Shown here: in pieces, positions 1-64,000 of the stretch
How positions within the stretch are numbered: the stretch's first letter is position 1
Layout: the number at the start of each line of letters is the position of its first letter
Source of the DNA: a virus
Direction: 5' to 3' (one strand)
Length of the DNA stretch: 64,000 nucleotides
IMG/VR virus record: IMGVR_UViG_3300021602_000003
Span: 1 to 64,000 of that record
The notes under the pieces: model-generated
Told to the model about the DNA's origin: nothing
The model's input: only the letters and a program-made list of their open reading frames with translations
Databases searched by the model: none
Made by a program: the position numbers and the translations under genes

Positions 1-120
1 TATTATTCGGACATTCGGTCCGAAACCAGTTAACAAGATTCTGGTCGATACAAGAAAACTTGTAAAATCTGTAATACCAGCGTATAATATACAGTTAGTA
101 GAGTTAAAGAACTTTGCAAT

Positions 121-165
121 AAAGTAAAGTAAAATAAAATAAAATAAAATAAAATAAAATAAAAT
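121..165 (+). repeat. Pentamer microsatellite (AAAGT)2(AAAAT)7 abutting tRNA-Lys
   Basis: Directly visible tandem units ending at the first base of the tRNA. Confidence 0.9.
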
Positions 166-239
166 GGGCGTATAATTCAATGGGAGAATATCGGTCTTTT
201 AAACCGACTACCAGGGATCGATACCCTGTGCGCCTACCA
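166..239 (+). tRNA. tRNA-Lys(UUU)
   Basis: Acceptor GGGCGTA/TGCGCCT, anticodon arm TCGGT-CTTTTAA-ACCGA, T arm CAGGG-ATCGATA-CCCTG, encoded CCA. Confidence 0.9.
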
Positions 240-299
240 CATAAAAAATATTTTATATCGAACTATGATAAATAACATTATAGTCTAACAAGGTTCGAT

Positions 300-932
300 A
301 TGAAATACTGTCCTAAATGCGGGATAAATCACGATAAGCCCGGCACCTTTTGTTCTAGGTCGTGTGCTAATAGTAAAATATGCTCATCCGAAAATAAATA
401 TAAGAAAAGTATAGCACTGAAGGGGCGCCGATCTACACAAACAATAGAAGTCAGGAAAATTGCTGTAGAGAAACTCCGAAACACACGATTACAAAAATAT
501 TTAAATACACCGTTTAATGAATTGGGGTGTGAAAATCGACGTCGTAGAGTTTTTGAAGAACAAGAACATAAATGTATCAGGTGTGGAATTACCGAATGGT
601 TTGAACATACAATATCATTAGAATTAGAACATAAAGACGGTAATACTGAAAATAATAAAAGAGAAAATTTAGAGGGATTATGTCCTAATTGCCATTCTAT
701 AACAGATACGTGGCGTGGCCGGAATAAGCCTGTTCGTAATGGGATAATTGACACAACAGATGAATTTTTGTTACAATGTTTAAAAGAAACAGATAATATA
801 CGGCAGGGTTTGTTAAAAGCAGGTTTAGCGGCAAAAGGCAATAATTATGCCAGAGCAAAGCTTTTATTAAAACTTGTGCAGGTCATATCAAAACACATTA
901 ATCGGGGATATACTTGGCGTGACTATCCTTAA
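300..932 (+). CDS. HNH homing endonuclease
   Basis: FCSRSC Zn motif; CIRCG...LELEHKDGN..NN...NLEGLCPNCH. Confidence 0.85.
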   Translation: MKYCPKCGINHDKPGTFCSRSCANSKICSSENKYKKSIALKGRRSTQTIEVRKIAVEKLRNTRLQKYLNTPFNELGCENRRRRVFEEQEHKCIRCGITEWFEHTISLELEHKDGNTENNKRENLEGLCPNCHSITDTWRGRNKPVRNGIIDTTDEFLLQCLKETDNIRQGLLKAGLAAKGNNYARAKLLLKLVQVISKHINRGYTWRDYP

Positions 933-976
933 ACAGCCTAGCGCACAATTGCTACCGAATAATATGTTTTGATATG
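884..976 (+). ncRNA. Candidate structured RNA closed by a long stem
   Basis: CATATCAAAACACATTA pairs with TAATATGTTTTGATATG (1 mismatch); overlaps the HNH 3' end. Confidence 0.4.
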
Positions 977-981
977 GTTCT

Positions 982-1112
982 ATATTAAAATACACTGTGG
1001 TGTTAGATAACGAGCCTTCTTAGCGGTCGGCGTTCTGAGTTATTTGACACTACGCCCGTGGAGAGGGTATAGTTGCAACTACCGGTTCGATTCCGACAGT
1101 GTATTTTAATAT
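982..1112 (+). ncRNA. tRNA-like multibranch RNA
   Basis: Perfect 17-bp closing stem ATATTAAAATACACTGT/ACAGTGTATTTTAATAT, 13-bp arm, two short arms, T arm CGG-TTCGATT-CCG; no CCA. Confidence 0.6.
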
Positions 1113-1131
1113 GGTAAAGTAGGATATTTAT

Positions 1132-1497
1132 ATGACACATAAAATCGCAATAATTAAGACTAAGGACATGTATTACAACTACGGTGACGATCATGAATTG
1201 ATTGCAACAAGTATTACCGACTGGACAGAAGTAAGTGACGCAGATTTCAGCATACTCCAGAAAGCCAGATTTAACAGGAATTTCGATATATTAGAACAAC
1301 CTGTCAGCACCCCCGAATTTGTTGCCCACACAGTTGCAGATTACATAAAAGAAGCCAAGAAGGCCGAAGAAAAAGAAAAAGAAGAAAAGAAGAAGCGTGA
1401 AGTTGCTGCAATTGCTCGTAAGCATAAGAAAGAGTTAAAGACACGCGAGTCTAAACTCGAACTGTTAAAGAAATTACAGGAAGAATTAGCTGTATAA
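1132..1497 (+). CDS. Hypothetical protein with C-terminal coiled coil
   Basis: ORF with AGGA SD; terminator follows. Confidence 0.7.
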   Translation: MTHKIAIIKTKDMYYNYGDDHELIATSITDWTEVSDADFSILQKARFNRNFDILEQPVSTPEFVAHTVADYIKEAKKAEEKEKEEKKKREVAAIARKHKKELKTRESKLELLKKLQEELAV

Positions 1498-1500
1498 AAG

Positions 1501-1527
1501 ATGCCCACTGCGGTGGGTATTTTTTTG
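1501..1527 (+). terminator. Intrinsic terminator
   Basis: ATGCCCAC-TGCG-GTGGGTAT followed by T-run. Confidence 0.75.
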
Positions 1528-1566
1528 ACTAGCAAATCTATAAGATAAATAGTTTATAATATCTTA

Positions 1567-2469
1567 ATGGTAAGAATGTATCCGACCAACAATATAAATT
1601 TCGATTATTCGTATCAGAATATGCCTAATACAGTAATAGAACAAAGATTCTCCATGAATTTTAGAAAAATTCAACGACCATTAATGTCTTGGAAAGAAGA
1701 AATCATGGATACAACTTTAAATATAAAACGGCTGGCAGGGCGCAGGCCCATTATGCTATGTTTGAGTGGTGGCACCGATTGTGAAATTATGGCAACAGCA
1801 TTCCTGAAAAATAATATAGATTTTTCTGTTGTTAGTTGTAGACACGAAGCCGGAACAAATGACCACGATATGGTATATGCTACGAATTTTTGTAAAAGAA
1901 ATAATGTAAAGCATATTATTTTTGAAATTAATCATCTTGAATTTTTTACGGATGGTATAAATCGATATATTGAACAAGGATATCGATCAACCAGGATATT
2001 TAGGTATTTTCAATTGTTATTGTTGGAAGAAGTAGAATCGCGCGGCGGGTGCGCCGTATTAGGTGGAGGTGACCCGATGTATTTTGGGGTAAACGGCGAT
2101 GTTGTATTAAAATATGCACCAGATTTTAGCCTATGTCTCGATTGGTGCAATAATCACAATTCTTTACATTTTCCATATTTCTATAAACAGAATCCACATA
2201 TATTTGCTTCATATATGAAAGAAGAATTGATAGAGTTTATTATATCACGGCCCGAATATTTTAAAGATGAATGGTTTGTTAGTTTAGAAAAGACACTGAT
2301 GTATACAGCGAATTGGCCCGATATAGAAAGACGGCCAAAATATCACGGATTTGAGAAGATGAGATATATTAAAAACACTGTAGAAAAAAAGTTACGTGAA
2401 AAATTTCCCGATTTAGAATATTTAATTTTTCCGATATCTGTTATAAAAAGTCAGCTAGGAATAACTTGA
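1567..2469 (+). CDS. PP-loop ATP pyrophosphatase, AsnB synthetase-domain-like (paralog 1)
   Basis: LSGGTDCE PP-loop, LGGGD, C-terminal RRPKYHGFE. Confidence 0.7.
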   Translation: MVRMYPTNNINFDYSYQNMPNTVIEQRFSMNFRKIQRPLMSWKEEIMDTTLNIKRLAGRRPIMLCLSGGTDCEIMATAFLKNNIDFSVVSCRHEAGTNDHDMVYATNFCKRNNVKHIIFEINHLEFFTDGINRYIEQGYRSTRIFRYFQLLLLEEVESRGGCAVLGGGDPMYFGVNGDVVLKYAPDFSLCLDWCNNHNSLHFPYFYKQNPHIFASYMKEELIEFIISRPEYFKDEWFVSLEKTLMYTANWPDIERRPKYHGFEKMRYIKNTVEKKLREKFPDLEYLIFPISVIKSQLGIT

Positions 2470-2509
2470 ATAGATTTTATGATTACATTTTTATAGTGAT
2501 AAATGTTAA

Positions 2510-3280
2510 ATGAATATACACATAATTACAATGCCTCGCTCTGGATCTAAAACTGTGATGCAATATATGACCTTATATTATCGAGAAAAATATAAAAATC
2601 TTTTTGTTTCCACACTAATAAGTACAAAGGATATTATTTGGCAAGGACTGAAGTCTGCGTGGAGTGTAGATGAATTTCTTAATCACCACCATAAAGGGAT
2701 GTTTCAAGGTCATGCTGAAATATTAAATCGATTTGAAATTCTGGTATCAGATAAAAAAATAGATTCGATAGAAAAAGAATTAATATCGAGGCTAGATATT
2801 ATACAAAACTTAACCGAACCATACATCTTAAAACATTTTCCCAGAGGATATACTCATATCACTGATCAGTTAATATCGATACCGGCTAATATTTATTATA
2901 TTACACGCGACGATATATTTAATCATACACTAAGTTGGGCTCTTTCTCAACGACTCGCATCGTGGGTAAACAATAATCATCAGAAAAATATGATTTCTCT
3001 ATCAGAGAATAGTCCGATTACTGTTGATCATATAGCATTCCGCGGGCTATTAAGAGAATTGTTGCATTTTAGTAAGAAATTTAATGATGGCAGGCCTGTT
3101 ATTAGATTCGAAGATATAATTGCACTAAATAACGCCAGGGATTTCTGTACTTTATTTAACTTAGATTTTGTAGATTTTGAATTTGTAAAAATAGGAGAAG
3201 AATTTGGAAACCATAAATTGCAGATGATAGCCAATATAAATGAGCTTCACGATATTTACACCGAAGAAATAGAAGAATGA
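2510..3280 (+). CDS. Sulfotransferase-like protein
   Basis: TMPRSGSK 5'-PSB loop; YITRD...LS 3'-PB motif; IRFEDI. Confidence 0.6.
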   Translation: MNIHIITMPRSGSKTVMQYMTLYYREKYKNLFVSTLISTKDIIWQGLKSAWSVDEFLNHHHKGMFQGHAEILNRFEILVSDKKIDSIEKELISRLDIIQNLTEPYILKHFPRGYTHITDQLISIPANIYYITRDDIFNHTLSWALSQRLASWVNNNHQKNMISLSENSPITVDHIAFRGLLRELLHFSKKFNDGRPVIRFEDIIALNNARDFCTLFNLDFVDFEFVKIGEEFGNHKLQMIANINELHDIYTEEIEE

Positions 3281-4026
3281 GTAATCATATTCATCAATAT
3301 TATCCTGTATTCACATATTTTGCAAATCAGTTAGATCAATCGTCAGAGTGGTGGACTGATAAAAAAGTATTAGATTTTGGTGGAAATTGTGGTAACATCT
3401 TAAGAGATCCGAATTGCACTATTAAGCACGAAAATTATTATTGTTTAGATATATCGTCGGCCGCTATAGAAAAAGGAAGAGAAGATTTTCCAGAAGCACA
3501 TTGGCATCATTATAATCGATTTAATATCGCATATAATTTCGATGGTAATAAAGATGAACCGTTTCCCGTGTTTTCTGAAAAATTTGATATGATTCTAATT
3601 TATTCAGTTTTTACATCTACTTCTAGGTCCGAAATGATAAGATGCATAAACTTAGAATTATTACCGTTATTAGATCACGCCGGGATACTTATCAATACAT
3701 ACCTAAGTTTAAATAATTATGGAGTATTAAAAGGATTCTTAAATAAACGACAAACAAAAAAGGAAGACCAAATTAATATATTAAATAAGATTTATGGAAA
3801 AGAATATTTTTATTTAATAGGGGAAGATATAGTTAGCACAGAGGAAGATTTTATAAATTATAATAATCAAGGATGGGCATTGTCTTTTTATAAAGATGAG
3901 GAAATTTGCAGAATATTTCCTGATTGTGAAATTAAATCGTTTAAATTAAGTACTGACGGCCAAAGAACTAAATTAGTACATCATAGTATGCTAATTTGTG
4001 CCCGGGTCGATAAAATTCAATTTTGA
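3277..4026 (+). CDS. Class I SAM-dependent methyltransferase
   Basis: VLDFGGNCG motif I, LDIS, FDMILIYSVFT. Confidence 0.75.
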   Translation: MSNHIHQYYPVFTYFANQLDQSSEWWTDKKVLDFGGNCGNILRDPNCTIKHENYYCLDISSAAIEKGREDFPEAHWHHYNRFNIAYNFDGNKDEPFPVFSEKFDMILIYSVFTSTSRSEMIRCINLELLPLLDHAGILINTYLSLNNYGVLKGFLNKRQTKKEDQINILNKIYGKEYFYLIGEDIVSTEEDFINYNNQGWALSFYKDEEICRIFPDCEIKSFKLSTDGQRTKLVHHSMLICARVDKIQF

Positions 4027-4593
4027 AAATGCCCATGCTCGTTCCTTACAGAAGAAGCATTCGTTGCATCGCCCAGCTACTTTCATGCAACATGAATGTG
4101 TAAGTTTAAGCATTTCTTCTATCTTGTATTGATAGTATAAAGAGATAACAAATGCCTTATCATAATTAAAGAATGGATGTTGACGTATATCTGTTCGAAT
4201 AGTATTTTCTCTGGCCGGGTATGTAAAGGTTGTGTCTAATTGTATATCTGGGTTCTTAGTTGTGCCTGTAAGAAGAATATCGGCCTTATATTTAAGCAAA
4301 GCATCTTTCATCCCGGATCCGACAAATTTACTATGATGCACGTCTGCATCACCTACATAAATTACGTCTGGCAATTCTATATTGAAATAACTTTTTAAAT
4401 AATTTAAAACATTAGTTGTATGAGCGATAGTCCCGGTTCGTCGAGATACAGAATAAGGGACAATTTTACAGTTTTTATTTTCTTCTATATTTTGTTTATG
4501 TATTAAATAAAGGAGTATAGAACTATCTGCACCACCGGAAAACATTACACCCAGATGTTTATCATGATAGGAATCTATTATATTCATATTCAT
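3991..4593 (-). CDS. QueC-like PP-loop protein (paralog 2)
   Basis: FSGGADS; LTHSC...CNECFFCKER Zn motif as in QueC; minus-strand TATAAATA just upstream. Confidence 0.7.
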   Translation of the reverse strand: MNMNIIDSYHDKHLGVMFSGGADSSILLYLIHKQNIEENKNCKIVPYSVSRRTGTIAHTTNVLNYLKSYFNIELPDVIYVGDADVHHSKFVGSGMKDALLKYKADILLTGTTKNPDIQLDTTFTYPARENTIRTDIRQHPFFNYDKAFVISLYYQYKIEEMLKLTHSCCMKVAGRCNECFFCKERAWAFSKLNFIDPGTN

Positions 4594-4635
4594 ATTTATA
4601 TAATACCGATTGATATCATGATAAATACCTGTACA

Positions 4636-5085
4636 ATGCAGAATATTGAAGAAATTAATTTTAAAACTATATTAGATATATGGAAAAACGAATTATGGCC
4701 CGGCAGAACATCACCTATAGAAACGCATAGTGCTATGTTATATCTTCGTAATCATGATATGAATAATTTTTCATTACCAAATTGGTACTATGGATGTTAT
4801 ATAGATAACAAACTAATAGGAGTCAATAGTGGACATCTCTGTGTTAATAACAATGTTAGATCAAGAGGCCTCTGGGTTTGCCCGGAATATCGTAAAAAAG
4901 GCTACGGAAAACAGTTATTATCGGCGACTATAGACAAGGCAAAAACACTTAATGCTTCTTTTGTTTGGAGTTACCCCCGAAAGTCATCCTGGGTGACTTA
5001 CAAATCTGTCGGATTCGAATTAACGACTGAATGGCAGAAAAGCGAAACAAGCGATGCGAATTGTTATTGTATACTAGATCTATGA
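4636..5085 (+). CDS. GNAT acetyltransferase
   Basis: VCPEYRKKGYGKQLL acetyl-CoA motif, YKSVGF; start at ATG 4636 after a late promoter. Confidence 0.8.
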   Translation: MQNIEEINFKTILDIWKNELWPGRTSPIETHSAMLYLRNHDMNNFSLPNWYYGCYIDNKLIGVNSGHLCVNNNVRSRGLWVCPEYRKKGYGKQLLSATIDKAKTLNASFVWSYPRKSSWVTYKSVGFELTTEWQKSETSDANCYCILDL

Positions 5086-6002
5086 ATATTTACACATCAG
5101 AAGATAATTGGTATAAATGGCGCTATAGTAATGGTCCACTGTTTGGCAGAAGAGAAAGAAATTTTAATTCATTGTTCGAGACGGAATATACCAAATATTA
5201 CGGTCAGGTAGGCACCTTTAAAGAAGAATTACAGAAGGCAGCAAGAAGCACGCTAGATCATTTTCCTGGATTACGACCTTCTATATTATTCAGCGGAGGT
5301 ATGGATAGCGAGGTTCTTCTAAGATCCTTTATTGATATTGGGGCAAATCCTGCCGTGTATGTTTTTAGATACGAAGATAATATAAATTATGAAGATGTGT
5401 TAATGGCAGAAACTGTATGTAGAAATTTGAAAATAAATTATAATATTATTGATTTTAAATTACAAAAATTCTTAGAGAATGAAGTAGAGAAGATATCAGA
5501 AGAGTCCGAAATAGATTATCCTACAGCTTTGACACATATGAAATTTTTTGAATTAGTCGATGGTTTGCCGATATTAGGTGGCGGCGACCAATGTTGGATA
5601 AGGAATAATAGCGATTACACTACTAGGGGTATATGGTCCGGGGTGTGCAACGAATTTGAGATAGGCTGGTCGAAATATATTCGACTACACAATTTACAGG
5701 CAGTAGCAGAATGGTATAAATGGAGTCCTGGATTAATAATATCATATTTAAGATTAAAATGGTTTAACGATTTAATCGATGATAAAATTTATGGTAAACT
5801 AGGTGTAAATTCGACCAAATATATCGGATATCAAACTGTGTATCCTGATATTATTGTGAGAAAGAAATTAACCGGATTTGAAACAATCCAGGATTTAGTT
5901 ATAGAGATTGAGGCAACACTTAAGGATAAATATTCCACCTTACCTTATCGAAATACATATAATAGAACTATAGATCGGGTATCCGAAGAGTTAATAGGGT
6001 AA
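5082..6002 (+). CDS. PP-loop AsnB-like enzyme (paralog 3)
   Basis: FSGGMDSE, LGGGD, RKKLTGFE; ATGA overlap with the GNAT stop. Confidence 0.7.
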   Translation: MNIYTSEDNWYKWRYSNGPLFGRRERNFNSLFETEYTKYYGQVGTFKEELQKAARSTLDHFPGLRPSILFSGGMDSEVLLRSFIDIGANPAVYVFRYEDNINYEDVLMAETVCRNLKINYNIIDFKLQKFLENEVEKISEESEIDYPTALTHMKFFELVDGLPILGGGDQCWIRNNSDYTTRGIWSGVCNEFEIGWSKYIRLHNLQAVAEWYKWSPGLIISYLRLKWFNDLIDDKIYGKLGVNSTKYIGYQTVYPDIIVRKKLTGFETIQDLVIEIEATLKDKYSTLPYRNTYNRTIDRVSEELIG

Positions 6003-6006
6003 CTAA

Positions 6007-7584
6007 ATGACAGTTGACATTTTATTATTTACAGATAATACACATATACTATTTGTGAGACCTGCCGGTGCATACGCAGTTGCTACGACATTACGAGCTG
6101 CCGGTTATAGCGTTCAGGTAGTAGATCATTTTTTATTACTGGGCGTGGAAAAAACACTGGCAATAATAGATAAATTTGTAGGGCCAAATACTTTATTTGT
6201 TGGATTCGGTACCACATTTATGAATCCAACATACAGGCACCTTAAAGAGGCCGAAGTTAATAATCAAATATTTACTTACGATGGCTATTGGACTACAACT
6301 TCAAATAGGAATATTTATGTTGACACCATAGCCTATAGAGTACCAATAAGCGATCCAGAGATGGATGCCATTAAAAATAGAATTACATCTATAAATTCGA
6401 AGACAAAATTAGTAATCGGCGGATCTAAAGCAAATGACTTAAGACAGTCGCAAATGGATGTGTTTATTATCGGTTATGCTGAGCAGAGTGTTGTAGATTT
6501 CGCAAAGTATCTTCAGGGAAAAAATCCGTTTTTTCATTATAGAACCACACAAGCTGGTCAGATGATTGTTGATCACGATATTGATGCAAAAAATTATAAT
6601 TTTTCAGAATCGGGTATAAGGTTTTCTTCAACAGACTTAATTGACAGTACAGAACTCTTACCGTTGGAGGTTGCTCGCGGCTGCATATTTAAGTGTAAAT
6701 TTTGTTCGTTTCGACTCATCGGGAAGAAAAAGAATGATTACACAAAAACATTTGAGGCATTATATAGTGAGTTAATGTATAATTATGATAATTTTGGAGT
6801 AACAAGATACACATTTGTTGACGATACATTAAATGAATCTATTTACAAACTTGACCATATATTAAGGGTGGTAAAAAAGTTGCCATTTAAACTAGAAATT
6901 GCATCATACATAAGACACGATTTAATACATACCTATCCCGAGATGGCCGATATGTTATCTGAAATTGGATTAAAAGCGGCATGCTTTGGTATTGAATCTT
7001 TAAATCATGAGACAGGAAAGCTTATTGGTAAGGGGTTGCATCCAGAAAAAACCAAAGAATTATTAACTTGGTTACGTAATGAAAAAAAATGGAAGAATAA
7101 TATTCTTATGTATTCGGGTTTTATAATAGGTTTACCTAAGGATACAGTAAATACGGTTACAACCTGGACAGAAGAAATATCGGACCCTAGTTATCCGCTA
7201 GATTCTGTCTATATTATTCCATTAATGATGATTAGTGATTCTACTCGTTTAAAAAAATCAGAATTTGAGCTTAATTATGAGAAATATGGATACACGTACG
7301 AGACAGGTTCGACTGTTAGGTGGAAAAATAAAGACTGGACTTATGATAGTGCAACTGCCTTTGCAAAGAAATATACGCTCCGCAATTGGGAATCGAAACG
7401 AAATACTGTTACCTCATTTGCTTCTGTGGCATTAAGAAGTTATGGATATTCCTGGGAACAAATTTTTGCCATGCGTGAAAAGGATTATAATTGGCACAAT
7501 ATATTTCAGACGAACATTATTCGAACAAATACATATTATGATAACTTAATAGGAAATCAGAATGGGCCTGTTAGTAACATTTGA
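6007..7584 (+). CDS. B12-binding-type radical SAM protein
   Basis: ARGCIFKCKFC CxxxCxxC, FVDDT, FGIES, GFIIGLP; N-terminal B12-binding-like region. Confidence 0.8.
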   Translation: MTVDILLFTDNTHILFVRPAGAYAVATTLRAAGYSVQVVDHFLLLGVEKTLAIIDKFVGPNTLFVGFGTTFMNPTYRHLKEAEVNNQIFTYDGYWTTTSNRNIYVDTIAYRVPISDPEMDAIKNRITSINSKTKLVIGGSKANDLRQSQMDVFIIGYAEQSVVDFAKYLQGKNPFFHYRTTQAGQMIVDHDIDAKNYNFSESGIRFSSTDLIDSTELLPLEVARGCIFKCKFCSFRLIGKKKNDYTKTFEALYSELMYNYDNFGVTRYTFVDDTLNESIYKLDHILRVVKKLPFKLEIASYIRHDLIHTYPEMADMLSEIGLKAACFGIESLNHETGKLIGKGLHPEKTKELLTWLRNEKKWKNNILMYSGFIIGLPKDTVNTVTTWTEEISDPSYPLDSVYIIPLMMISDSTRLKKSEFELNYEKYGYTYETGSTVRWKNKDWTYDSATAFAKKYTLRNWESKRNTVTSFASVALRSYGYSWEQIFAMREKDYNWHNIFQTNIIRTNTYYDNLIGNQNGPVSNI

Positions 7585-8398
7585 CCCGTTTAGGGTGATA
7601 TACCCCGAGATTACTTCTGCTATTAAGGATTTTAAATCTGAGTGTATTTTAGCAGTCAACAAGATCGCAGATAAGAATACAGATAAATTACCCTACGCCA
7701 TAATGGTTAGTGGTGGAATAGATAGCGAATTAGTTGCAGAATCATTTTTATTAGCAGGTGAACATTTTATTTGTGCCATAGGTAGATTAATGACCTCGAT
7801 TAATGGCCATCGAATCGAGTTTAACCAGGATGATTATCGATATGCAGTAGATTGGTGTATTCGAAATAATGTTGAGATAATATTTGTAGATATTGATATA
7901 TTTAAATATAATGATTTAATATGTAAGTATACATTAGATTCTGCGGGATTTTCCCCGCAGTATGGCTGTCATATGTTTGTTATGAAACAATTGAGTGATA
8001 TGGGTTATTTTTTTGTTGCTGGGAACGGTGAAATGGATTTTGTATTAAGAAATAACAAATATTTTATGCTCGACGAACAACGAGAATTTACATTGTTAAA
8101 TTTTTGTAAGAATAATAATTTATGCGGTGAATTTCAATTCTGGAAGCAAGATAGCAGATTAAGTGCTTCTTTTCTACAATTGCCTACAGTAAAAAAGTTA
8201 ATGGAACGGAAAGTTACGAATATACTAGATTTCAAACACGTTTGTTTCGCCGATGTCTTTAAATCTGCTGCCAGAGTAAAACATACTGGTTTTGAATCAA
8301 TTCAGCAATGGGACTATATACATAGAAATTATTTAAAGACAATAAACGGGCAGTTTGATGAGAAATTTTATACACCGGCGGAGAAATTTATATTATGA
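7562..8398 (+). CDS. PP-loop AsnB-like enzyme (paralog 4)
   Basis: VSGGIDSE, AGNGE, RVKHTGFE. Confidence 0.7.
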   Translation: MGLLVTFDPFRVIYPEITSAIKDFKSECILAVNKIADKNTDKLPYAIMVSGGIDSELVAESFLLAGEHFICAIGRLMTSINGHRIEFNQDDYRYAVDWCIRNNVEIIFVDIDIFKYNDLICKYTLDSAGFSPQYGCHMFVMKQLSDMGYFFVAGNGEMDFVLRNNKYFMLDEQREFTLLNFCKNNNLCGEFQFWKQDSRLSASFLQLPTVKKLMERKVTNILDFKHVCFADVFKSAARVKHTGFESIQQWDYIHRNYLKTINGQFDEKFYTPAEKFIL

Positions 8399-9288
8399 GA
8401 CTGTTAAGTATTTTGATAATAGTATTAGCTTCGACGGTTGCTAACGCAGGCACAATAAATACCGAACTAGCAAAATTACCTAGAGAATTTAATGTGTATT
8501 CGTCGCAGTCTTCGGGTACCAAAGATACTGTTTGCAGGTCAATTCTGGACATATATTCCAAAAAATTTAATGCAATTCCGGTAATTATTGTTAAAAAGGG
8601 CGCAGGCGGAACAATTGCAATGGAAGAGATGCTGAAGGATAAGAAATTCTCAGTTTTATGTTCTGGACCATCAGAGAGTATATACAATATCACGGTATTT
8701 CCGGGGCACGAAAAAGAATATAAAATGTTAACCATGGTAATAATATTGGCTATCGGGCCAACAACAATTTACACAAAGACTGATGGTAAGTTTAATTCAA
8801 TCAATGATCTCCAGAAAAAGTCGTTTATAACCGTAGGGTTTAATGCTCAGGGGCCGAGATCGATAGCAGAAATAATATTTCAGAATAAAGATGTTGTCTG
8901 GGTACCATTTATAAACTCGGTTGATTCGTTATCGTCGTTAATGGATGGTTCTCTGGATGTGTATATTGATAGTGGTAGCTTAGAAGAAATGGCAAGAGCC
9001 AATAAGATTAAAAGTTTAGGACATTTTGGTGGGACACCCGACCTATTAGGGAGCGATCTGGGATTCGATTTCCCGCAAGCAGCAAAGTTGCCAGCATTCG
9101 TTGCCTTGACTACATCTATAAATAATTCTTTAGATGATATAGAGCAACTAAATGTTGAATTAAGAAGCATTATTAATTCAGCAGAATATGCAATAGCTAT
9201 TGCGAAAATAGGATGGGTACCGGTAAGTTTCACAGTTAAGAACTCTAACGAATTGGCAGAACAATTCAAATCTTTGTTAAAAAAATAA
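8395..9288 (+). CDS. Bug/TctC-like periplasmic solute-binding protein
   Basis: Signal peptide; KGAGGTIA motif; WVPF...LMDGSLD. Confidence 0.65.
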   Translation: MRLLSILIIVLASTVANAGTINTELAKLPREFNVYSSQSSGTKDTVCRSILDIYSKKFNAIPVIIVKKGAGGTIAMEEMLKDKKFSVLCSGPSESIYNITVFPGHEKEYKMLTMVIILAIGPTTIYTKTDGKFNSINDLQKKSFITVGFNAQGPRSIAEIIFQNKDVVWVPFINSVDSLSSLMDGSLDVYIDSGSLEEMARANKIKSLGHFGGTPDLLGSDLGFDFPQAAKLPAFVALTTSINNSLDDIEQLNVELRSIINSAEYAIAIAKIGWVPVSFTVKNSNELAEQFKSLLKK

Positions 9289-9289
9289 A

Positions 9290-10462
9290 ATGTCGCATCA
9301 CTATAAACTCGGATTCTACAACGTCGGGGATAGAACTTTTCTAAATAAGGCCGATGCGTTAATAGAAGCAACCCGCCTCAATACTTCTGTATATTGGAAT
9401 TTTAATGATTCTGTATTCTCCTCTATAGACTGGAGTATACCGATAACAACCGGATTAAATGAACTCTATAGGAAAAGGGCATTGCAACTTAGGGAAAAAT
9501 ATGATTTTATTTCTCTATATTATAGTGGCGGAGTAGATAGCACAAATGTATTACACTCTTTTATTAATAATGGAATATTATTAGATGAAGTAGTAATGTA
9601 TCGCCCCAGAATTTTAGAATCAGAATCTAATTCACTTGATAGAACAAATAAGAATATATTTTCGGAAATAGAATTTGCAGCAATACCTTACCTACAAAAA
9701 GTGCTAAAGGATAGTCGCACTAAGATTAGAATTATTTATATTGATGAATCTATAAACGATTATCTTTCGGATGATAAATTGGTAGACGAGTTTCAAACTA
9801 TTAATTTGTTTATGCCTACCGGGGTCGGCCGATTATCAATGAATCTAACAGACTCGACATGGAATAATTTATTATCTAATGGCAAGAAGCTATGTCATTT
9901 ACACGGGATAGATAAACCTATACCCAAATTAGTAAATGGAAGATATACATTTCAATTTCATGATACTGCTGTAACTCCTGCAGTTAATATTCCTAAATAT
10001 AATTCGGCACGTTCGGAAATGATGGACCATCAATATCATGAGTTATTCTATTGGACACCAGACCTACCACAAATGGTAATTAAGCAGTGTCAGGTGGTTA
10101 AAGATATTAACACAGACGGATCTTTAAATTCGCTGTTCGAAAACTCAGATAGATGGAAACAAGATAAATTTACCTTCATACATAAATTTATCTATCCGGC
10201 ACAGGTTAATGCTGTTCGAGATCTATTTGTCACTGAAAAACCGGGACCCGATATTTATTCGGGACAGGGTTCTTGGTTCTACGATAAAATGAATGAATAT
10301 TCAAAGGGAGTATTTAGCGATATTATTAAGAACATGCAAGATAATATAGATACTAGATTCTTTCGTGGTTTTAATAATACTAATTATTATCTGGAAGACC
10401 CCGATACAGGTAGCCCAAAAACGGGATTAAGAGCTATTAAAAGTAAGGCACATATACTATGA
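9290..10462 (+). CDS. PP-loop enzyme, long type (paralog 5)
   Basis: LYYSGGVDS, HGIDKP, FYWTPD..IKQCQ. Confidence 0.7.
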   Translation: MSHHYKLGFYNVGDRTFLNKADALIEATRLNTSVYWNFNDSVFSSIDWSIPITTGLNELYRKRALQLREKYDFISLYYSGGVDSTNVLHSFINNGILLDEVVMYRPRILESESNSLDRTNKNIFSEIEFAAIPYLQKVLKDSRTKIRIIYIDESINDYLSDDKLVDEFQTINLFMPTGVGRLSMNLTDSTWNNLLSNGKKLCHLHGIDKPIPKLVNGRYTFQFHDTAVTPAVNIPKYNSARSEMMDHQYHELFYWTPDLPQMVIKQCQVVKDINTDGSLNSLFENSDRWKQDKFTFIHKFIYPAQVNAVRDLFVTEKPGPDIYSGQGSWFYDKMNEYSKGVFSDIIKNMQDNIDTRFFRGFNNTNYYLEDPDTGSPKTGLRAIKSKAHIL

Positions 10463-11412
10463 AAATTGATTATACTCACAATAATTTCTTTAGGTGTGGT
10501 TGGGGGGATAAAAACACATTTAATTTTAAAAATAAAAAAGATTTAGACTATTGGGTCACGTATGACTGTGCCAAACAGATGCCGGGTACCTTTAGGGAAG
10601 AATGTGTGCGTGCTGCAAAACTAATAGGCAAACAATCGAAAAAACCGATATTAATATTCTTTTCAGGCGGAATCGATTCCGAGATAACAGTAAGATCATT
10701 TATGGATGCAAATGTAGATTTTACAGTTTGCATTGTCAATTTGTATTATGATAATATCTTATCTAATACACATGATACTAATTTTGCATTTTCTTTTGTT
10801 AAGCAGCATAATCTGTCTGTGAAAGAGATTGATTATAATTTCAGCAATTTCATGAATGAAAGATATATTGATGGTGTATATACATACCAGACGTGGTTAC
10901 CTGGATCGATAATGCATGCCGAATTAGTTAGTATGTTGTGCAAAGATTATCTATGCGTGTTCGGCCTCGGCGATATCCTGCTAAAACGGGCAAGACATAA
11001 TGGGTATCCCGATGTGGATGGTATCTCTGTTATATCGGACCCTAAATCAGTTACTGCTATTCATGCGGGAGCTCTGATGGCTGAGCCGGTAATTGCTGAA
11101 TTTCTTGCTTATACACCTGAACAGATGTTGTCGTGGATGTTACATCCCGATATTCAAACTTTTATTAAGTATGAGAGAGCATTTCCTATACTAGACATAT
11201 ATAACTTAAAACCATTTATCTATTTTAAGATGTGGCCGGATATGGCAGTAAGGCCAAAATATTCTGGATTAGAAGGCATACATCGTCTTTCAAAAAAAGA
11301 AATTTGGATGAACGACCCTGTTTTTAAAGAAGGTATGAATATAACTTCACAAATGAATGTGAAAGTTCACATCTCGAGCTCAGAATTAATTTCGATGCTA
11401 TTACCGAGGTAG
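10459..11412 (+). CDS. PP-loop AsnB-like enzyme (paralog 6)
   Basis: FSGGIDSE, GLGD, RPKYSGLE; ends in TAG. Confidence 0.7.
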   Translation: MKIDYTHNNFFRCGWGDKNTFNFKNKKDLDYWVTYDCAKQMPGTFREECVRAAKLIGKQSKKPILIFFSGGIDSEITVRSFMDANVDFTVCIVNLYYDNILSNTHDTNFAFSFVKQHNLSVKEIDYNFSNFMNERYIDGVYTYQTWLPGSIMHAELVSMLCKDYLCVFGLGDILLKRARHNGYPDVDGISVISDPKSVTAIHAGALMAEPVIAEFLAYTPEQMLSWMLHPDIQTFIKYERAFPILDIYNLKPFIYFKMWPDMAVRPKYSGLEGIHRLSKKEIWMNDPVFKEGMNITSQMNVKVHISSSELISMLLPR

Positions 11413-11415
11413 ATT

Positions 11416-12360
11416 ATGTCTGTATATAATAATTATTTTCAGTGTTACTATAATAAAGATCCCACGCAGATTCTTAGAAAGAGTGTTGACGATAAATGGG
11501 GATTACATTTTAACATTACAGGAAATTGTAAAATAAAGTCGTTTAAAGAGGAGGTATTGAATTCTTGTGAACTGATGTATGACGCATTCAAAATATATAC
11601 ACCTAAATTGAATTTATTTTTTAGTGGTGGTATGGACTCTGAATGTATGCTTAGATGCTTCACTGAACTCAAGATACCGGTAAATCCTGTTATTATCATT
11701 CACTGTGGAGAAGAATCAGCACCTGAAGCGCAGCAGGCATTACGTATCTGTAAGGAATTATCATTAGTACCGACAATTATAAATATTGACCTATCCAAGC
11801 TTTTCGGCGCCGGGGTATGCCACGATATTGGAGAAAAATATAGAACTAAAGAGCTGGCAATGGTTGAATTACTATATGTAATGGAAAAATTACAAGAGCC
11901 TTCGATACTATGTGATGATGTTCAACTCTTTTATCATAGTTCTTCTAAGAATAAACTTTCTAAGAGCGAAACCAATTATCAACAATGGTTTTATTCTATA
12001 AGAGAAGATCACGACGCTGTGTTTGATCGGTTCGAATATATTACAGGTATTCCTGTATTTGCTGATACATATAAGTTTACCAAGGAGTCATGGGCTGCAA
12101 TGCTTATGACCCCTGTTATTCAAGATATAGTCTTGAATAAAAGAGGAAAAGCAAGTGGAAAATCATCTAAGAATAAAATGATGTCAGCAGAATTCGATAC
12201 GGAATGGAGAGAAAAGACCGCAGTCTTTTCATCTGGGAATATTCTTCGCATCACACGGACATTACATAAAGATTTGGGAGAATTGATACCTGTTAGTAAT
12301 ACCCATACTATTGAGTATTTCAAATTATTATCTTTATTGGGAGCATATGATTCAGTATAA
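11416..12360 (+). CDS. PP-loop AsnB-like enzyme (paralog 7)
   Basis: FSGGMDSE preceded by the SFKEE helix shared with paralogs. Confidence 0.7.
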   Translation: MSVYNNYFQCYYNKDPTQILRKSVDDKWGLHFNITGNCKIKSFKEEVLNSCELMYDAFKIYTPKLNLFFSGGMDSECMLRCFTELKIPVNPVIIIHCGEESAPEAQQALRICKELSLVPTIINIDLSKLFGAGVCHDIGEKYRTKELAMVELLYVMEKLQEPSILCDDVQLFYHSSSKNKLSKSETNYQQWFYSIREDHDAVFDRFEYITGIPVFADTYKFTKESWAAMLMTPVIQDIVLNKRGKASGKSSKNKMMSAEFDTEWREKTAVFSSGNILRITRTLHKDLGELIPVSNTHTIEYFKLLSLLGAYDSV

Positions 12361-12895
12361 ACTATTGTCACAGGAAGACAGGCCGGCATTTAATGAGTTA
12401 ATGAAAATTAAGAGATCATCCCGGCATCCGATTTATGAAATGCCTAATAATCTTCAATTAGAAAATTATTATTTCGATGATACGGAAGATTCTCATAAGA
12501 TATTTGCTGCTATAATCGATGGTAATTTATGTTCTTGTGTATTTTCTGTATTTTCGATGCAATCGAGAACATGGGAAATAAGTCATATAATGGGCGATTC
12601 CCTAAACAGTCTTTTAAGCACTGTTAATTTCGTAATATCTTTCGCTGAATCGATAAACTATTATAGATGGAATGCTGCTTATTTTGGAAGACAAGATTTA
12701 GTGTGTGAGCGAATAATGAGATATAAAGTACCACTGTTCAGAAGATATAATGTTGGAGTTGAAGAAATAATTCCTGCTTTTAAAAAATCGTCATTCGGAA
12801 ACTATTGGAGCAGCTTTCAAAATTTTAAAATTACTTCGTCATCAAAGATAATTAAGGAGTATTCTTTAATTGATTGTTATAGAGATTTCAACTAG
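12347..12895 (+). CDS. Hypothetical protein, possibly GNAT fold
   Basis: KIFAAIIDGNLCS...WEISH pattern; weak. Confidence 0.4.
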   Translation: MIQYKLLSQEDRPAFNELMKIKRSSRHPIYEMPNNLQLENYYFDDTEDSHKIFAAIIDGNLCSCVFSVFSMQSRTWEISHIMGDSLNSLLSTVNFVISFAESINYYRWNAAYFGRQDLVCERIMRYKVPLFRRYNVGVEEIIPAFKKSSFGNYWSSFQNFKITSSSKIIKEYSLIDCYRDFN

Positions 12896-12904
12896 GAGAA
12901 TTTA

Positions 12905-13792
12905 ATGATTTTAAGAAATATATTGTTATGTGTGTTGGTATTGTTTGCCCCGTATTGCCGGGCATCCTTACCGAACGAATTTTTTGTTTATACGCCACAT
13001 GCTGGTGGTAAAGATGCTGTGTGCAGGGTAATATTTAAGTTATATGCTGAAAAATATTTAGCAAATCCTGTATTTATAACTAAACAAGGTGCATCTGGAT
13101 TAATTGCAATGGAAGAGATGCTGAAGGATAAGAAATTTTCTGTTCTTTGTTCAGGAAACTCGGAGAGTATGTTTAATAATGAACAATATCCGGGGCACGA
13201 GGAATCACACAAATTATTAATGTTGGTATCAACTACAGCTCAGGTAACAACCGGTTTTTACACAGGGGTTAATAATCCTGCAAACGATATAAGAGAGTTA
13301 TTAAAAACATCGAAGCTAATAAAGGTGGGGTATCATACAAATGGTACTAAGTTCATAGCCCAGGTAGCATTTAATGATTATCCGATATTGTGGGTACCCT
13401 ATAAGACACCTGGGGACTCTCTGCCATCGTTAATAGACGGCTCGCTCGATTTATATACCGACGGTGGTTCTTTGGATATATTAGTTAAAGGCGGGAAAAT
13501 AAAAAGTATAGGACATATAAATGGTGCCGATAGTACATCCGGTCCTGATGTGACTAAAGATTTCCCCGACGCGGCAAAAATTAAGAGTATTCTTGCAATT
13601 TCGACTTCTTTATTAAACAACATGGAAGACATTGAGGAATTGAATCAACGGCTCAAGCCCTTAATCTATCATCCCGACGTTGTGAAGATCTTATCTGATT
13701 ATGCTGGTATATCTTATTGGCTATCTGTGAAAGATTCGAATGATCTTATTACCTATATGAGAAGCAAATATAAATTGCTTGGTAACAGATGA
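12905..13792 (+). CDS. Bug/TctC-like solute-binding protein (paralog of 8395)
   Basis: Signal peptide; AGGKDAVCR, QGASGLIA, VPYK, LIDGSLD. Confidence 0.7.
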   Translation: MILRNILLCVLVLFAPYCRASLPNEFFVYTPHAGGKDAVCRVIFKLYAEKYLANPVFITKQGASGLIAMEEMLKDKKFSVLCSGNSESMFNNEQYPGHEESHKLLMLVSTTAQVTTGFYTGVNNPANDIRELLKTSKLIKVGYHTNGTKFIAQVAFNDYPILWVPYKTPGDSLPSLIDGSLDLYTDGGSLDILVKGGKIKSIGHINGADSTSGPDVTKDFPDAAKIKSILAISTSLLNNMEDIEELNQRLKPLIYHPDVVKILSDYAGISYWLSVKDSNDLITYMRSKYKLLGNR

Positions 13793-15003
13793 CAATATTA
13801 TCTTTAACAAAACACAAGAGATTGGGGCATTATAGGGCGGGCAGCAAAATATTTTTTAATAAAATTGATGCAGTATATTATGCCACTGAACAACTGAAGG
13901 AAGGGAACGATCATTCCGTCTACTGGGAATTTAATAAGGATATCTTTTCTAAATTTGACTGGAAAGATCCGATTAAACAATCGTTGTCCGAGTTATATTA
14001 CTGCCGAGCAAAACAATTACGTGACAAATATGATTATTTGTCCCTATTTTATAGTGGCGGCGTAGATAGTACGAATATACTTCGTGCATTTGTTGATAAT
14101 GGTATTTTTTTAGATGAAATTGTAATGTATAGGCCCGTGGTTTTAGAACCTTCATTTAATAAGGAAAGCACAAAGACAGATAATGTTTATTCAGAAATTA
14201 AGTTTGCTGCGATACCGTATGCTGAAAAATATGCTGATAAGAGAACAAGTATTAGGGTATTAGATATGTGTGACCCGGTTGAAAAATTTCTAACTAACGA
14301 GGAATTAATAAAGCAATATTGGGGAATTAATAAATGGTTCTCACCAAATTCTATAGCAAAGACAGCAATAGGTATTTTTGATCCTCACTGGTATTCTTTA
14401 TATGAATCTGGAAAAACAGTGGGACATATTCATGGTGCAGAAAAACCTAATATGGAAATAACGGATAATGACGAATATTATTTTCACTTCTATGATTGGC
14501 TCTCTCATGTGGTTTCCCCGTCATTTGATACAGATAGGTCATTAATAATAGAAAATCATCAATTTATTGAACCATTTTATTGGACACCGGATGTGCCCGA
14601 ATTAGTCATCAAGCAGTGTCAAACAATTAAAGAATCGTGCCGAGACCCGGCAGTTAAACAGGTATTTAAAACACACCAAAAGTTTGATGCCGGCGCCAAT
14701 CGACGTAAATTTACAAATTCGGCCCTATATTCGCCAGATATATTAGCAGTAAGAGAAATGTTCAATGCTGAAAAGCACGGTCTCGGGTTACATGCACCAC
14801 AAATGGACTGGTTCTATAAGTACATGTCTAAACCAGTTCTTGATAGATTCTGGTGTATTGTCACTGACATACGAAGAGAGGTTGACGGAAGATTTTTCAT
14901 GACAACCCTGCCATCGGGGCCCATATTAGTAATGAACACGGGCGACGCCCCGACAAAAAAATGGATGTTTCGACATGCTACGTCAGACCCTTATTTTCTG
15001 TAG
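13789..15003 (+). CDS. PP-loop enzyme, long type (paralog 8, related to 9290)
   Basis: LFYSGGVDS, HGAEKP, FYWTPDVPELVIKQCQ. Confidence 0.7.
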   Translation: MTILSLTKHKRLGHYRAGSKIFFNKIDAVYYATEQLKEGNDHSVYWEFNKDIFSKFDWKDPIKQSLSELYYCRAKQLRDKYDYLSLFYSGGVDSTNILRAFVDNGIFLDEIVMYRPVVLEPSFNKESTKTDNVYSEIKFAAIPYAEKYADKRTSIRVLDMCDPVEKFLTNEELIKQYWGINKWFSPNSIAKTAIGIFDPHWYSLYESGKTVGHIHGAEKPNMEITDNDEYYFHFYDWLSHVVSPSFDTDRSLIIENHQFIEPFYWTPDVPELVIKQCQTIKESCRDPAVKQVFKTHQKFDAGANRRKFTNSALYSPDILAVREMFNAEKHGLGLHAPQMDWFYKYMSKPVLDRFWCIVTDIRREVDGRFFMTTLPSGPILVMNTGDAPTKKWMFRHATSDPYFL

Positions 15004-15068
15004 GTGAATTTGGAAAATAAAATATCGATCAAGATAAATATTGTTATAATTTAACATATGGGAATATT

Positions 15069-15494
15069 ATGGGCGTTATCGCAATATTATTAAAAAATAG
15101 AAGCTTAGTTGGTTTGGGGGTTTTGCTATTAGCACTTGCTGGTACAGGCATATACATAAAAGTGTTAAAAGGTGAAGTATCGACTTTAACTGCTGAAAAG
15201 AATACGCTTATTGCTGAAAAGAATACGCTTAAAATGGAACTTGTCCTCTCGCAGGATTCTGTAAAAAAATTGCAATTAGCAGTTGACGAGCAAAATACAG
15301 CAATTAAGAAACTTAAAGATGATGCAGATGCTAGATTAGTAGCACATCAAGTCGAAATTAAGAAAGCAAAAGATAAAGCAGCATCTTATAAGAAGTTAGC
15401 AGACGAACTAATGAACCTAGTTCCGGCGCCCGGCAAGCCTATATGTGATGAAGCAAATGCTTTAATCAATAAGGAGATCAACAGTGAAAAATAG
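15069..15494 (+). CDS. Inner-membrane spanin (Rz-like)
   Basis: Single N-terminal TM, long coiled coil, C-terminal Cys, overlaps a lipoprotein gene; late promoter upstream. Confidence 0.7.
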   Translation: MGVIAILLKNRSLVGLGVLLLALAGTGIYIKVLKGEVSTLTAEKNTLIAEKNTLKMELVLSQDSVKKLQLAVDEQNTAIKKLKDDADARLVAHQVEIKKAKDKAASYKKLADELMNLVPAPGKPICDEANALINKEINSEK

Positions 15495-15756
15495 TATTAT
15501 ATTAGTAGTAATTTTGCTATCTGGATGTGCTTGCGTGCCACCGGAGCCTGTAATAAAAATTGAAATACAACGAGTTGAAGTTCCTATCGCAGTTCCATGT
15601 AAAGCAGTTACACCTACAAAACCCGATTTTAATTTTGATAAACTAACCGTCGAACAAAATGTATTTGATAAAACAAAAGCACTATTGGCAGACAGAAAAT
15701 TGCATCTGGGCTATGAAGGTGAATTATTGACTGCGCTAAATTCTTGTGTAAAATAA
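15484..15756 (+). CDS. Outer-membrane spanin (Rz1-like lipoprotein)
   Basis: Lipobox LLSGC, Pro-rich, additional Cys residues. Confidence 0.75.
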   Translation: MKNSIILVVILLSGCACVPPEPVIKIEIQRVEVPIAVPCKAVTPTKPDFNFDKLTVEQNVFDKTKALLADRKLHLGYEGELLTALNSCVK

Positions 15757-15783
15757 CTAAAACAATATAATGATCGGAAAATT

Positions 15784-17097
15784 GTGAAACAATACATCAA
15801 CATCAACCACGAATTGTTAAACTTAATACCACATTCATCTAGGAATGTGCTGGAACTAGGGTGTGCCACAGGACTATTAGGTTCCACGTTCAAACAATCT
15901 CATCCTGATGCACAATGGACCGGCGTTGACTACAATCCGCGGGCTCTGTCAGATGCAGCGAAGATACTTGATTACATTGCCCTGGTTGATCTGAACAATC
16001 CGAAGTTAGAGCATCTGCCTGGATCAAACTATGATACGGTTGTCATGGGTGATATTCTGGAACACCTTACTAACCCACTGACAGCTATGAAGTTCGTACA
16101 TGAAGTTACATCACCGGATGCTCAGGCATTCTGCTGTATGCCTATCATGACCAACATCGGCATCGTTGAACGGATGCTACTCGGTGATCTGTCGTATGAT
16201 GAGTATGGGTTGCTCGATTCAACTCATGTCCGTTTCATGTCGATTGCCTCGACAATCAAATTATTTCTGGATTCAGGGTGGCTACCTACTATCACGGGAA
16301 CACGCTATGTGGGAATAGGTGACGGGCACGATAAGGCAGCGTTTACTAACGCACTGATTGATGCAGCATCCCACCTAAATATTCCGCGAAGCACAGCTGA
16401 ACGAAATCTGTTCAGCTTCCAGATCTGGATTCAAGCACACAAGTCGCCTATATTTCCGGCGAAGAAGAGCAGGTTTAGCGTGATCGTCCCGGTCAACAAT
16501 GGAACGATATTTGATGTTAATCTCAAACGATCACCCGGTCTTGCGGAAGTTGATGCTGAAATCATTCCTGTATACGGCTCCAAGAGTGCCGCAGATGCGC
16601 TGGCAGAAGGCATGTTAAAGGCAACAAATAAGTGGATACTGTTCTGCCACCAGGATCTATACATTCCACGCGGTAGCGGACATGCATTATCTGCTCTGTT
16701 TGACATGCCGGACGAAGATGCAAGAAAAACATTAATCGGTTTTGCCGGCATGAACAACCAACAGCAGCACGGTCTTGTCATTGATCGTGTCAACCGATTC
16801 GATCATCCTCGATGTGACAGTGCAACCTCTCTGGATGAAATTGCAGTAGCGTTCACTACCGACTCTGTCCACAAGATTGATCCCGACTTTGGATGGCACA
16901 TGTGGGCAACCGATATGTGTCTGCGTTCTTCAGAGCGCCAAGGAAATGTGGCGATTGAACGAGTGCCGCTGTTCCACAACTCTGTCACAGAGAATGGCCC
17001 GACGGAATCATTTAACGACTCGGTCAAATTGCTTTTCCAGAAGCATCCCGAACTAACAAGGATTGACGCCTGTACAGGAACTTTGACACCTAAATAA
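15784..17097 (+). CDS. SAM methyltransferase fused to GT2-like glycosyltransferase domain
   Basis: VLELGCATG, DILEHL, GLLDSTH; FSVIVP, FCHQD, FGWHMWATD. Confidence 0.75.
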   Translation: MKQYININHELLNLIPHSSRNVLELGCATGLLGSTFKQSHPDAQWTGVDYNPRALSDAAKILDYIALVDLNNPKLEHLPGSNYDTVVMGDILEHLTNPLTAMKFVHEVTSPDAQAFCCMPIMTNIGIVERMLLGDLSYDEYGLLDSTHVRFMSIASTIKLFLDSGWLPTITGTRYVGIGDGHDKAAFTNALIDAASHLNIPRSTAERNLFSFQIWIQAHKSPIFPAKKSRFSVIVPVNNGTIFDVNLKRSPGLAEVDAEIIPVYGSKSAADALAEGMLKATNKWILFCHQDLYIPRGSGHALSALFDMPDEDARKTLIGFAGMNNQQQHGLVIDRVNRFDHPRCDSATSLDEIAVAFTTDSVHKIDPDFGWHMWATDMCLRSSERQGNVAIERVPLFHNSVTENGPTESFNDSVKLLFQKHPELTRIDACTGTLTPK

Positions 17098-17101
17098 AGA
17101 C

Positions 17102-17130
17102 TTGACAGTGGGCGATAAATATGCTATACT
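17102..17130 (+). promoter_or_regulatory. Sigma70 promoter with embedded late promoter
   Basis: TTGACA-17-TATACT; GATAAATA in the spacer. Confidence 0.75.
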
Positions 17131-17145
17131 TTATAAGATAGAAAT

Positions 17146-17197
17146 TGTTGTAATCCCCTTGGAGAAAAGGCAAGCAAGACGCGGGTTCGAATCCCGC
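17146..17197 (+). pseudogene. Truncated tmRNA acceptor-piece fragment
   Basis: GAC-GCGGG-TTCGAAT-CCCGC T arm with no acceptor strand or CCA, stopping at the endonuclease leader. Confidence 0.55.
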
Positions 17198-17216
17198 ATA
17201 TTTGATAAATAAGAGT

Positions 17217-17861
17217 ATGAACTACTTATATCAAATTACTAACATTATAAATAACAAAATTTACATCGGTGTTCATAAAACGGACAATATGGATGATGGT
17301 TATATGGGCTCGGGTAAGATTATAAATTATGCTATTAAGAAATATGGGATTGAAAATTTTAAAAAAGACATATTAGGCTTCTATAATACATATGAAGATG
17401 CACTAACGGGTGAAGAAGAAATTGTAACAGACGAATTTCTTCTAAGGGAAGATGTATATAATCTGCGACGAGGTGGCACCGGGGGATTTGATTATATTAA
17501 TAAAAACGGATTAGCAGCTAACACAGAACATGCAAAACTTGCAAATATTGCATCGAGGTCGCCCGAATCTAGGATAAAAAGAAATAAGACTTTTAAAGAT
17601 ATTAATCACCAGCAGAAAGATAAGAATAGTCAATACGGGAAATATTGGATATCCAACCCAAAAACTAAAGAAATAAAGAGGGTAGATACAAACGATATTC
17701 CGCCAGGATGGGTTTCGGGTAAGAAAGGTAAATTAATTACAACATGTTGGGTAAATAATGGTATCGAGGAGCGAATTATACCATTAAAGGAGAAAGAATA
17801 TTATATAGAAAACGGGTATTCTAGAGGCAGATTTGTAACTAGTGTATCTAAAAGGTTATAA
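17217..17861 (+). CDS. GIY-YIG (Seg-like) homing endonuclease
   Basis: YLYQITNIINNKIYIGVH...YMGSG...KYGIENFKK...YNLRRGG. Confidence 0.9.
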   Translation: MNYLYQITNIINNKIYIGVHKTDNMDDGYMGSGKIINYAIKKYGIENFKKDILGFYNTYEDALTGEEEIVTDEFLLREDVYNLRRGGTGGFDYINKNGLAANTEHAKLANIASRSPESRIKRNKTFKDINHQQKDKNSQYGKYWISNPKTKEIKRVDTNDIPPGWVSGKKGKLITTCWVNNGIEERIIPLKEKEYYIENGYSRGRFVTSVSKRL

Positions 17862-17889
17862 TTTAGTAAATTTTTTACTAAATAATATA

Positions 17890-18262
17890 TCAGCTACTTA
17901 GAGTAGCAAACTGCGGTAGATAAATTGTTGCGGACGGGGATGCAAATTCCCCCACCTCCACCATAAGCATATTAGCTCCACGGAGCCCCGGTTATCGTTC
18001 TAGACGCGGGATAACGGAATAGTATGTTTTTGATGGGGGTGACTAGTTTCGACGTGGTAGTGGACTATCGTAGTGATCGGGAACGTGAAACCCGCAAGAC
18101 CGTGGTAACTCGGTTAAAGACACATATCAAAGTAAATGCAACAGCATATACAAACGAGTCTTTTGTAGCCCTTGACATGTCAGCTTTCGCTGACAGCGAT
18201 ATGGCTGTGGAAATGGTTGCCTAAGAAACACCAACTCTGTGGTAGAAAGACCATATAACCAA
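17890..18262 (+). ncRNA. ssrA: Circularly permuted two-piece tmRNA
   Basis: Acceptor piece ends CACCTCC-A-CCA (17963); intervening stem; coding piece starts GGGGGTG (18035), giving G3-U70; tag frame 18138-18224; outer ends approximate. Confidence 0.85.
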
Positions 18263-18270
18263 ACCAATCA

Positions 18271-18298
18271 AGAAGCACCTTCGGGTGCTTTCTTTTTA
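18271..18298 (+). terminator. Intrinsic terminator
   Basis: AAGCACC-TTCG-GGTGCTT followed by T-run. Confidence 0.85.
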
Positions 18299-18311
18299 TA
18301 ATACAAAATTG

Positions 18312-18340
18312 CTGTAATAAAACTGTAACAAATATTTAAC
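18312..18340 (+). promoter_or_regulatory. Pho box (PhoB site) upstream of pstS
   Basis: CTGTAAT/CTGTAAC/ATTTAAC half-sites with 11-bp periodicity, against consensus CTGTCAT. Confidence 0.75.
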
Positions 18341-18381
18341 AAAAGTCTGCTAAATATAAGCTTACTTAAAAGGAGTTACAA

Positions 18382-19374
18382 TTGAAGAAACTATTAGCAA
18401 TTTTATTATCTACTGTCGCAATAACAGCAACAGCACAAGACATTACAGGAGCCGGTGCAACATTCCCGGCTCCTTTGTATTCAAAGTGGGCAGCGGCCTA
18501 TAACAAAGAAACCGGTGTTAAAGTAAACTATCAAAGCGTTGGTTCGGGCGCCGGCATCAAACAGATTGAGGGCAAGACTGTGGTATTTGGCGCAAGTGAT
18601 ATGCCACTCACCGATGATAAGTTAGCTGTAATGGGTCTATTCCAATTCCCGACAGTTATCGGTGGCGTTGTTCCCGTAGTTAATCTTAAAGGTATTAATC
18701 CCGGCGATATGAAACTAACCGGTACTGTTCTTGCTGACATTTACTTGGGTAAGATCAAGAAGTGGGACGATGCTGCTATCAGAGCACTGAATCCAACCCT
18801 TGCTCTACCGTCGATTGATATTATAGCGGTGCGTAGAGCGGATGGCAGCGGTACAACATTTATATGGACTAACTATCTAAGTAAGGTTAGCAAAGAGTTT
18901 AAAGATGTTGTAGGCGAAGGCACTGCGGTCAACTGGAGAGTCGGAGCAGGTGGTAAGGGCAATGAAGGTGTGGCAGCAATGGTCAAACAACTCGCTGGTT
19001 CTTTAGGTTATGTCGAATATGCTTATGTCAAGCAAAACAAGATGACTTATGTACAAGTTCAAAATGCCGCAGGTACATGGGTTGCTCCAGAAGAAGATGC
19101 GTTTAAGGCAGCAGCCGCTGGGGCAGATTGGAATAAGAGTTATTACCAAATTCTGACCAATCAAAGCGGTAAAGGTGCTTGGCCCATTAGTGGAGCAACA
19201 TTCATCCTCATCTATCAGAAGCCAGACAATGCTAATCAAGTTAAGGTGGCATTAAATTTCTTTGATTGGGCATTTACGAGTGGCGATAAAGCAGCAGACG
19301 AGTTAGACTATGTTGCACTACCTAAATCAGTAAAAGATAAGATTAGATCAGATTGGAAAAGACTTGGTATGTAA
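18382..19374 (+). CDS. pstS: Phosphate ABC transporter substrate-binding protein
   Basis: GAGATFPAPLY, YQSVGSGAG, FGASD, RADGSGTT, WPIS. Confidence 0.97.
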   Translation: MKKLLAILLSTVAITATAQDITGAGATFPAPLYSKWAAAYNKETGVKVNYQSVGSGAGIKQIEGKTVVFGASDMPLTDDKLAVMGLFQFPTVIGGVVPVVNLKGINPGDMKLTGTVLADIYLGKIKKWDDAAIRALNPTLALPSIDIIAVRRADGSGTTFIWTNYLSKVSKEFKDVVGEGTAVNWRVGAGGKGNEGVAAMVKQLAGSLGYVEYAYVKQNKMTYVQVQNAAGTWVAPEEDAFKAAAAGADWNKSYYQILTNQSGKGAWPISGATFILIYQKPDNANQVKVALNFFDWAFTSGDKAADELDYVALPKSVKDKIRSDWKRLGM

Positions 19375-19382
19375 ATGATAGG

Positions 19383-19411
19383 TTGACAGTTCTAAAATAT
19401 TATAATACAAT
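19383..19411 (+). promoter_or_regulatory. Sigma70 promoter
   Basis: TTGACA-17-TACAAT. Confidence 0.65.
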
Positions 19412-19472
19412 TAAGGCTGAGATAAATAAACGCTCGCACTTTAAAACGGTGTAAAACAAAAGGAAATATACA

Positions 19473-19934
19473 ATGAAGAAATTAGCAATTATCGCAATCT
19501 TAGCAACAGCAGCAGTAGCAGCATCGGCAACTGACTTAGGACTCCGTGTGGGTCGTGTAGCGGGTGCAGAAACATCTGTGGTTGGCGTAGCAACAGAAGG
19601 CGTAACATTGGGACAAAAATTCGGTACATTTGGTGCTGAAGTTGCATATGATCGTGCATTAGTTGGCGCTTCCAGCCTAAGCCGTTACAGCTTGGTTGGC
19701 ACATACGATGTAGCAAAGGTTGCAGTAGCAACAGTAACAGCAAAAGCCGGCGGCGTATTTATTGACCCGACAGTAGGTGCAAACGGTTATGCTGCATTAG
19801 TTGGCGTCGGTGCATCTTATCCACTCACGAAGAATGTCAGTCTTGTTGCCGACTATGCTTATCAGGTAGGACAAGACCGCGTTAAGTTATTTAATGGAAA
19901 TGTTGTATCTATCGGTACAAAGTATTCGTTCTAA
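19473..19934 (+). CDS. Outer-membrane beta-barrel protein (OmpA/Ail-like)
   Basis: Signal peptide, amphipathic strands, C-terminal G-x-x-Y-x-F. Confidence 0.8.
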   Translation: MKKLAIIAILATAAVAASATDLGLRVGRVAGAETSVVGVATEGVTLGQKFGTFGAEVAYDRALVGASSLSRYSLVGTYDVAKVAVATVTAKAGGVFIDPTVGANGYAALVGVGASYPLTKNVSLVADYAYQVGQDRVKLFNGNVVSIGTKYSF

Positions 19935-19949
19935 ATAAAGACACGCAAT

Positions 19950-19971
19950 AAAGGGACTTCGGTCCCTTTTC
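19950..19971 (+). terminator. Intrinsic terminator
   Basis: AAAGGGAC-TTCG-GTCCCTTTT. Confidence 0.85.
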
Positions 19972-20096
19972 TGTTGAGTACTTACCGATAAAAAGGTAAA
20001 TACTTGTGTAATAATATTAATTGACTTAAATCAATGGGCATCTAGTCAATGTGCCGTTTAAACTATTGTTACTTCTAATTAATTTAAGGAGTAATA

Positions 20097-20660
20097 ATGA
20101 TAAAATTCTATGTATACGCTTATTTGCGTAGTAAAGATTCAACAACAGCAAACGCAGGAACACCATATTATATTGGTAAGGGGTCTGACGACCGTGCATA
20201 TAAGAAAGGTAAGCACGAACATATACAACCACCTAATGACAATTTAATATTATTCTTAGAGAAAAATCTTACAGAATTAGGCGCTTTCGCATTAGAGCGG
20301 AGAATGATACGATGGTATGGCAGGATTAATAACGGAACAGGTATCTTACGAAATAAAACAGACGGCGGCGAAGGCACTTCGGGTTATAAACAATCACACG
20401 ATCATATTGCTAAGAGGTGTAAAAAGAGAATTATATACACTGAAGAAATTCGAACATATACTTGTGTGTGTTGTGGTATATTATTTGAAAGAAAAGTTAT
20501 TACAGGAGGTAAACGCATTCTACATACTCCGAGGCATTGTTCTGCATCTTGTTGTAATAAGATGCGTATTATGGATATATCTAAATGTAGTCATTGCGGT
20601 GTTGATATGCGGCCGTGTAATCTACAAAAACATCTACGAGCCTGCCTACGTGATAAATAA
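20097..20660 (+). CDS. GIY-YIG-like homing endonuclease
   Basis: FYVYAYLR...PYYIGKG...RA...[10 protein letters not shown]; C-terminal Cys clusters. Confidence 0.8.
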
Positions 20661-20734
20661 GTTTGCTACATAGGGTAGCACCTAACAGAACTGAAACTTC
20701 GAGCACTTGTTCTGTGTGCTGTATAAAGGAAAAC

Positions 20735-21604
20735 ATGAACATGATAAACAATCAGCTGGCCGTGGCAATAAAACATAACGGCAAAATCCTTAGAGAAACA
20801 AAAGACTTAGTACACTTGCCTTACGGCAGTGAATTTAGCGTTTTAGTTAAAAATCTCAACTCTAAACGGGCAAAATTTACTCTGCACATTGACGGTACAG
20901 ATGTACTAGACGGCGAAGAAATTATTGTCAACGGGAACTCGGAAGTCGACATAAAGCGATTTATTCGAAACGGTAATATGAATGAAGGTAACGCCTTTAA
21001 ATTCATAGAAAGAACACAAGCAATTGAAGACGGACCGCGTGGCGTAAAAGTCGACGACGGGATTGTTCGTGTTGAATTTTGGTTTGAACAAGATCAAGCC
21101 GAAATTAAGATTAACGACATTTATTGGGATAAGCACCACTATCGTGATTATTATCACCAACCATATAGGTGGCCCGATATAGTTGGTACAACACGTTACG
21201 GAAACGATTATTCGAAAGGCATTAGCGGTGCGAGCGGGTCTGCTGGGACATTCGGCGATGCACAGTATATGAATACATCGTGTGCGTCGGCACTTAGTAG
21301 GGGTATAGTAAATCAGGTATCGGTCGGAAACCTGCAGGCAACTGCATCATCGGTTCCTGTGAGTGATGTGGGTATTACAGTACCCGGTTCGAAGGTAGAT
21401 CAAAAATTTACACCAGTATATGGTTTTAAATCAGAACTCAATTCGCATGTTATTATTATCAGAATGGCAGGTATGGTAGGTACAGTCGAGGTAGTAGCAC
21501 CGATTACGGTTAAGACAAAACAGAAGTGTTCGACCTGCGCCCGTATCAATAAGGCAACATCCGCCTTTTGTAGCGGTTGCGGAACCTCGCTTAATATAGT
21601 ATAA
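20735..21604 (+). CDS. Hypothetical protein with C-terminal Zn ribbon
   Basis: AAGGA SD before ATG 20735; CSTC...FCSGCG. Confidence 0.65.
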   Translation: MNMINNQLAVAIKHNGKILRETKDLVHLPYGSEFSVLVKNLNSKRAKFTLHIDGTDVLDGEEIIVNGNSEVDIKRFIRNGNMNEGNAFKFIERTQAIEDGPRGVKVDDGIVRVEFWFEQDQAEIKINDIYWDKHHYRDYYHQPYRWPDIVGTTRYGNDYSKGISGASGSAGTFGDAQYMNTSCASALSRGIVNQVSVGNLQATASSVPVSDVGITVPGSKVDQKFTPVYGFKSELNSHVIIIRMAGMVGTVEVVAPITVKTKQKCSTCARINKATSAFCSGCGTSLNIV

Positions 21605-21621
21605 TTTAAGCACTGAGACAC

Positions 21622-21868
21622 ACAAATAAACATATACCAAAGTAGCATAAAGAATGCGCTGCGAAAGCAGAGAGCCTGGCAAGAGCATTACCGGTAAGGA
21701 AATCTATGTTTATTTGTATCATCAGTATTTTTATCTATCAAGTATAGAGGTGTGTTATATACTGAGTACGGGGACGCCTGGAAATGAGTGGCTACTTGAT
21801 AGATAAACATGTATTGAGTATAATAGTGTATGTGCATGCCTGTCTTTGAAACAGGAGGATCTACTCAA
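21622..21868 (+). ncRNA. Array of three stem-closed candidate RNAs
   Basis: 13-bp (21622-34/21705-17), 15-bp (21730-44/21793-807) and 7-bp (21814-20/21862-68) perfect inverted repeats with internal hairpins. Confidence 0.45.
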
Positions 21869-21903
21869 CAGATAAATATAGTTACAACTTAAAAGGAGGT
21901 AAT

Positions 21904-21936
21904 ATGAAATAGATATTAAATAATGGTCCGCCATAA
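21904..21936 (+). other. Minigene AUG-AAA-UAG; amber readthrough gives MK-x-ILNNGPP-stop
   Basis: GATAAATA at 21871, AAGGAGGT SD at 21893-21900, ATG AAA TAG ATA TTA AAT AAT GGT CCG CCA TAA. Confidence 0.6.
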
Positions 21937-21997
21937 AATTAATCAAACGGTTAGTTAGAATAAACAAATTTGATTACATTTTATAAGGACAACAATC

Positions 21998-22366
21998 ATG
22001 AATTTCATTATCAATAAAGAAGAGTATTTAAAATTAATTGCCGCATGGAAAACTATTCCAAATCGCAATGCACAATATCACATTCTATACAATGTGCTCA
22101 GGGGATTTGACCTTAAACGCGGTTTTAGCCCAATACAAAAACAAAGTAAGTTATCGAACGGTGCAACAGAATGGCAGGCATTCGATACCGCCAAAAAAGA
22201 AGTCTGGTGGCTACTACGCGAACCGACCTTTTATGATGGCGATTCTGCAGATAGAAGAGTAAGAAAAGAGCAAGAATTAAAAGATCGAATTAAATTTTTA
22301 AGTGAAAAATTCGGCATCACATTCACAGCTGAACTATTAGCAGCACTCAGGGAATTGCTCAAATGA
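21998..22366 (+). CDS. Hypothetical protein
   Basis: AAGGA SD; coupled to the next gene by ATGA. Confidence 0.7.
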   Translation: MNFIINKEEYLKLIAAWKTIPNRNAQYHILYNVLRGFDLKRGFSPIQKQSKLSNGATEWQAFDTAKKEVWWLLREPTFYDGDSADRRVRKEQELKDRIKFLSEKFGITFTAELLAALRELLK

Positions 22367-22689
22367 ACACATACATATACACTTTTATCCGGGAGGATAT
22401 TTCACCCGCTCAAAAGATTGTGCAACTCGGTCATGCTTGCCATGAAGCAGGTAAATTATTAAATCAATGGGAACATAAACATACATCGAGTTTGATTTTA
22501 TTATCTGCTAAAGATGAGGATGATTTATTAGATATCGCTGCAAGGATCGATCGGGCAGGTATTCTGTTCTGTATGTTTTATGAGCCCGATAATAATATGG
22601 GTTATAGTGCAATTTGTACCAGGCCCGTAAGTAGTACAAGGGAACGAGCATTCTTTCAGAAGTGGGATCTGTATAAACCTGCTGATTGA
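22363..22689 (+). CDS. Peptidyl-tRNA hydrolase 2 (Pth2)-like protein
   Basis: YTFIREDIS..QKIVQLGHA, LILL..KDE..L, FYEPD...SAICTRP. Confidence 0.65.
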   Translation: MNTYIYTFIREDISPAQKIVQLGHACHEAGKLLNQWEHKHTSSLILLSAKDEDDLLDIAARIDRAGILFCMFYEPDNNMGYSAICTRPVSSTRERAFFQKWDLYKPAD

Positions 22690-22714
22690 CAATAAATAAA
22701 TGTGCCTGTAAAAT
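22686..22714 (+). promoter_or_regulatory. Sigma70 promoter
   Basis: TTGACA-17-TAAAAT. Confidence 0.65.
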
Positions 22715-22796
22715 GGCACATACGCGGTATTATCTAGCTGAAGTTTGGATTTTAGATAAATACATTATAGGGTCTATAACTCAGCTAGGTGATATT

Positions 22797-23360
22797 ATGT
22801 TAAAATGTATATGTGGAAAAGAATTCGAAACTTACCGACAATTAAATGGTCATAAGAGTGTCCATAGTCGTGGTGAGGACTATACGAATAGCAGGAAAAA
22901 AGAAATAAAGACTTACAATTGTAGGTATTGTGGAAAGACCAATAAGATTAGCATACATAACCATAATATCTATTGTAATAATAGATGTCAGGGCGACTAT
23001 ACATGGAAATTAACTAAAGAAAAAATAGAAAACGGAACGCGCCCTGCTAATAAGAAGTATATAATAGAAAAATTTGGAAATACCTGCTCTGAATGTGGAT
23101 TAGGTAATATATGGAACGGAAGAGAATTAAGTCTTCAGCTGGACCATATCGATGGCAACAGCGATAATAATGATATCAATAATTTAAGAATATTATGTCC
23201 TAATTGTCATACGCAAACTGATACATTTGGTAGTAAACGTAATGGTTCCGGTATCAAGAAGATTACAAAAAGAAATATGTATTTAAGAAATTATCAATCA
23301 TCTGAAATTATTGGAATAAGAACTGCGACTGAAGCTGATAGGAATAGCAAGGATCTCTAA
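22797..23360 (+). CDS. HNH homing endonuclease overlapping the CUA tRNA
   Basis: CSECG...LQLDHIDGN..NN..NNLRILCPNCH; stop codon lies in the tRNA anticodon loop. Confidence 0.85.
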   Translation: MLKCICGKEFETYRQLNGHKSVHSRGEDYTNSRKKEIKTYNCRYCGKTNKISIHNHNIYCNNRCQGDYTWKLTKEKIENGTRPANKKYIIEKFGNTCSECGLGNIWNGRELSLQLDHIDGNSDNNDINNLRILCPNCHTQTDTFGSKRNGSGIKKITKRNMYLRNYQSSEIIGIRTATEADRNSKDL

Positions 23361-23398
23361 AATTCTGATAGTGGGTTCAATTCCCACCCGTCGCACCA
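23325..23398 (+). tRNA. Amber-suppressor-type tRNA (anticodon CUA)
   Basis: GCGACTG/CCGTCGC acceptor, GCT/AGC D stem, AGGAT-CTCTAAA-ATTCT, GTGGG-TTCAATT-CCCAC, ACCA. Confidence 0.8.
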
Positions 23399-23406
23399 AT
23401 TTTATT

Positions 23407-23586
23407 ATGAACGAAACCATTAAGTATATAGACTGTCCGGAATGCCGTGGGGGTGGTGAGCAAATGATTGCCAGGATGTTTCCAACCGGGCATACAGAAT
23501 GTTGGGAACCTTGTGAGTTCTGTGATGGCGAGGGCAAATTCGAAGAAGCTGATTATTTAATATTAAAGTTAGAAGGCAAAGTATGA
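23407..23586 (+). CDS. Small DnaJ-type Zn-finger protein
   Basis: CPECRGGG and CEFCDGEG. Confidence 0.65.
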   Translation: MNETIKYIDCPECRGGGEQMIARMFPTGHTECWEPCEFCDGEGKFEEADYLILKLEGKV

Positions 23587-23774
23587 GAATAACATCAAAT
23601 TTCACCGATGAACGTGATAAGCTGAATAAACTTATTGATGATACAAATGCTCCTATTAAGAATCGTATTTTATCTCTATGTCAACTTTATCGATGGTATC
23701 AGGGTGATGTTCATATGCAGGCAAGGACTATAACACGGATCGAAGATCTTATCAGATTAGATGAATACAAATAA
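23583..23774 (+). CDS. Hypothetical protein
   Basis: Overlaps both neighbours in operon fashion. Confidence 0.5.
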   Translation: MRITSNFTDERDKLNKLIDDTNAPIKNRILSLCQLYRWYQGDVHMQARTITRIEDLIRLDEYK

Positions 23775-24507
23775 AATCAAAATACTATTGATAGGCGATA
23801 ATTGTATCGATATATACCAGTACGGTACGGTAGATCGTATTAGTCCCGAAGCACCTGTACCTGTATTTAAGTTTAGTCACGAAGAATGTCGACCCGGGAT
23901 GGCTGGCAATGTTTATAATAACTTATTGGCGCTGGGCTGCGATGTTCATTTTTTACATATCGATACCAGTACTAAAACACGATTAGTAGATATACGTAGT
24001 AGACAACATATTGTACGAATAGATAATGATAAGGTATCGACACCACTAAGTATTGATGAAATACTGCCTTTTAAGTATGATATTATTGTTATTAGTGATT
24101 ATGATAAAGGAACAATAAGTTACGAATTAATAGAAGAATTACGTGTAAAATTTACAGGTCCTATATTTATCGATACAAAGAAGAAAGATTTAGCTCGACT
24201 CGAAGGATGTGTTATTAAAATTAACTTATATGAATCTAATTTACTTATTAGTCGGCCTACAAGAAGTGCTGATATGATTATTACACTCGGCGATTGTGGC
24301 GCTGAGTGGAATGGTACACATTTTCCTGCTGTTAGGGTAGCTGTTTCGGATGTCTGCGGAGCAGGTGATACATTTTTATCAGCACTGGTGTATAAATATA
24401 TCGAGACTAACGATATGGGGCAGTCTATTCAGTTTGCTATACGGGCGAGCGCAATTACAGTGCAGCATTTAGGATGTTATGCACCCAGACTTAACGAAAT
24501 AATCTAA
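23761..24507 (+). CDS. HldE/RfaE-like heptose-7-phosphate kinase (PfkB family)
   Basis: RISPEAPVPV, SDYDKG, DVCGAGDTF. Confidence 0.85.
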   Translation: MNTNKIKILLIGDNCIDIYQYGTVDRISPEAPVPVFKFSHEECRPGMAGNVYNNLLALGCDVHFLHIDTSTKTRLVDIRSRQHIVRIDNDKVSTPLSIDEILPFKYDIIVISDYDKGTISYELIEELRVKFTGPIFIDTKKKDLARLEGCVIKINLYESNLLISRPTRSADMIITLGDCGAEWNGTHFPAVRVAVSDVCGAGDTFLSALVYKYIETNDMGQSIQFAIRASAITVQHLGCYAPRLNEII

Positions 24508-24511
24508 TTGT

Positions 24512-24970
24512 ATGACACGCATTAATTTAGTTACTGTAGAGAATCTTGCCGATCAGCATTTATTTGCCGAGTGGCGCGAGATTAAAATGGTTCCAGCAGC
24601 ATTACGTAGATCATTGCGTACAAAATCTATTCAGACTATTCTGGAGAGCATACCTGGCAGATACACGCTTAATACCGGCCATGTTACATTCTTCTATAAT
24701 AAGATGAAATTTCTTACTGAAAGATATAAATTGCTTACAGAAGAACTTGTCAGACGCGAATATAACATAAACGGTGATCCCGATTTTAGATATTTCCTCG
24801 GTGATCTACCGGTCGAATTCAGTCAATCAGATTGGCTACCAGATAAAAAAGAAGTAGATATAAATATAGAGAGAATCTCTGCACGTATAAGTGAAAAACC
24901 CGAATGGTACAGGTACTATGGTAAAAGAGTTATAGAAGGTTATTTCGACAGCATGTATAAAATATTATGA
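24512..24970 (+). CDS. denV: Endonuclease V pyrimidine-dimer glycosylase
   Basis: MTRINLV...LADQHLFAEWRE...LNTGHVTFFYNK...KPEWYRY. Confidence 0.92.
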   Translation: MTRINLVTVENLADQHLFAEWREIKMVPAALRRSLRTKSIQTILESIPGRYTLNTGHVTFFYNKMKFLTERYKLLTEELVRREYNINGDPDFRYFLGDLPVEFSQSDWLPDKKEVDINIERISARISEKPEWYRYYGKRVIEGYFDSMYKIL

Positions 24971-25359
24971 GAGTAGGATTTACAGGCACCAGACAAGGAA
25001 TGAGTCAATCCCAAAAAGAGCAATTTGTTCTTAAGTTATTTGAACTTGGTCCAACGGAATTCCATCATGGTGATTGTAAAGGTGCCGATGCCGAAGCACA
25101 CGATATCGTTAGAGAATTTTTTCCCGAAGTACATATTGTTGTTCATCCGCCGGAATTAACTTATACTCAGGCATTTAAACAAGGTGACGAACACCGAGTT
25201 CCTGGATCATATATAGATCGCGACAGGGATATTGTTGATGATACCGAATATCTAATTGGCGCACCACTAACAACTAACGAAATTGTTCGTAGCGGATCGT
25301 GGACAACAATTCGTTATGCAAGAAAAACAAAGAAACCGTATACGGTGTTGGGGAGATAA
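24967..25359 (+). CDS. SLOG-superfamily protein
   Basis: VGFTGTR, HHGDCKGAD, RDRDIVD, SGSWTT. Confidence 0.7.
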   Translation: MRVGFTGTRQGMSQSQKEQFVLKLFELGPTEFHHGDCKGADAEAHDIVREFFPEVHIVVHPPELTYTQAFKQGDEHRVPGSYIDRDRDIVDDTEYLIGAPLTTNEIVRSGSWTTIRYARKTKKPYTVLGR

Positions 25360-25568
25360 TGTCGTATTATGAATGGGACGTAGATAATATGTCCATTATT
25401 ATTAAGGCTGGTTTGGAAGTAGTTATGACAATATCTGTATATGAAGTCGTAGAAAGTTGCAAAAGAAAAGATATAATGCGTCATGTTAAAGAGTGTGATC
25501 GCTCGCCCTGGTTAAAGAATTGGGGTGCGGATGATGAAATAATTGATAAACTTAAAGGAATAAGATGA
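25359..25568 (+). CDS. Hypothetical protein
   Basis: TAATG coupling and GGAG SD. Confidence 0.5.
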   Translation: MSYYEWDVDNMSIIIKAGLEVVMTISVYEVVESCKRKDIMRHVKECDRSPWLKNWGADDEIIDKLKGIR

Positions 25569-25747
25569 ATAAATCGTGGACAGTAACAATCGAAGAAGAT
25601 GAAGAAGGTAATGCAGTATTACCTTTGCCAAAAGAGATGGTAGACGAGTTAGGCTGGTTGGTAGATGATATTCTTGATATGGATATTGACGGCGAAACAG
25701 TTATTATTAAGAATATTACTTGCGAAGAGCGTAAGAAAGTAGTATAA
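25565..25747 (+). CDS. AbrB/MazE-like small DNA-binding protein
   Basis: GNAVLPLPKEMVDELGW..DD.L. Confidence 0.65.
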   Translation: MNKSWTVTIEEDEEGNAVLPLPKEMVDELGWLVDDILDMDIDGETVIIKNITCEERKKVV

Positions 25748-25749
25748 TG

Positions 25750-26200
25750 AATCTTGGGGATGGTACATCGAAGGATGCCCCAATGCCTTGTCCGGGACTA
25801 TGGGCTGGTGATTACTGCCATTTCAGTAATGGATCCTACACCCAGAAAGTAGGCGGTTACGCTTTTAACCGGAGTCTGATAAATCCGCCTAATTGTACAT
25901 AATGGACGGTGGAGCAATACGCTCGTAAATATATCAGGACACAGATTTACCATCTATAGCACTAATTTATAGGTAAAAGGCAGTCAAGAAAGAGATACAG
26001 CCGGTGGAACATATGGGCAGAAAGATAAATCTCAACCCATCCTATGTTGACCTATCTTACGGTATCTCCTCCCGAGTGTCGGGAAAATGGACAGAAAAGT
26101 TATATAGCAGTAGAAATATAACGTATAGTGTGATAGATTTGGCAAACCGTTTGAGTCACACTTTGTAGCTATGATGACCGATTAGCAAGACACTCACCTA
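25750..26200 (+). ncRNA. Candidate large (~450 nt) structured RNA
   Basis: No ORF of 60 aa or more, GC-elevated, many nested stems. Confidence 0.55.
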
Positions 26201-26218
26201 ATTTATTATAAATACAAT

Positions 26219-26584
26219 ATGAAAATACATTACGAAGACGAATACGGAACTAAATTATATTGGGGTAGCGAAGAAGCATTTCCTCCCATGCCCGGAGATA
26301 TGGTTGTTATTAGTGGCGAAGAATGGATTGTTAAACACCGTTCATTCATACCAGAAGAGCAGACTATTATTGTACTCGTAACAGAGAATATTGCCAGAGT
26401 GCGTCATTCAGAAAATTCCGAAACCGGTAGACTGCGAGAGGTGCAAAATGCTATAGTAGCAGTGAATAAGCGGCAGGATGCATCTGATAAGAAGTCTCGT
26501 TCGCTTAATGAGCAAATCGGCTCTATAAGAAAAAATATTAATCAGCGTACACAACGCGAAAATAAAGAAAGAAAAGATATATGA
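26219..26584 (+). CDS. Hypothetical protein
   Basis: TATAAATA late promoter upstream. Confidence 0.65.
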   Translation: MKIHYEDEYGTKLYWGSEEAFPPMPGDMVVISGEEWIVKHRSFIPEEQTIIVLVTENIARVRHSENSETGRLREVQNAIVAVNKRQDASDKKSRSLNEQIGSIRKNINQRTQRENKERKDI

Positions 26585-26781
26585 CACCTGATAAGAATTT
26601 TAGACTTTCCAAGCGCGCCAAAACGCAAATTGCATTACTCTGCAAATCGAACGAAGATCGTGGGCATTATAAATATCTAATGATTCAGGGTGAATTGGCA
26701 GAAGCGGCTGCTCGCCGCCAGGCCTTAAAATCTAAGACACCTAATCTGCGGAATAAAGATCCTCTTGCTCTGGCAGAATAA
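26581..26781 (+). CDS. Hypothetical basic protein
   Basis: ATGA overlap. Confidence 0.6.
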   Translation: MTPDKNFRLSKRAKTQIALLCKSNEDRGHYKYLMIQGELAEAAARRQALKSKTPNLRNKDPLALAE

Positions 26782-26864
26782 AGAATATAGAGTATGCGTG
26801 ATGTGGCCTAAATGAAGACACATCGGCCCAGATATATTATTATAACAATATACCTACTCTTTTT

Positions 26865-26939
26865 GCCCGTTTGGCTCAGTGGTAAAGCATCTCTTTGGTA
26901 AAGAGAAGATCCCGAGTTCGATTCTCGGAATGGGCACCA
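26865..26939 (+). tRNA. tRNA-Thr(GGU)
   Basis: TCTCT-TTGGTAA-AGAGA, CCGAG-TTCGATT-CTCGG, ACCA. Confidence 0.92.
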
Positions 26940-27029
26940 TTAACTACTCACTTCCATTATTGTCTATATAAAGATAAATATTGCCATAATATGGTACTTT
27001 TACCTGTTATAGTAAATAGGCAGAGTGCG

Positions 27030-27722
27030 ATGAGTATAAAAACTGATATGGCAAATAATGTTGCTAGTAATGCTGCTGGCAATCTTACATTAATTCAAGC
27101 ATTTTTGAAGATTCTTACATGGACTAAACTTTTTCAATTAACTATGTTTTTTGTAATAGTGGGATTGGCTATTGCCTTATATGAAACACGATCCATTTTC
27201 ATAGAATATACAAAGCATCAGAGGATAGGACACTATGATAGTCCTCCACAAGTAATAGGTAAAACATCTAAAGAAGAGATAGATCAGATTGTTACACATT
27301 CTGATCTAATTGTAGCTATTGTTGTATCCACTGTAGATTTTCAAAAGAATACACGACATATCATATATAAGAGTAGTGATGATAGCAATTTACGAAAAAT
27401 ATATGACGACGAAGATAAAAAACTAACGAACGATGTGCCTTTATTTAATAATGATACCATTAATAACGGAAGAATGGTAGATCTTATAAATGGTGAATTC
27501 ACATGTCATCTATATAACAATTCGATCGACGCCTTGCTTATCCCGGCCTCTATACCTTATGCTAATACTGTTTGTTCCAATGGAATACCTCCATTTTATG
27601 GTATGTTCAGTGGTGTGGTAAGTGTTATTACAAAGCGAACACCGTCCGCCACAGAAGTAGCTCAGTTAAGAGAAGTGCTAAAAAATTTAGCATCTAAAAT
27701 ATATGAACGCGACATTAAATAA
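27030..27722 (+). CDS. Single-TM protein with GAF-like soluble domain (possible T4 T-type holin)
   Basis: One TM, then ...LINGEFTC...CSNGIPPFYG.FSG; architecture match only. Confidence 0.45.
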   Translation: MSIKTDMANNVASNAAGNLTLIQAFLKILTWTKLFQLTMFFVIVGLAIALYETRSIFIEYTKHQRIGHYDSPPQVIGKTSKEEIDQIVTHSDLIVAIVVSTVDFQKNTRHIIYKSSDDSNLRKIYDDEDKKLTNDVPLFNNDTINNGRMVDLINGEFTCHLYNNSIDALLIPASIPYANTVCSNGIPPFYGMFSGVVSVITKRTPSATEVAQLREVLKNLASKIYERDIK

Positions 27723-27972
27723 ACGAATTAATTCTAGCATAGAATGGACTGCGGTCGAATCAGACATATTACATAAAAGTCGTAAACTTATTAATCGAAG
27801 AGATATTCGGCGATTTGTTAAAAATATACAACAAGAAATTACTCAATTATCTAAGGCAGAAGTTGAGGCCCGGCAAGGGAAAAAAATCAAGGCAAAAGAA
27901 ATATTAAATAAAGTTAATACAGATATAGAGATGGTGGAAGAGTATTTGTTAATTGCCGCACTATTAGGATAA
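27703..27972 (+). CDS. Hypothetical helical protein
   Basis: ORF in operon. Confidence 0.6.
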   Translation: MNATLNKRINSSIEWTAVESDILHKSRKLINRRDIRRFVKNIQQEITQLSKAEVEARQGKKIKAKEILNKVNTDIEMVEEYLLIAALLG

Positions 27973-27978
27973 TTTGAA

Positions 27979-28587
27979 ATGACAGAAATTGTACGTAAAA
28001 GAACACCAAAAAGAATGAGTTTAAGAGTGGTGATATCTATCATAGTTTCTGTTATTTTATTATTCACGTTTTTAGTATATAAACTAGTTGCATATGATAC
28101 AGAGTTCTCCACATTAAGTCCGCAGACAATTATAAAAATTGATGTTTTCCTTCACAGTCATCCCGATTATATGGGAATACAAGTAATGTCAATGGATTTA
28201 TCGAAAAATTCCAGACATGTTGTATATAGTCATTTAGAATCTAATGAATTTCAAAAAATATATATGAATTATATTTCTAATAGAATATCTCAAATATCTC
28301 CTATCTTTACAAATAATAATGAAGCCAATAATGCCCGAATGATCAGAATTATAAATCATGAATTCGTGTGTTCCCCTTTTAGCGAAAGCATGTTATTTAA
28401 GAATCTTCCGGCCTCTGCATCTTTTATAAAAACAATTTGCTCAACTAGTATTCCTCCATCATACGGTAATTTTGTAGGTAGTGTTAATTTATTTTTAACT
28501 AACGAACCTACCGAATTGGAAATAAGAGTAATACAAATGTATCTAAAAGAAATATCTGCAGATATATTTCTGGAGATGCGTCATTAA
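27979..28587 (+). CDS. Paralog of 27030 (single TM plus GAF-like domain)
   Basis: IINHEFVC...CSTSIPPSYGNFVG matches 27030. Confidence 0.5.
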   Translation: MTEIVRKRTPKRMSLRVVISIIVSVILLFTFLVYKLVAYDTEFSTLSPQTIIKIDVFLHSHPDYMGIQVMSMDLSKNSRHVVYSHLESNEFQKIYMNYISNRISQISPIFTNNNEANNARMIRIINHEFVCSPFSESMLFKNLPASASFIKTICSTSIPPSYGNFVGSVNLFLTNEPTELEIRVIQMYLKEISADIFLEMRH

Positions 28588-28667
28588 ATCAGCTAGTTTT
28601 TGATTTCGGTTGTGTTCTGTTATAGCAAGTAGTATAGTAGTACTTGTCTACACAGAAAGGACACACA

Positions 28668-29426
28668 ATGGACATTGAAGAACAACGAGCTAAGGTAAAA
28701 AAGTGGGCGTCAGTGGGTTTAATTGGGTTGATTGGCCTAATTGTTGCACCTGTAATTTTTCTAGCAATACAGGGTTTGATTGGTTTAGCGATTGCTGGTG
28801 TAGTATGTTTATCATTGGTAACATTTACTCCGTGGGTGACAATGAAGTTTGCGAATTGGAAAGTTAAAGCAATCATGTCTGAAGCTAAAGAAAATCCAAT
28901 CGAGACTATGATCAATTTACTTGCTGCTAAACAAATAGCATTTAAGGAATTTCAAGTTAATGTGACGACAGCAGTTACGGCAAGAAATAACTTTAAAAGT
29001 AAGATTGAAACATTTGCTGTAAAGTATCCTGCTCGAGCACCCGAATTTAAGAATCAACTTGTTAGAATGACTGATCTGGTTGAGCGTAAAAAGAAAGCAC
29101 TAAATGATGCTGAACATATGCTCAAAGAAGGCCAGGATAAGTTAGACGAAATGAAGGCGTATTGGGAAATGAGTCAAGCCGCACAGGCAGCAAACAAAGC
29201 CGCTGGCATGGATACGGGCGACCAGTTCGAAAAACTTAAATCAGATACGGCAGTTGATGCAGTATTCGAAAGTATGAACCGCGCATTTGCTGAACTTGAG
29301 GTAGCAGCAGCGTTAGATGTGGATGCGGATGACAAACCAGCCGCAGTTGTAGCACAATTAGGTAATAGTGAACCAGTTGTATTAGATGTTATAGTTCGCG
29401 AAACACAGAAGGTAGGTGTTAAATGA
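28668..29426 (+). CDS. Membrane-anchored coiled-coil protein (PspA-like architecture)
   Basis: Two N-terminal TMs followed by long helical heptads. Confidence 0.55.
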   Translation: MDIEEQRAKVKKWASVGLIGLIGLIVAPVIFLAIQGLIGLAIAGVVCLSLVTFTPWVTMKFANWKVKAIMSEAKENPIETMINLLAAKQIAFKEFQVNVTTAVTARNNFKSKIETFAVKYPARAPEFKNQLVRMTDLVERKKKALNDAEHMLKEGQDKLDEMKAYWEMSQAAQAANKAAGMDTGDQFEKLKSDTAVDAVFESMNRAFAELEVAAALDVDADDKPAAVVAQLGNSEPVVLDVIVRETQKVGVK

Positions 29427-29587
29427 AGACCCGAGTTTTTGGATCGTTATTGGTACTTGTTATCCTGGTAGCACTGTTTGTTTTAACGGGTGGAGATCAT
29501 CAAAGCCCTGCAGGTCCTACAGTGCAAAGTCAGCCGCAACCGCAAAGTTCGTCTGATGCAGATTTGAAAAACCTGAAAATTAACTAA
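29423..29587 (+). CDS. Small single-TM protein (54 aa)
   Basis: MKTRVFGSLLVLVILVALFVLTGG...; ATGA overlap; below the ORF-track cutoff. Confidence 0.6.
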   Translation: MKTRVFGSLLVLVILVALFVLTGGDHQSPAGPTVQSQPQPQSSSDADLKNLKIN

Positions 29588-29606
29588 CTTAAAGAAAGAC
29601 ACACAA

Positions 29607-30551
29607 ATGAAGAAATTTTCAAAGATTGCCGTAATTGGCGCCATGCTTATGGCTTCCGTTGGAGTTATGGCCCAGACGCAACTTAAGGTGGCAACAGGTG
29701 GAGCAACTGGTACATATCATCGTATGTTTACAGAGTTCCAACAGGCCTGTAAGGATCAAATTATGCAGATTGAAGTCCCATCTAGAGGTTCAGTCGATAA
29801 TATGGACAAGTTGCTCGGTAATGAAGTAAATGCAGCTATTGTGCAAACCGATGTACTGTTTTATCGTGCCCGAAATGAAGACTTGGGCGGCATTAAAACA
29901 CTGTTTGCATTGTATCCCGAAGAAGTGCATGTGATTACTTCTACCACAAGCGCCATCCTAGAAGGTGGTACATTGGGTATGGGTAAGAAGCCTGCGGTAT
30001 TTAATACACTGAATGATCTCCAAGGTCGTGCTGTTGCAGCATGGGGCGGAAGTATTATTACAGCGCAAGTTATTCGTCTGCAGAGTGAAATTAGTTTTAC
30101 GGTAGCTGAAGTATCCGATTTCAAAGCAGCTAAGGCAGCATTGGATGCAGGTCAAGTGGCAGCTATTGTAATGGTCGGTGGCCAGCCGATGGACGATGTT
30201 AAGGCGCTCAACAATACATACAAATTGCTTTCCTTCCCTGAGGCAACAATGGGTAAGTTGAAGAGCGTGTATGTTCCTGCTAAGTTGAACTATTCAGGTA
30301 TGGGTCAAGGCGGATCAGGTGTGCAATCTATTGCAACAGAATCCCTGTTTGTAACTCGTGCATATAAGACAGAAAAGTATGTACAATCGTTGGCAGCGTT
30401 ACGTGGTTGCTTTAAGGCTAATGTTGCAGAATTGCAAGAAACAACAGGTATGCACAAGAAATGGGCAGCAGTTAATCCTGACAATACAGGTAAGTGGTCA
30501 TATTACGAACTTCCAGTAACTAAGGTTGCAGTGCCAGCTAAAAAGAAGTAA
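29607..30551 (+). CDS. TAXI-family TRAP solute-binding protein
   Basis: Signal peptide; ATGGATGTY, GSVDN, AIVQTD, LYPEEVH. Confidence 0.8.
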   Translation: MKKFSKIAVIGAMLMASVGVMAQTQLKVATGGATGTYHRMFTEFQQACKDQIMQIEVPSRGSVDNMDKLLGNEVNAAIVQTDVLFYRARNEDLGGIKTLFALYPEEVHVITSTTSAILEGGTLGMGKKPAVFNTLNDLQGRAVAAWGGSIITAQVIRLQSEISFTVAEVSDFKAAKAALDAGQVAAIVMVGGQPMDDVKALNNTYKLLSFPEATMGKLKSVYVPAKLNYSGMGQGGSGVQSIATESLFVTRAYKTEKYVQSLAALRGCFKANVAELQETTGMHKKWAAVNPDNTGKWSYYELPVTKVAVPAKKK

Positions 30552-30565
30552 ACTTCTTTAACCAA

Positions 30566-30594
30566 ACAAAACCGCTTGCAATAAGCGGTTTTGT
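30566..30594 (+). terminator. Intrinsic terminator
   Basis: ACAAAACCGCTT/AAGCGGTTTTGT. Confidence 0.75.
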
Positions 30595-30609
30595 CATTTA
30601 TACTAGCAA

Positions 30610-31065
30610 ATGGGCAGATTAGTTAGACTTAGAGATTTAGGCTTGAATGCCACATGGTACTTCGAAGATGCGTATTGGACGACTTCGGCCGCCGGTAGTT
30701 ATCAATATGCATGGCCGAGTAAAAATTTTCCGCATCAACTATGTATGCACAGAGATGAATTCCAATATGCAAGTCGCAAATTAGAAATTCGCCGTTGGAT
30801 AGAAAATTTAATACCGGACACTGTTATTTTCGATAGTGTCGAGATGGATTATAAGAAGTATTACGGGAAGAGTTATGAATGGGAAAAGAAATATGATATT
30901 CATAATACTTGGTATCGATTTAGTTTTGAAAATGAGAATAGTGCTATTATGTTCAAACTTGCATTTTCAGATTGGATTAAGCCAATAACAAAATGGCACC
31001 CGGATCGACCAGAGGATGAAGAATATTTAAATAGGCCGTTAGAAGATAGATATGTAAAGGATTGA
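30610..31065 (+). CDS. Hypothetical protein
   Basis: ORF in operon. Confidence 0.6.
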   Translation: MGRLVRLRDLGLNATWYFEDAYWTTSAAGSYQYAWPSKNFPHQLCMHRDEFQYASRKLEIRRWIENLIPDTVIFDSVEMDYKKYYGKSYEWEKKYDIHNTWYRFSFENENSAIMFKLAFSDWIKPITKWHPDRPEDEEYLNRPLEDRYVKD

Positions 31066-31066
31066 T

Positions 31067-32086
31067 ATGACAGAAAGAAAAATGGCAACAATTCGTAAAA
31101 TTGTTGAGATTAAAGCAATACCCGAAGCAGATTTAATCTGTGCCTATCGGGTGGACGGTTGGTGGGTAGTTGATTCGGTCGGAAAATATGCCATTGATGA
31201 TCTAGTAGTATATGCAGAACCGGATTCTTGGATTCCCGCCGAATTAGCACCGTTTTTGTCTAAAGGCAAAGAGCCTAGGGAGTATAACGGGGTTAAGGGC
31301 GAAAAATTACGCACAATTCGGCTAAAAAAGCAGCTATCTCAGGGTTTATTAATGCCGCTCGAGCCGACTTGTGCTAACATCGAATCTATGTTATTCGAGG
31401 CTTTAGATGTTTCCTTACCGCTTAATATTCAGAAATACGAAGCACCTATCGCTGCAAATTTAGCAGGGACTGTTCGCGGAAACTTTCCGTCCAGAATTCC
31501 TAAAACTGATCAGGAAAGAATTCAAAATCTACCAAAAGAGCTTGAATTCTGGAAAGAAAAGAAATTTACATGGACTGTATCTGAAAAATGTGAAGGATCT
31601 TCGCATACTGCTTATATATTTGATGGTGAATTCGGCGTCTGTTCTCGTAACCTCGATTTAAAAGAAGACGAAAATAACGTATTGTGGAAAACTGCTATTA
31701 AATATGATCTGAAGAATAAATTAATTACGTTAAATAGAAACTTAGCAATTCAATCGGAAATTTTAGGGCCGGGAATTCAGGGAAATATTTATCAATTGAA
31801 AAATCATATGTTAGCAGTGTTTGATATATTTGATATTGATAAACAGGAATATCTATATCCGGCAGAGAAGAAATTGTTAATTGAACAACTGGGTTTAACA
31901 TCTGTTCCTATTCTTAATTCTTCTTATTCTTTAACTGATAAAACCGTCGACGAATTATTAATGTTCGCCGAAGGTAAATCAGTTATGGGGTTGATTGGGT
32001 GTGAAAGAGAAGGGCTTGTATTTAACTGCAACGAATGTCATGCAAGTTTTAAAGTGGTATCAAATAGATATTTATTGAAGCAATAA
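31067..32086 (+). CDS. RNA ligase, DRB0094 (Rnl5) family
   Basis: N-terminal RKMATIRKI OB region, PKTDQERIQN, EKCEGSS (motif I), EREGLV, FKVVSNRYLL. Confidence 0.9.
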   Translation: MTERKMATIRKIVEIKAIPEADLICAYRVDGWWVVDSVGKYAIDDLVVYAEPDSWIPAELAPFLSKGKEPREYNGVKGEKLRTIRLKKQLSQGLLMPLEPTCANIESMLFEALDVSLPLNIQKYEAPIAANLAGTVRGNFPSRIPKTDQERIQNLPKELEFWKEKKFTWTVSEKCEGSSHTAYIFDGEFGVCSRNLDLKEDENNVLWKTAIKYDLKNKLITLNRNLAIQSEILGPGIQGNIYQLKNHMLAVFDIFDIDKQEYLYPAEKKLLIEQLGLTSVPILNSSYSLTDKTVDELLMFAEGKSVMGLIGCEREGLVFNCNECHASFKVVSNRYLLKQ

Positions 32087-32242
32087 TTATTTCTTCTTGG
32101 GTCCTGTTTTTGCCCTGTGAGGTATTATTTCTTTATTTTTTAATACAGACAATACTCCACTTCCATTTATTGCAAGTTCGTTCGCTATCTGAAAAGGGCC
32201 CATACCCTTATTATGGAGATACAGAATCATATTTTCATTCAT
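32087..32242 (-). CDS. Small HTH-like protein (51 aa)
   Basis: MNENMILYLHNKGMGPFQIANEL...; minus-strand GATAAATA upstream. Confidence 0.4.
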   Translation of the reverse strand: MNENMILYLHNKGMGPFQIANELAINGSGVLSVLKNKEIIPHRAKTGPKKK

Positions 32243-32329
32243 AATATTATTTATCTAATTGGCCACGATATACACGGTAATTATGAAAATATTTATTAGA
32301 AGATAAATAGCGTATCGAAAGGATACGCT

Positions 32330-32926
32330 ATGAGATTATCAGAAATACAATTAACGGAGAGTGTTACATTTGGTGTAGCAAGATTAGAAGATCATAACGG
32401 TCAGCAAGTATACAGCGATCCATTTCAGAAAAAGACAATGGAAAAATGCTGGGTATGCCACGGCACAGGTAAAGAAAAATTTAGTGGTTATACCGATGAA
32501 GGTGGGATAGAACATCCGGCAACCGAGCATACCTGCGGATATTGCAACGGCAAAGGTGAAAACGAGGAGTGGAATACAACTGCTTCCGAATTAAACGTCT
32601 CAAATTCTAATGCAATGGAAATACAACGAATGTTAGGGCTAGATGCCGATTATTCCGGTGTTATAAAACAGAAAGATTTCCCATTAGTAAAACGAAAATT
32701 GATTCGACTAAAGAACGGCGACATATCGGCTCACACCGAATTGCCAAATACCTCCGGCGGCCAAATGAAAAAATACAAGGATGATCGGGGCGTGACCGCA
32801 ATAGGCCGAACTGCAACAATGCATGACGCTGGTCGGTCACATTCTCAAGTTGAAAGGTATATTGATACATTATTATCTCTTATTGATTTCGCTCAAAAGA
32901 GTAATTGCGATGTGGTTTGGGGATAA
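32330..32926 (+). CDS. Late protein with DnaJ-type Zn finger, putative internal head protein
   Basis: CWVCHGTG/CGYCNGKG; N-terminus MRLSEIQLTE; late promoter. Confidence 0.6.
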   Translation: MRLSEIQLTESVTFGVARLEDHNGQQVYSDPFQKKTMEKCWVCHGTGKEKFSGYTDEGGIEHPATEHTCGYCNGKGENEEWNTTASELNVSNSNAMEIQRMLGLDADYSGVIKQKDFPLVKRKLIRLKNGDISAHTELPNTSGGQMKKYKDDRGVTAIGRTATMHDAGRSHSQVERYIDTLLSLIDFAQKSNCDVVWG

Positions 32927-32928
32927 TA

Positions 32929-33696
32929 GTGAGATTACAAGAACTTTTCGAAACGACAGAAGAAGACAGGGCATTAATTTCTCTGTCTTCCACCATTTAT
33001 GCACAATTGAAGCAATACATTAATGTAGATCAAGATTACACAGATGAAGATCAAGAATTAATATCGCTAGGAAAGATAGGTGATTTATTCGATACACCGA
33101 TCAGTGTATTAAACAATGTTAGTTTAGAATTACAGGGCGGACAACCGTTCTTAAGACGAGCCGAAGCAATGTCGGGTGAAGACGAATTAAGTTTTTCCGG
33201 TAAGATTATAATGGGTATATGGGATGAGAAAACTAGCACAATAGTTCTTAATTTAGATTATTTAGATTCCGATCGAATGAGGACTAGCATAACACACGAA
33301 TTACGCCATGCCCTGGACGAATATAAATCTGGATCATTCCCGCCTAGTCCTATGAACAAGGACGCTAGTAAAATAAATCGTTATTCTACACCGAAGAAGA
33401 AAGAACACAGGAAAGAAGATCCGTACAGCAATGTTTCGTATCGTGCTCAACCTGCAGAGATAAACGCAAGATTCACAGAAGTATTAGATACATTAGCAAC
33501 CAGGATTATTCCTAGAGCAATTAAGTCATCACCTGACCAAGCTCGGTCAACGATCATGCATGATCTCAATCATCTACTTACGAAGTATGAAATAGCAGAT
33601 TTGTTTCCAGAAAAAACACAATCGAGAGATTATAAAAGACTCTTAAAACGTGCTGTAGACTTCGTAGATAAAGAGTTAGCGCATCTAAACAGTTAA
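32929..33696 (+). CDS. Zincin-like HExxH protein, putative internal head protein
   Basis: ITHELRHALD...PAEINAR; N-terminus MRLQELFE. Confidence 0.6.
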   Translation: MRLQELFETTEEDRALISLSSTIYAQLKQYINVDQDYTDEDQELISLGKIGDLFDTPISVLNNVSLELQGGQPFLRRAEAMSGEDELSFSGKIIMGIWDEKTSTIVLNLDYLDSDRMRTSITHELRHALDEYKSGSFPPSPMNKDASKINRYSTPKKKEHRKEDPYSNVSYRAQPAEINARFTEVLDTLATRIIPRAIKSSPDQARSTIMHDLNHLLTKYEIADLFPEKTQSRDYKRLLKRAVDFVDKELAHLNS

Positions 33697-33734
33697 ATAG
33701 GCGGTTTTTGGCCTATATTCGCAACGAATTCGGG

Positions 33735-33763
33735 TTGACTGCATAACTAAAACACTATATAAT
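33735..33763 (+). promoter_or_regulatory. Sigma70 promoter for the RNA array
   Basis: TTGACT-17-TATAAT. Confidence 0.75.
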
Positions 33764-33782
33764 ACAACTTGTATAATTACAA

Positions 33783-34032
33783 AGAGTGGATCCAGCAAAC
33801 CAAAATACATCGAAAGATGACTATGTCGTTGCTTAAAATATATATAATGGAGGGGAAACCTAACATATGTATTAACGAACTCGGTGGAGCTATCTCGAAT
33901 GAGTAGCGTTGAAATCGAGTAAGTGTGTAACAAACCACACGGGCAGTGGTAAACACGTCCAAAACGGCGGTAAGGCTTCGTTAGCAATATATGGTTCTTC
34001 GGAACAGCAATATTGTCCCTTACACCACTCTG
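33783..34032 (+). ncRNA. CAGCAA-stem RNA U1 (multibranch, 250 nt)
   Basis: AGAGTGG-ATCCAGCAA...CCACTCT-G; internal GAAA/TTCG hairpins. Confidence 0.65.
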
Positions 34033-34104
34033 TTTTCAATTAAGTATTGGTTTAGTTGACAAAGATAATTTGTTCAATTAAACTAGCACACTTGTAGACA
34101 TTAA

Positions 34105-34200
34105 AGATTAGTTACAGCAATTAAAAAATACTGCACTAGGTAACGAAAGTTATCGAACCTTTCCGGAGGGGAAAGCAAAAACTCGCCAAAAGCTAATCTG
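34105..34200 (+). ncRNA. CAGCAA-stem RNA U2
   Basis: AGATTAG-TTACAGCAA...CTAATCT-G; TTGACA-17-TAAACT at 34056-84. Confidence 0.7.
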
Positions 34201-34215
34201 TTTTTATAATTTTAA

Positions 34216-34320
34216 AAGATCGTTTCAGCAATAAAATCTTAAAGCCAAACCAGTGGACCGGTTCGATTCCGGGTTATTAGTGTAACGGTAGCACACAGGT
34301 AAAAAAGAAAAGCGATCTTG
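34216..34320 (+). ncRNA. CAGCAA-stem RNA U3 with permuted T-arm/D-arm
   Basis: AAGATCG-TTTCAGCAA...CCGG-TTCGATT-CCGG...TA-GTGT-AACGGTA-GCAC...CGATCTT-G. Confidence 0.75.
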
Positions 34321-34325
34321 ATTAA

Positions 34326-34362
34326 AGAATTTGAACAGCAATCACGTAAATTAACAATTCTG
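34326..34362 (+). promoter_or_regulatory. Minimal CAGCAA-stem U4 abutting the SD of the DUF2828 gene
   Basis: AGAATTT-GAACAGCAA...CAATTCT-G, then AAGGAG. Confidence 0.6.
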
Positions 34363-34376
34363 AAGGAGAAAGTAAA

Positions 34377-35816
34377 ATGACAACATTATTTGAAGCAGTA
34401 AACACAACAGCAGTAACAGCCAATGGCGCCGTTACAAACGCATCCTCGTTAAACAAGAACGTGGACTTATTTTTCTTGGCCGGCGCAAGCCGTGGCAAGG
34501 ATATTACACCTACCTTCGTTGGTGCGATGGTAGAAGATTCCGAAGTGGCAATTCGTGTCCTTGAATGGGCACGTGATGCACGTGGCGGAGCAGGTGAACG
34601 TGAAACTTTCCGTAAGTTGTTCGCTTATGTTTTGAAGACTGAACCAGCATTGGCTACTCGCCTGTTGGCAAAGGTTCCGGAACTTGGTCGTTGGGACGAC
34701 TTGTTTGTTGTATTTGGTTCTCCGTTAGAGCGTGACGCTCTGCGCTTAATTGCTGCAGGATTGAAGGATGCAGCAACACAAGGCCTTTGCGCTAAGTGGT
34801 TGCCACGTCAAGGTGCAGAAGCGAACAAGATTCGCTCGTACTTGAAGTTGACTCCAAAGGAGTATCGTAAGTTACTCGTTGGTCTGTCCAACACAGTTGA
34901 ACAGAAGATGTGTGCCCGCGAATGGGATGGAATTGTGTACCCGCATGTTCCGTCTGTTGCAGCAGGTCGCTACCAGAAGGCTTTCTTGAAGCACGACCCG
35001 AAGGGTTATGCCGACTACAAGGCTAAGTTGGTTACAGGCGAAGCTAAGATCAACGCCGCTGCGGTTTACCCGTACGACGTTATCCGTTCGTTAAACAACG
35101 GAGATGCTACTGTTGCTAACGCACAGTGGAAGGCTTTGCCAAACTACTTAGAAGGTTCGGACGAAAACATCCTACCGGTTGTTGACGTTTCGGGTTCTAT
35201 GGGTGGTGTTGCTGTATCCGGTAGCGTAACTGCTATGGACGTTGCAATTTCTTTGGGATTGTACACATCCGAACGCATGGGTGGTGTGTTTAAGGACCAG
35301 TTCGTTACTTTCTCCGGTGCACCAGAAATGCTGCACTTGAAGGGTGACTTAGGTCAGCGTTACGCTCAGATGGCTCGTTCCGACTGGGGTATGAACACTG
35401 ACTTAGGTGCAGTATTCAAGTTAATCTTGAATGCAGCAGTGAAGAGCAAGGTTGACCAGAAGGAAATGCCGACAAAGATCTTGATCTTGTCTGACATGGA
35501 ATTCGACGCTTGTGTAACAACAGGTGGTAGCGGTGTGCGCCGAAGCTACAATTCGACAGGTGGATCTGCAGTGAGCGTAAGCGCAATGGAGTTCATCGAG
35601 AAGGAATATGCGGCAGCTGGTTACAAGGTTCCGCAGGTTGTGTTCTGGAACCTGAATGGGAGAAGTGGAAACTCGCCTGTCACTTATAATAAAATTGGGA
35701 CTGCATTAGTAAGTGGATTCTCCCCTTCTATTGTGAAAAGTGTATTAGGCGGCGAAGAAATGACACCCATTTCGATAATGTTAAAGACTGTAATGATAAA
35801 GAAATATGATTTCTAA
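34377..35816 (+). CDS. DUF2828-family vWA protein (Ro60/TROVE-like RNA-binding)
   Basis: RDARGGAGER, GRWDDL, AKWLPR, MIDAS DVSGSM, ILSDMEFD, VFWNL, VSGFSP; strongly biased codons. Confidence 0.8.
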   Translation: MTTLFEAVNTTAVTANGAVTNASSLNKNVDLFFLAGASRGKDITPTFVGAMVEDSEVAIRVLEWARDARGGAGERETFRKLFAYVLKTEPALATRLLAKVPELGRWDDLFVVFGSPLERDALRLIAAGLKDAATQGLCAKWLPRQGAEANKIRSYLKLTPKEYRKLLVGLSNTVEQKMCAREWDGIVYPHVPSVAAGRYQKAFLKHDPKGYADYKAKLVTGEAKINAAAVYPYDVIRSLNNGDATVANAQWKALPNYLEGSDENILPVVDVSGSMGGVAVSGSVTAMDVAISLGLYTSERMGGVFKDQFVTFSGAPEMLHLKGDLGQRYAQMARSDWGMNTDLGAVFKLILNAAVKSKVDQKEMPTKILILSDMEFDACVTTGGSGVRRSYNSTGGSAVSVSAMEFIEKEYAAAGYKVPQVVFWNLNGRSGNSPVTYNKIGTALVSGFSPSIVKSVLGGEEMTPISIMLKTVMIKKYDF

Positions 35817-36592
35817 TCAGTAATCTTTTCTACACGCCATTGTTTCTTATGTGTCGACTTACTTCTTTCTGCTTCGTAAAGATTACCGGCACATAAGGAA
35901 TTATCCCTGGCGAATTCTAAAACAGATGATGGAAAATATTCGATATTATTAATTATATCGATTATTTTCCATTTCTTATTATTATAGCCCGGGTGGCCTT
36001 GCATTGTCAGGGATTGTTTATTGCATGATTCGGCAGATCGTATTTTCCCTAAATTTATATTACTAAGAAATTCTTTGGTCTTTTCTGTATGTGGTTTTCC
36101 TGGTTTGCCTTTATTTTGGCTGGGTCGTGATATGCCGGCCCGCCCTATTAATGCCTGAGATATTTTTTGTCTATGTTCTGTTGTTTTAGGTTTAGATACC
36201 CCTGTATGTAGATATTTCGCGGATTCTGCAGAAAATATTCTGCATATTTCAAATTGTCTTGCAGTTAATTTCCTGCATTGATTTGATGATTTTCGCATAA
36301 ATTGGGCCATGGCAGATTTCATTTTATATTGTATATCGGAATTAAAACATTTAGTCAATAGTAGATGTGCTATAAAATGCTCTCTAGCAGTTAAAATTAC
36401 AAAATTATTTTTATCTTTCTTTTGCTCGTTGGTACATATACATGCCGGTAATATATGATGTAATTCTGTATATCCATACTGGTTATGTAAAATTTTATAC
36501 TCCTTCTGTCTCTTGGTATATTGTCCCCTCTCTAAAATTTTATTATTACACAATTTTAAATACCATTTTAAATACTTATTTTGTATTGACAT
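35813..36592 (-). CDS. HNH homing endonuclease with NUMOD3-like repeats
   Basis: ELHHILP...NFVILTAREHFIAHLLL; HTEKTK / RSAES motifs. Confidence 0.85.
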   Translation of the reverse strand: MSIQNKYLKWYLKLCNNKILERGQYTKRQKEYKILHNQYGYTELHHILPACICTNEQKKDKNNFVILTAREHFIAHLLLTKCFNSDIQYKMKSAMAQFMRKSSNQCRKLTARQFEICRIFSAESAKYLHTGVSKPKTTEHRQKISQALIGRAGISRPSQNKGKPGKPHTEKTKEFLSNINLGKIRSAESCNKQSLTMQGHPGYNNKKWKIIDIINNIEYFPSSVLEFARDNSLCAGNLYEAERSKSTHKKQWRVEKITD

Positions 36593-36674
36593 ATTCGATT
36601 AAGTAATTCATTTATTTGCTCGCCCTTTTAACTTACAAATATTTATCTCTTTATTGATAATTTGTGTGGTTTAT

Positions 36675-45697: not shown

Positions 45698-46063
45698 GTG
45701 AAGAAATTATGCCTCCGAGTAGGCATAATTACTGTGTTATTTTTGGTATGTATGTTGCCGGTGAGCAGTATAGCAAAAGCAAATGATATATTTCCAGAAA
45801 TAACACCTCCAGTAGAACAGGTAGATCTAATCAAAGAAGCGAAAATTGCAACGTGCATTGAAGAGTATATAAAGAAACAGTCTACTTCGTATACCAAAAT
45901 TGTACAGAACAATTTATATGATTTGATACATAATTTTAATAATGTAGTTTCTAAGATATACGGAAAGAAAAAGTTAATAGATGAAACACCGTACGAAGAT
46001 AAAATAGTAGCTCTTGCAGCATCGCAATGCGAGACGTATTATAATTTAGGTGTTTTAAAATGA
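45698..46063 (+). CDS. Hypothetical exported protein
   Basis: Signal-like N-terminus. Confidence 0.55.
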   Translation: MKKLCLRVGIITVLFLVCMLPVSSIAKANDIFPEITPPVEQVDLIKEAKIATCIEEYIKKQSTSYTKIVQNNLYDLIHNFNNVVSKIYGKKKLIDETPYEDKIVALAASQCETYYNLGVLK

Positions 46064-46314
46064 GTGTGTGGCTATGTAGAGCCGGTTTGTGTACCTATGA
46101 TTGATTGATAGCGCCTATGTGTAAAGATACCGTGCATGGTATACATGCGTTTTATTTATTGATGGAGCGGCACTTTTTCCTACAAGAGAAATGTAACCGC
46201 GGAGGTTCCTTAATATAGGACGGGGAACTGGGGTTAGATGTAAAAGTTTAACAGGGGAATCCAGTACACACAGAATAGGGCTTAACGGCCCTATTCTTTT
46301 GATAAAAGGGAAAT

Positions 46315-47175
46315 ATGTTAAAAAGCATTGCATTTATAGGATACGGATTTGTAGGCAAAGCATGTCATAAGGCATTCGAGCATAATACGGAAGCGATTAT
46401 AATCGATCCGCGACATTCGACAACAGTAATAACAGATTTACGAATAAGTGACCCGCCGCTTGTTTTTGTTTCGATAAATGCCCCTACCTTAGATGATAGA
46501 TCGGTTGATGCATCGGTAATTTATAGCATATTCGAACAATTAGTAAATATAGAATATAAAGGTATTGTTGTATTAAAGAGTACATTACCTCCAACCATAG
46601 TTGACGATCTTTATATTAGATTTGGTAGAGATAAGGTAATGAATAAAGAGGGGCCTTTACGATATATCTATTCTCCCGAATTTATAAGAGAAAGAGATTG
46701 GGAAAAAGATGCTCTAACACCTTATCAGATAATTATGGCAGGAAGTTTTTTTGATTGCAAGCTCTTACAATCAATATATGAAAATCATTCTAATATTAAT
46801 TGTACGGATGTTATATTTAATATTGTTGATTATAGAGCAGCAGCATTAGCCAAATATGCTATAAATTCTTATCTTGCAAGCAAAGTCGTATTTATGAATC
46901 AACTTTATCAGTTGTATAAAGATACATACAATGACTACGATCATGTATCTGGCATGGATTGGTCTGAATTCATAGATCTGCTAGACACTGATTTAAGGAT
47001 CGGTCATTCTCATCTGGATGTGCCTGGACCGGATGGGCAATTCGGGTATGGAGGCACCTGCTTCCCTAAGGATGTTAAGGCGATGATTGGATTCGATAAA
47101 GAAAATAGATTAACTGTATTAAGAGAAACAGAATTAGTCAATACAGTAATTAGATTAACCGGTAGTAAAGAATGA
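46315..47175 (+). CDS. UDP-glucose/GDP-mannose dehydrogenase-like protein (short form)
   Basis: IGYGFVG, KST, SPEF, KYAINS.LA.K, GYGGTCFPKD. Confidence 0.85.
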   Translation: MLKSIAFIGYGFVGKACHKAFEHNTEAIIIDPRHSTTVITDLRISDPPLVFVSINAPTLDDRSVDASVIYSIFEQLVNIEYKGIVVLKSTLPPTIVDDLYIRFGRDKVMNKEGPLRYIYSPEFIRERDWEKDALTPYQIIMAGSFFDCKLLQSIYENHSNINCTDVIFNIVDYRAAALAKYAINSYLASKVVFMNQLYQLYKDTYNDYDHVSGMDWSEFIDLLDTDLRIGHSHLDVPGPDGQFGYGGTCFPKDVKAMIGFDKENRLTVLRETELVNTVIRLTGSKE

Positions 47176-47540
47176 AATATTTATTTTTAGATGATGAAAG
47201 AATGCCTGCAGATGTTAAGTGGCTGCTTATCGGCGGCGTTGGCTCACGGGGTGCAGATTGGCAAATTGTTAGGTCTTACGATGAAGCAATTAAATGGGTC
47301 CAAGATAACGGATTTCCAGACGTAATATCGTTTGACCATGATTTGGGATTGATGCATTATGCAAACGACTATTCCGACGGAAAGACGGGGTATGATTTTG
47401 CTAAATGGTTGGTGGAATATGACATGGATACAAATTCTATGCCCGTTAAATTCTCATTTACTGTGCATAGTAAGAACCCAACCGGGACGATAAATATAGA
47501 ATCAATATTAGATAATTATATAAGGTATAAAAGAAAATGA
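47172..47540 (+). CDS. Cyclic-phosphate-processing receiver-domain protein
   Basis: LFLDDER, ISFDHDLG, TGYDFAKWL, VHSKNP.G. Confidence 0.75.
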   Translation: MKYLFLDDERMPADVKWLLIGGVGSRGADWQIVRSYDEAIKWVQDNGFPDVISFDHDLGLMHYANDYSDGKTGYDFAKWLVEYDMDTNSMPVKFSFTVHSKNPTGTINIESILDNYIRYKRK

Positions 47541-47798
47541 GTGCTGGAATAATGAGATCTTGGCAAACTTCTAAATTAATAAAGTCTAAAACTCCTGTGG
47601 AATATTTTTTCGCAATACAGGAGTATATGCTGTACGAGTACAGTGTTGCTAAGTTTAACACAATGGAAAAATTTAAAGAATTTTTTGATAAATATAATTA
47701 ACAACTACCTCTAGGACCGTTGTGGCTACTGCTAACGCAGGCGTCGATAAGGAACGATTCGCTACCGTTCCTTATCTTTATATTTGGGGTATACTATT

Positions 47799-48167
47799 AT
47801 GGGCGTATTAGGAAAAATTAGTGATCTTGCCAAAGGCAAAGTTCAGCTCTCGACACCGGCTAGATCATCACAATGGCCTACCGCTCGTGCCAATTATTTA
47901 AAAATAAATGGCAAGTGTGCTGTATGCGGTTCTACCAAAAAGTTAGAAGTACATCATAAACAGCCATTTCATGTTCATCCCGAATTAGAATTAGATCCAA
48001 CAAATTTTATTACATTATGTGAAACAGACGACAACGGCATTAATTGCCATTTATTGGTCGGCCATCTAGGTAATTTTAAGAGCGTAAATGTTAATGTAGA
48101 AGCAGACGCCGCATCCTGGAATCAAAAATTAGCAAATCGGCCAGCTGACGCCAACTTGGTAAAATGA
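47799..48167 (+). CDS. Small HNH endonuclease
   Basis: CAVCG...LEVHH...N.ITLC...CHLL.GH. Confidence 0.75.
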   Translation: MGVLGKISDLAKGKVQLSTPARSSQWPTARANYLKINGKCAVCGSTKKLEVHHKQPFHVHPELELDPTNFITLCETDDNGINCHLLVGHLGNFKSVNVNVEADAASWNQKLANRPADANLVK

Positions 48168-48168
48168 T

Positions 48169-48660
48169 ATGAGACTGTTTGAATTTTTTAATGGCATAAA
48201 TAAACCACCGGGGAATGATCGCGAACCCGGAGAGTCGATGGCCGAAGTCTTAGCCGACTTACTTTTACAAGTTTCAAATAATATACAGAGTTCGGCTGCA
48301 GAATATGATGACGATGAAGAATATAAACAACAGTTAGAAGAGAGGGCTATGTATTTGCTATCTTTATCTACTATATTTGATTTAGATGGAATGAATGCCG
48401 GATTAAATGCATTATATAACAAATATCTTTCTATTGCTGATTATGCAGAAGAAGTTGCAAGAGACCATATGAATATTAATCTACACGATATGTATAATAA
48501 TACATTATCGGAAGCAAAAACTGATAAGAAGAAAGTACCTGCCACCACACCCCGCAATTTTGTAGCGAAAGCAGTTACCAGAAAGACAGGTGGCGGCCCC
48601 CATTCTGAAAATAAATTCACACGTAAAGAAAAGCATAAAAAGCCTGAATCCGGCCAATAA
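48169..48660 (+). CDS. Hypothetical protein, putative internal head protein
   Basis: MRLFEFF N-terminus; LSE followed by a basic tail. Confidence 0.55.
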   Translation: MRLFEFFNGINKPPGNDREPGESMAEVLADLLLQVSNNIQSSAAEYDDDEEYKQQLEERAMYLLSLSTIFDLDGMNAGLNALYNKYLSIADYAEEVARDHMNINLHDMYNNTLSEAKTDKKKVPATTPRNFVAKAVTRKTGGGPHSENKFTRKEKHKKPESGQ

Positions 48661-48759
48661 GATACCCGATCGTATAAATATCCTCTGAGCAGCTAACCAA
48701 GATTAGTTGCGATTATTTTTGGCTGATGCTAAAATAATCTTATATCATAAGGATAAGAA

Positions 48760-49908
48760 ATGGCAACAAAGAGTTCAGCAGGTGTATTTGTTAGTTGGCC
48801 CAAACCCGATTTCGAATATACAGTAAAAACAAATAAGCACTTCGTGAGGAATTTTCACGGTGCCATGCTGTATGCTCATTATGAACTTTCGGCAACAGAG
48901 TTGAAGAAAGAAGTAATAAAGTATTTGAAATCTATCAATCTAAAACATCCATTACTGGATCGTATTAAAGATATGCACGAAAATAGATTTGCTACTGTGG
49001 GAAAGTATATGTATCTATTAAACCACGGATGCGATATACCCGATAGCGTTTTTCCTAAATTAATGCCCGCCTTGGAGAAAGTAATATATGAAGAAGAAAA
49101 AAGGCTTGCGGCAGTTGAAAAAGAATCACAGGATAGATCCGTTCTCAAAGTTCAAGAGCCTGTTAAAGCAGTTATCTCTATTCAGGACAGGTTGCGTGAA
49201 AAATCGTGTCAGATTGCGGGAGAAATAGAAGGATGGATAGACGACTTCTGTATGGATAAAAAACTTCCTGTAAAGTCGGTGGAGGATTTTGTGAATTTAT
49301 TTAAATCAAATGAATTAAAAGCACCGCATATGAAGTTCATACAAGCAGAGTTTGAAGGTCGACTAAAGGAGATGGCCGAAGCACTACAAGGTAAAGATAA
49401 AGAATTGGTAGAAGCATATTCTAATTATACTAATGCAGAATTGAAGAAGGCAGATTTATTTAATAGAAACTTATTCAAGGCATGCGCCATGATGCAAGAA
49501 TCAGCAAAGGTAGAAAGAGCACCCCGTAAAAAGAAACTTGTTTCTGCCGATAAAGTTGTATCTAAATTAAAATATAAGAAGGATGATAAAACACTGGGTA
49601 TTGTTAGTTTGAATCCTACACAAATAATTGGTGCTAAGGAAGTATGGACTTACAATGTTAGAACACGCAAATTATCTCAGTACAAAGCAGTTGACGCAGG
49701 AGGACTCGGTGTTAAAGGCGCAAGTTTACTGAATTATTCGTCTGATTCTTTAGAAAAAACACTGCGTAAGCCTGTCGAGACGCTCGCAGACTTCAAGAAG
49801 GCAAGTAAGGTCAAACTTCGCACTTTTTTGAAGGATTTAACAACACTCGATATTCCGTGCGGCGGCAAACTTAACGAGAATCATGTTATTCTGAGGATTG
49901 ATAAATGA
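48760..49908 (+). CDS. Hypothetical phage protein
   Basis: 382-aa ORF with SD. Confidence 0.7.
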   Translation: MATKSSAGVFVSWPKPDFEYTVKTNKHFVRNFHGAMLYAHYELSATELKKEVIKYLKSINLKHPLLDRIKDMHENRFATVGKYMYLLNHGCDIPDSVFPKLMPALEKVIYEEEKRLAAVEKESQDRSVLKVQEPVKAVISIQDRLREKSCQIAGEIEGWIDDFCMDKKLPVKSVEDFVNLFKSNELKAPHMKFIQAEFEGRLKEMAEALQGKDKELVEAYSNYTNAELKKADLFNRNLFKACAMMQESAKVERAPRKKKLVSADKVVSKLKYKKDDKTLGIVSLNPTQIIGAKEVWTYNVRTRKLSQYKAVDAGGLGVKGASLLNYSSDSLEKTLRKPVETLADFKKASKVKLRTFLKDLTTLDIPCGGKLNENHVILRIDK

Positions 49909-49937
49909 GATTATTTTTAGACACAGAATCGGCTTGA
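49905..49937 (+). pseudogene. Orphaned 5' stub of the exonuclease gene (MRLFLDTE-SA-stop)
   Basis: First 8 codons encode the same peptide as 50759. Confidence 0.75.
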
Positions 49938-49967
49938 AAATGATAAATACTCTTATATAGGAGTATT

Positions 49968-50759
49968 ATGGCATATAATAAAATAGTGTATAGGGTTAAT
50001 TATTTAGGTGAGAAGATATATTGTAATGTTGACGAGACACCCAAGACTGCTTACACAATAGAACTTACTTGCGATAAATGTGGCCATATATGGGATGCAT
50101 CAACAAGTAACTGGTTGAATATAAAAAAACGATCTACATATAATGGTGAGATGTGTATAAGATGTAGTAGAACAGGGGAGGGTAATCCAGCATTCGGGAA
50201 GAACCCTCACAGAAATATGTCAGAAAGTGAACTACAGAATCTTAAAGATAATTTAAGTAAGTCTTTAACTGGTAAGAATAATCCAATGTACGGAAAACAT
50301 CATTCCGCGACAACCAGAGCATTACAGTCTAATAGTAAGGTGGATTTAATTGCAGAAGGAAAATTCAATATAAAAAGTTGTAATAGAGGTAGAAAAGCCT
50401 ACTATGTTTCTACTAAATCTAATACACAATTTCACGCAGACTCTATCTTAGAATTAGCAAGAATGATTGAATTAGACAATGATATAAATGTTATATCTTG
50501 GACAAAACATCACGGAATAAGAATTCCTTATATATTTGAAGGAAAGAATCATAATTATGTTCCTGATTTTTTAATAGAATTTAAATCTGGTAAAAAAATG
50601 ATAGAGGAAGTTAAGGGTAGAATAGATCCTATTGATATTGAAAAGGAAAAGCGAGCAATAGCGTTTTGTGAAGAAAAAGATTATACATATAGAATGATTA
50701 TGGGCAAGGATTTATCGGATTTAGCAAATTATAAAAGATTATTGAAGGAGACAAAATAA
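49968..50759 (+). CDS. TnsA-like PD-(D/E)xK homing endonuclease with NUMOD3
   Basis: NPMYGKHHS; S.LE; YVPDF...IEEVKG. Confidence 0.8.
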   Translation: MAYNKIVYRVNYLGEKIYCNVDETPKTAYTIELTCDKCGHIWDASTSNWLNIKKRSTYNGEMCIRCSRTGEGNPAFGKNPHRNMSESELQNLKDNLSKSLTGKNNPMYGKHHSATTRALQSNSKVDLIAEGKFNIKSCNRGRKAYYVSTKSNTQFHADSILELARMIELDNDINVISWTKHHGIRIPYIFEGKNHNYVPDFLIEFKSGKKMIEEVKGRIDPIDIEKEKRAIAFCEEKDYTYRMIMGKDLSDLANYKRLLKETK

Positions 50760-51211
50760 TGCGTTTATTTTTGGATACGGAGTTTGTGGATTTAGTGCCT
50801 AATGCAAAACTAATCAGCATTGCTTTGGTCGATGAGGACGAAAACTATTTTTATGCTGAATTAACTGATACATACGAACTGAAAGACTGTTCGGATTTTG
50901 TTAGAGCAAATGTATTACCTTTATTGCGCGGTAAGAATAAAATGACACACTATGATTGCTCATTAGCAATTGCTAATTGGATTGAAGCAAGAAATGTCCC
51001 CTGTGTTATTGCTTCTGATAATCCATCCTGGGATATTCCGCATTTAAATAAATTGATATCACCTTTATGGCCAGACAACTTAGAAAAAATATGTATACCG
51101 ATCAGGGTGTCGGATCTTGTAGAAGAAGCACTATTGGTTAAATTTGGGTATGATGCACATAATGCATTGGATGACGCCTTTGTGATGAAGAAGGCAACCT
51201 TAGGATATTGA
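50759..51211 (+). CDS. DEDDh 3'-5' exonuclease
   Basis: FLDTEF, LISIAL, WD, HNALDDA. Confidence 0.8.
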   Translation: MRLFLDTEFVDLVPNAKLISIALVDEDENYFYAELTDTYELKDCSDFVRANVLPLLRGKNKMTHYDCSLAIANWIEARNVPCVIASDNPSWDIPHLNKLISPLWPDNLEKICIPIRVSDLVEEALLVKFGYDAHNALDDAFVMKKATLGY

Positions 51212-51222
51212 TAAATACGGGT

Positions 51223-52080
51223 ATGAAAATATCTGAAATTATCACAGAAGGCTATCCCCCTATCCCGGTAGAATTAATAAATCGGATAGAACAACTATAT
51301 AATAGCCATATGCCTATAAAAGATGTTGCTATAGAAATGAATATGCCACTTCATAAAATCAGTAATATATTGTCTAAGCAATTAAAAAACCGTCAATTAC
51401 GTCGTAATATTACGTTTTCTCCGGAGGAGGTATCGCTGGTTAAGCAATTGTATGATGAAGGACTGCCGTTTAATGCTATTGCTGATAAAGCAGGCATGAG
51501 TAATGAGCGGGTGGTATCTCTACTAAAATATAATTATAAAGAACGGAAACCTCGTTGGAAAGGACACACCCCGACTACACCTATCAATACTCACAAATTA
51601 ATTTCATCGGAACAAAAACAGCAAATGATACAGATGTATATTGCTGGTAAAACATTAAAATCTATTTCTTCGGAAATTAAGGTATCTCCTTCGGCCGTCC
51701 AACATTATTTGACTAAATTGCCAAATTATAGTGAATTAAGGCAACAAAGTATGTCAGCAGCAGGTGATTCATTCACCCCTGGTAAGAAAGGTACGACTAA
51801 GGAAGAGGTAAGTCGGATGTCTCGACTATTCGTCGATGGATTAAGTATTGAGAGCATAGGAAAAGTGTTTGATTTAAATCGTAAGGTAATAGAATATCAT
51901 TTAAAAAGATTATCTAACTACCCAGAATTAAAACAACAGCGCACTGCATCAATAGATGCTCATAAAGACGACCTTGCAAGACAAGCGGTTACTAATATAT
52001 ATCGTGCTGGTTCGATTGGTAATGATCGATTACAAGGACCGGGCGGTCGAAGTAATCGCGGTCGAACTGCCGGTAGATAA
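51223..52080 (+). CDS. Tandem HTH-repeat protein
   Basis: Four L(Y/F)-x-x-G/H...IA/VA/IS/IG HTH-like repeats; MKISEIITE N-terminus; late promoter. Confidence 0.65.
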   Translation: MKISEIITEGYPPIPVELINRIEQLYNSHMPIKDVAIEMNMPLHKISNILSKQLKNRQLRRNITFSPEEVSLVKQLYDEGLPFNAIADKAGMSNERVVSLLKYNYKERKPRWKGHTPTTPINTHKLISSEQKQQMIQMYIAGKTLKSISSEIKVSPSAVQHYLTKLPNYSELRQQSMSAAGDSFTPGKKGTTKEEVSRMSRLFVDGLSIESIGKVFDLNRKVIEYHLKRLSNYPELKQQRTASIDAHKDDLARQAVTNIYRAGSIGNDRLQGPGGRSNRGRTAGR

Positions 52081-52114
52081 TTGATAAATAGTGTATCACT
52101 GGAGTTGATACACT

Positions 52115-52867
52115 ATGTCTGCACAATATACACCGAGATCCCTGCTAATTCGCCAAATAGAGCTTTTGCTCGGTTCTCAGATGGTGGACGTCGAACTCGA
52201 CCAGGAGCACATAAATTTAGGTATCACGATTGGTATTCAAAAGTTGCGTCAACAATCGGATGGCGCTAATCTTGAGAAAGATATCTTTTTACATATTACA
52301 CGAGATATAACAGAATATACATTACCGGACGAAGTTCAGGAAGTTAGAAGACTATATCGCCGGGGCGTCGGTGCATATACAAACGGCGGTATCAATTTTG
52401 ATCCAGTAGATGCTGCATTCTATAATATCTATATGTTGCAACCAAATAGGTCCGGCGGATTGGCTACATGGGATATGTATAATCAATTCTTGGAAACAAC
52501 CGAACGATTATTTGCAAGTCAGATGAATTTCACATGGGACGTAAATTCTCATACATTGAAAATTATTCGCCGACCGACAGCAGACGAAGAGGTAGCGGTG
52601 CGCGTTTATGCAAGCAAATCGGAAGATGATATCATTAACGATCCTTATACGGGGCCTTGGTTACGTTCTTATTCTACAGCATATTCTAAGTATATGTTAG
52701 GCGAAGCAAGAGATAAGTTTCCGGGGGGTTTTCCGGGACCGAATGGCAATGTTACTCTTAATGGTGCTACTATTAAGCAAGAAGCTCAGGTAGAGATGGA
52801 TAAGTTAGAATTACAACTACAAAATCTCGTAACTGCTTCGGATGGATATAGCTTTGTAATCGGTTAA
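52115..52867 (+). CDS. Neck protein (T4 gp13-like)
   Basis: LGS..VDVELD; W...Y..A..K..LG.AR.KF; PGPNG..TLNG. Confidence 0.8.
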   Translation: MSAQYTPRSLLIRQIELLLGSQMVDVELDQEHINLGITIGIQKLRQQSDGANLEKDIFLHITRDITEYTLPDEVQEVRRLYRRGVGAYTNGGINFDPVDAAFYNIYMLQPNRSGGLATWDMYNQFLETTERLFASQMNFTWDVNSHTLKIIRRPTADEEVAVRVYASKSEDDIINDPYTGPWLRSYSTAYSKYMLGEARDKFPGGFPGPNGNVTLNGATIKQEAQVEMDKLELQLQNLVTASDGYSFVIG

Positions 52868-52936
52868 AATAACAAAATTATTCAACCCCTGAGCGGTTTG
52901 TGTATAACTACATAAACATTAACTTAGGGGTTTCTT

Positions 52937-53569
52937 ATGATTGTAGGCCTACTCGGATTCATTAATAGCGGTAAAGGTACTGTTGCATCGCAACTTGTCA
53001 ATAGATATGATTTTAGGCAAGATAGTTTTGCAGCAGGTTTGAAAGATGCTTGTGCCGTTATGTTTGATTGGCCCAGGCATATGCTCGAAGGCGATACAAA
53101 GGAGTCTCGGGAATGGCGTGAAATTGTAGACCCGTGGTGGGCCGAACAATTGAACATGCCTAATTTTAGTCCCAGACTTGCCTTGCAAGTAATTGGTACA
53201 GATGTTATGCGTAATAACTTCCATCAAGATATGTGGTTCTTAACACTTCGAAACAGAATTCGTAAAAATCCTGATCAGAATGTAGTTATTAGTGATGTTC
53301 GTTTTCCTAACGAAATAAAATTTATTCAAGAGCAAGGCGGCACGTTAATTAAGGTAAATCGTGGCCCTGCACCCATTTGGTATGAGACAGCTATCTTAGC
53401 AAATAGGGGTAATTCCATTGCTAAAGCAGTGATGACTGAAACATATTCTGCTGCTCATTTAAGTGAATGGGCATGGGTGGGGTCAAAAATTGATTATGAG
53501 CTAAATAATGATAGTACATTAGAAAGTCTAGAAGGTCAGGTCCAGAAAATATTCTCCAATAAATTATAA
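52937..53569 (+). CDS. Deoxynucleoside monophosphate kinase (T4 gp1-like)
   Basis: GFINSGK, SFA..LK, PR..LQ..GTD, SDVRFPNE, HLSE. Confidence 0.92.
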   Translation: MIVGLLGFINSGKGTVASQLVNRYDFRQDSFAAGLKDACAVMFDWPRHMLEGDTKESREWREIVDPWWAEQLNMPNFSPRLALQVIGTDVMRNNFHQDMWFLTLRNRIRKNPDQNVVISDVRFPNEIKFIQEQGGTLIKVNRGPAPIWYETAILANRGNSIAKAVMTETYSAAHLSEWAWVGSKIDYELNNDSTLESLEGQVQKIFSNKL

Positions 53570-53656
53570 GATTGGTGCTTTATTTGCAGCATATTTAACA
53601 CCCTTCCTGATAAATACTAGCAACAAGAAGAAACATCTTCAATAGGAGTTAAATAT

Positions 53657-56203
53657 ATGGCAGTTTTAGTATCCCCAGGCGTAAGTATTTCAGTTATCGA
53701 CCAAAGCATCAATGTTGGCGCAGGTCCAGGAACAGTTCCACTTATTTTTATCGCCACACAACAAGATAAAACCATTCCAGACGGAACAACTGTTGCAGTT
53801 GGTACAACAAAAGCTAATGCTGGTATTGTATGGTCTATCACATCTCAACGTGATTTGGTACAAACTTTCGGCGATCCTACTTTCTACTCAGTAAGTGGTA
53901 CATCGTTGAACGGGTATCCATTAAATGAATACGGACTTTTAGCAGCTTATTCCTATTTGGGAATTTCCAATCTGTGCAGAGTTGTTAGAGCAGATGTGGA
54001 TACAGCTCAGTTAGAGCCTACACCGATTGCGCCAACAAGTCCTGCAGCGGCAGGAACATATTGGTTAGACGAATCTGTATCTTCGTATGGTTTATTCATA
54101 CGCACAGGCGCACCCGGTTCTGAAATATGGTCACCGGTTACACCAAGATATGTATATAATTTTGCAACAGGTACAGCTAATGAACCAACGGCATCTACCT
54201 CCGAAGCAGATATTGCAGTGGTGTTTGAAACAGAACCAGGCGAATTATCTTATTGGGCATATTTAGAAGGTGGTTGGGTAAAATTACAAGATCCTACAGG
54301 TGGTACGAGCGTAGTTATCCAGTCTGTATGGCCTGATTTAACAGATGTGTTAGTTACTCAGACGTACTGGATTAAGACAGGTTCGGCAGCACAAGGTGCA
54401 GATCTTGTTTTAAGAAAGATGAGCGCATCGACAGGATCTTTCTTGCAAGTCGAGGCTCCGATACTTGTAGATGATGCAGCAGCAGATACTTATTATGCCG
54501 CAAATCCTGCAGGATCTAATGGCCAGGTATATATTAAGATTGCACAAGGTGCAGAATCTACCACACCAAATTTATTCAGATTTATGTTATGTACAGACGG
54601 TGTCTGGGCAGCACTGACCACTATTGTCGGTTCAGCCACAGCACCTACGGCAGGTCCGGTAAATGGTCAGTCGTGGTTTAATGCATTATTAGGATTAAAT
54701 AGTGCTGGAGAATCTACGGTAGATATTATGATTGCTGATGGCGCAGGCGCATGGCAAAATATCAATCTCCCGGGCTTTACTTATACAGTATTACCGGGCG
54801 CACCAACTTTATATCCACAACCTGCCGATCCACAAGATAATGTTCCTACTCCGGCATTAGATACAGGCGATATTTGGGTTAACACCGATGCAGTTCCTTA
54901 TCCTGTTATTAATCGATGGAGTGGTACTGCTTGGGTACTAGTTGACAATACAGACCAAACAACACCTAACGGCATTATCTTCCAAGATGCTCGTCCTAAT
55001 CCTTTATATCATGACGGTGCATATACAGGTGAGAATAATGAAGGTGGTACAAATCCCGACTTAGATCCTGATGCACCACAAGCTGCATTATACCCGAATG
55101 GGTTCTTATTATGGAATACACGCTATTCTACAAATAATGTTAAGTCTTGGGAAGCACCGTATGTATTTGACGGCGTAACAGCGCAGCCAGATGATACCAA
55201 TAACGACTCGTTAGGTCGTTGGGTAACTATATCGGGCAATAATCCAGGCGGCGTACCTTATATGGGTGCAGCAGCACAGCAAATTGTCATCGTAAAAGCA
55301 ATTCAGTCTGTTATTTCTTCTAACGAAGATATTCGTGCAGAAGATTTATATTTTAACTTAATTGCTGCACCTGGCTATGTAGAAGCCATTGACGAGATGC
55401 TTGTGTTGAACGACGATCGTAAAGACACCGCATTCGTGGTAGGCGATACACCGTTTACATTAAGTGCAACAGGCACATCTTTACAGAATTGGGCAACAAA
55501 TCATAGTGTTGCTTACGGTAATGGAGCAGATGGCCTTGTTTCTGCAAGCAAATATTTTGCTGCATGGTATCCAAGCGGATTAAGTACAAATGTTGATGGT
55601 ACAGACGTAGTTGTTCCATCATCCCATATGGCTTTACGTACAATTGCTTATAATGATCAAGTTGCTTATCCTTGGTTCGCACCGGCTGGATTACAACGCG
55701 GTGTTGTAAACAATGCAGGGGCAGTCGGATATGTTAATTCGTCCGGACAATTTGTTACAGTTAAGCTGAATGAAGGCCAACGCGATATTTTATATCAAAA
55801 CGGCATTAATCCAATTCGCGTTATGCCACAAGGCGGTATTGTTGTGTTTGGACAAAAGACACGTCAGCCATATTCGAGTGCAACAGATCGTATCAACGTA
55901 GTTCGTTTAGAAAACTATCTACGTTATCAACTGAACAATCTTGCACAACCGTTCTTATTTGAGCCTAATGATACAACAACACGTAAATCCGTGTTAGATG
56001 CATTCAACAGATTCTTATCTGAACTTATTACATTGCGTGGTTTATATGACTTCTTGGTTGTTTGCGACTTGAGCAACAACACACCTGCTCGTATAGATAG
56101 AAACGAATTGTGGATTGACGTTGCAATTCAACCTGTTAAGGCAATTGAGTTTATTTATATTCCTATCAGAATTAAAAATACTGGTGCTAGTTTAACAGTA
56201 TAA
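53657..56203 (+). CDS. Tail sheath protein (gp18-like)
   Basis: LVSPGV, PWFAPAG..RG, INPI, FGQKT, DRINVVRL, FLFEPND, EFIYIP. Confidence 0.95.
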   Translation: MAVLVSPGVSISVIDQSINVGAGPGTVPLIFIATQQDKTIPDGTTVAVGTTKANAGIVWSITSQRDLVQTFGDPTFYSVSGTSLNGYPLNEYGLLAAYSYLGISNLCRVVRADVDTAQLEPTPIAPTSPAAAGTYWLDESVSSYGLFIRTGAPGSEIWSPVTPRYVYNFATGTANEPTASTSEADIAVVFETEPGELSYWAYLEGGWVKLQDPTGGTSVVIQSVWPDLTDVLVTQTYWIKTGSAAQGADLVLRKMSASTGSFLQVEAPILVDDAAADTYYAANPAGSNGQVYIKIAQGAESTTPNLFRFMLCTDGVWAALTTIVGSATAPTAGPVNGQSWFNALLGLNSAGESTVDIMIADGAGAWQNINLPGFTYTVLPGAPTLYPQPADPQDNVPTPALDTGDIWVNTDAVPYPVINRWSGTAWVLVDNTDQTTPNGIIFQDARPNPLYHDGAYTGENNEGGTNPDLDPDAPQAALYPNGFLLWNTRYSTNNVKSWEAPYVFDGVTAQPDDTNNDSLGRWVTISGNNPGGVPYMGAAAQQIVIVKAIQSVISSNEDIRAEDLYFNLIAAPGYVEAIDEMLVLNDDRKDTAFVVGDTPFTLSATGTSLQNWATNHSVAYGNGADGLVSASKYFAAWYPSGLSTNVDGTDVVVPSSHMALRTIAYNDQVAYPWFAPAGLQRGVVNNAGAVGYVNSSGQFVTVKLNEGQRDILYQNGINPIRVMPQGGIVVFGQKTRQPYSSATDRINVVRLENYLRYQLNNLAQPFLFEPNDTTTRKSVLDAFNRFLSELITLRGLYDFLVVCDLSNNTPARIDRNELWIDVAIQPVKAIEFIYIPIRIKNTGASLTV

Positions 56204-56215
56204 GTGAAATCACTT

Positions 56216-56250
56216 AATAAAAGGGCAGAATAAAATTTGCCCTTTTATTT
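56216..56250 (+). terminator. Intrinsic terminator
   Basis: AATAAAAGGGCA/TGCCCTTTTATT. Confidence 0.75.
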
Positions 56251-56328
56251 TGGCAATTTTAAATACCTCTCGAAGAAAAATTCGACAGATTTGATAAATA
56301 GTATTAGCTTTTATAGCAGGAGAATAAG

Positions 56329-56946
56329 ATGGCACAGAGTTTTTCAACATTATCCAAATTCGGGGTTCCGATTGACGGACAAAATCAGGGTATTTTACAC
56401 CCTAAACAAAAGTATCGCTTTAGAGTTATGTGGTATGGATTTGGCGATGGAGTCGGTGCAAACACAATGACAGCAAATGTTATGACATGCAGCCGTCCTA
56501 AAGTTACATACGAAGAAGTGAAGTTAGATTCATATAATTCCGTAGCATGGATTGCAGGCAAACACAGCTTTGATCCTCTCGAAATTAAATTGCGTGATGA
56601 TATAACTAATTCAATTGTAGCTAGTGTAGGTGCTCAGGTACAGAAGCAAATGAATCACTTCGAGCAGACAAGCGCATCCGCAGGCATAAATTATAAATTT
56701 TCTATGGAAGTTCATTCGTTGGATGGAACAACAAATGAAGAAATAGAATCCTGGTTCTTAGAAGGTTGCTGGATTAATGCAGCAACATATTCCGAAGCAG
56801 ATTATGCTAGTGGTGATCCACAAGAAGTTACATTAACAATTAGATTTGATAATGCTACAAACTTAGCAGGGAATAATCCTAACTACAATGGACCTGATCC
56901 GTATCCGAACATTCCTAGCCCAACTGGCGGCACAACGTTCGCTTAA
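56329..56946 (+). CDS. Tail tube protein (gp19-like)
   Basis: PKQKYRFRV, RP, AGKH, W.LEGCW, LTIRFDNA; follows the sheath gene. Confidence 0.88.
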   Translation: MAQSFSTLSKFGVPIDGQNQGILHPKQKYRFRVMWYGFGDGVGANTMTANVMTCSRPKVTYEEVKLDSYNSVAWIAGKHSFDPLEIKLRDDITNSIVASVGAQVQKQMNHFEQTSASAGINYKFSMEVHSLDGTTNEEIESWFLEGCWINAATYSEADYASGDPQEVTLTIRFDNATNLAGNNPNYNGPDPYPNIPSPTGGTTFA

Positions 56947-56962
56947 AATTTTTATCTACTTT

Positions 56963-56994
56963 AATATAGGGGCATTTAGCCCCTATATTTTTTT
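56963..56994 (+). terminator. Intrinsic terminator
   Basis: AATATAGGGGC/GCCCCTATATT followed by T-run. Confidence 0.8.
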
Positions 56995-57031
56995 AATTTT
57001 CTATAAATGAAAAGAAGGTAAATAGTACATT

Positions 57032-58267
57032 ATGTCAATTTCCTCTAAATTTTATTATGAGAAATCTTCTCATCATGCTGCGTATAATTTTAATCAGCAA
57101 TCTCCGTCCTTATTTAGAAACCAACCAAGATTTCCGTTTGAGTACTATATTAATATTAATTTAAATAATGTAAGTACAGCACAGTTCTTTATCTCTCAAT
57201 TTTTTAATGGGCCCGACTTAGAGCAGATTATGCCTTTAGTGAAAACAGTTGATATGCCGGCCTTTAAAATTGAAACTGCACCGCTCAATCAATATAATAG
57301 AAAAAGATTAAGTCAGACAAAGATAGCATTCGAACCCATCAAGATGGTATTTCACGATGTGGCTGATGGAAAAACATTAAAGTTTTGGGAAATGTATTAC
57401 AGATATTATTTTATGGATGGTAGCGAACCGGGTAAGAATATAGATAAAGGCAGGAGTAGTTATATACAATCTTTCGGCGGAACCTATTATCAAGATGGCG
57501 GTGGCGCGGGCGCAGGCCGAGGATCGCAAGGTCAGGCATTAGCAAATAGTATATCTTCTTCTACTAATACAGACGGCGAGAAGCAAGGTATACAAAACAT
57601 TGTATCAGATACCCTGGATAATCATAATTTTGGATTTAATTTACCCACAATTCAAAATATAAGAAATTTAATTCAAACAATAGATATATACCAGGTACAT
57701 GGTGGAAGATTTAATCAAGTAACATTAGTAAATCCCAGAATTTCAGCGTTTACTCATGATGTGCTAAGTTATGCGACAAGTGATAAGACACTCGAACTTA
57801 CGTTTACATGGGAATATGAATATGCATACTATACAATACAGAACATGAAGTTGGGTGCGGGAGAGCCAAACAATAATTCTACGATAGATCAATTTAAACA
57901 TGGCGACTTTCTGGAATTGACAAATCTTTCATTTACTCAATATGATCCGGATTTTATAGAAACACCGAACCAACAACCAGATGCACAATTTGTGGCTCGA
58001 GAAAATAACAACCTTCAGGTAGATATCGGAGATGTAACTGATGCAGGCGCCGGCCAGAGTACTTCGCCGTTTGCGGCATCGGACCCGAGACGATTAGATA
58101 TATCCGGAGTTAGAACTAGTTCTAGCGCAATTGCCGGAAGTGTAGATATATCTCCAGCACCAGTTAATATAAAAGATTCTCCCTTAATTCAGACAAGGCC
58201 TTTTAATTCTACTGCAACACCCGACTCGGCGATGTATCCTGATATGAATAGGGCGAGTGGTTCATAA
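57032..58267 (+). CDS. Tube-fold baseplate/tail protein (gp54/gp19-like)
   Basis: VKTVDMP, NQYNRKR, FHD, LVNP.I..F.HD.L.Y. Confidence 0.65.
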   Translation: MSISSKFYYEKSSHHAAYNFNQQSPSLFRNQPRFPFEYYININLNNVSTAQFFISQFFNGPDLEQIMPLVKTVDMPAFKIETAPLNQYNRKRLSQTKIAFEPIKMVFHDVADGKTLKFWEMYYRYYFMDGSEPGKNIDKGRSSYIQSFGGTYYQDGGGAGAGRGSQGQALANSISSSTNTDGEKQGIQNIVSDTLDNHNFGFNLPTIQNIRNLIQTIDIYQVHGGRFNQVTLVNPRISAFTHDVLSYATSDKTLELTFTWEYEYAYYTIQNMKLGAGEPNNNSTIDQFKHGDFLELTNLSFTQYDPDFIETPNQQPDAQFVARENNNLQVDIGDVTDAGAGQSTSPFAASDPRRLDISGVRTSSSAIAGSVDISPAPVNIKDSPLIQTRPFNSTATPDSAMYPDMNRASGS

Positions 58268-58740
58268 TGGCTAATTCTAATATCTCTTCAATCGGTCGCT
58301 TTAGTTCTCAGATGCTAACGTATCTGGGTACACAAAGAACTGTTAAGAATGTATTCGGCGGAGTAGGTAATACATATAAGTATGCAACTGGAACGACAGT
58401 ATTTCCGAGTCCCGGTAGTATTTCTCAGGCTGCGTTAGGTGCCGGCGTACCGGGTAGTTATTCTTTATCCGACTATAATTCGGTATTATGTTATTTTATG
58501 TCAAGAGGTGGCACTAAAGTCTATTCCGAGACAATGACTGGTCTAGCAATAGATATAGCAATTATACTCGGGATATCTCCTGCAGAATTATTAGTTAAAT
58601 CAGAGATTAACGGCCAAACAGTTCTTACGCCCGATGCATATAGGGCATTTAATCTGCTAAGAGATACCGGCAATCAAGTTGGCAAAGCCACCAGCGTCGA
58701 TAATAGATACAGTCTTCAGTCTAGACAGATAAGGTCCTAG
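58267..58740 (+). CDS. Hypothetical protein in the structural module
   Basis: TAATG coupling; ends in TAG directly before the next ATG. Confidence 0.65.
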   Translation: MANSNISSIGRFSSQMLTYLGTQRTVKNVFGGVGNTYKYATGTTVFPSPGSISQAALGAGVPGSYSLSDYNSVLCYFMSRGGTKVYSETMTGLAIDIAIILGISPAELLVKSEINGQTVLTPDAYRAFNLLRDTGNQVGKATSVDNRYSLQSRQIRS

Positions 58741-59178
58741 ATGCGATCTTATGTACAAGGCCAGTATAAACCCATAAATCCAAGTAAATATGTGGGTACT
58801 TATCCCATAATATTTCGCTCATCATGGGAACATAAAGTAATGGTTATGTTCGATACTAATCCTAATATACTAACCTGGGCCAGCGAATCCCTTAAAATAC
58901 CCTATCAGAATCCCTTTACAGGTAAGTATACTGTGTATGTGCCTGATTTTGTGGTTACTTATGTAGACGCTAAAGGTAGTCAGAGAGCAGAGATTATTGA
59001 AGTAAAGCCAGCTAAAGAAACTTTCTTAGAACAAGCAAAGTCTCAAAAGGCTAAGGCAGCAGTCGCATTGAATACATTCAAATGGGCAGCAGCACAAGCA
59101 TTTGCGAAGGCGCATGGGTTGCAATTTCGTGTGATGAATGAAGGTAATATTTTTAATAATCCTAAAGGAAAGGGCTAA
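58741..59178 (+). CDS. Head completion nuclease (T4 gp4-like)
   Basis: NPSKYVG, RSSWE, WASE, YVPDF, IEVKP, KW.AA. Confidence 0.88.
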   Translation: MRSYVQGQYKPINPSKYVGTYPIIFRSSWEHKVMVMFDTNPNILTWASESLKIPYQNPFTGKYTVYVPDFVVTYVDAKGSQRAEIIEVKPAKETFLEQAKSQKAKAAVALNTFKWAAAQAFAKAHGLQFRVMNEGNIFNNPKGKG

Positions 59179-59181
59179 GTT

Positions 59182-59868
59182 TTGACACGCAAAATGGAGT
59201 TATTTTTAGAAAACAAGTATTCTAAATATTATTTTAATATTATAGAGAATGCCAAACATCGAAAACTCGATAATATTTATGTCGAGAAGCATCATATTTT
59301 TCCAAAATCTTTAGGGGGCAAAAATTCTAAAGAAAATTTAGTTATATTAACTGCTAAAGAGCATTTTATTTGTCATTTATTATTAGTTAAGGCAGTGACA
59401 TACGAATATAGAAAGAAAATGAATTATGCATTCTGGAGAATGTGTAATGTATCGGAGAACCGTTATAAACCAACATCACGTTTTTATGAGATGGGTAGAA
59501 GCGGATTTGTAGAATCACAAAAAGGACATCTCCCATATCTTCTTTCACATACGGAATATACAAAATATAAGATAGGAAAAAGCATGTCTATCACATTATC
59601 TAAGTTATCAGTAGAAGAGATGAAAGAGAGAATGATAAATTCTTGTTGTCGGGCCGATGTATATACTGAAGAACGGGCTGCAAAGATTAGTCTGTCGACT
59701 ACTGGTGTAAAGAAAACAAAAACACCACTATTATTAAAAGCAGAGGATGATCGTAGAGACAGGTGCACACTACAAATGCTCCGATGTGCTGCATTAAATA
59801 AAGGAAGAACGTGGCAACTAATCGAAGGTAAGCGTGTCTGGATGGATAGGGTGGCCCAAAATCACTAA
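59182..59868 (+). CDS. HNH homing endonuclease
   Basis: EKHHIFPKSLGG.N...NLV.LTAKEHFICHLLL. Confidence 0.88.
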   Translation: MTRKMELFLENKYSKYYFNIIENAKHRKLDNIYVEKHHIFPKSLGGKNSKENLVILTAKEHFICHLLLVKAVTYEYRKKMNYAFWRMCNVSENRYKPTSRFYEMGRSGFVESQKGHLPYLLSHTEYTKYKIGKSMSITLSKLSVEEMKERMINSCCRADVYTEERAAKISLSTTGVKKTKTPLLLKAEDDRRDRCTLQMLRCAALNKGRTWQLIEGKRVWMDRVAQNH

Positions 59869-59872
59869 ACGT

Positions 59873-60358
59873 ATGGAAGATTTTTTTAATCTGCCACCCG
59901 TTGAATCGGTGGTAGAAGAAGCGCCACCTGGTAAATCTAGGGAAGAACTTATGGTAGAAGCAAGAGAAATTTACTCTTCATTAACAACAGCAGAAAAGGT
60001 GAATTACGCATTACCTACGGTTATCGGTTTAGATACACACGATAATGAAATGGATGATATTTCCCAGAAGGCAATTAAGACATTTGAAGATCTGATTGCA
60101 CTCGGTGGAAATGTGCCCGATATGCACGCCGGTAAGATTTACGAAGTTGGCGCACAAATGCTTAAGATTGCCCTTGAAGCTAAAAATGCAAAGGCAGAAA
60201 GAAAATTAAAGATGATAGATTTGCAACTTAAGAAAGTGCGATCCGAGCAAATAGACTTAGATCAGGGCAATGGCGATAAGCGAGCACCGGGCGGCGCAGA
60301 ATTTGACAGGAATGAGCTACTTAGATATATAGTTAATTCTCAGAAGACCGATAAATAG
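59873..60358 (+). CDS. Helical protein of the packaging module (possibly small-terminase-like)
   Basis: Helical, LKMIDLQLKK, DRNELL; start uncertain (59861 or 59873); function from position only. Confidence 0.5.
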   Translation: MEDFFNLPPVESVVEEAPPGKSREELMVEAREIYSSLTTAEKVNYALPTVIGLDTHDNEMDDISQKAIKTFEDLIALGGNVPDMHAGKIYEVGAQMLKIALEAKNAKAERKLKMIDLQLKKVRSEQIDLDQGNGDKRAPGGAEFDRNELLRYIVNSQKTDK

Positions 60359-60379
60359 TAGCAATATTGGAGTTATCAT

Positions 60380-61051
60380 ATGGCAGAAGAAAAAAAGAAA
60401 TCATTCGCTTCTTACGTTGCTGAAGTTAAGACAGAATACAAGTATGTTTTAAAGTTCGCCGTAAATGAAATGACTGATAATATGGTCGATCAACTCGAGA
60501 CCAGTTTAACAAAATACGATCTTAAGAAAGCATCATCGTTCAGAAAAACACCTATTCAAGAAAGTCCTTTAGATTTTCCTAATATAAAGAATACGGCAGT
60601 TTTTATTTGCGATTTAACGTTGGGTTATCCAGGCTCATTGGATTTTCTAAGAACATACATATGCAATAATTTAGGAATTTCTCCTAGCCAACTTGCCGTA
60701 TATTCCGAAAATGATCCTCGCCAAATAGAAACAGATTTATATTTAGATAGAAATTCTCCAGAATATAAAAAATCTTATAAGGCACGCCTAGGAAGTGAAC
60801 CGGATAATGCAGAAGATGTGCCTTATGGCGCAGCATACAATACAGAATTTCTGAAGGCATTAGATAAAGTAACAAAAGAGAGAAATATTACTATTGTTAC
60901 TAACGCTTTAAGTCCAGCAGCCTCAACAGATCATTCTACCTTAACAAAGAATTATGATAGTTTTAACGATCCAAAGAATTTAAAGAAAGACGACCTAGGA
61001 CTTTTCGGTCGCGTCAAAAAGCCTAGTTTATCTAGAGCAGGAGTTGTATAA
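60380..61051 (+). CDS. Hypothetical late protein
   Basis: GATAAATA and GGAG upstream; KSFASYVAE N-terminus. Confidence 0.65.
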   Translation: MAEEKKKSFASYVAEVKTEYKYVLKFAVNEMTDNMVDQLETSLTKYDLKKASSFRKTPIQESPLDFPNIKNTAVFICDLTLGYPGSLDFLRTYICNNLGISPSQLAVYSENDPRQIETDLYLDRNSPEYKKSYKARLGSEPDNAEDVPYGAAYNTEFLKALDKVTKERNITIVTNALSPAASTDHSTLTKNYDSFNDPKNLKKDDLGLFGRVKKPSLSRAGVV

Positions 61052-62649
61052 TGAATTTACAAAGAATGAAACAATTAGCAGGTATTAAGCTTACAGAGGG
61101 TGTTATGGCGATTCCGGGTATTGGAACGAATAGTGAGTCTGACATGCAAGCCGCCGGGACAGTAGGCCGCAATCAAGACTATGCAGCGTATGATGCATCA
61201 CAGCAACCTGCAACAGAGAGCAAAACACTAGATGAGCTAGTACGAGTAGGCTCAAATATAGATCCGAAGTCCGGTCGTGTTGTCCCCAACAATGAATATG
61301 GAGAACAACATCTGTATAGAAAAACTAAAGGAACTCAAGACTCCAAGACTTGGCGCGATTCTACAGCAAGTGCTTTGCAGGCCGCTCGAAAAAATCCTGC
61401 AAATAAAGGGGCAAAAGCAGATCAAGAAGGCTATACTGCTATGCGGTCGGGACAGGATGCTCTAGGAAATTCAAGGAGATTTTCTGACTCGCCTGAAGTA
61501 GAACTGTCGGTACATCGACGCCCGAGTAAGGAGAGCAAAACACTAGATGAAAAATCTACCTCCGAAAAACAAGCTCGTACAATGGCTGCTGCCGCACATA
61601 ATCCGGAATTTGCTAAAAAAGTAGGCATAAAGCAGGGCGTAGCCAAGGAATTTAATAAAGCAGATACTGGCACTAAACAACTTAGTAATGCTATGAAGGA
61701 AGAAGTAAAGAAAAGCGAAATCCCAGCAGTTCAGCGTAAAGCTGCACAACCGCATGGTGACTGGAAAGTATCGACAGGCGATTTAAAGAAAGAGAACCCA
61801 ACAAATAAAGAATGGTTAGCAAATCGCGCAAAGGAAGTTGGCCTTACAGAACAATCATTTTCGAATTATTCCGACGTAGATGCCGAAATTATGAATATGC
61901 TACAGAGTTCTAGCGATGCCTTTGGCGATCAAGAAGAAACTTTAGTAGAAATATCTCGTTATTTACTAGACCAGGGACTTGATAATGACGAAGTACGTAG
62001 TATAATGGATAGCATAGAAAATTATTTACATGATGAAGATATGCGCGATAACATGGGTGGTGAACAGGATGATTATGATACGGATCCTCGCGAGCCGGAT
62101 GATTATACGAGCGACGGAGAAGCCTTAGCAAGTGCAGGTCACGGTTCAGATGAAGATTATTACAGTGACCCGATGGATGAAAATAATGACGGTATTATTG
62201 ATAAAGCAAAGAATGATGTAGGCATAGATGATCTATTTGATGAAGTAGACGAGATAGTTGACGACGAAGACTACGATGATACGTGCAGAACCTGCGATGG
62301 TACAGGAGAAGGTATGTATGATGGAGCGAGTTGTAGATCTTGTGGCGGTTCGGGTGTGGAAAAAAGAGAAAGAGATCCTGACGATTTTGATGAACCGGAT
62401 GACTATTTTGAGCCATATGATGGCCCTTTTGAAGAGGCAATAGACTTAAATAATGGTTATGGCGGCACTAAGGCAGATGGTCAGGATTATTTCCCTGACG
62501 GTGCAGATGGCCCTGTTGTGAAAAATGCCGGTCCGTCGGGTGCCCGTTATGGTGATAATCCGGAACAGAAAAAAATGCAGGTAGCAGAAGTTCACAAAGA
62601 ACTGGTATATGGCTATAGAGATTATTTAAAAGAGTCGTCTAAGAAATAA
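61051..62649 (+). CDS. Acidic prohead-core-like protein with DnaJ-type Zn finger
   Basis: MKQLAGIKLTE start, multiple L/M-x-E sites, D/E-rich, CRTCDGTG/CRSCGGSG. Confidence 0.55.
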   Translation: MNLQRMKQLAGIKLTEGVMAIPGIGTNSESDMQAAGTVGRNQDYAAYDASQQPATESKTLDELVRVGSNIDPKSGRVVPNNEYGEQHLYRKTKGTQDSKTWRDSTASALQAARKNPANKGAKADQEGYTAMRSGQDALGNSRRFSDSPEVELSVHRRPSKESKTLDEKSTSEKQARTMAAAAHNPEFAKKVGIKQGVAKEFNKADTGTKQLSNAMKEEVKKSEIPAVQRKAAQPHGDWKVSTGDLKKENPTNKEWLANRAKEVGLTEQSFSNYSDVDAEIMNMLQSSSDAFGDQEETLVEISRYLLDQGLDNDEVRSIMDSIENYLHDEDMRDNMGGEQDDYDTDPREPDDYTSDGEALASAGHGSDEDYYSDPMDENNDGIIDKAKNDVGIDDLFDEVDEIVDDEDYDDTCRTCDGTGEGMYDGASCRSCGGSGVEKRERDPDDFDEPDDYFEPYDGPFEEAIDLNNGYGGTKADGQDYFPDGADGPVVKNAGPSGARYGDNPEQKKMQVAEVHKELVYGYRDYLKESSKK

Positions 62650-62650
62650 T

Positions 62651-64000
62651 ATGGCAATTTATCAAGACGACTCACTTGTAAAACGAGCAAATAAAAAGAC
62701 AGATTACACACAGCAACAATTAGATGAGTTAGCGGCATGTTTGCACCCCGAAACAGGCCCCATCTATTTCATGAGCAACTTCATGTATATACAGCATCCT
62801 ACACAAGGACGCCAGAAGTTATCGCTGTACTCTTTTCAAGTAGATCTAATAAACACATATCATAAGTATAGAAAATCTGTTAATATGGTATCCAGACAGA
62901 TGGGTAAAACCACTGTTGCAGCAGGTTATCTGTTATGGTATGCGATGTTTAACGAAGATTCTACAATACTGATTGCATCAAACAAATATGACGGCGCACA
63001 GGAAATTATGCATAGAGTACGGTATGCATACGAATCCATACCGGATCATATTCGGGCAGGTGTAAAGACTTATAATAAACGTTCCATCGATTTTGATAAT
63101 AATTCACGTATTGTGGCAACTACCACCACGGAAAATACAGGTCGAGGTATGTCATTATCATTAGTTTATTTAGACGAATTTGCATTCGTAGAACCAAACA
63201 TAGCTAAAGAATTTTGGACATCATTATCTCCTACCTTGTCTACAGGTGGTAAGTGTATTATTACATCGACACCTAATACTGACGAAGATCAGTTTGCAGA
63301 TATATGGTTCGGAGCAAATAAATTAGTTGATGCAAACGGAAATGAAACAAACATTGGCGTAAATGGGTTCAGACCTTATATGTCTACGTGGGAAGTTCAC
63401 CCTGATAGAGATCAGGCCTGGGCAGATGCGGAACTTGCTGCTTTAGGAGAAGATAGATTCTTGCGTGAACATAAGTGTCAGTTCATTACTTTTGAAGAAA
63501 CACTTATTAATCCCGTTAAGCTTGCTCAGTTGGAACCTACGCAACCTATACGTAAATCAGGACAAGTTAGGTGGTATGCCGATATTAAGCCACATATGAC
63601 ATATGTTGTTTCCTTAGACCCGTCTATGGGGACAGGTGGCGACAATGCAGCAATTCAGGTGTTAGAATTACCTACCCTAGTACAAGTAGCAGAGTGGAGT
63701 AGCAATAAAACACCTATTGAAGAACAAGTAAGAACAATGAAGAAAATCTTACAAGAACTATATGATTTAGCCAAGCCTGAAATGTATTGGTCTGTAGAAA
63801 GCAATTCTTTAGGTGAAGCCGCATTAGTTGTTATCAGGGATACAGGCGAAGAAAACTTCCGCGGTACTATGCTGCACGATCCTAAAAATAGATTACAAGG
63901 TAGATCTGGCCGCAGAGCAGGATTTGTAACTACGAATAAATCAAAATTAGAAGCCTGTGCTAAATTGAAATTCTTAATTGAGTCTGGTAAGTTAACTATA
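62651..64000 (+). CDS. Terminase large subunit (gp17-like), truncated by the window end
   Basis: Walker A SRQMGKT, Walker B VYLDEFAF, ITSTPN, nuclease LDPSMG.GGD; open to the window end. Confidence 0.95.
   Translation, partial: MAIYQDDSLVKRANKKTDYTQQQLDELAACLHPETGPIYFMSNFMYIQHPTQGRQKLSLYSFQVDLINTYHKYRKSVNMVSRQMGKTTVAAGYLLWYAMFNEDSTILIASNKYDGAQEIMHRVRYAYESIPDHIRAGVKTYNKRSIDFDNNSRIVATTTTENTGRGMSLSLVYLDEFAFVEPNIAKEFWTSLSPTLSTGGKCIITSTPNTDEDQFADIWFGANKLVDANGNETNIGVNGFRPYMSTWEVHPDRDQAWADAELAALGEDRFLREHKCQFITFEETLINPVKLAQLEPTQPIRKSGQVRWYADIKPHMTYVVSLDPSMGTGGDNAAIQVLELPTLVQVAEWSSNKTPIEEQVRTMKKILQELYDLAKPEMYWSVESNSLGEAALVVIRDTGEENFRGTMLHDPKNRLQGRSGRRAGFVTTNKSKLEACAKLKFLIESGKLTI

What the first reader, a model, noticed from the sequence alone, without database searches (positions are those of the whole stretch)
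21871..23398. Amber-gated minigene, Pth2-like hydrolase and CUA tRNA in one cassette
Seen: late promoter GATAAATA (21871), a full AAGGAGGT SD, then ATG AAA TAG (21904-12). In-frame readthrough gives MK-x-ILNNGPP-TAA (to 21936). Downstream are a hypothetical gene, a Pth2-like gene (22363) and the CUA tRNA (23325); a tRNA-Lys(UUU) is also in the window. Established: two-codon minigenes such as lambda bar cause peptidyl-tRNA drop-off that Pth must recycle, and Pro-Pro before a stop codon stalls termination. Inference: either a sensor coupling RF1/suppressor status to operon expression, or a device that drains host tRNA-Lys while the phage supplies its own hydrolase and tRNA.
Basis: partly seen in the sequence, partly recalled or inferred. 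Interest (0 to 1): 0.82.

Follow-up and report, generated by a model that had tools for sequence, protein, structure and literature searches.

The report
Stop-codon-gated leader keyed to suppressor tRNA
A huge freshwater phage that uses the normal genetic code starts a small two-gene operon with a tiny leader gene. The leader's built-in UAG stop apparently has to be read through by the phage's own stop-reading tRNA before the downstream genes can be translated, which would make it a natural, apparently unpublished sensor of stop-codon readthrough.

Summary
A Shine-Dalgarno (SD) site, ATG AAA TAG, seven in-frame sense codons and TAA lie at 21893-21936. Downstream come a 122-aa gene, a Pth2-fold gene and a tRNA(CUA).

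In this window alone the pattern is no more than chance (2 matches, 1.1 expected). Its weight comes from relatives:
- All 54 related loci with enough upstream DNA (42 distinct leaders) carry one SD-preceded mini-ORF. It has an in-frame stop at codon 3-5, then 6-7 sense codons and a stop.
- The codons after the stop vary mainly at third positions, so they are translated.
- One lineage has a tRNA(UCA) and TGA in the leader in place of TAG.
- Three lineages carry in-frame TAG inside the Pth2-like gene.
- No other gene in two complete 370-385 kb relatives uses TAG as sense.

In all 42 minimum-free-energy (MFE) folds the leader's 3' end pairs with the next gene's SD.

Best reading: a translational attenuator opened only by suppressor-tRNA readthrough. 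The bar-like tRNA-Lys drain is not, and Pro-Pro is not generally conserved.

The tRNA has its own promoter and is separated from the operon here by an HNH gene. This scan has found the same design in other genomes. I found no publication. Nothing has been tested by experiment.

The parts
21733..21868 (+). Structured 5' region upstream of the leader. Long-range stems 21733-21749 x 21792-21808 and 21814-21820 x 21862-21868 enclose a small hairpin (21839-21843 x 21851-21855). A sigma70-like TTGATA-17-TATAAT lies at 21796-21824.
   Evidence: RNAduplex. Relatives have a perfect 19-bp stem with many compensatory changes. Promoter scan. No Rfam family matched. Function unknown.
21871..21878 (+).
   Evidence: Read. 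TATAAATA-like motifs precede many genes of this genome. Here, however, the motif is the end of the 3' arm of the conserved stem. Promoter activity was not tested.
21893..21900 (+). Shine-Dalgarno site of the leader ORF (AAGGAGGT).
   Evidence: An SD-like site precedes the leader ATG in every relative.
21904..21936 (+). Leader ORF: Met-Lys, amber codon at 21910-21912, Ile-Leu-Asn-Asn-Gly-Pro-Pro, then TAA at 21934-21936.
   Evidence: Conserved in 54 of 54 readable loci, giving 42 distinct leaders. Third-position variation after the stop. An opal variant occurs with tRNA(UCA).
21926..21990 (+). Predicted masking hairpin. GUCC at 21926-21929 pairs with GGAC of the next gene's SD at 21987-21990. 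The stretch 21933-21947 pairs with 21969-21984. The inner stem is 21941-21947 x 21969-21975.
   Evidence: MFE -14.4 kcal/mol, z = -2.64. P(SD paired with the leader's end) is 1.0, against 0.45 for shuffled leaders, with 0 of 30 shuffles reaching it. All 42 relatives show the same architecture.
21998..22366 (+). First cistron: a 122-aa all-helical protein of unknown family. Its stop overlaps the next gene's start (ATGA).
   Evidence: ORF. No Pfam match. 36 relatives aligned. AF2 pLDDT 91. No fold match: Foldseek E > 0.9 and VIA Z <= 4.2.
22363..22689 (+). Pth2-fold protein, 108 aa.
   Evidence: Pfam PTH2 E 5e-4, 20.7 bits, below the 23-bit cutoff. 17 of 37 family members match PTH2. AF2 pLDDT 90.7. 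Foldseek top hits are Bit1 1q7s, MJ0051, AF2095 and S. solfataricus Pth2, with TM 0.70-0.76. Three lineages of relatives carry in-frame TAG.
22686..22714 (+). Sigma70-like promoter TTGACA-17-TAAAAT overlapping the Pth2-like stop codon. In uninterrupted relatives it drives the tRNA.
   Evidence: 11 of 12 consensus matches. Present in 33 of 41 distinct relatives, with the tRNA starting about 8-12 nt after the -10 element.
22797..23360 (+). HNH homing-endonuclease gene inserted between the tRNA promoter and the tRNA. A 9-nt stub of the original tRNA 5' end lies at 22724-22732.
   Evidence: Pfam HNH. Similar to HNH genes of T4-like phages. Absent at this place in most relatives. The stub matches the start of the tRNA in L025.
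23325..23398 (+). tRNA with anticodon CUA (amber suppressor) and an encoded CCA end. It has A8 and one acceptor-stem mismatch.
   Evidence: ARAGORN. Rfam tRNA 45.3 bits against a 29-bit cutoff. A CUA tRNA follows the Pth2-like gene in nearly all relatives.

Best explanation
The leader at 21904-21936 is a cis-acting translational attenuator that reports whether UAG is being read through.

Proposed sequence of events:
1. The phage's tRNA(CUA) is transcribed from its own host-type promoter.
2. Ribosomes start on the leader.
3. If RF1 wins at the UAG (codon 3), the ribosome leaves. The hairpin that pairs the leader's last codons with the Shine-Dalgarno site of the 122-aa gene stays closed.
4. If the suppressor tRNA wins, the ribosome translates seven more codons and reaches the TAA inside that hairpin. 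It probably lingers there because the peptide ends in Pro. The lingering ribosome melts the hairpin and frees the SD.
5. The 122-aa protein and the translationally coupled Pth2-fold protein are then made.

The two proteins are therefore produced in proportion to amber-suppressor activity relative to RF1.

Shown here: conservation of the gated leader; translation of its post-stop part; matching of the leader's stop codon to the tRNA anticodon; use of TAG as sense only inside this operon; the Pth2 fold.

Inferred: SD unmasking as the output; arrest at the terminal stop; what the two proteins do. My guess is that they limit or clean up the side-effects of suppression, alongside the phage's tmRNA.
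For: 1. Conservation. Every related locus with enough upstream DNA (54 of 54; 42 distinct sequences) has one SD-preceded mini-ORF with an in-frame TAG at codon 3-5, then 6-7 sense codons and a stop. Protein identity of the neighbouring gene falls to 56%.
2. Translation past the stop. Entropy at codon positions 1/2/3 after the TAG is 0.31/0.00/1.00 in class A and 0.51/0.20/0.87 in class B. It includes a Ser TCT to AGT switch.
3. Key and lock. The only lineage whose tRNA has anticodon UCA has TGA at the leader's gate. It was seen in two independent samples, while its nearest relatives (82% and 75% identical) have TAG with CUA.
4. In vivo suppression. In-frame TAG, never TGA or TAA, occurs at three independent positions of the Pth2-like gene and is kept through sequence divergence.
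5. Specificity. tblastn between two complete relatives and this genome finds no other true gene interrupted by TAG. TAG ends 10-13% of genes, and there is only one gated leader per genome.
6. Structure. In 42 of 42 MFE folds the leader's last codons plus its stop pair with the next SD. In class A, GUCC pairs with GGAC. In class B, a UUCUUCC-type end pairs with a GGAAGAA-type SD. Two sequences show a C-G to G-U compensatory pair. The inner stem covaries. The helix starts 14-16 nt after the gate, just beyond a ribosome sitting on it.
7. Suppression context. The nucleotide after the gate is always a purine. By established knowledge (Bossi) this is a good context for amber suppression.
8. Arrest motifs. 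C-terminal N-S-P-stop and N-A-P-stop motifs arrest ribosomes at the stop codon (PMC10987492). Class A leaders end N-S-P, R-S-P or G-P-P.
Against: - No experiment of any kind exists.
- The SD-masking helix is nearly invariant within each class, so covariation rests on one class-to-class difference plus one compensatory pair.
- Composition-preserving shuffles of the class B leader still pair with the SD often (mean 0.67 against 0.90 observed).
- RNAalifold on MAFFT alignments gave no consensus structure.
- The opal/UCA switch is a single evolutionary event.
- The window's tRNA has A8, an acceptor mismatch and an HNH gene overlapping it, so its activity here is uncertain.
- The amino acid it inserts is unknown.
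- The window's peptide ends N-G-P-P, which is not an experimentally shown arrest motif. Class B ends N-S-S.
- The Pth2-like protein falls below Pfam's cutoff, and a profile search of PDB sequences found nothing.
Confidence: 0.6

Rival explanations
1. Same sensor, different output. Readthrough ribosomes protect the transcript from Rho or from a nuclease, or change a transcription terminator. Control would then act on RNA synthesis or stability rather than on SD unmasking.
For: Engineered UAG-in-leader switches work this way through a masked rut site (PMC6412442). A hairpin followed by a T-rich run lies between the leader and the next gene.
Against: The stem is AT-rich with a 20-25 nt loop, and the T-run forms part of the helix. 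The only terminator-like hits in 21500-23500 lie elsewhere. The spacer is C-poor, which makes a poor rut site. The SD itself lies inside the helix in every sequence.
Confidence: 0.12
2. The readthrough product, a 9-10 residue peptide, is itself the functional molecule. The gate only makes its synthesis depend on suppression, and the peptide does not control the downstream genes.
For: Amino-acid-level conservation of the post-stop part.
Against: Two peptide classes with different sequences occupy the same position, and each is complementary to its own SD. The distances from the gate to the helix and from the helix to the SD are fixed.
Confidence: 0.08
3. A bar-like minigene. The two-codon ORF with a strong SD makes ribosomes drop peptidyl-tRNA. 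This starves the host of one tRNA, and the phage's own Pth2-like enzyme recycles it.
For: ATG AAA TAG behind a full SD resembles lambda bar minigenes. A Pth2-fold gene lies downstream.
Against: The second codon is not conserved (Lys, Met, Gln, Leu). Some leaders have 3-4 codons before the stop. The codons after the stop are under coding constraint. The stop tracks the tRNA anticodon. The hydrolase would not be translated in exactly the state in which drop-off occurs.
Confidence: 0.05
4. No dedicated function. The mini-ORF is a conserved 5' UTR sequence that happens to be open, and the TAG codons in relatives' Pth2-like genes are inactivating mutations.
For: Within one window the pattern is at chance level.
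Against: 54 of 54 loci keep the frame through indels in multiples of three. There is three-base periodicity. The stop and anticodon changed together. TAG-bearing Pth2-like genes stay full-length and diverge while keeping the TAG.
Confidence: 0.03

Closest known systems
Leader-peptide translational attenuators in which a ribosome held in a short upstream ORF unmasks the next gene's Shine-Dalgarno site (ErmCL/ermC, SecM/secA, MifM/yidC2)
   Same: A short ORF with its own SD. The downstream SD lies in a hairpin whose 5' strand is the end of the leader ORF. Output would depend on a ribosome occupying that end.
   Different: The input is not an antibiotic or a secretion defect. It is whether a stop codon placed early in the leader is read through by a suppressor tRNA encoded next to the operon. 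The peptide is only 9-10 residues long.
[quoted passage not shown] 2024, PMC10987492) and TnaC-type Pro-stop stalling
   Same: Class A leaders end in Pro followed by a stop. Four of twelve end (N/R)-S-P, and class B ends N-S-(S/T). In the published cases arrest occurs with the stop codon in the A site.
   Different: The published peptides are about 100 residues long, carry localisation signals and sit upstream of sec genes in Bacteroidota. The window's peptide ends N-G-P-P. Arrest was not tested here.
prfB (RF2) autoregulation through an in-frame UGA
   Same: An early in-frame stop codon acts as a cis sensor of the balance between termination and an alternative decoding event.
   Different: In prfB the alternative event is a +1 frameshift within the regulated gene itself. 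Here it is tRNA-mediated readthrough in a separate leader that controls other genes.
Engineered amber-codon leader switches (UAG placed in the tna leader; reviewed in PMC6412442, section 6)
   Same: The logic is the same: downstream expression requires translation of a leader beyond an inserted UAG by a suppressor tRNA.
   Different: Those switches are man-made and act on transcription through a rut site. This one is natural and looks translational.
Stop-codon-recoded phages with suppressor tRNAs (Borges et al., bioRxiv 10.1101/2021.08.26.457843)
   Same: A phage-encoded tRNA(CUA) in a phage whose host presumably uses the standard code.
   Different: There is no genome-wide recoding. TAG is a sense codon only in this leader and, in some relatives, in the Pth2-like gene. 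TAG still ends 10-13% of genes.
Lambda bar minigenes
   Same: A strong SD, ATG, one sense codon and a stop.
   Different: The sequence after the stop is translated and conserved, and the second codon is free to vary.

Membership tests
Pth2 peptidyl-tRNA hydrolase (Pfam PF01981) | Score at or above Pfam's gathering cutoff | tested here: not met
   20.7 bits against a 23-bit cutoff, E 5e-4. 17 of 37 family members match at E <= 0.01, best 6e-5. A profile search of PDB sequences found no Pth2.
Pth2 peptidyl-tRNA hydrolase (Pfam PF01981) | Compact alpha/beta fold of about 115 residues with a four-stranded sheet | tested here: met
   AF2 pLDDT 90.7, four strands. Foldseek top 13 hits are all Pth2/Bit1 structures, TM 0.70-0.76, E down to 3e-5. 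Fold description from PMC11202043.
Pth2 peptidyl-tRNA hydrolase (Pfam PF01981) | Catalytic Lys and Asp (Lys18 and Asp86 of the S. solfataricus enzyme, recalled from memory) | tested here: inconclusive
   Lys18 (in an invariant Q-K-I-V-Q..G-H-A block) and Asp76 (in an invariant E-P-D) are invariant in 37 sequences. I could not produce a residue-level superposition, and the source paper is not held.
Pth2 peptidyl-tRNA hydrolase (Pfam PF01981) | Hydrolysis of peptidyl-tRNA | not testable with these tools
   Needs an enzyme assay.
SD-unmasking leader-peptide attenuators | Short ORF with its own SD directly upstream of the regulated gene | tested here: met
SD-unmasking leader-peptide attenuators | The downstream SD is paired with the 3' part of the leader ORF | tested here: met
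   Window: P = 1.0 against 0.45 for shuffles, with 0 of 30 reaching it. 42 of 42 MFE folds show the pairing. For class B the shuffle control is weak.
SD-unmasking leader-peptide attenuators | Ribosome pausing or arrest on the leader changes downstream translation | not testable with these tools
   Needs toeprinting and reporter assays.
N-S-P-stop / N-A-P-stop termination-arrest peptides | Asn at -3 and Pro at -1 before the stop codon | tested here: inconclusive
   The window ends N-G-P-P: Pro at -1, but Asn at -4. Two relatives end N-S-P, two end R-S-P, and class B ends N-S-(S/T).
Lambda bar-type minigenes | Function resides in the two-codon ORF, and the sequence after the stop is not translated | tested here: not met
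   Codon-periodic constraint after the stop. The ORF before the stop varies in length and codon.
Stop-codon-recoded phages (TAG as sense) | In-frame TAG in many genes, giving low coding density under code 11 | tested here: not met
   The Pth2-like gene of some relatives is the only gene interrupted.
Amber suppressor tRNA | Cloverleaf that passes a tRNA model, with anticodon CUA in a 7-nt loop with U33 | tested here: met
   ARAGORN. Rfam 45.3 bits against a 29-bit cutoff. Aminoacylation and activity are not testable here.

The most novel reading that the evidence does not exclude
This is a natural 'is stop-codon readthrough on?' switch. A leader ORF's early stop codon co-evolves with the anticodon of a neighbouring phage suppressor tRNA (amber with CUA, opal with UCA). 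It gates translation of a dedicated two-protein module, one of them a Pth2-fold hydrolase. That would give the 'orphan' suppressor tRNAs of standard-code jumbo phages a defined target, and it may represent an early stage of code change. I found no published description.
Probability: 0.6. Interest if true: 0.85.

Novelty: new variant of a known kind. Interest (0 to 1): 0.8.

Why it matters
Suppressor tRNAs are common in phages that do not appear to be recoded, and their purpose is an open question. Here the tRNA has a concrete, conserved cis target.

The module is compact, about 1.5 kb, and could be moved into a laboratory strain to measure how a natural system senses the competition between a suppressor tRNA and a release factor.

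It also shows TAG used as a sense codon in exactly one operon. That is the kind of intermediate expected on the path to stop-codon reassignment.

It ties a Pth2-fold enzyme, otherwise archaeal or eukaryotic, to a phage translation-rescue toolkit: tmRNA in the window, and SmpB plus an RF-1-domain protein in relatives.

It is also a natural counterpart of the amber-leader switches built for genetic-code-expansion work.

Tried and rejected
- Genome-wide TAG recoding: rejected.
- Known RNA family in 21560-22010: none. The best Rfam E-values were 1.2 and 2.4, far below the gathering scores.
- RNAalifold on MAFFT alignments of the leaders: energy 0, no consensus. I used per-sequence folds anchored on the stop codon and the SD instead.
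- Profile search of PDB sequences with the Pth2-like alignment: no Pth2 hit.
- Fold of the 122-aa protein: no match by Foldseek (best E 0.94) or by VIA-align against 48,161 chains (best Z 4.2).
- Complex prediction of the 122-aa protein with the Pth2-like protein: no verdict, score 0.02. This is neither for nor against binding.
- Amino-acid identity of the tRNA. It is no closer than 0.71 identity to any isotype among the 47-54 tRNAs of complete relatives. The discriminator base is A in most and G in some. Residues aligned to the in-frame TAGs are mixed (K/R/E/Q, Q/E/M/D, N/F/L). Unresolved.
- More opal-type loci: seven further close relatives were fetched and all are amber/CUA.
- Other gated leaders elsewhere in three genomes: none with a downstream SD and ATG.
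- Nucleotide search of GenBank phages: only the HNH gene matched.
- Literature searches for a natural precedent: none found.
Full report
WHAT IS THERE. The window is the first 64 kb of a 166-kb IMG/VR phage record that CheckV rates 43% complete. Complete relatives are 363-385 kb with terminal repeats and 47-54 tRNAs.
- SD at 21893-21900.
- ATG AAA TAG at 21904-21912.
- Seven more in-frame sense codons, with TAA ending at 21936.
- A 122-aa ORF at 21998-22366, overlapping by ATGA a 108-aa ORF at 22363-22689.
- A tRNA with anticodon CUA at 23325-23398.

Between the 108-aa gene and the tRNA lies an HNH endonuclease gene (22797-23360). Taken alone, 'SD + ATG NNN TAG' is not unusual: 2 matches in the window against 1.1 expected.

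CONSERVATION. Using the 108-aa protein I collected 60 related loci from viral and metagenome contigs, mostly freshwater and sediment samples.

Every locus with enough upstream DNA, 54 of 54, has exactly one SD-preceded mini-ORF. It carries an in-frame TAG at codon 3-5, followed by 6-7 sense codons and a stop, usually TAA. The seven loci without one are cut off by the contig end.

There are 42 distinct leaders in two classes:
- Class A (12 leaders, including the window) reads (V/I)-L-N-x-(G/S)-(P)-P after the gate.
- Class B (30 leaders) reads (V/I)-Y-(F/L)-(N/D)-S-(S/T).

The residues before the gate are free: MK, MM, MQ, ML, or 3-4 codons. Indels between homologues are multiples of three.

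THE PART AFTER THE STOP IS TRANSLATED. Variation after the gate has three-base periodicity. Entropy at codon positions 1/2/3 is 0.31/0.00/1.00 for class A and 0.51/0.20/0.87 for class B. It includes Pro CCG/CCT/CCA/CCC changes and a Ser TCT to AGT switch. No canonical start codon follows the gate, so this constraint implies readthrough. The base after the gate is always a purine, which by established knowledge is a favourable context for amber suppression.

THE GATE MATCHES THE tRNA. A CUA tRNA follows the Pth2-like gene in nearly all loci.
- In one lineage the tRNA's anticodon is UCA. There the leader reads ATG, three sense codons, TGA, six sense codons, TAA, behind a normal SD.
- That lineage was seen in two independent samples, one JGI and one Logan.
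- In the same lineage the first gene ends in TAA instead of the usual ATGA overlap.
- Its nearest relatives (82% and 75% identical) and seven further close relatives are all TAG with CUA.

This is a single evolutionary event. It needed two base changes in the leader and two in the anticodon.

TAG IS SENSE ONLY HERE. The Pth2-like gene carries an in-frame TAG at three independent positions in relatives. It never carries TGA or TAA. The genes remain full-length, and the TAG is kept among diverged sequences.
- tblastn of ORFs among this genome and two complete relatives finds no other true gene interrupted by TAG.
- TAG-separated ORF pairs in this genome are separate genes with their own starts.
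- TAG ends 10-13% of genes.
- Only one gated leader with a downstream start exists per genome.

So this is not a recoded phage. Amber decoding is confined to this module.

STRUCTURE. I folded each of the 42 sequences from the gate to the next start codon. In all of them the last 2-3 sense codons plus the stop of the leader pair with the SD region of the next gene, around an inner hairpin.
- In the window, GUCC (21926-21929) pairs with GGAC of the SD (21987-21990).
- 21933-21947 pairs with 21969-21984.
- The MFE is -14.4 kcal/mol with z = -2.64.
- Class B uses a different pair: a pyrimidine-rich UUCUUCC-type end against a GGAAGAA-type SD.
- Two sequences show a C-G to G-U compensatory change.
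- The inner stem covaries freely.
- The helix begins 14-16 nt after the first base of the gate. By what is known of ribosome footprints, that is just outside a ribosome waiting at the gate, whereas a ribosome at the terminal stop covers the whole 5' strand (inference).

Caveats:
- The helix hardly varies within a class.
- Shuffled class B leaders still pair with the SD fairly often (0.67 against 0.90 overall), while class A is clear-cut.
- RNAalifold on sequence alignments found nothing.

THE PEPTIDE'S END. Fujiwara et al. (PMC10987492) showed that C-terminal N-S-P-stop and N-A-P-stop motifs arrest ribosomes with the stop codon in the A site. The arrest depends on Asn at -3 and Pro at -1.
- Four class A leaders end (N/R)-S-P.
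- Eight, including the window, end G-P-P.
- Class B ends N-S-(S/T).

A dwell at the terminal stop would keep the SD open, as in ErmCL, SecM or MifM. This is an inference from resemblance, not a test.

THE PROTEINS.
- The 108-aa protein is below Pfam's PTH2 cutoff (20.7 against 23 bits), and a profile search of PDB sequences found nothing.
- Its AF2 model (pLDDT 90.7) matches only Pth2/Bit1 structures at the top of the Foldseek list, with TM 0.70-0.76.
- An invariant Lys18 and Asp76 sit where I recall the catalytic Lys and Asp of archaeal Pth2. That is from memory and unverified.
- The 122-aa protein is all-helical, well modelled (pLDDT 91), and has no recognisable family or fold.

THE tRNA IS A SEPARATE UNIT. 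A near-consensus TTGACA-17-TAAAAT promoter overlaps the Pth2-like stop codon. It lies at window 22686-22714 and in 33 of 41 distinct relatives, where the tRNA starts 8-12 nt after the -10 element. The circuit is therefore feed-forward: the tRNA is made by host polymerase, and its activity is read by the leader.

In the window an HNH gene has entered between the promoter and the tRNA.
- A 9-nt stub identical to the start of the tRNA in an uninterrupted relative remains at 22724-22732.
- The present tRNA overlaps the end of the HNH ORF and has A8 and one acceptor mismatch.
- The same tRNA sequence recurs in an 86%-identical relative, which suggests that it works.

CONTEXT. The window carries a permuted tmRNA (Rfam 68 bits). 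Complete relatives encode SmpB and an RF-1-domain protein (in a 186-aa open frame) within 3-20 kb of the operon. This fits a role for the two gated proteins in coping with the consequences of readthrough, such as ribosomes running into 3' ends and dropped peptidyl-tRNA. Negative feedback on the suppressor itself is equally possible. I cannot decide between the two.

UPSTREAM. The 'late promoter' motif is, in most relatives, the end of the 3' arm of a perfect 19-bp long-range stem with many compensatory changes. TATAAATA-like motifs do precede many genes here, so promoter function is not excluded. The stem suggests a processing site or a second regulatory layer.

COMPARISON AND NOVELTY. The mechanism class, a leader ORF that unmasks an SD, is well known. 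The input, readthrough of an early stop codon by a co-evolving suppressor tRNA encoded next door, is to my knowledge not published. Its nearest analogues are prfB autoregulation and engineered UAG-leader switches. This scan has already reported the same design in other phage genomes, there with R-G-P-P leaders. Those notes agree with my reading and pointed me to the arrest-peptide papers. I rate it a new variant of a known kind, of high interest, and untested by experiment.

Noticed in passing
window 22686-22732 and 22797-23398: The HNH endonuclease gene is inserted inside the tRNA transcription unit. A 9-nt stub of the original tRNA 5' end (22724-22732) remains after the promoter. A complete but atypical tRNA(CUA), with A8 and one acceptor mismatch, overlaps the last 36 nt of the HNH ORF, as if the mobile element brought its own copy.
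   Followed up: partly
window 21733-21868; L011-L068 upstream of the leaders: A conserved 19-bp long-range stem with many compensatory pairs lies just upstream of the leader. Its outer part is invariant, and its 3' arm ends in the cATAAATAc motif. A further upstream segment could pair with the 5' arm instead, giving two mutually exclusive folds. There is no Rfam match. It may be an RNase III-type processing site or a second switch.
   Followed up: partly
window 17901-18224: A permuted (two-piece) tmRNA, Rfam RF04321 at 68 bits, is conserved in relatives and has a long tag peptide.
   Followed up: no
G001 149489-149803 and 163694-164098; G003 261639-263257; G004 160993-161319: Complete relatives encode an RF-1-domain protein in a 186-aa open frame (ArfB-like by size). 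Two of them also encode SmpB. These genes lie 3-20 kb from the gated operon. None was found in the incomplete genome of the window.
   Followed up: no
L013, L017, L034, L036, L037, L040, L045, L057, L063, between the tRNA promoter and the tRNA: A conserved element of about 100 nt lies between the promoter and the tRNA in a subset of relatives. It may be another small RNA.
   Followed up: no
L016/L049, L062, L010/L026, L112/L113: Some suppressor tRNAs have enlarged or ambiguous anticodon loops. ARAGORN reads them as Arg(TCT), as a 4-base 'ctaa' anticodon, or misses them, yet the CUA triplet is kept. L053 has two CUA tRNAs. L020/L055 have a doubtful 'tta' tRNA directly after the CUA tRNA.
   Followed up: partly
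L016, L025, L031, L039, L043, L053, L059, L061: An extra gene of about 120 aa is inserted between the first cistron and the Pth2-like gene in several lineages. It remains under the same gated leader.
   Followed up: no
window 58738: A 162-aa ORF ends in TAG and is followed immediately, in frame, by the ATG of a 145-aa ORF. Amber suppression would produce a fusion protein. This may be coincidence.
   Followed up: no
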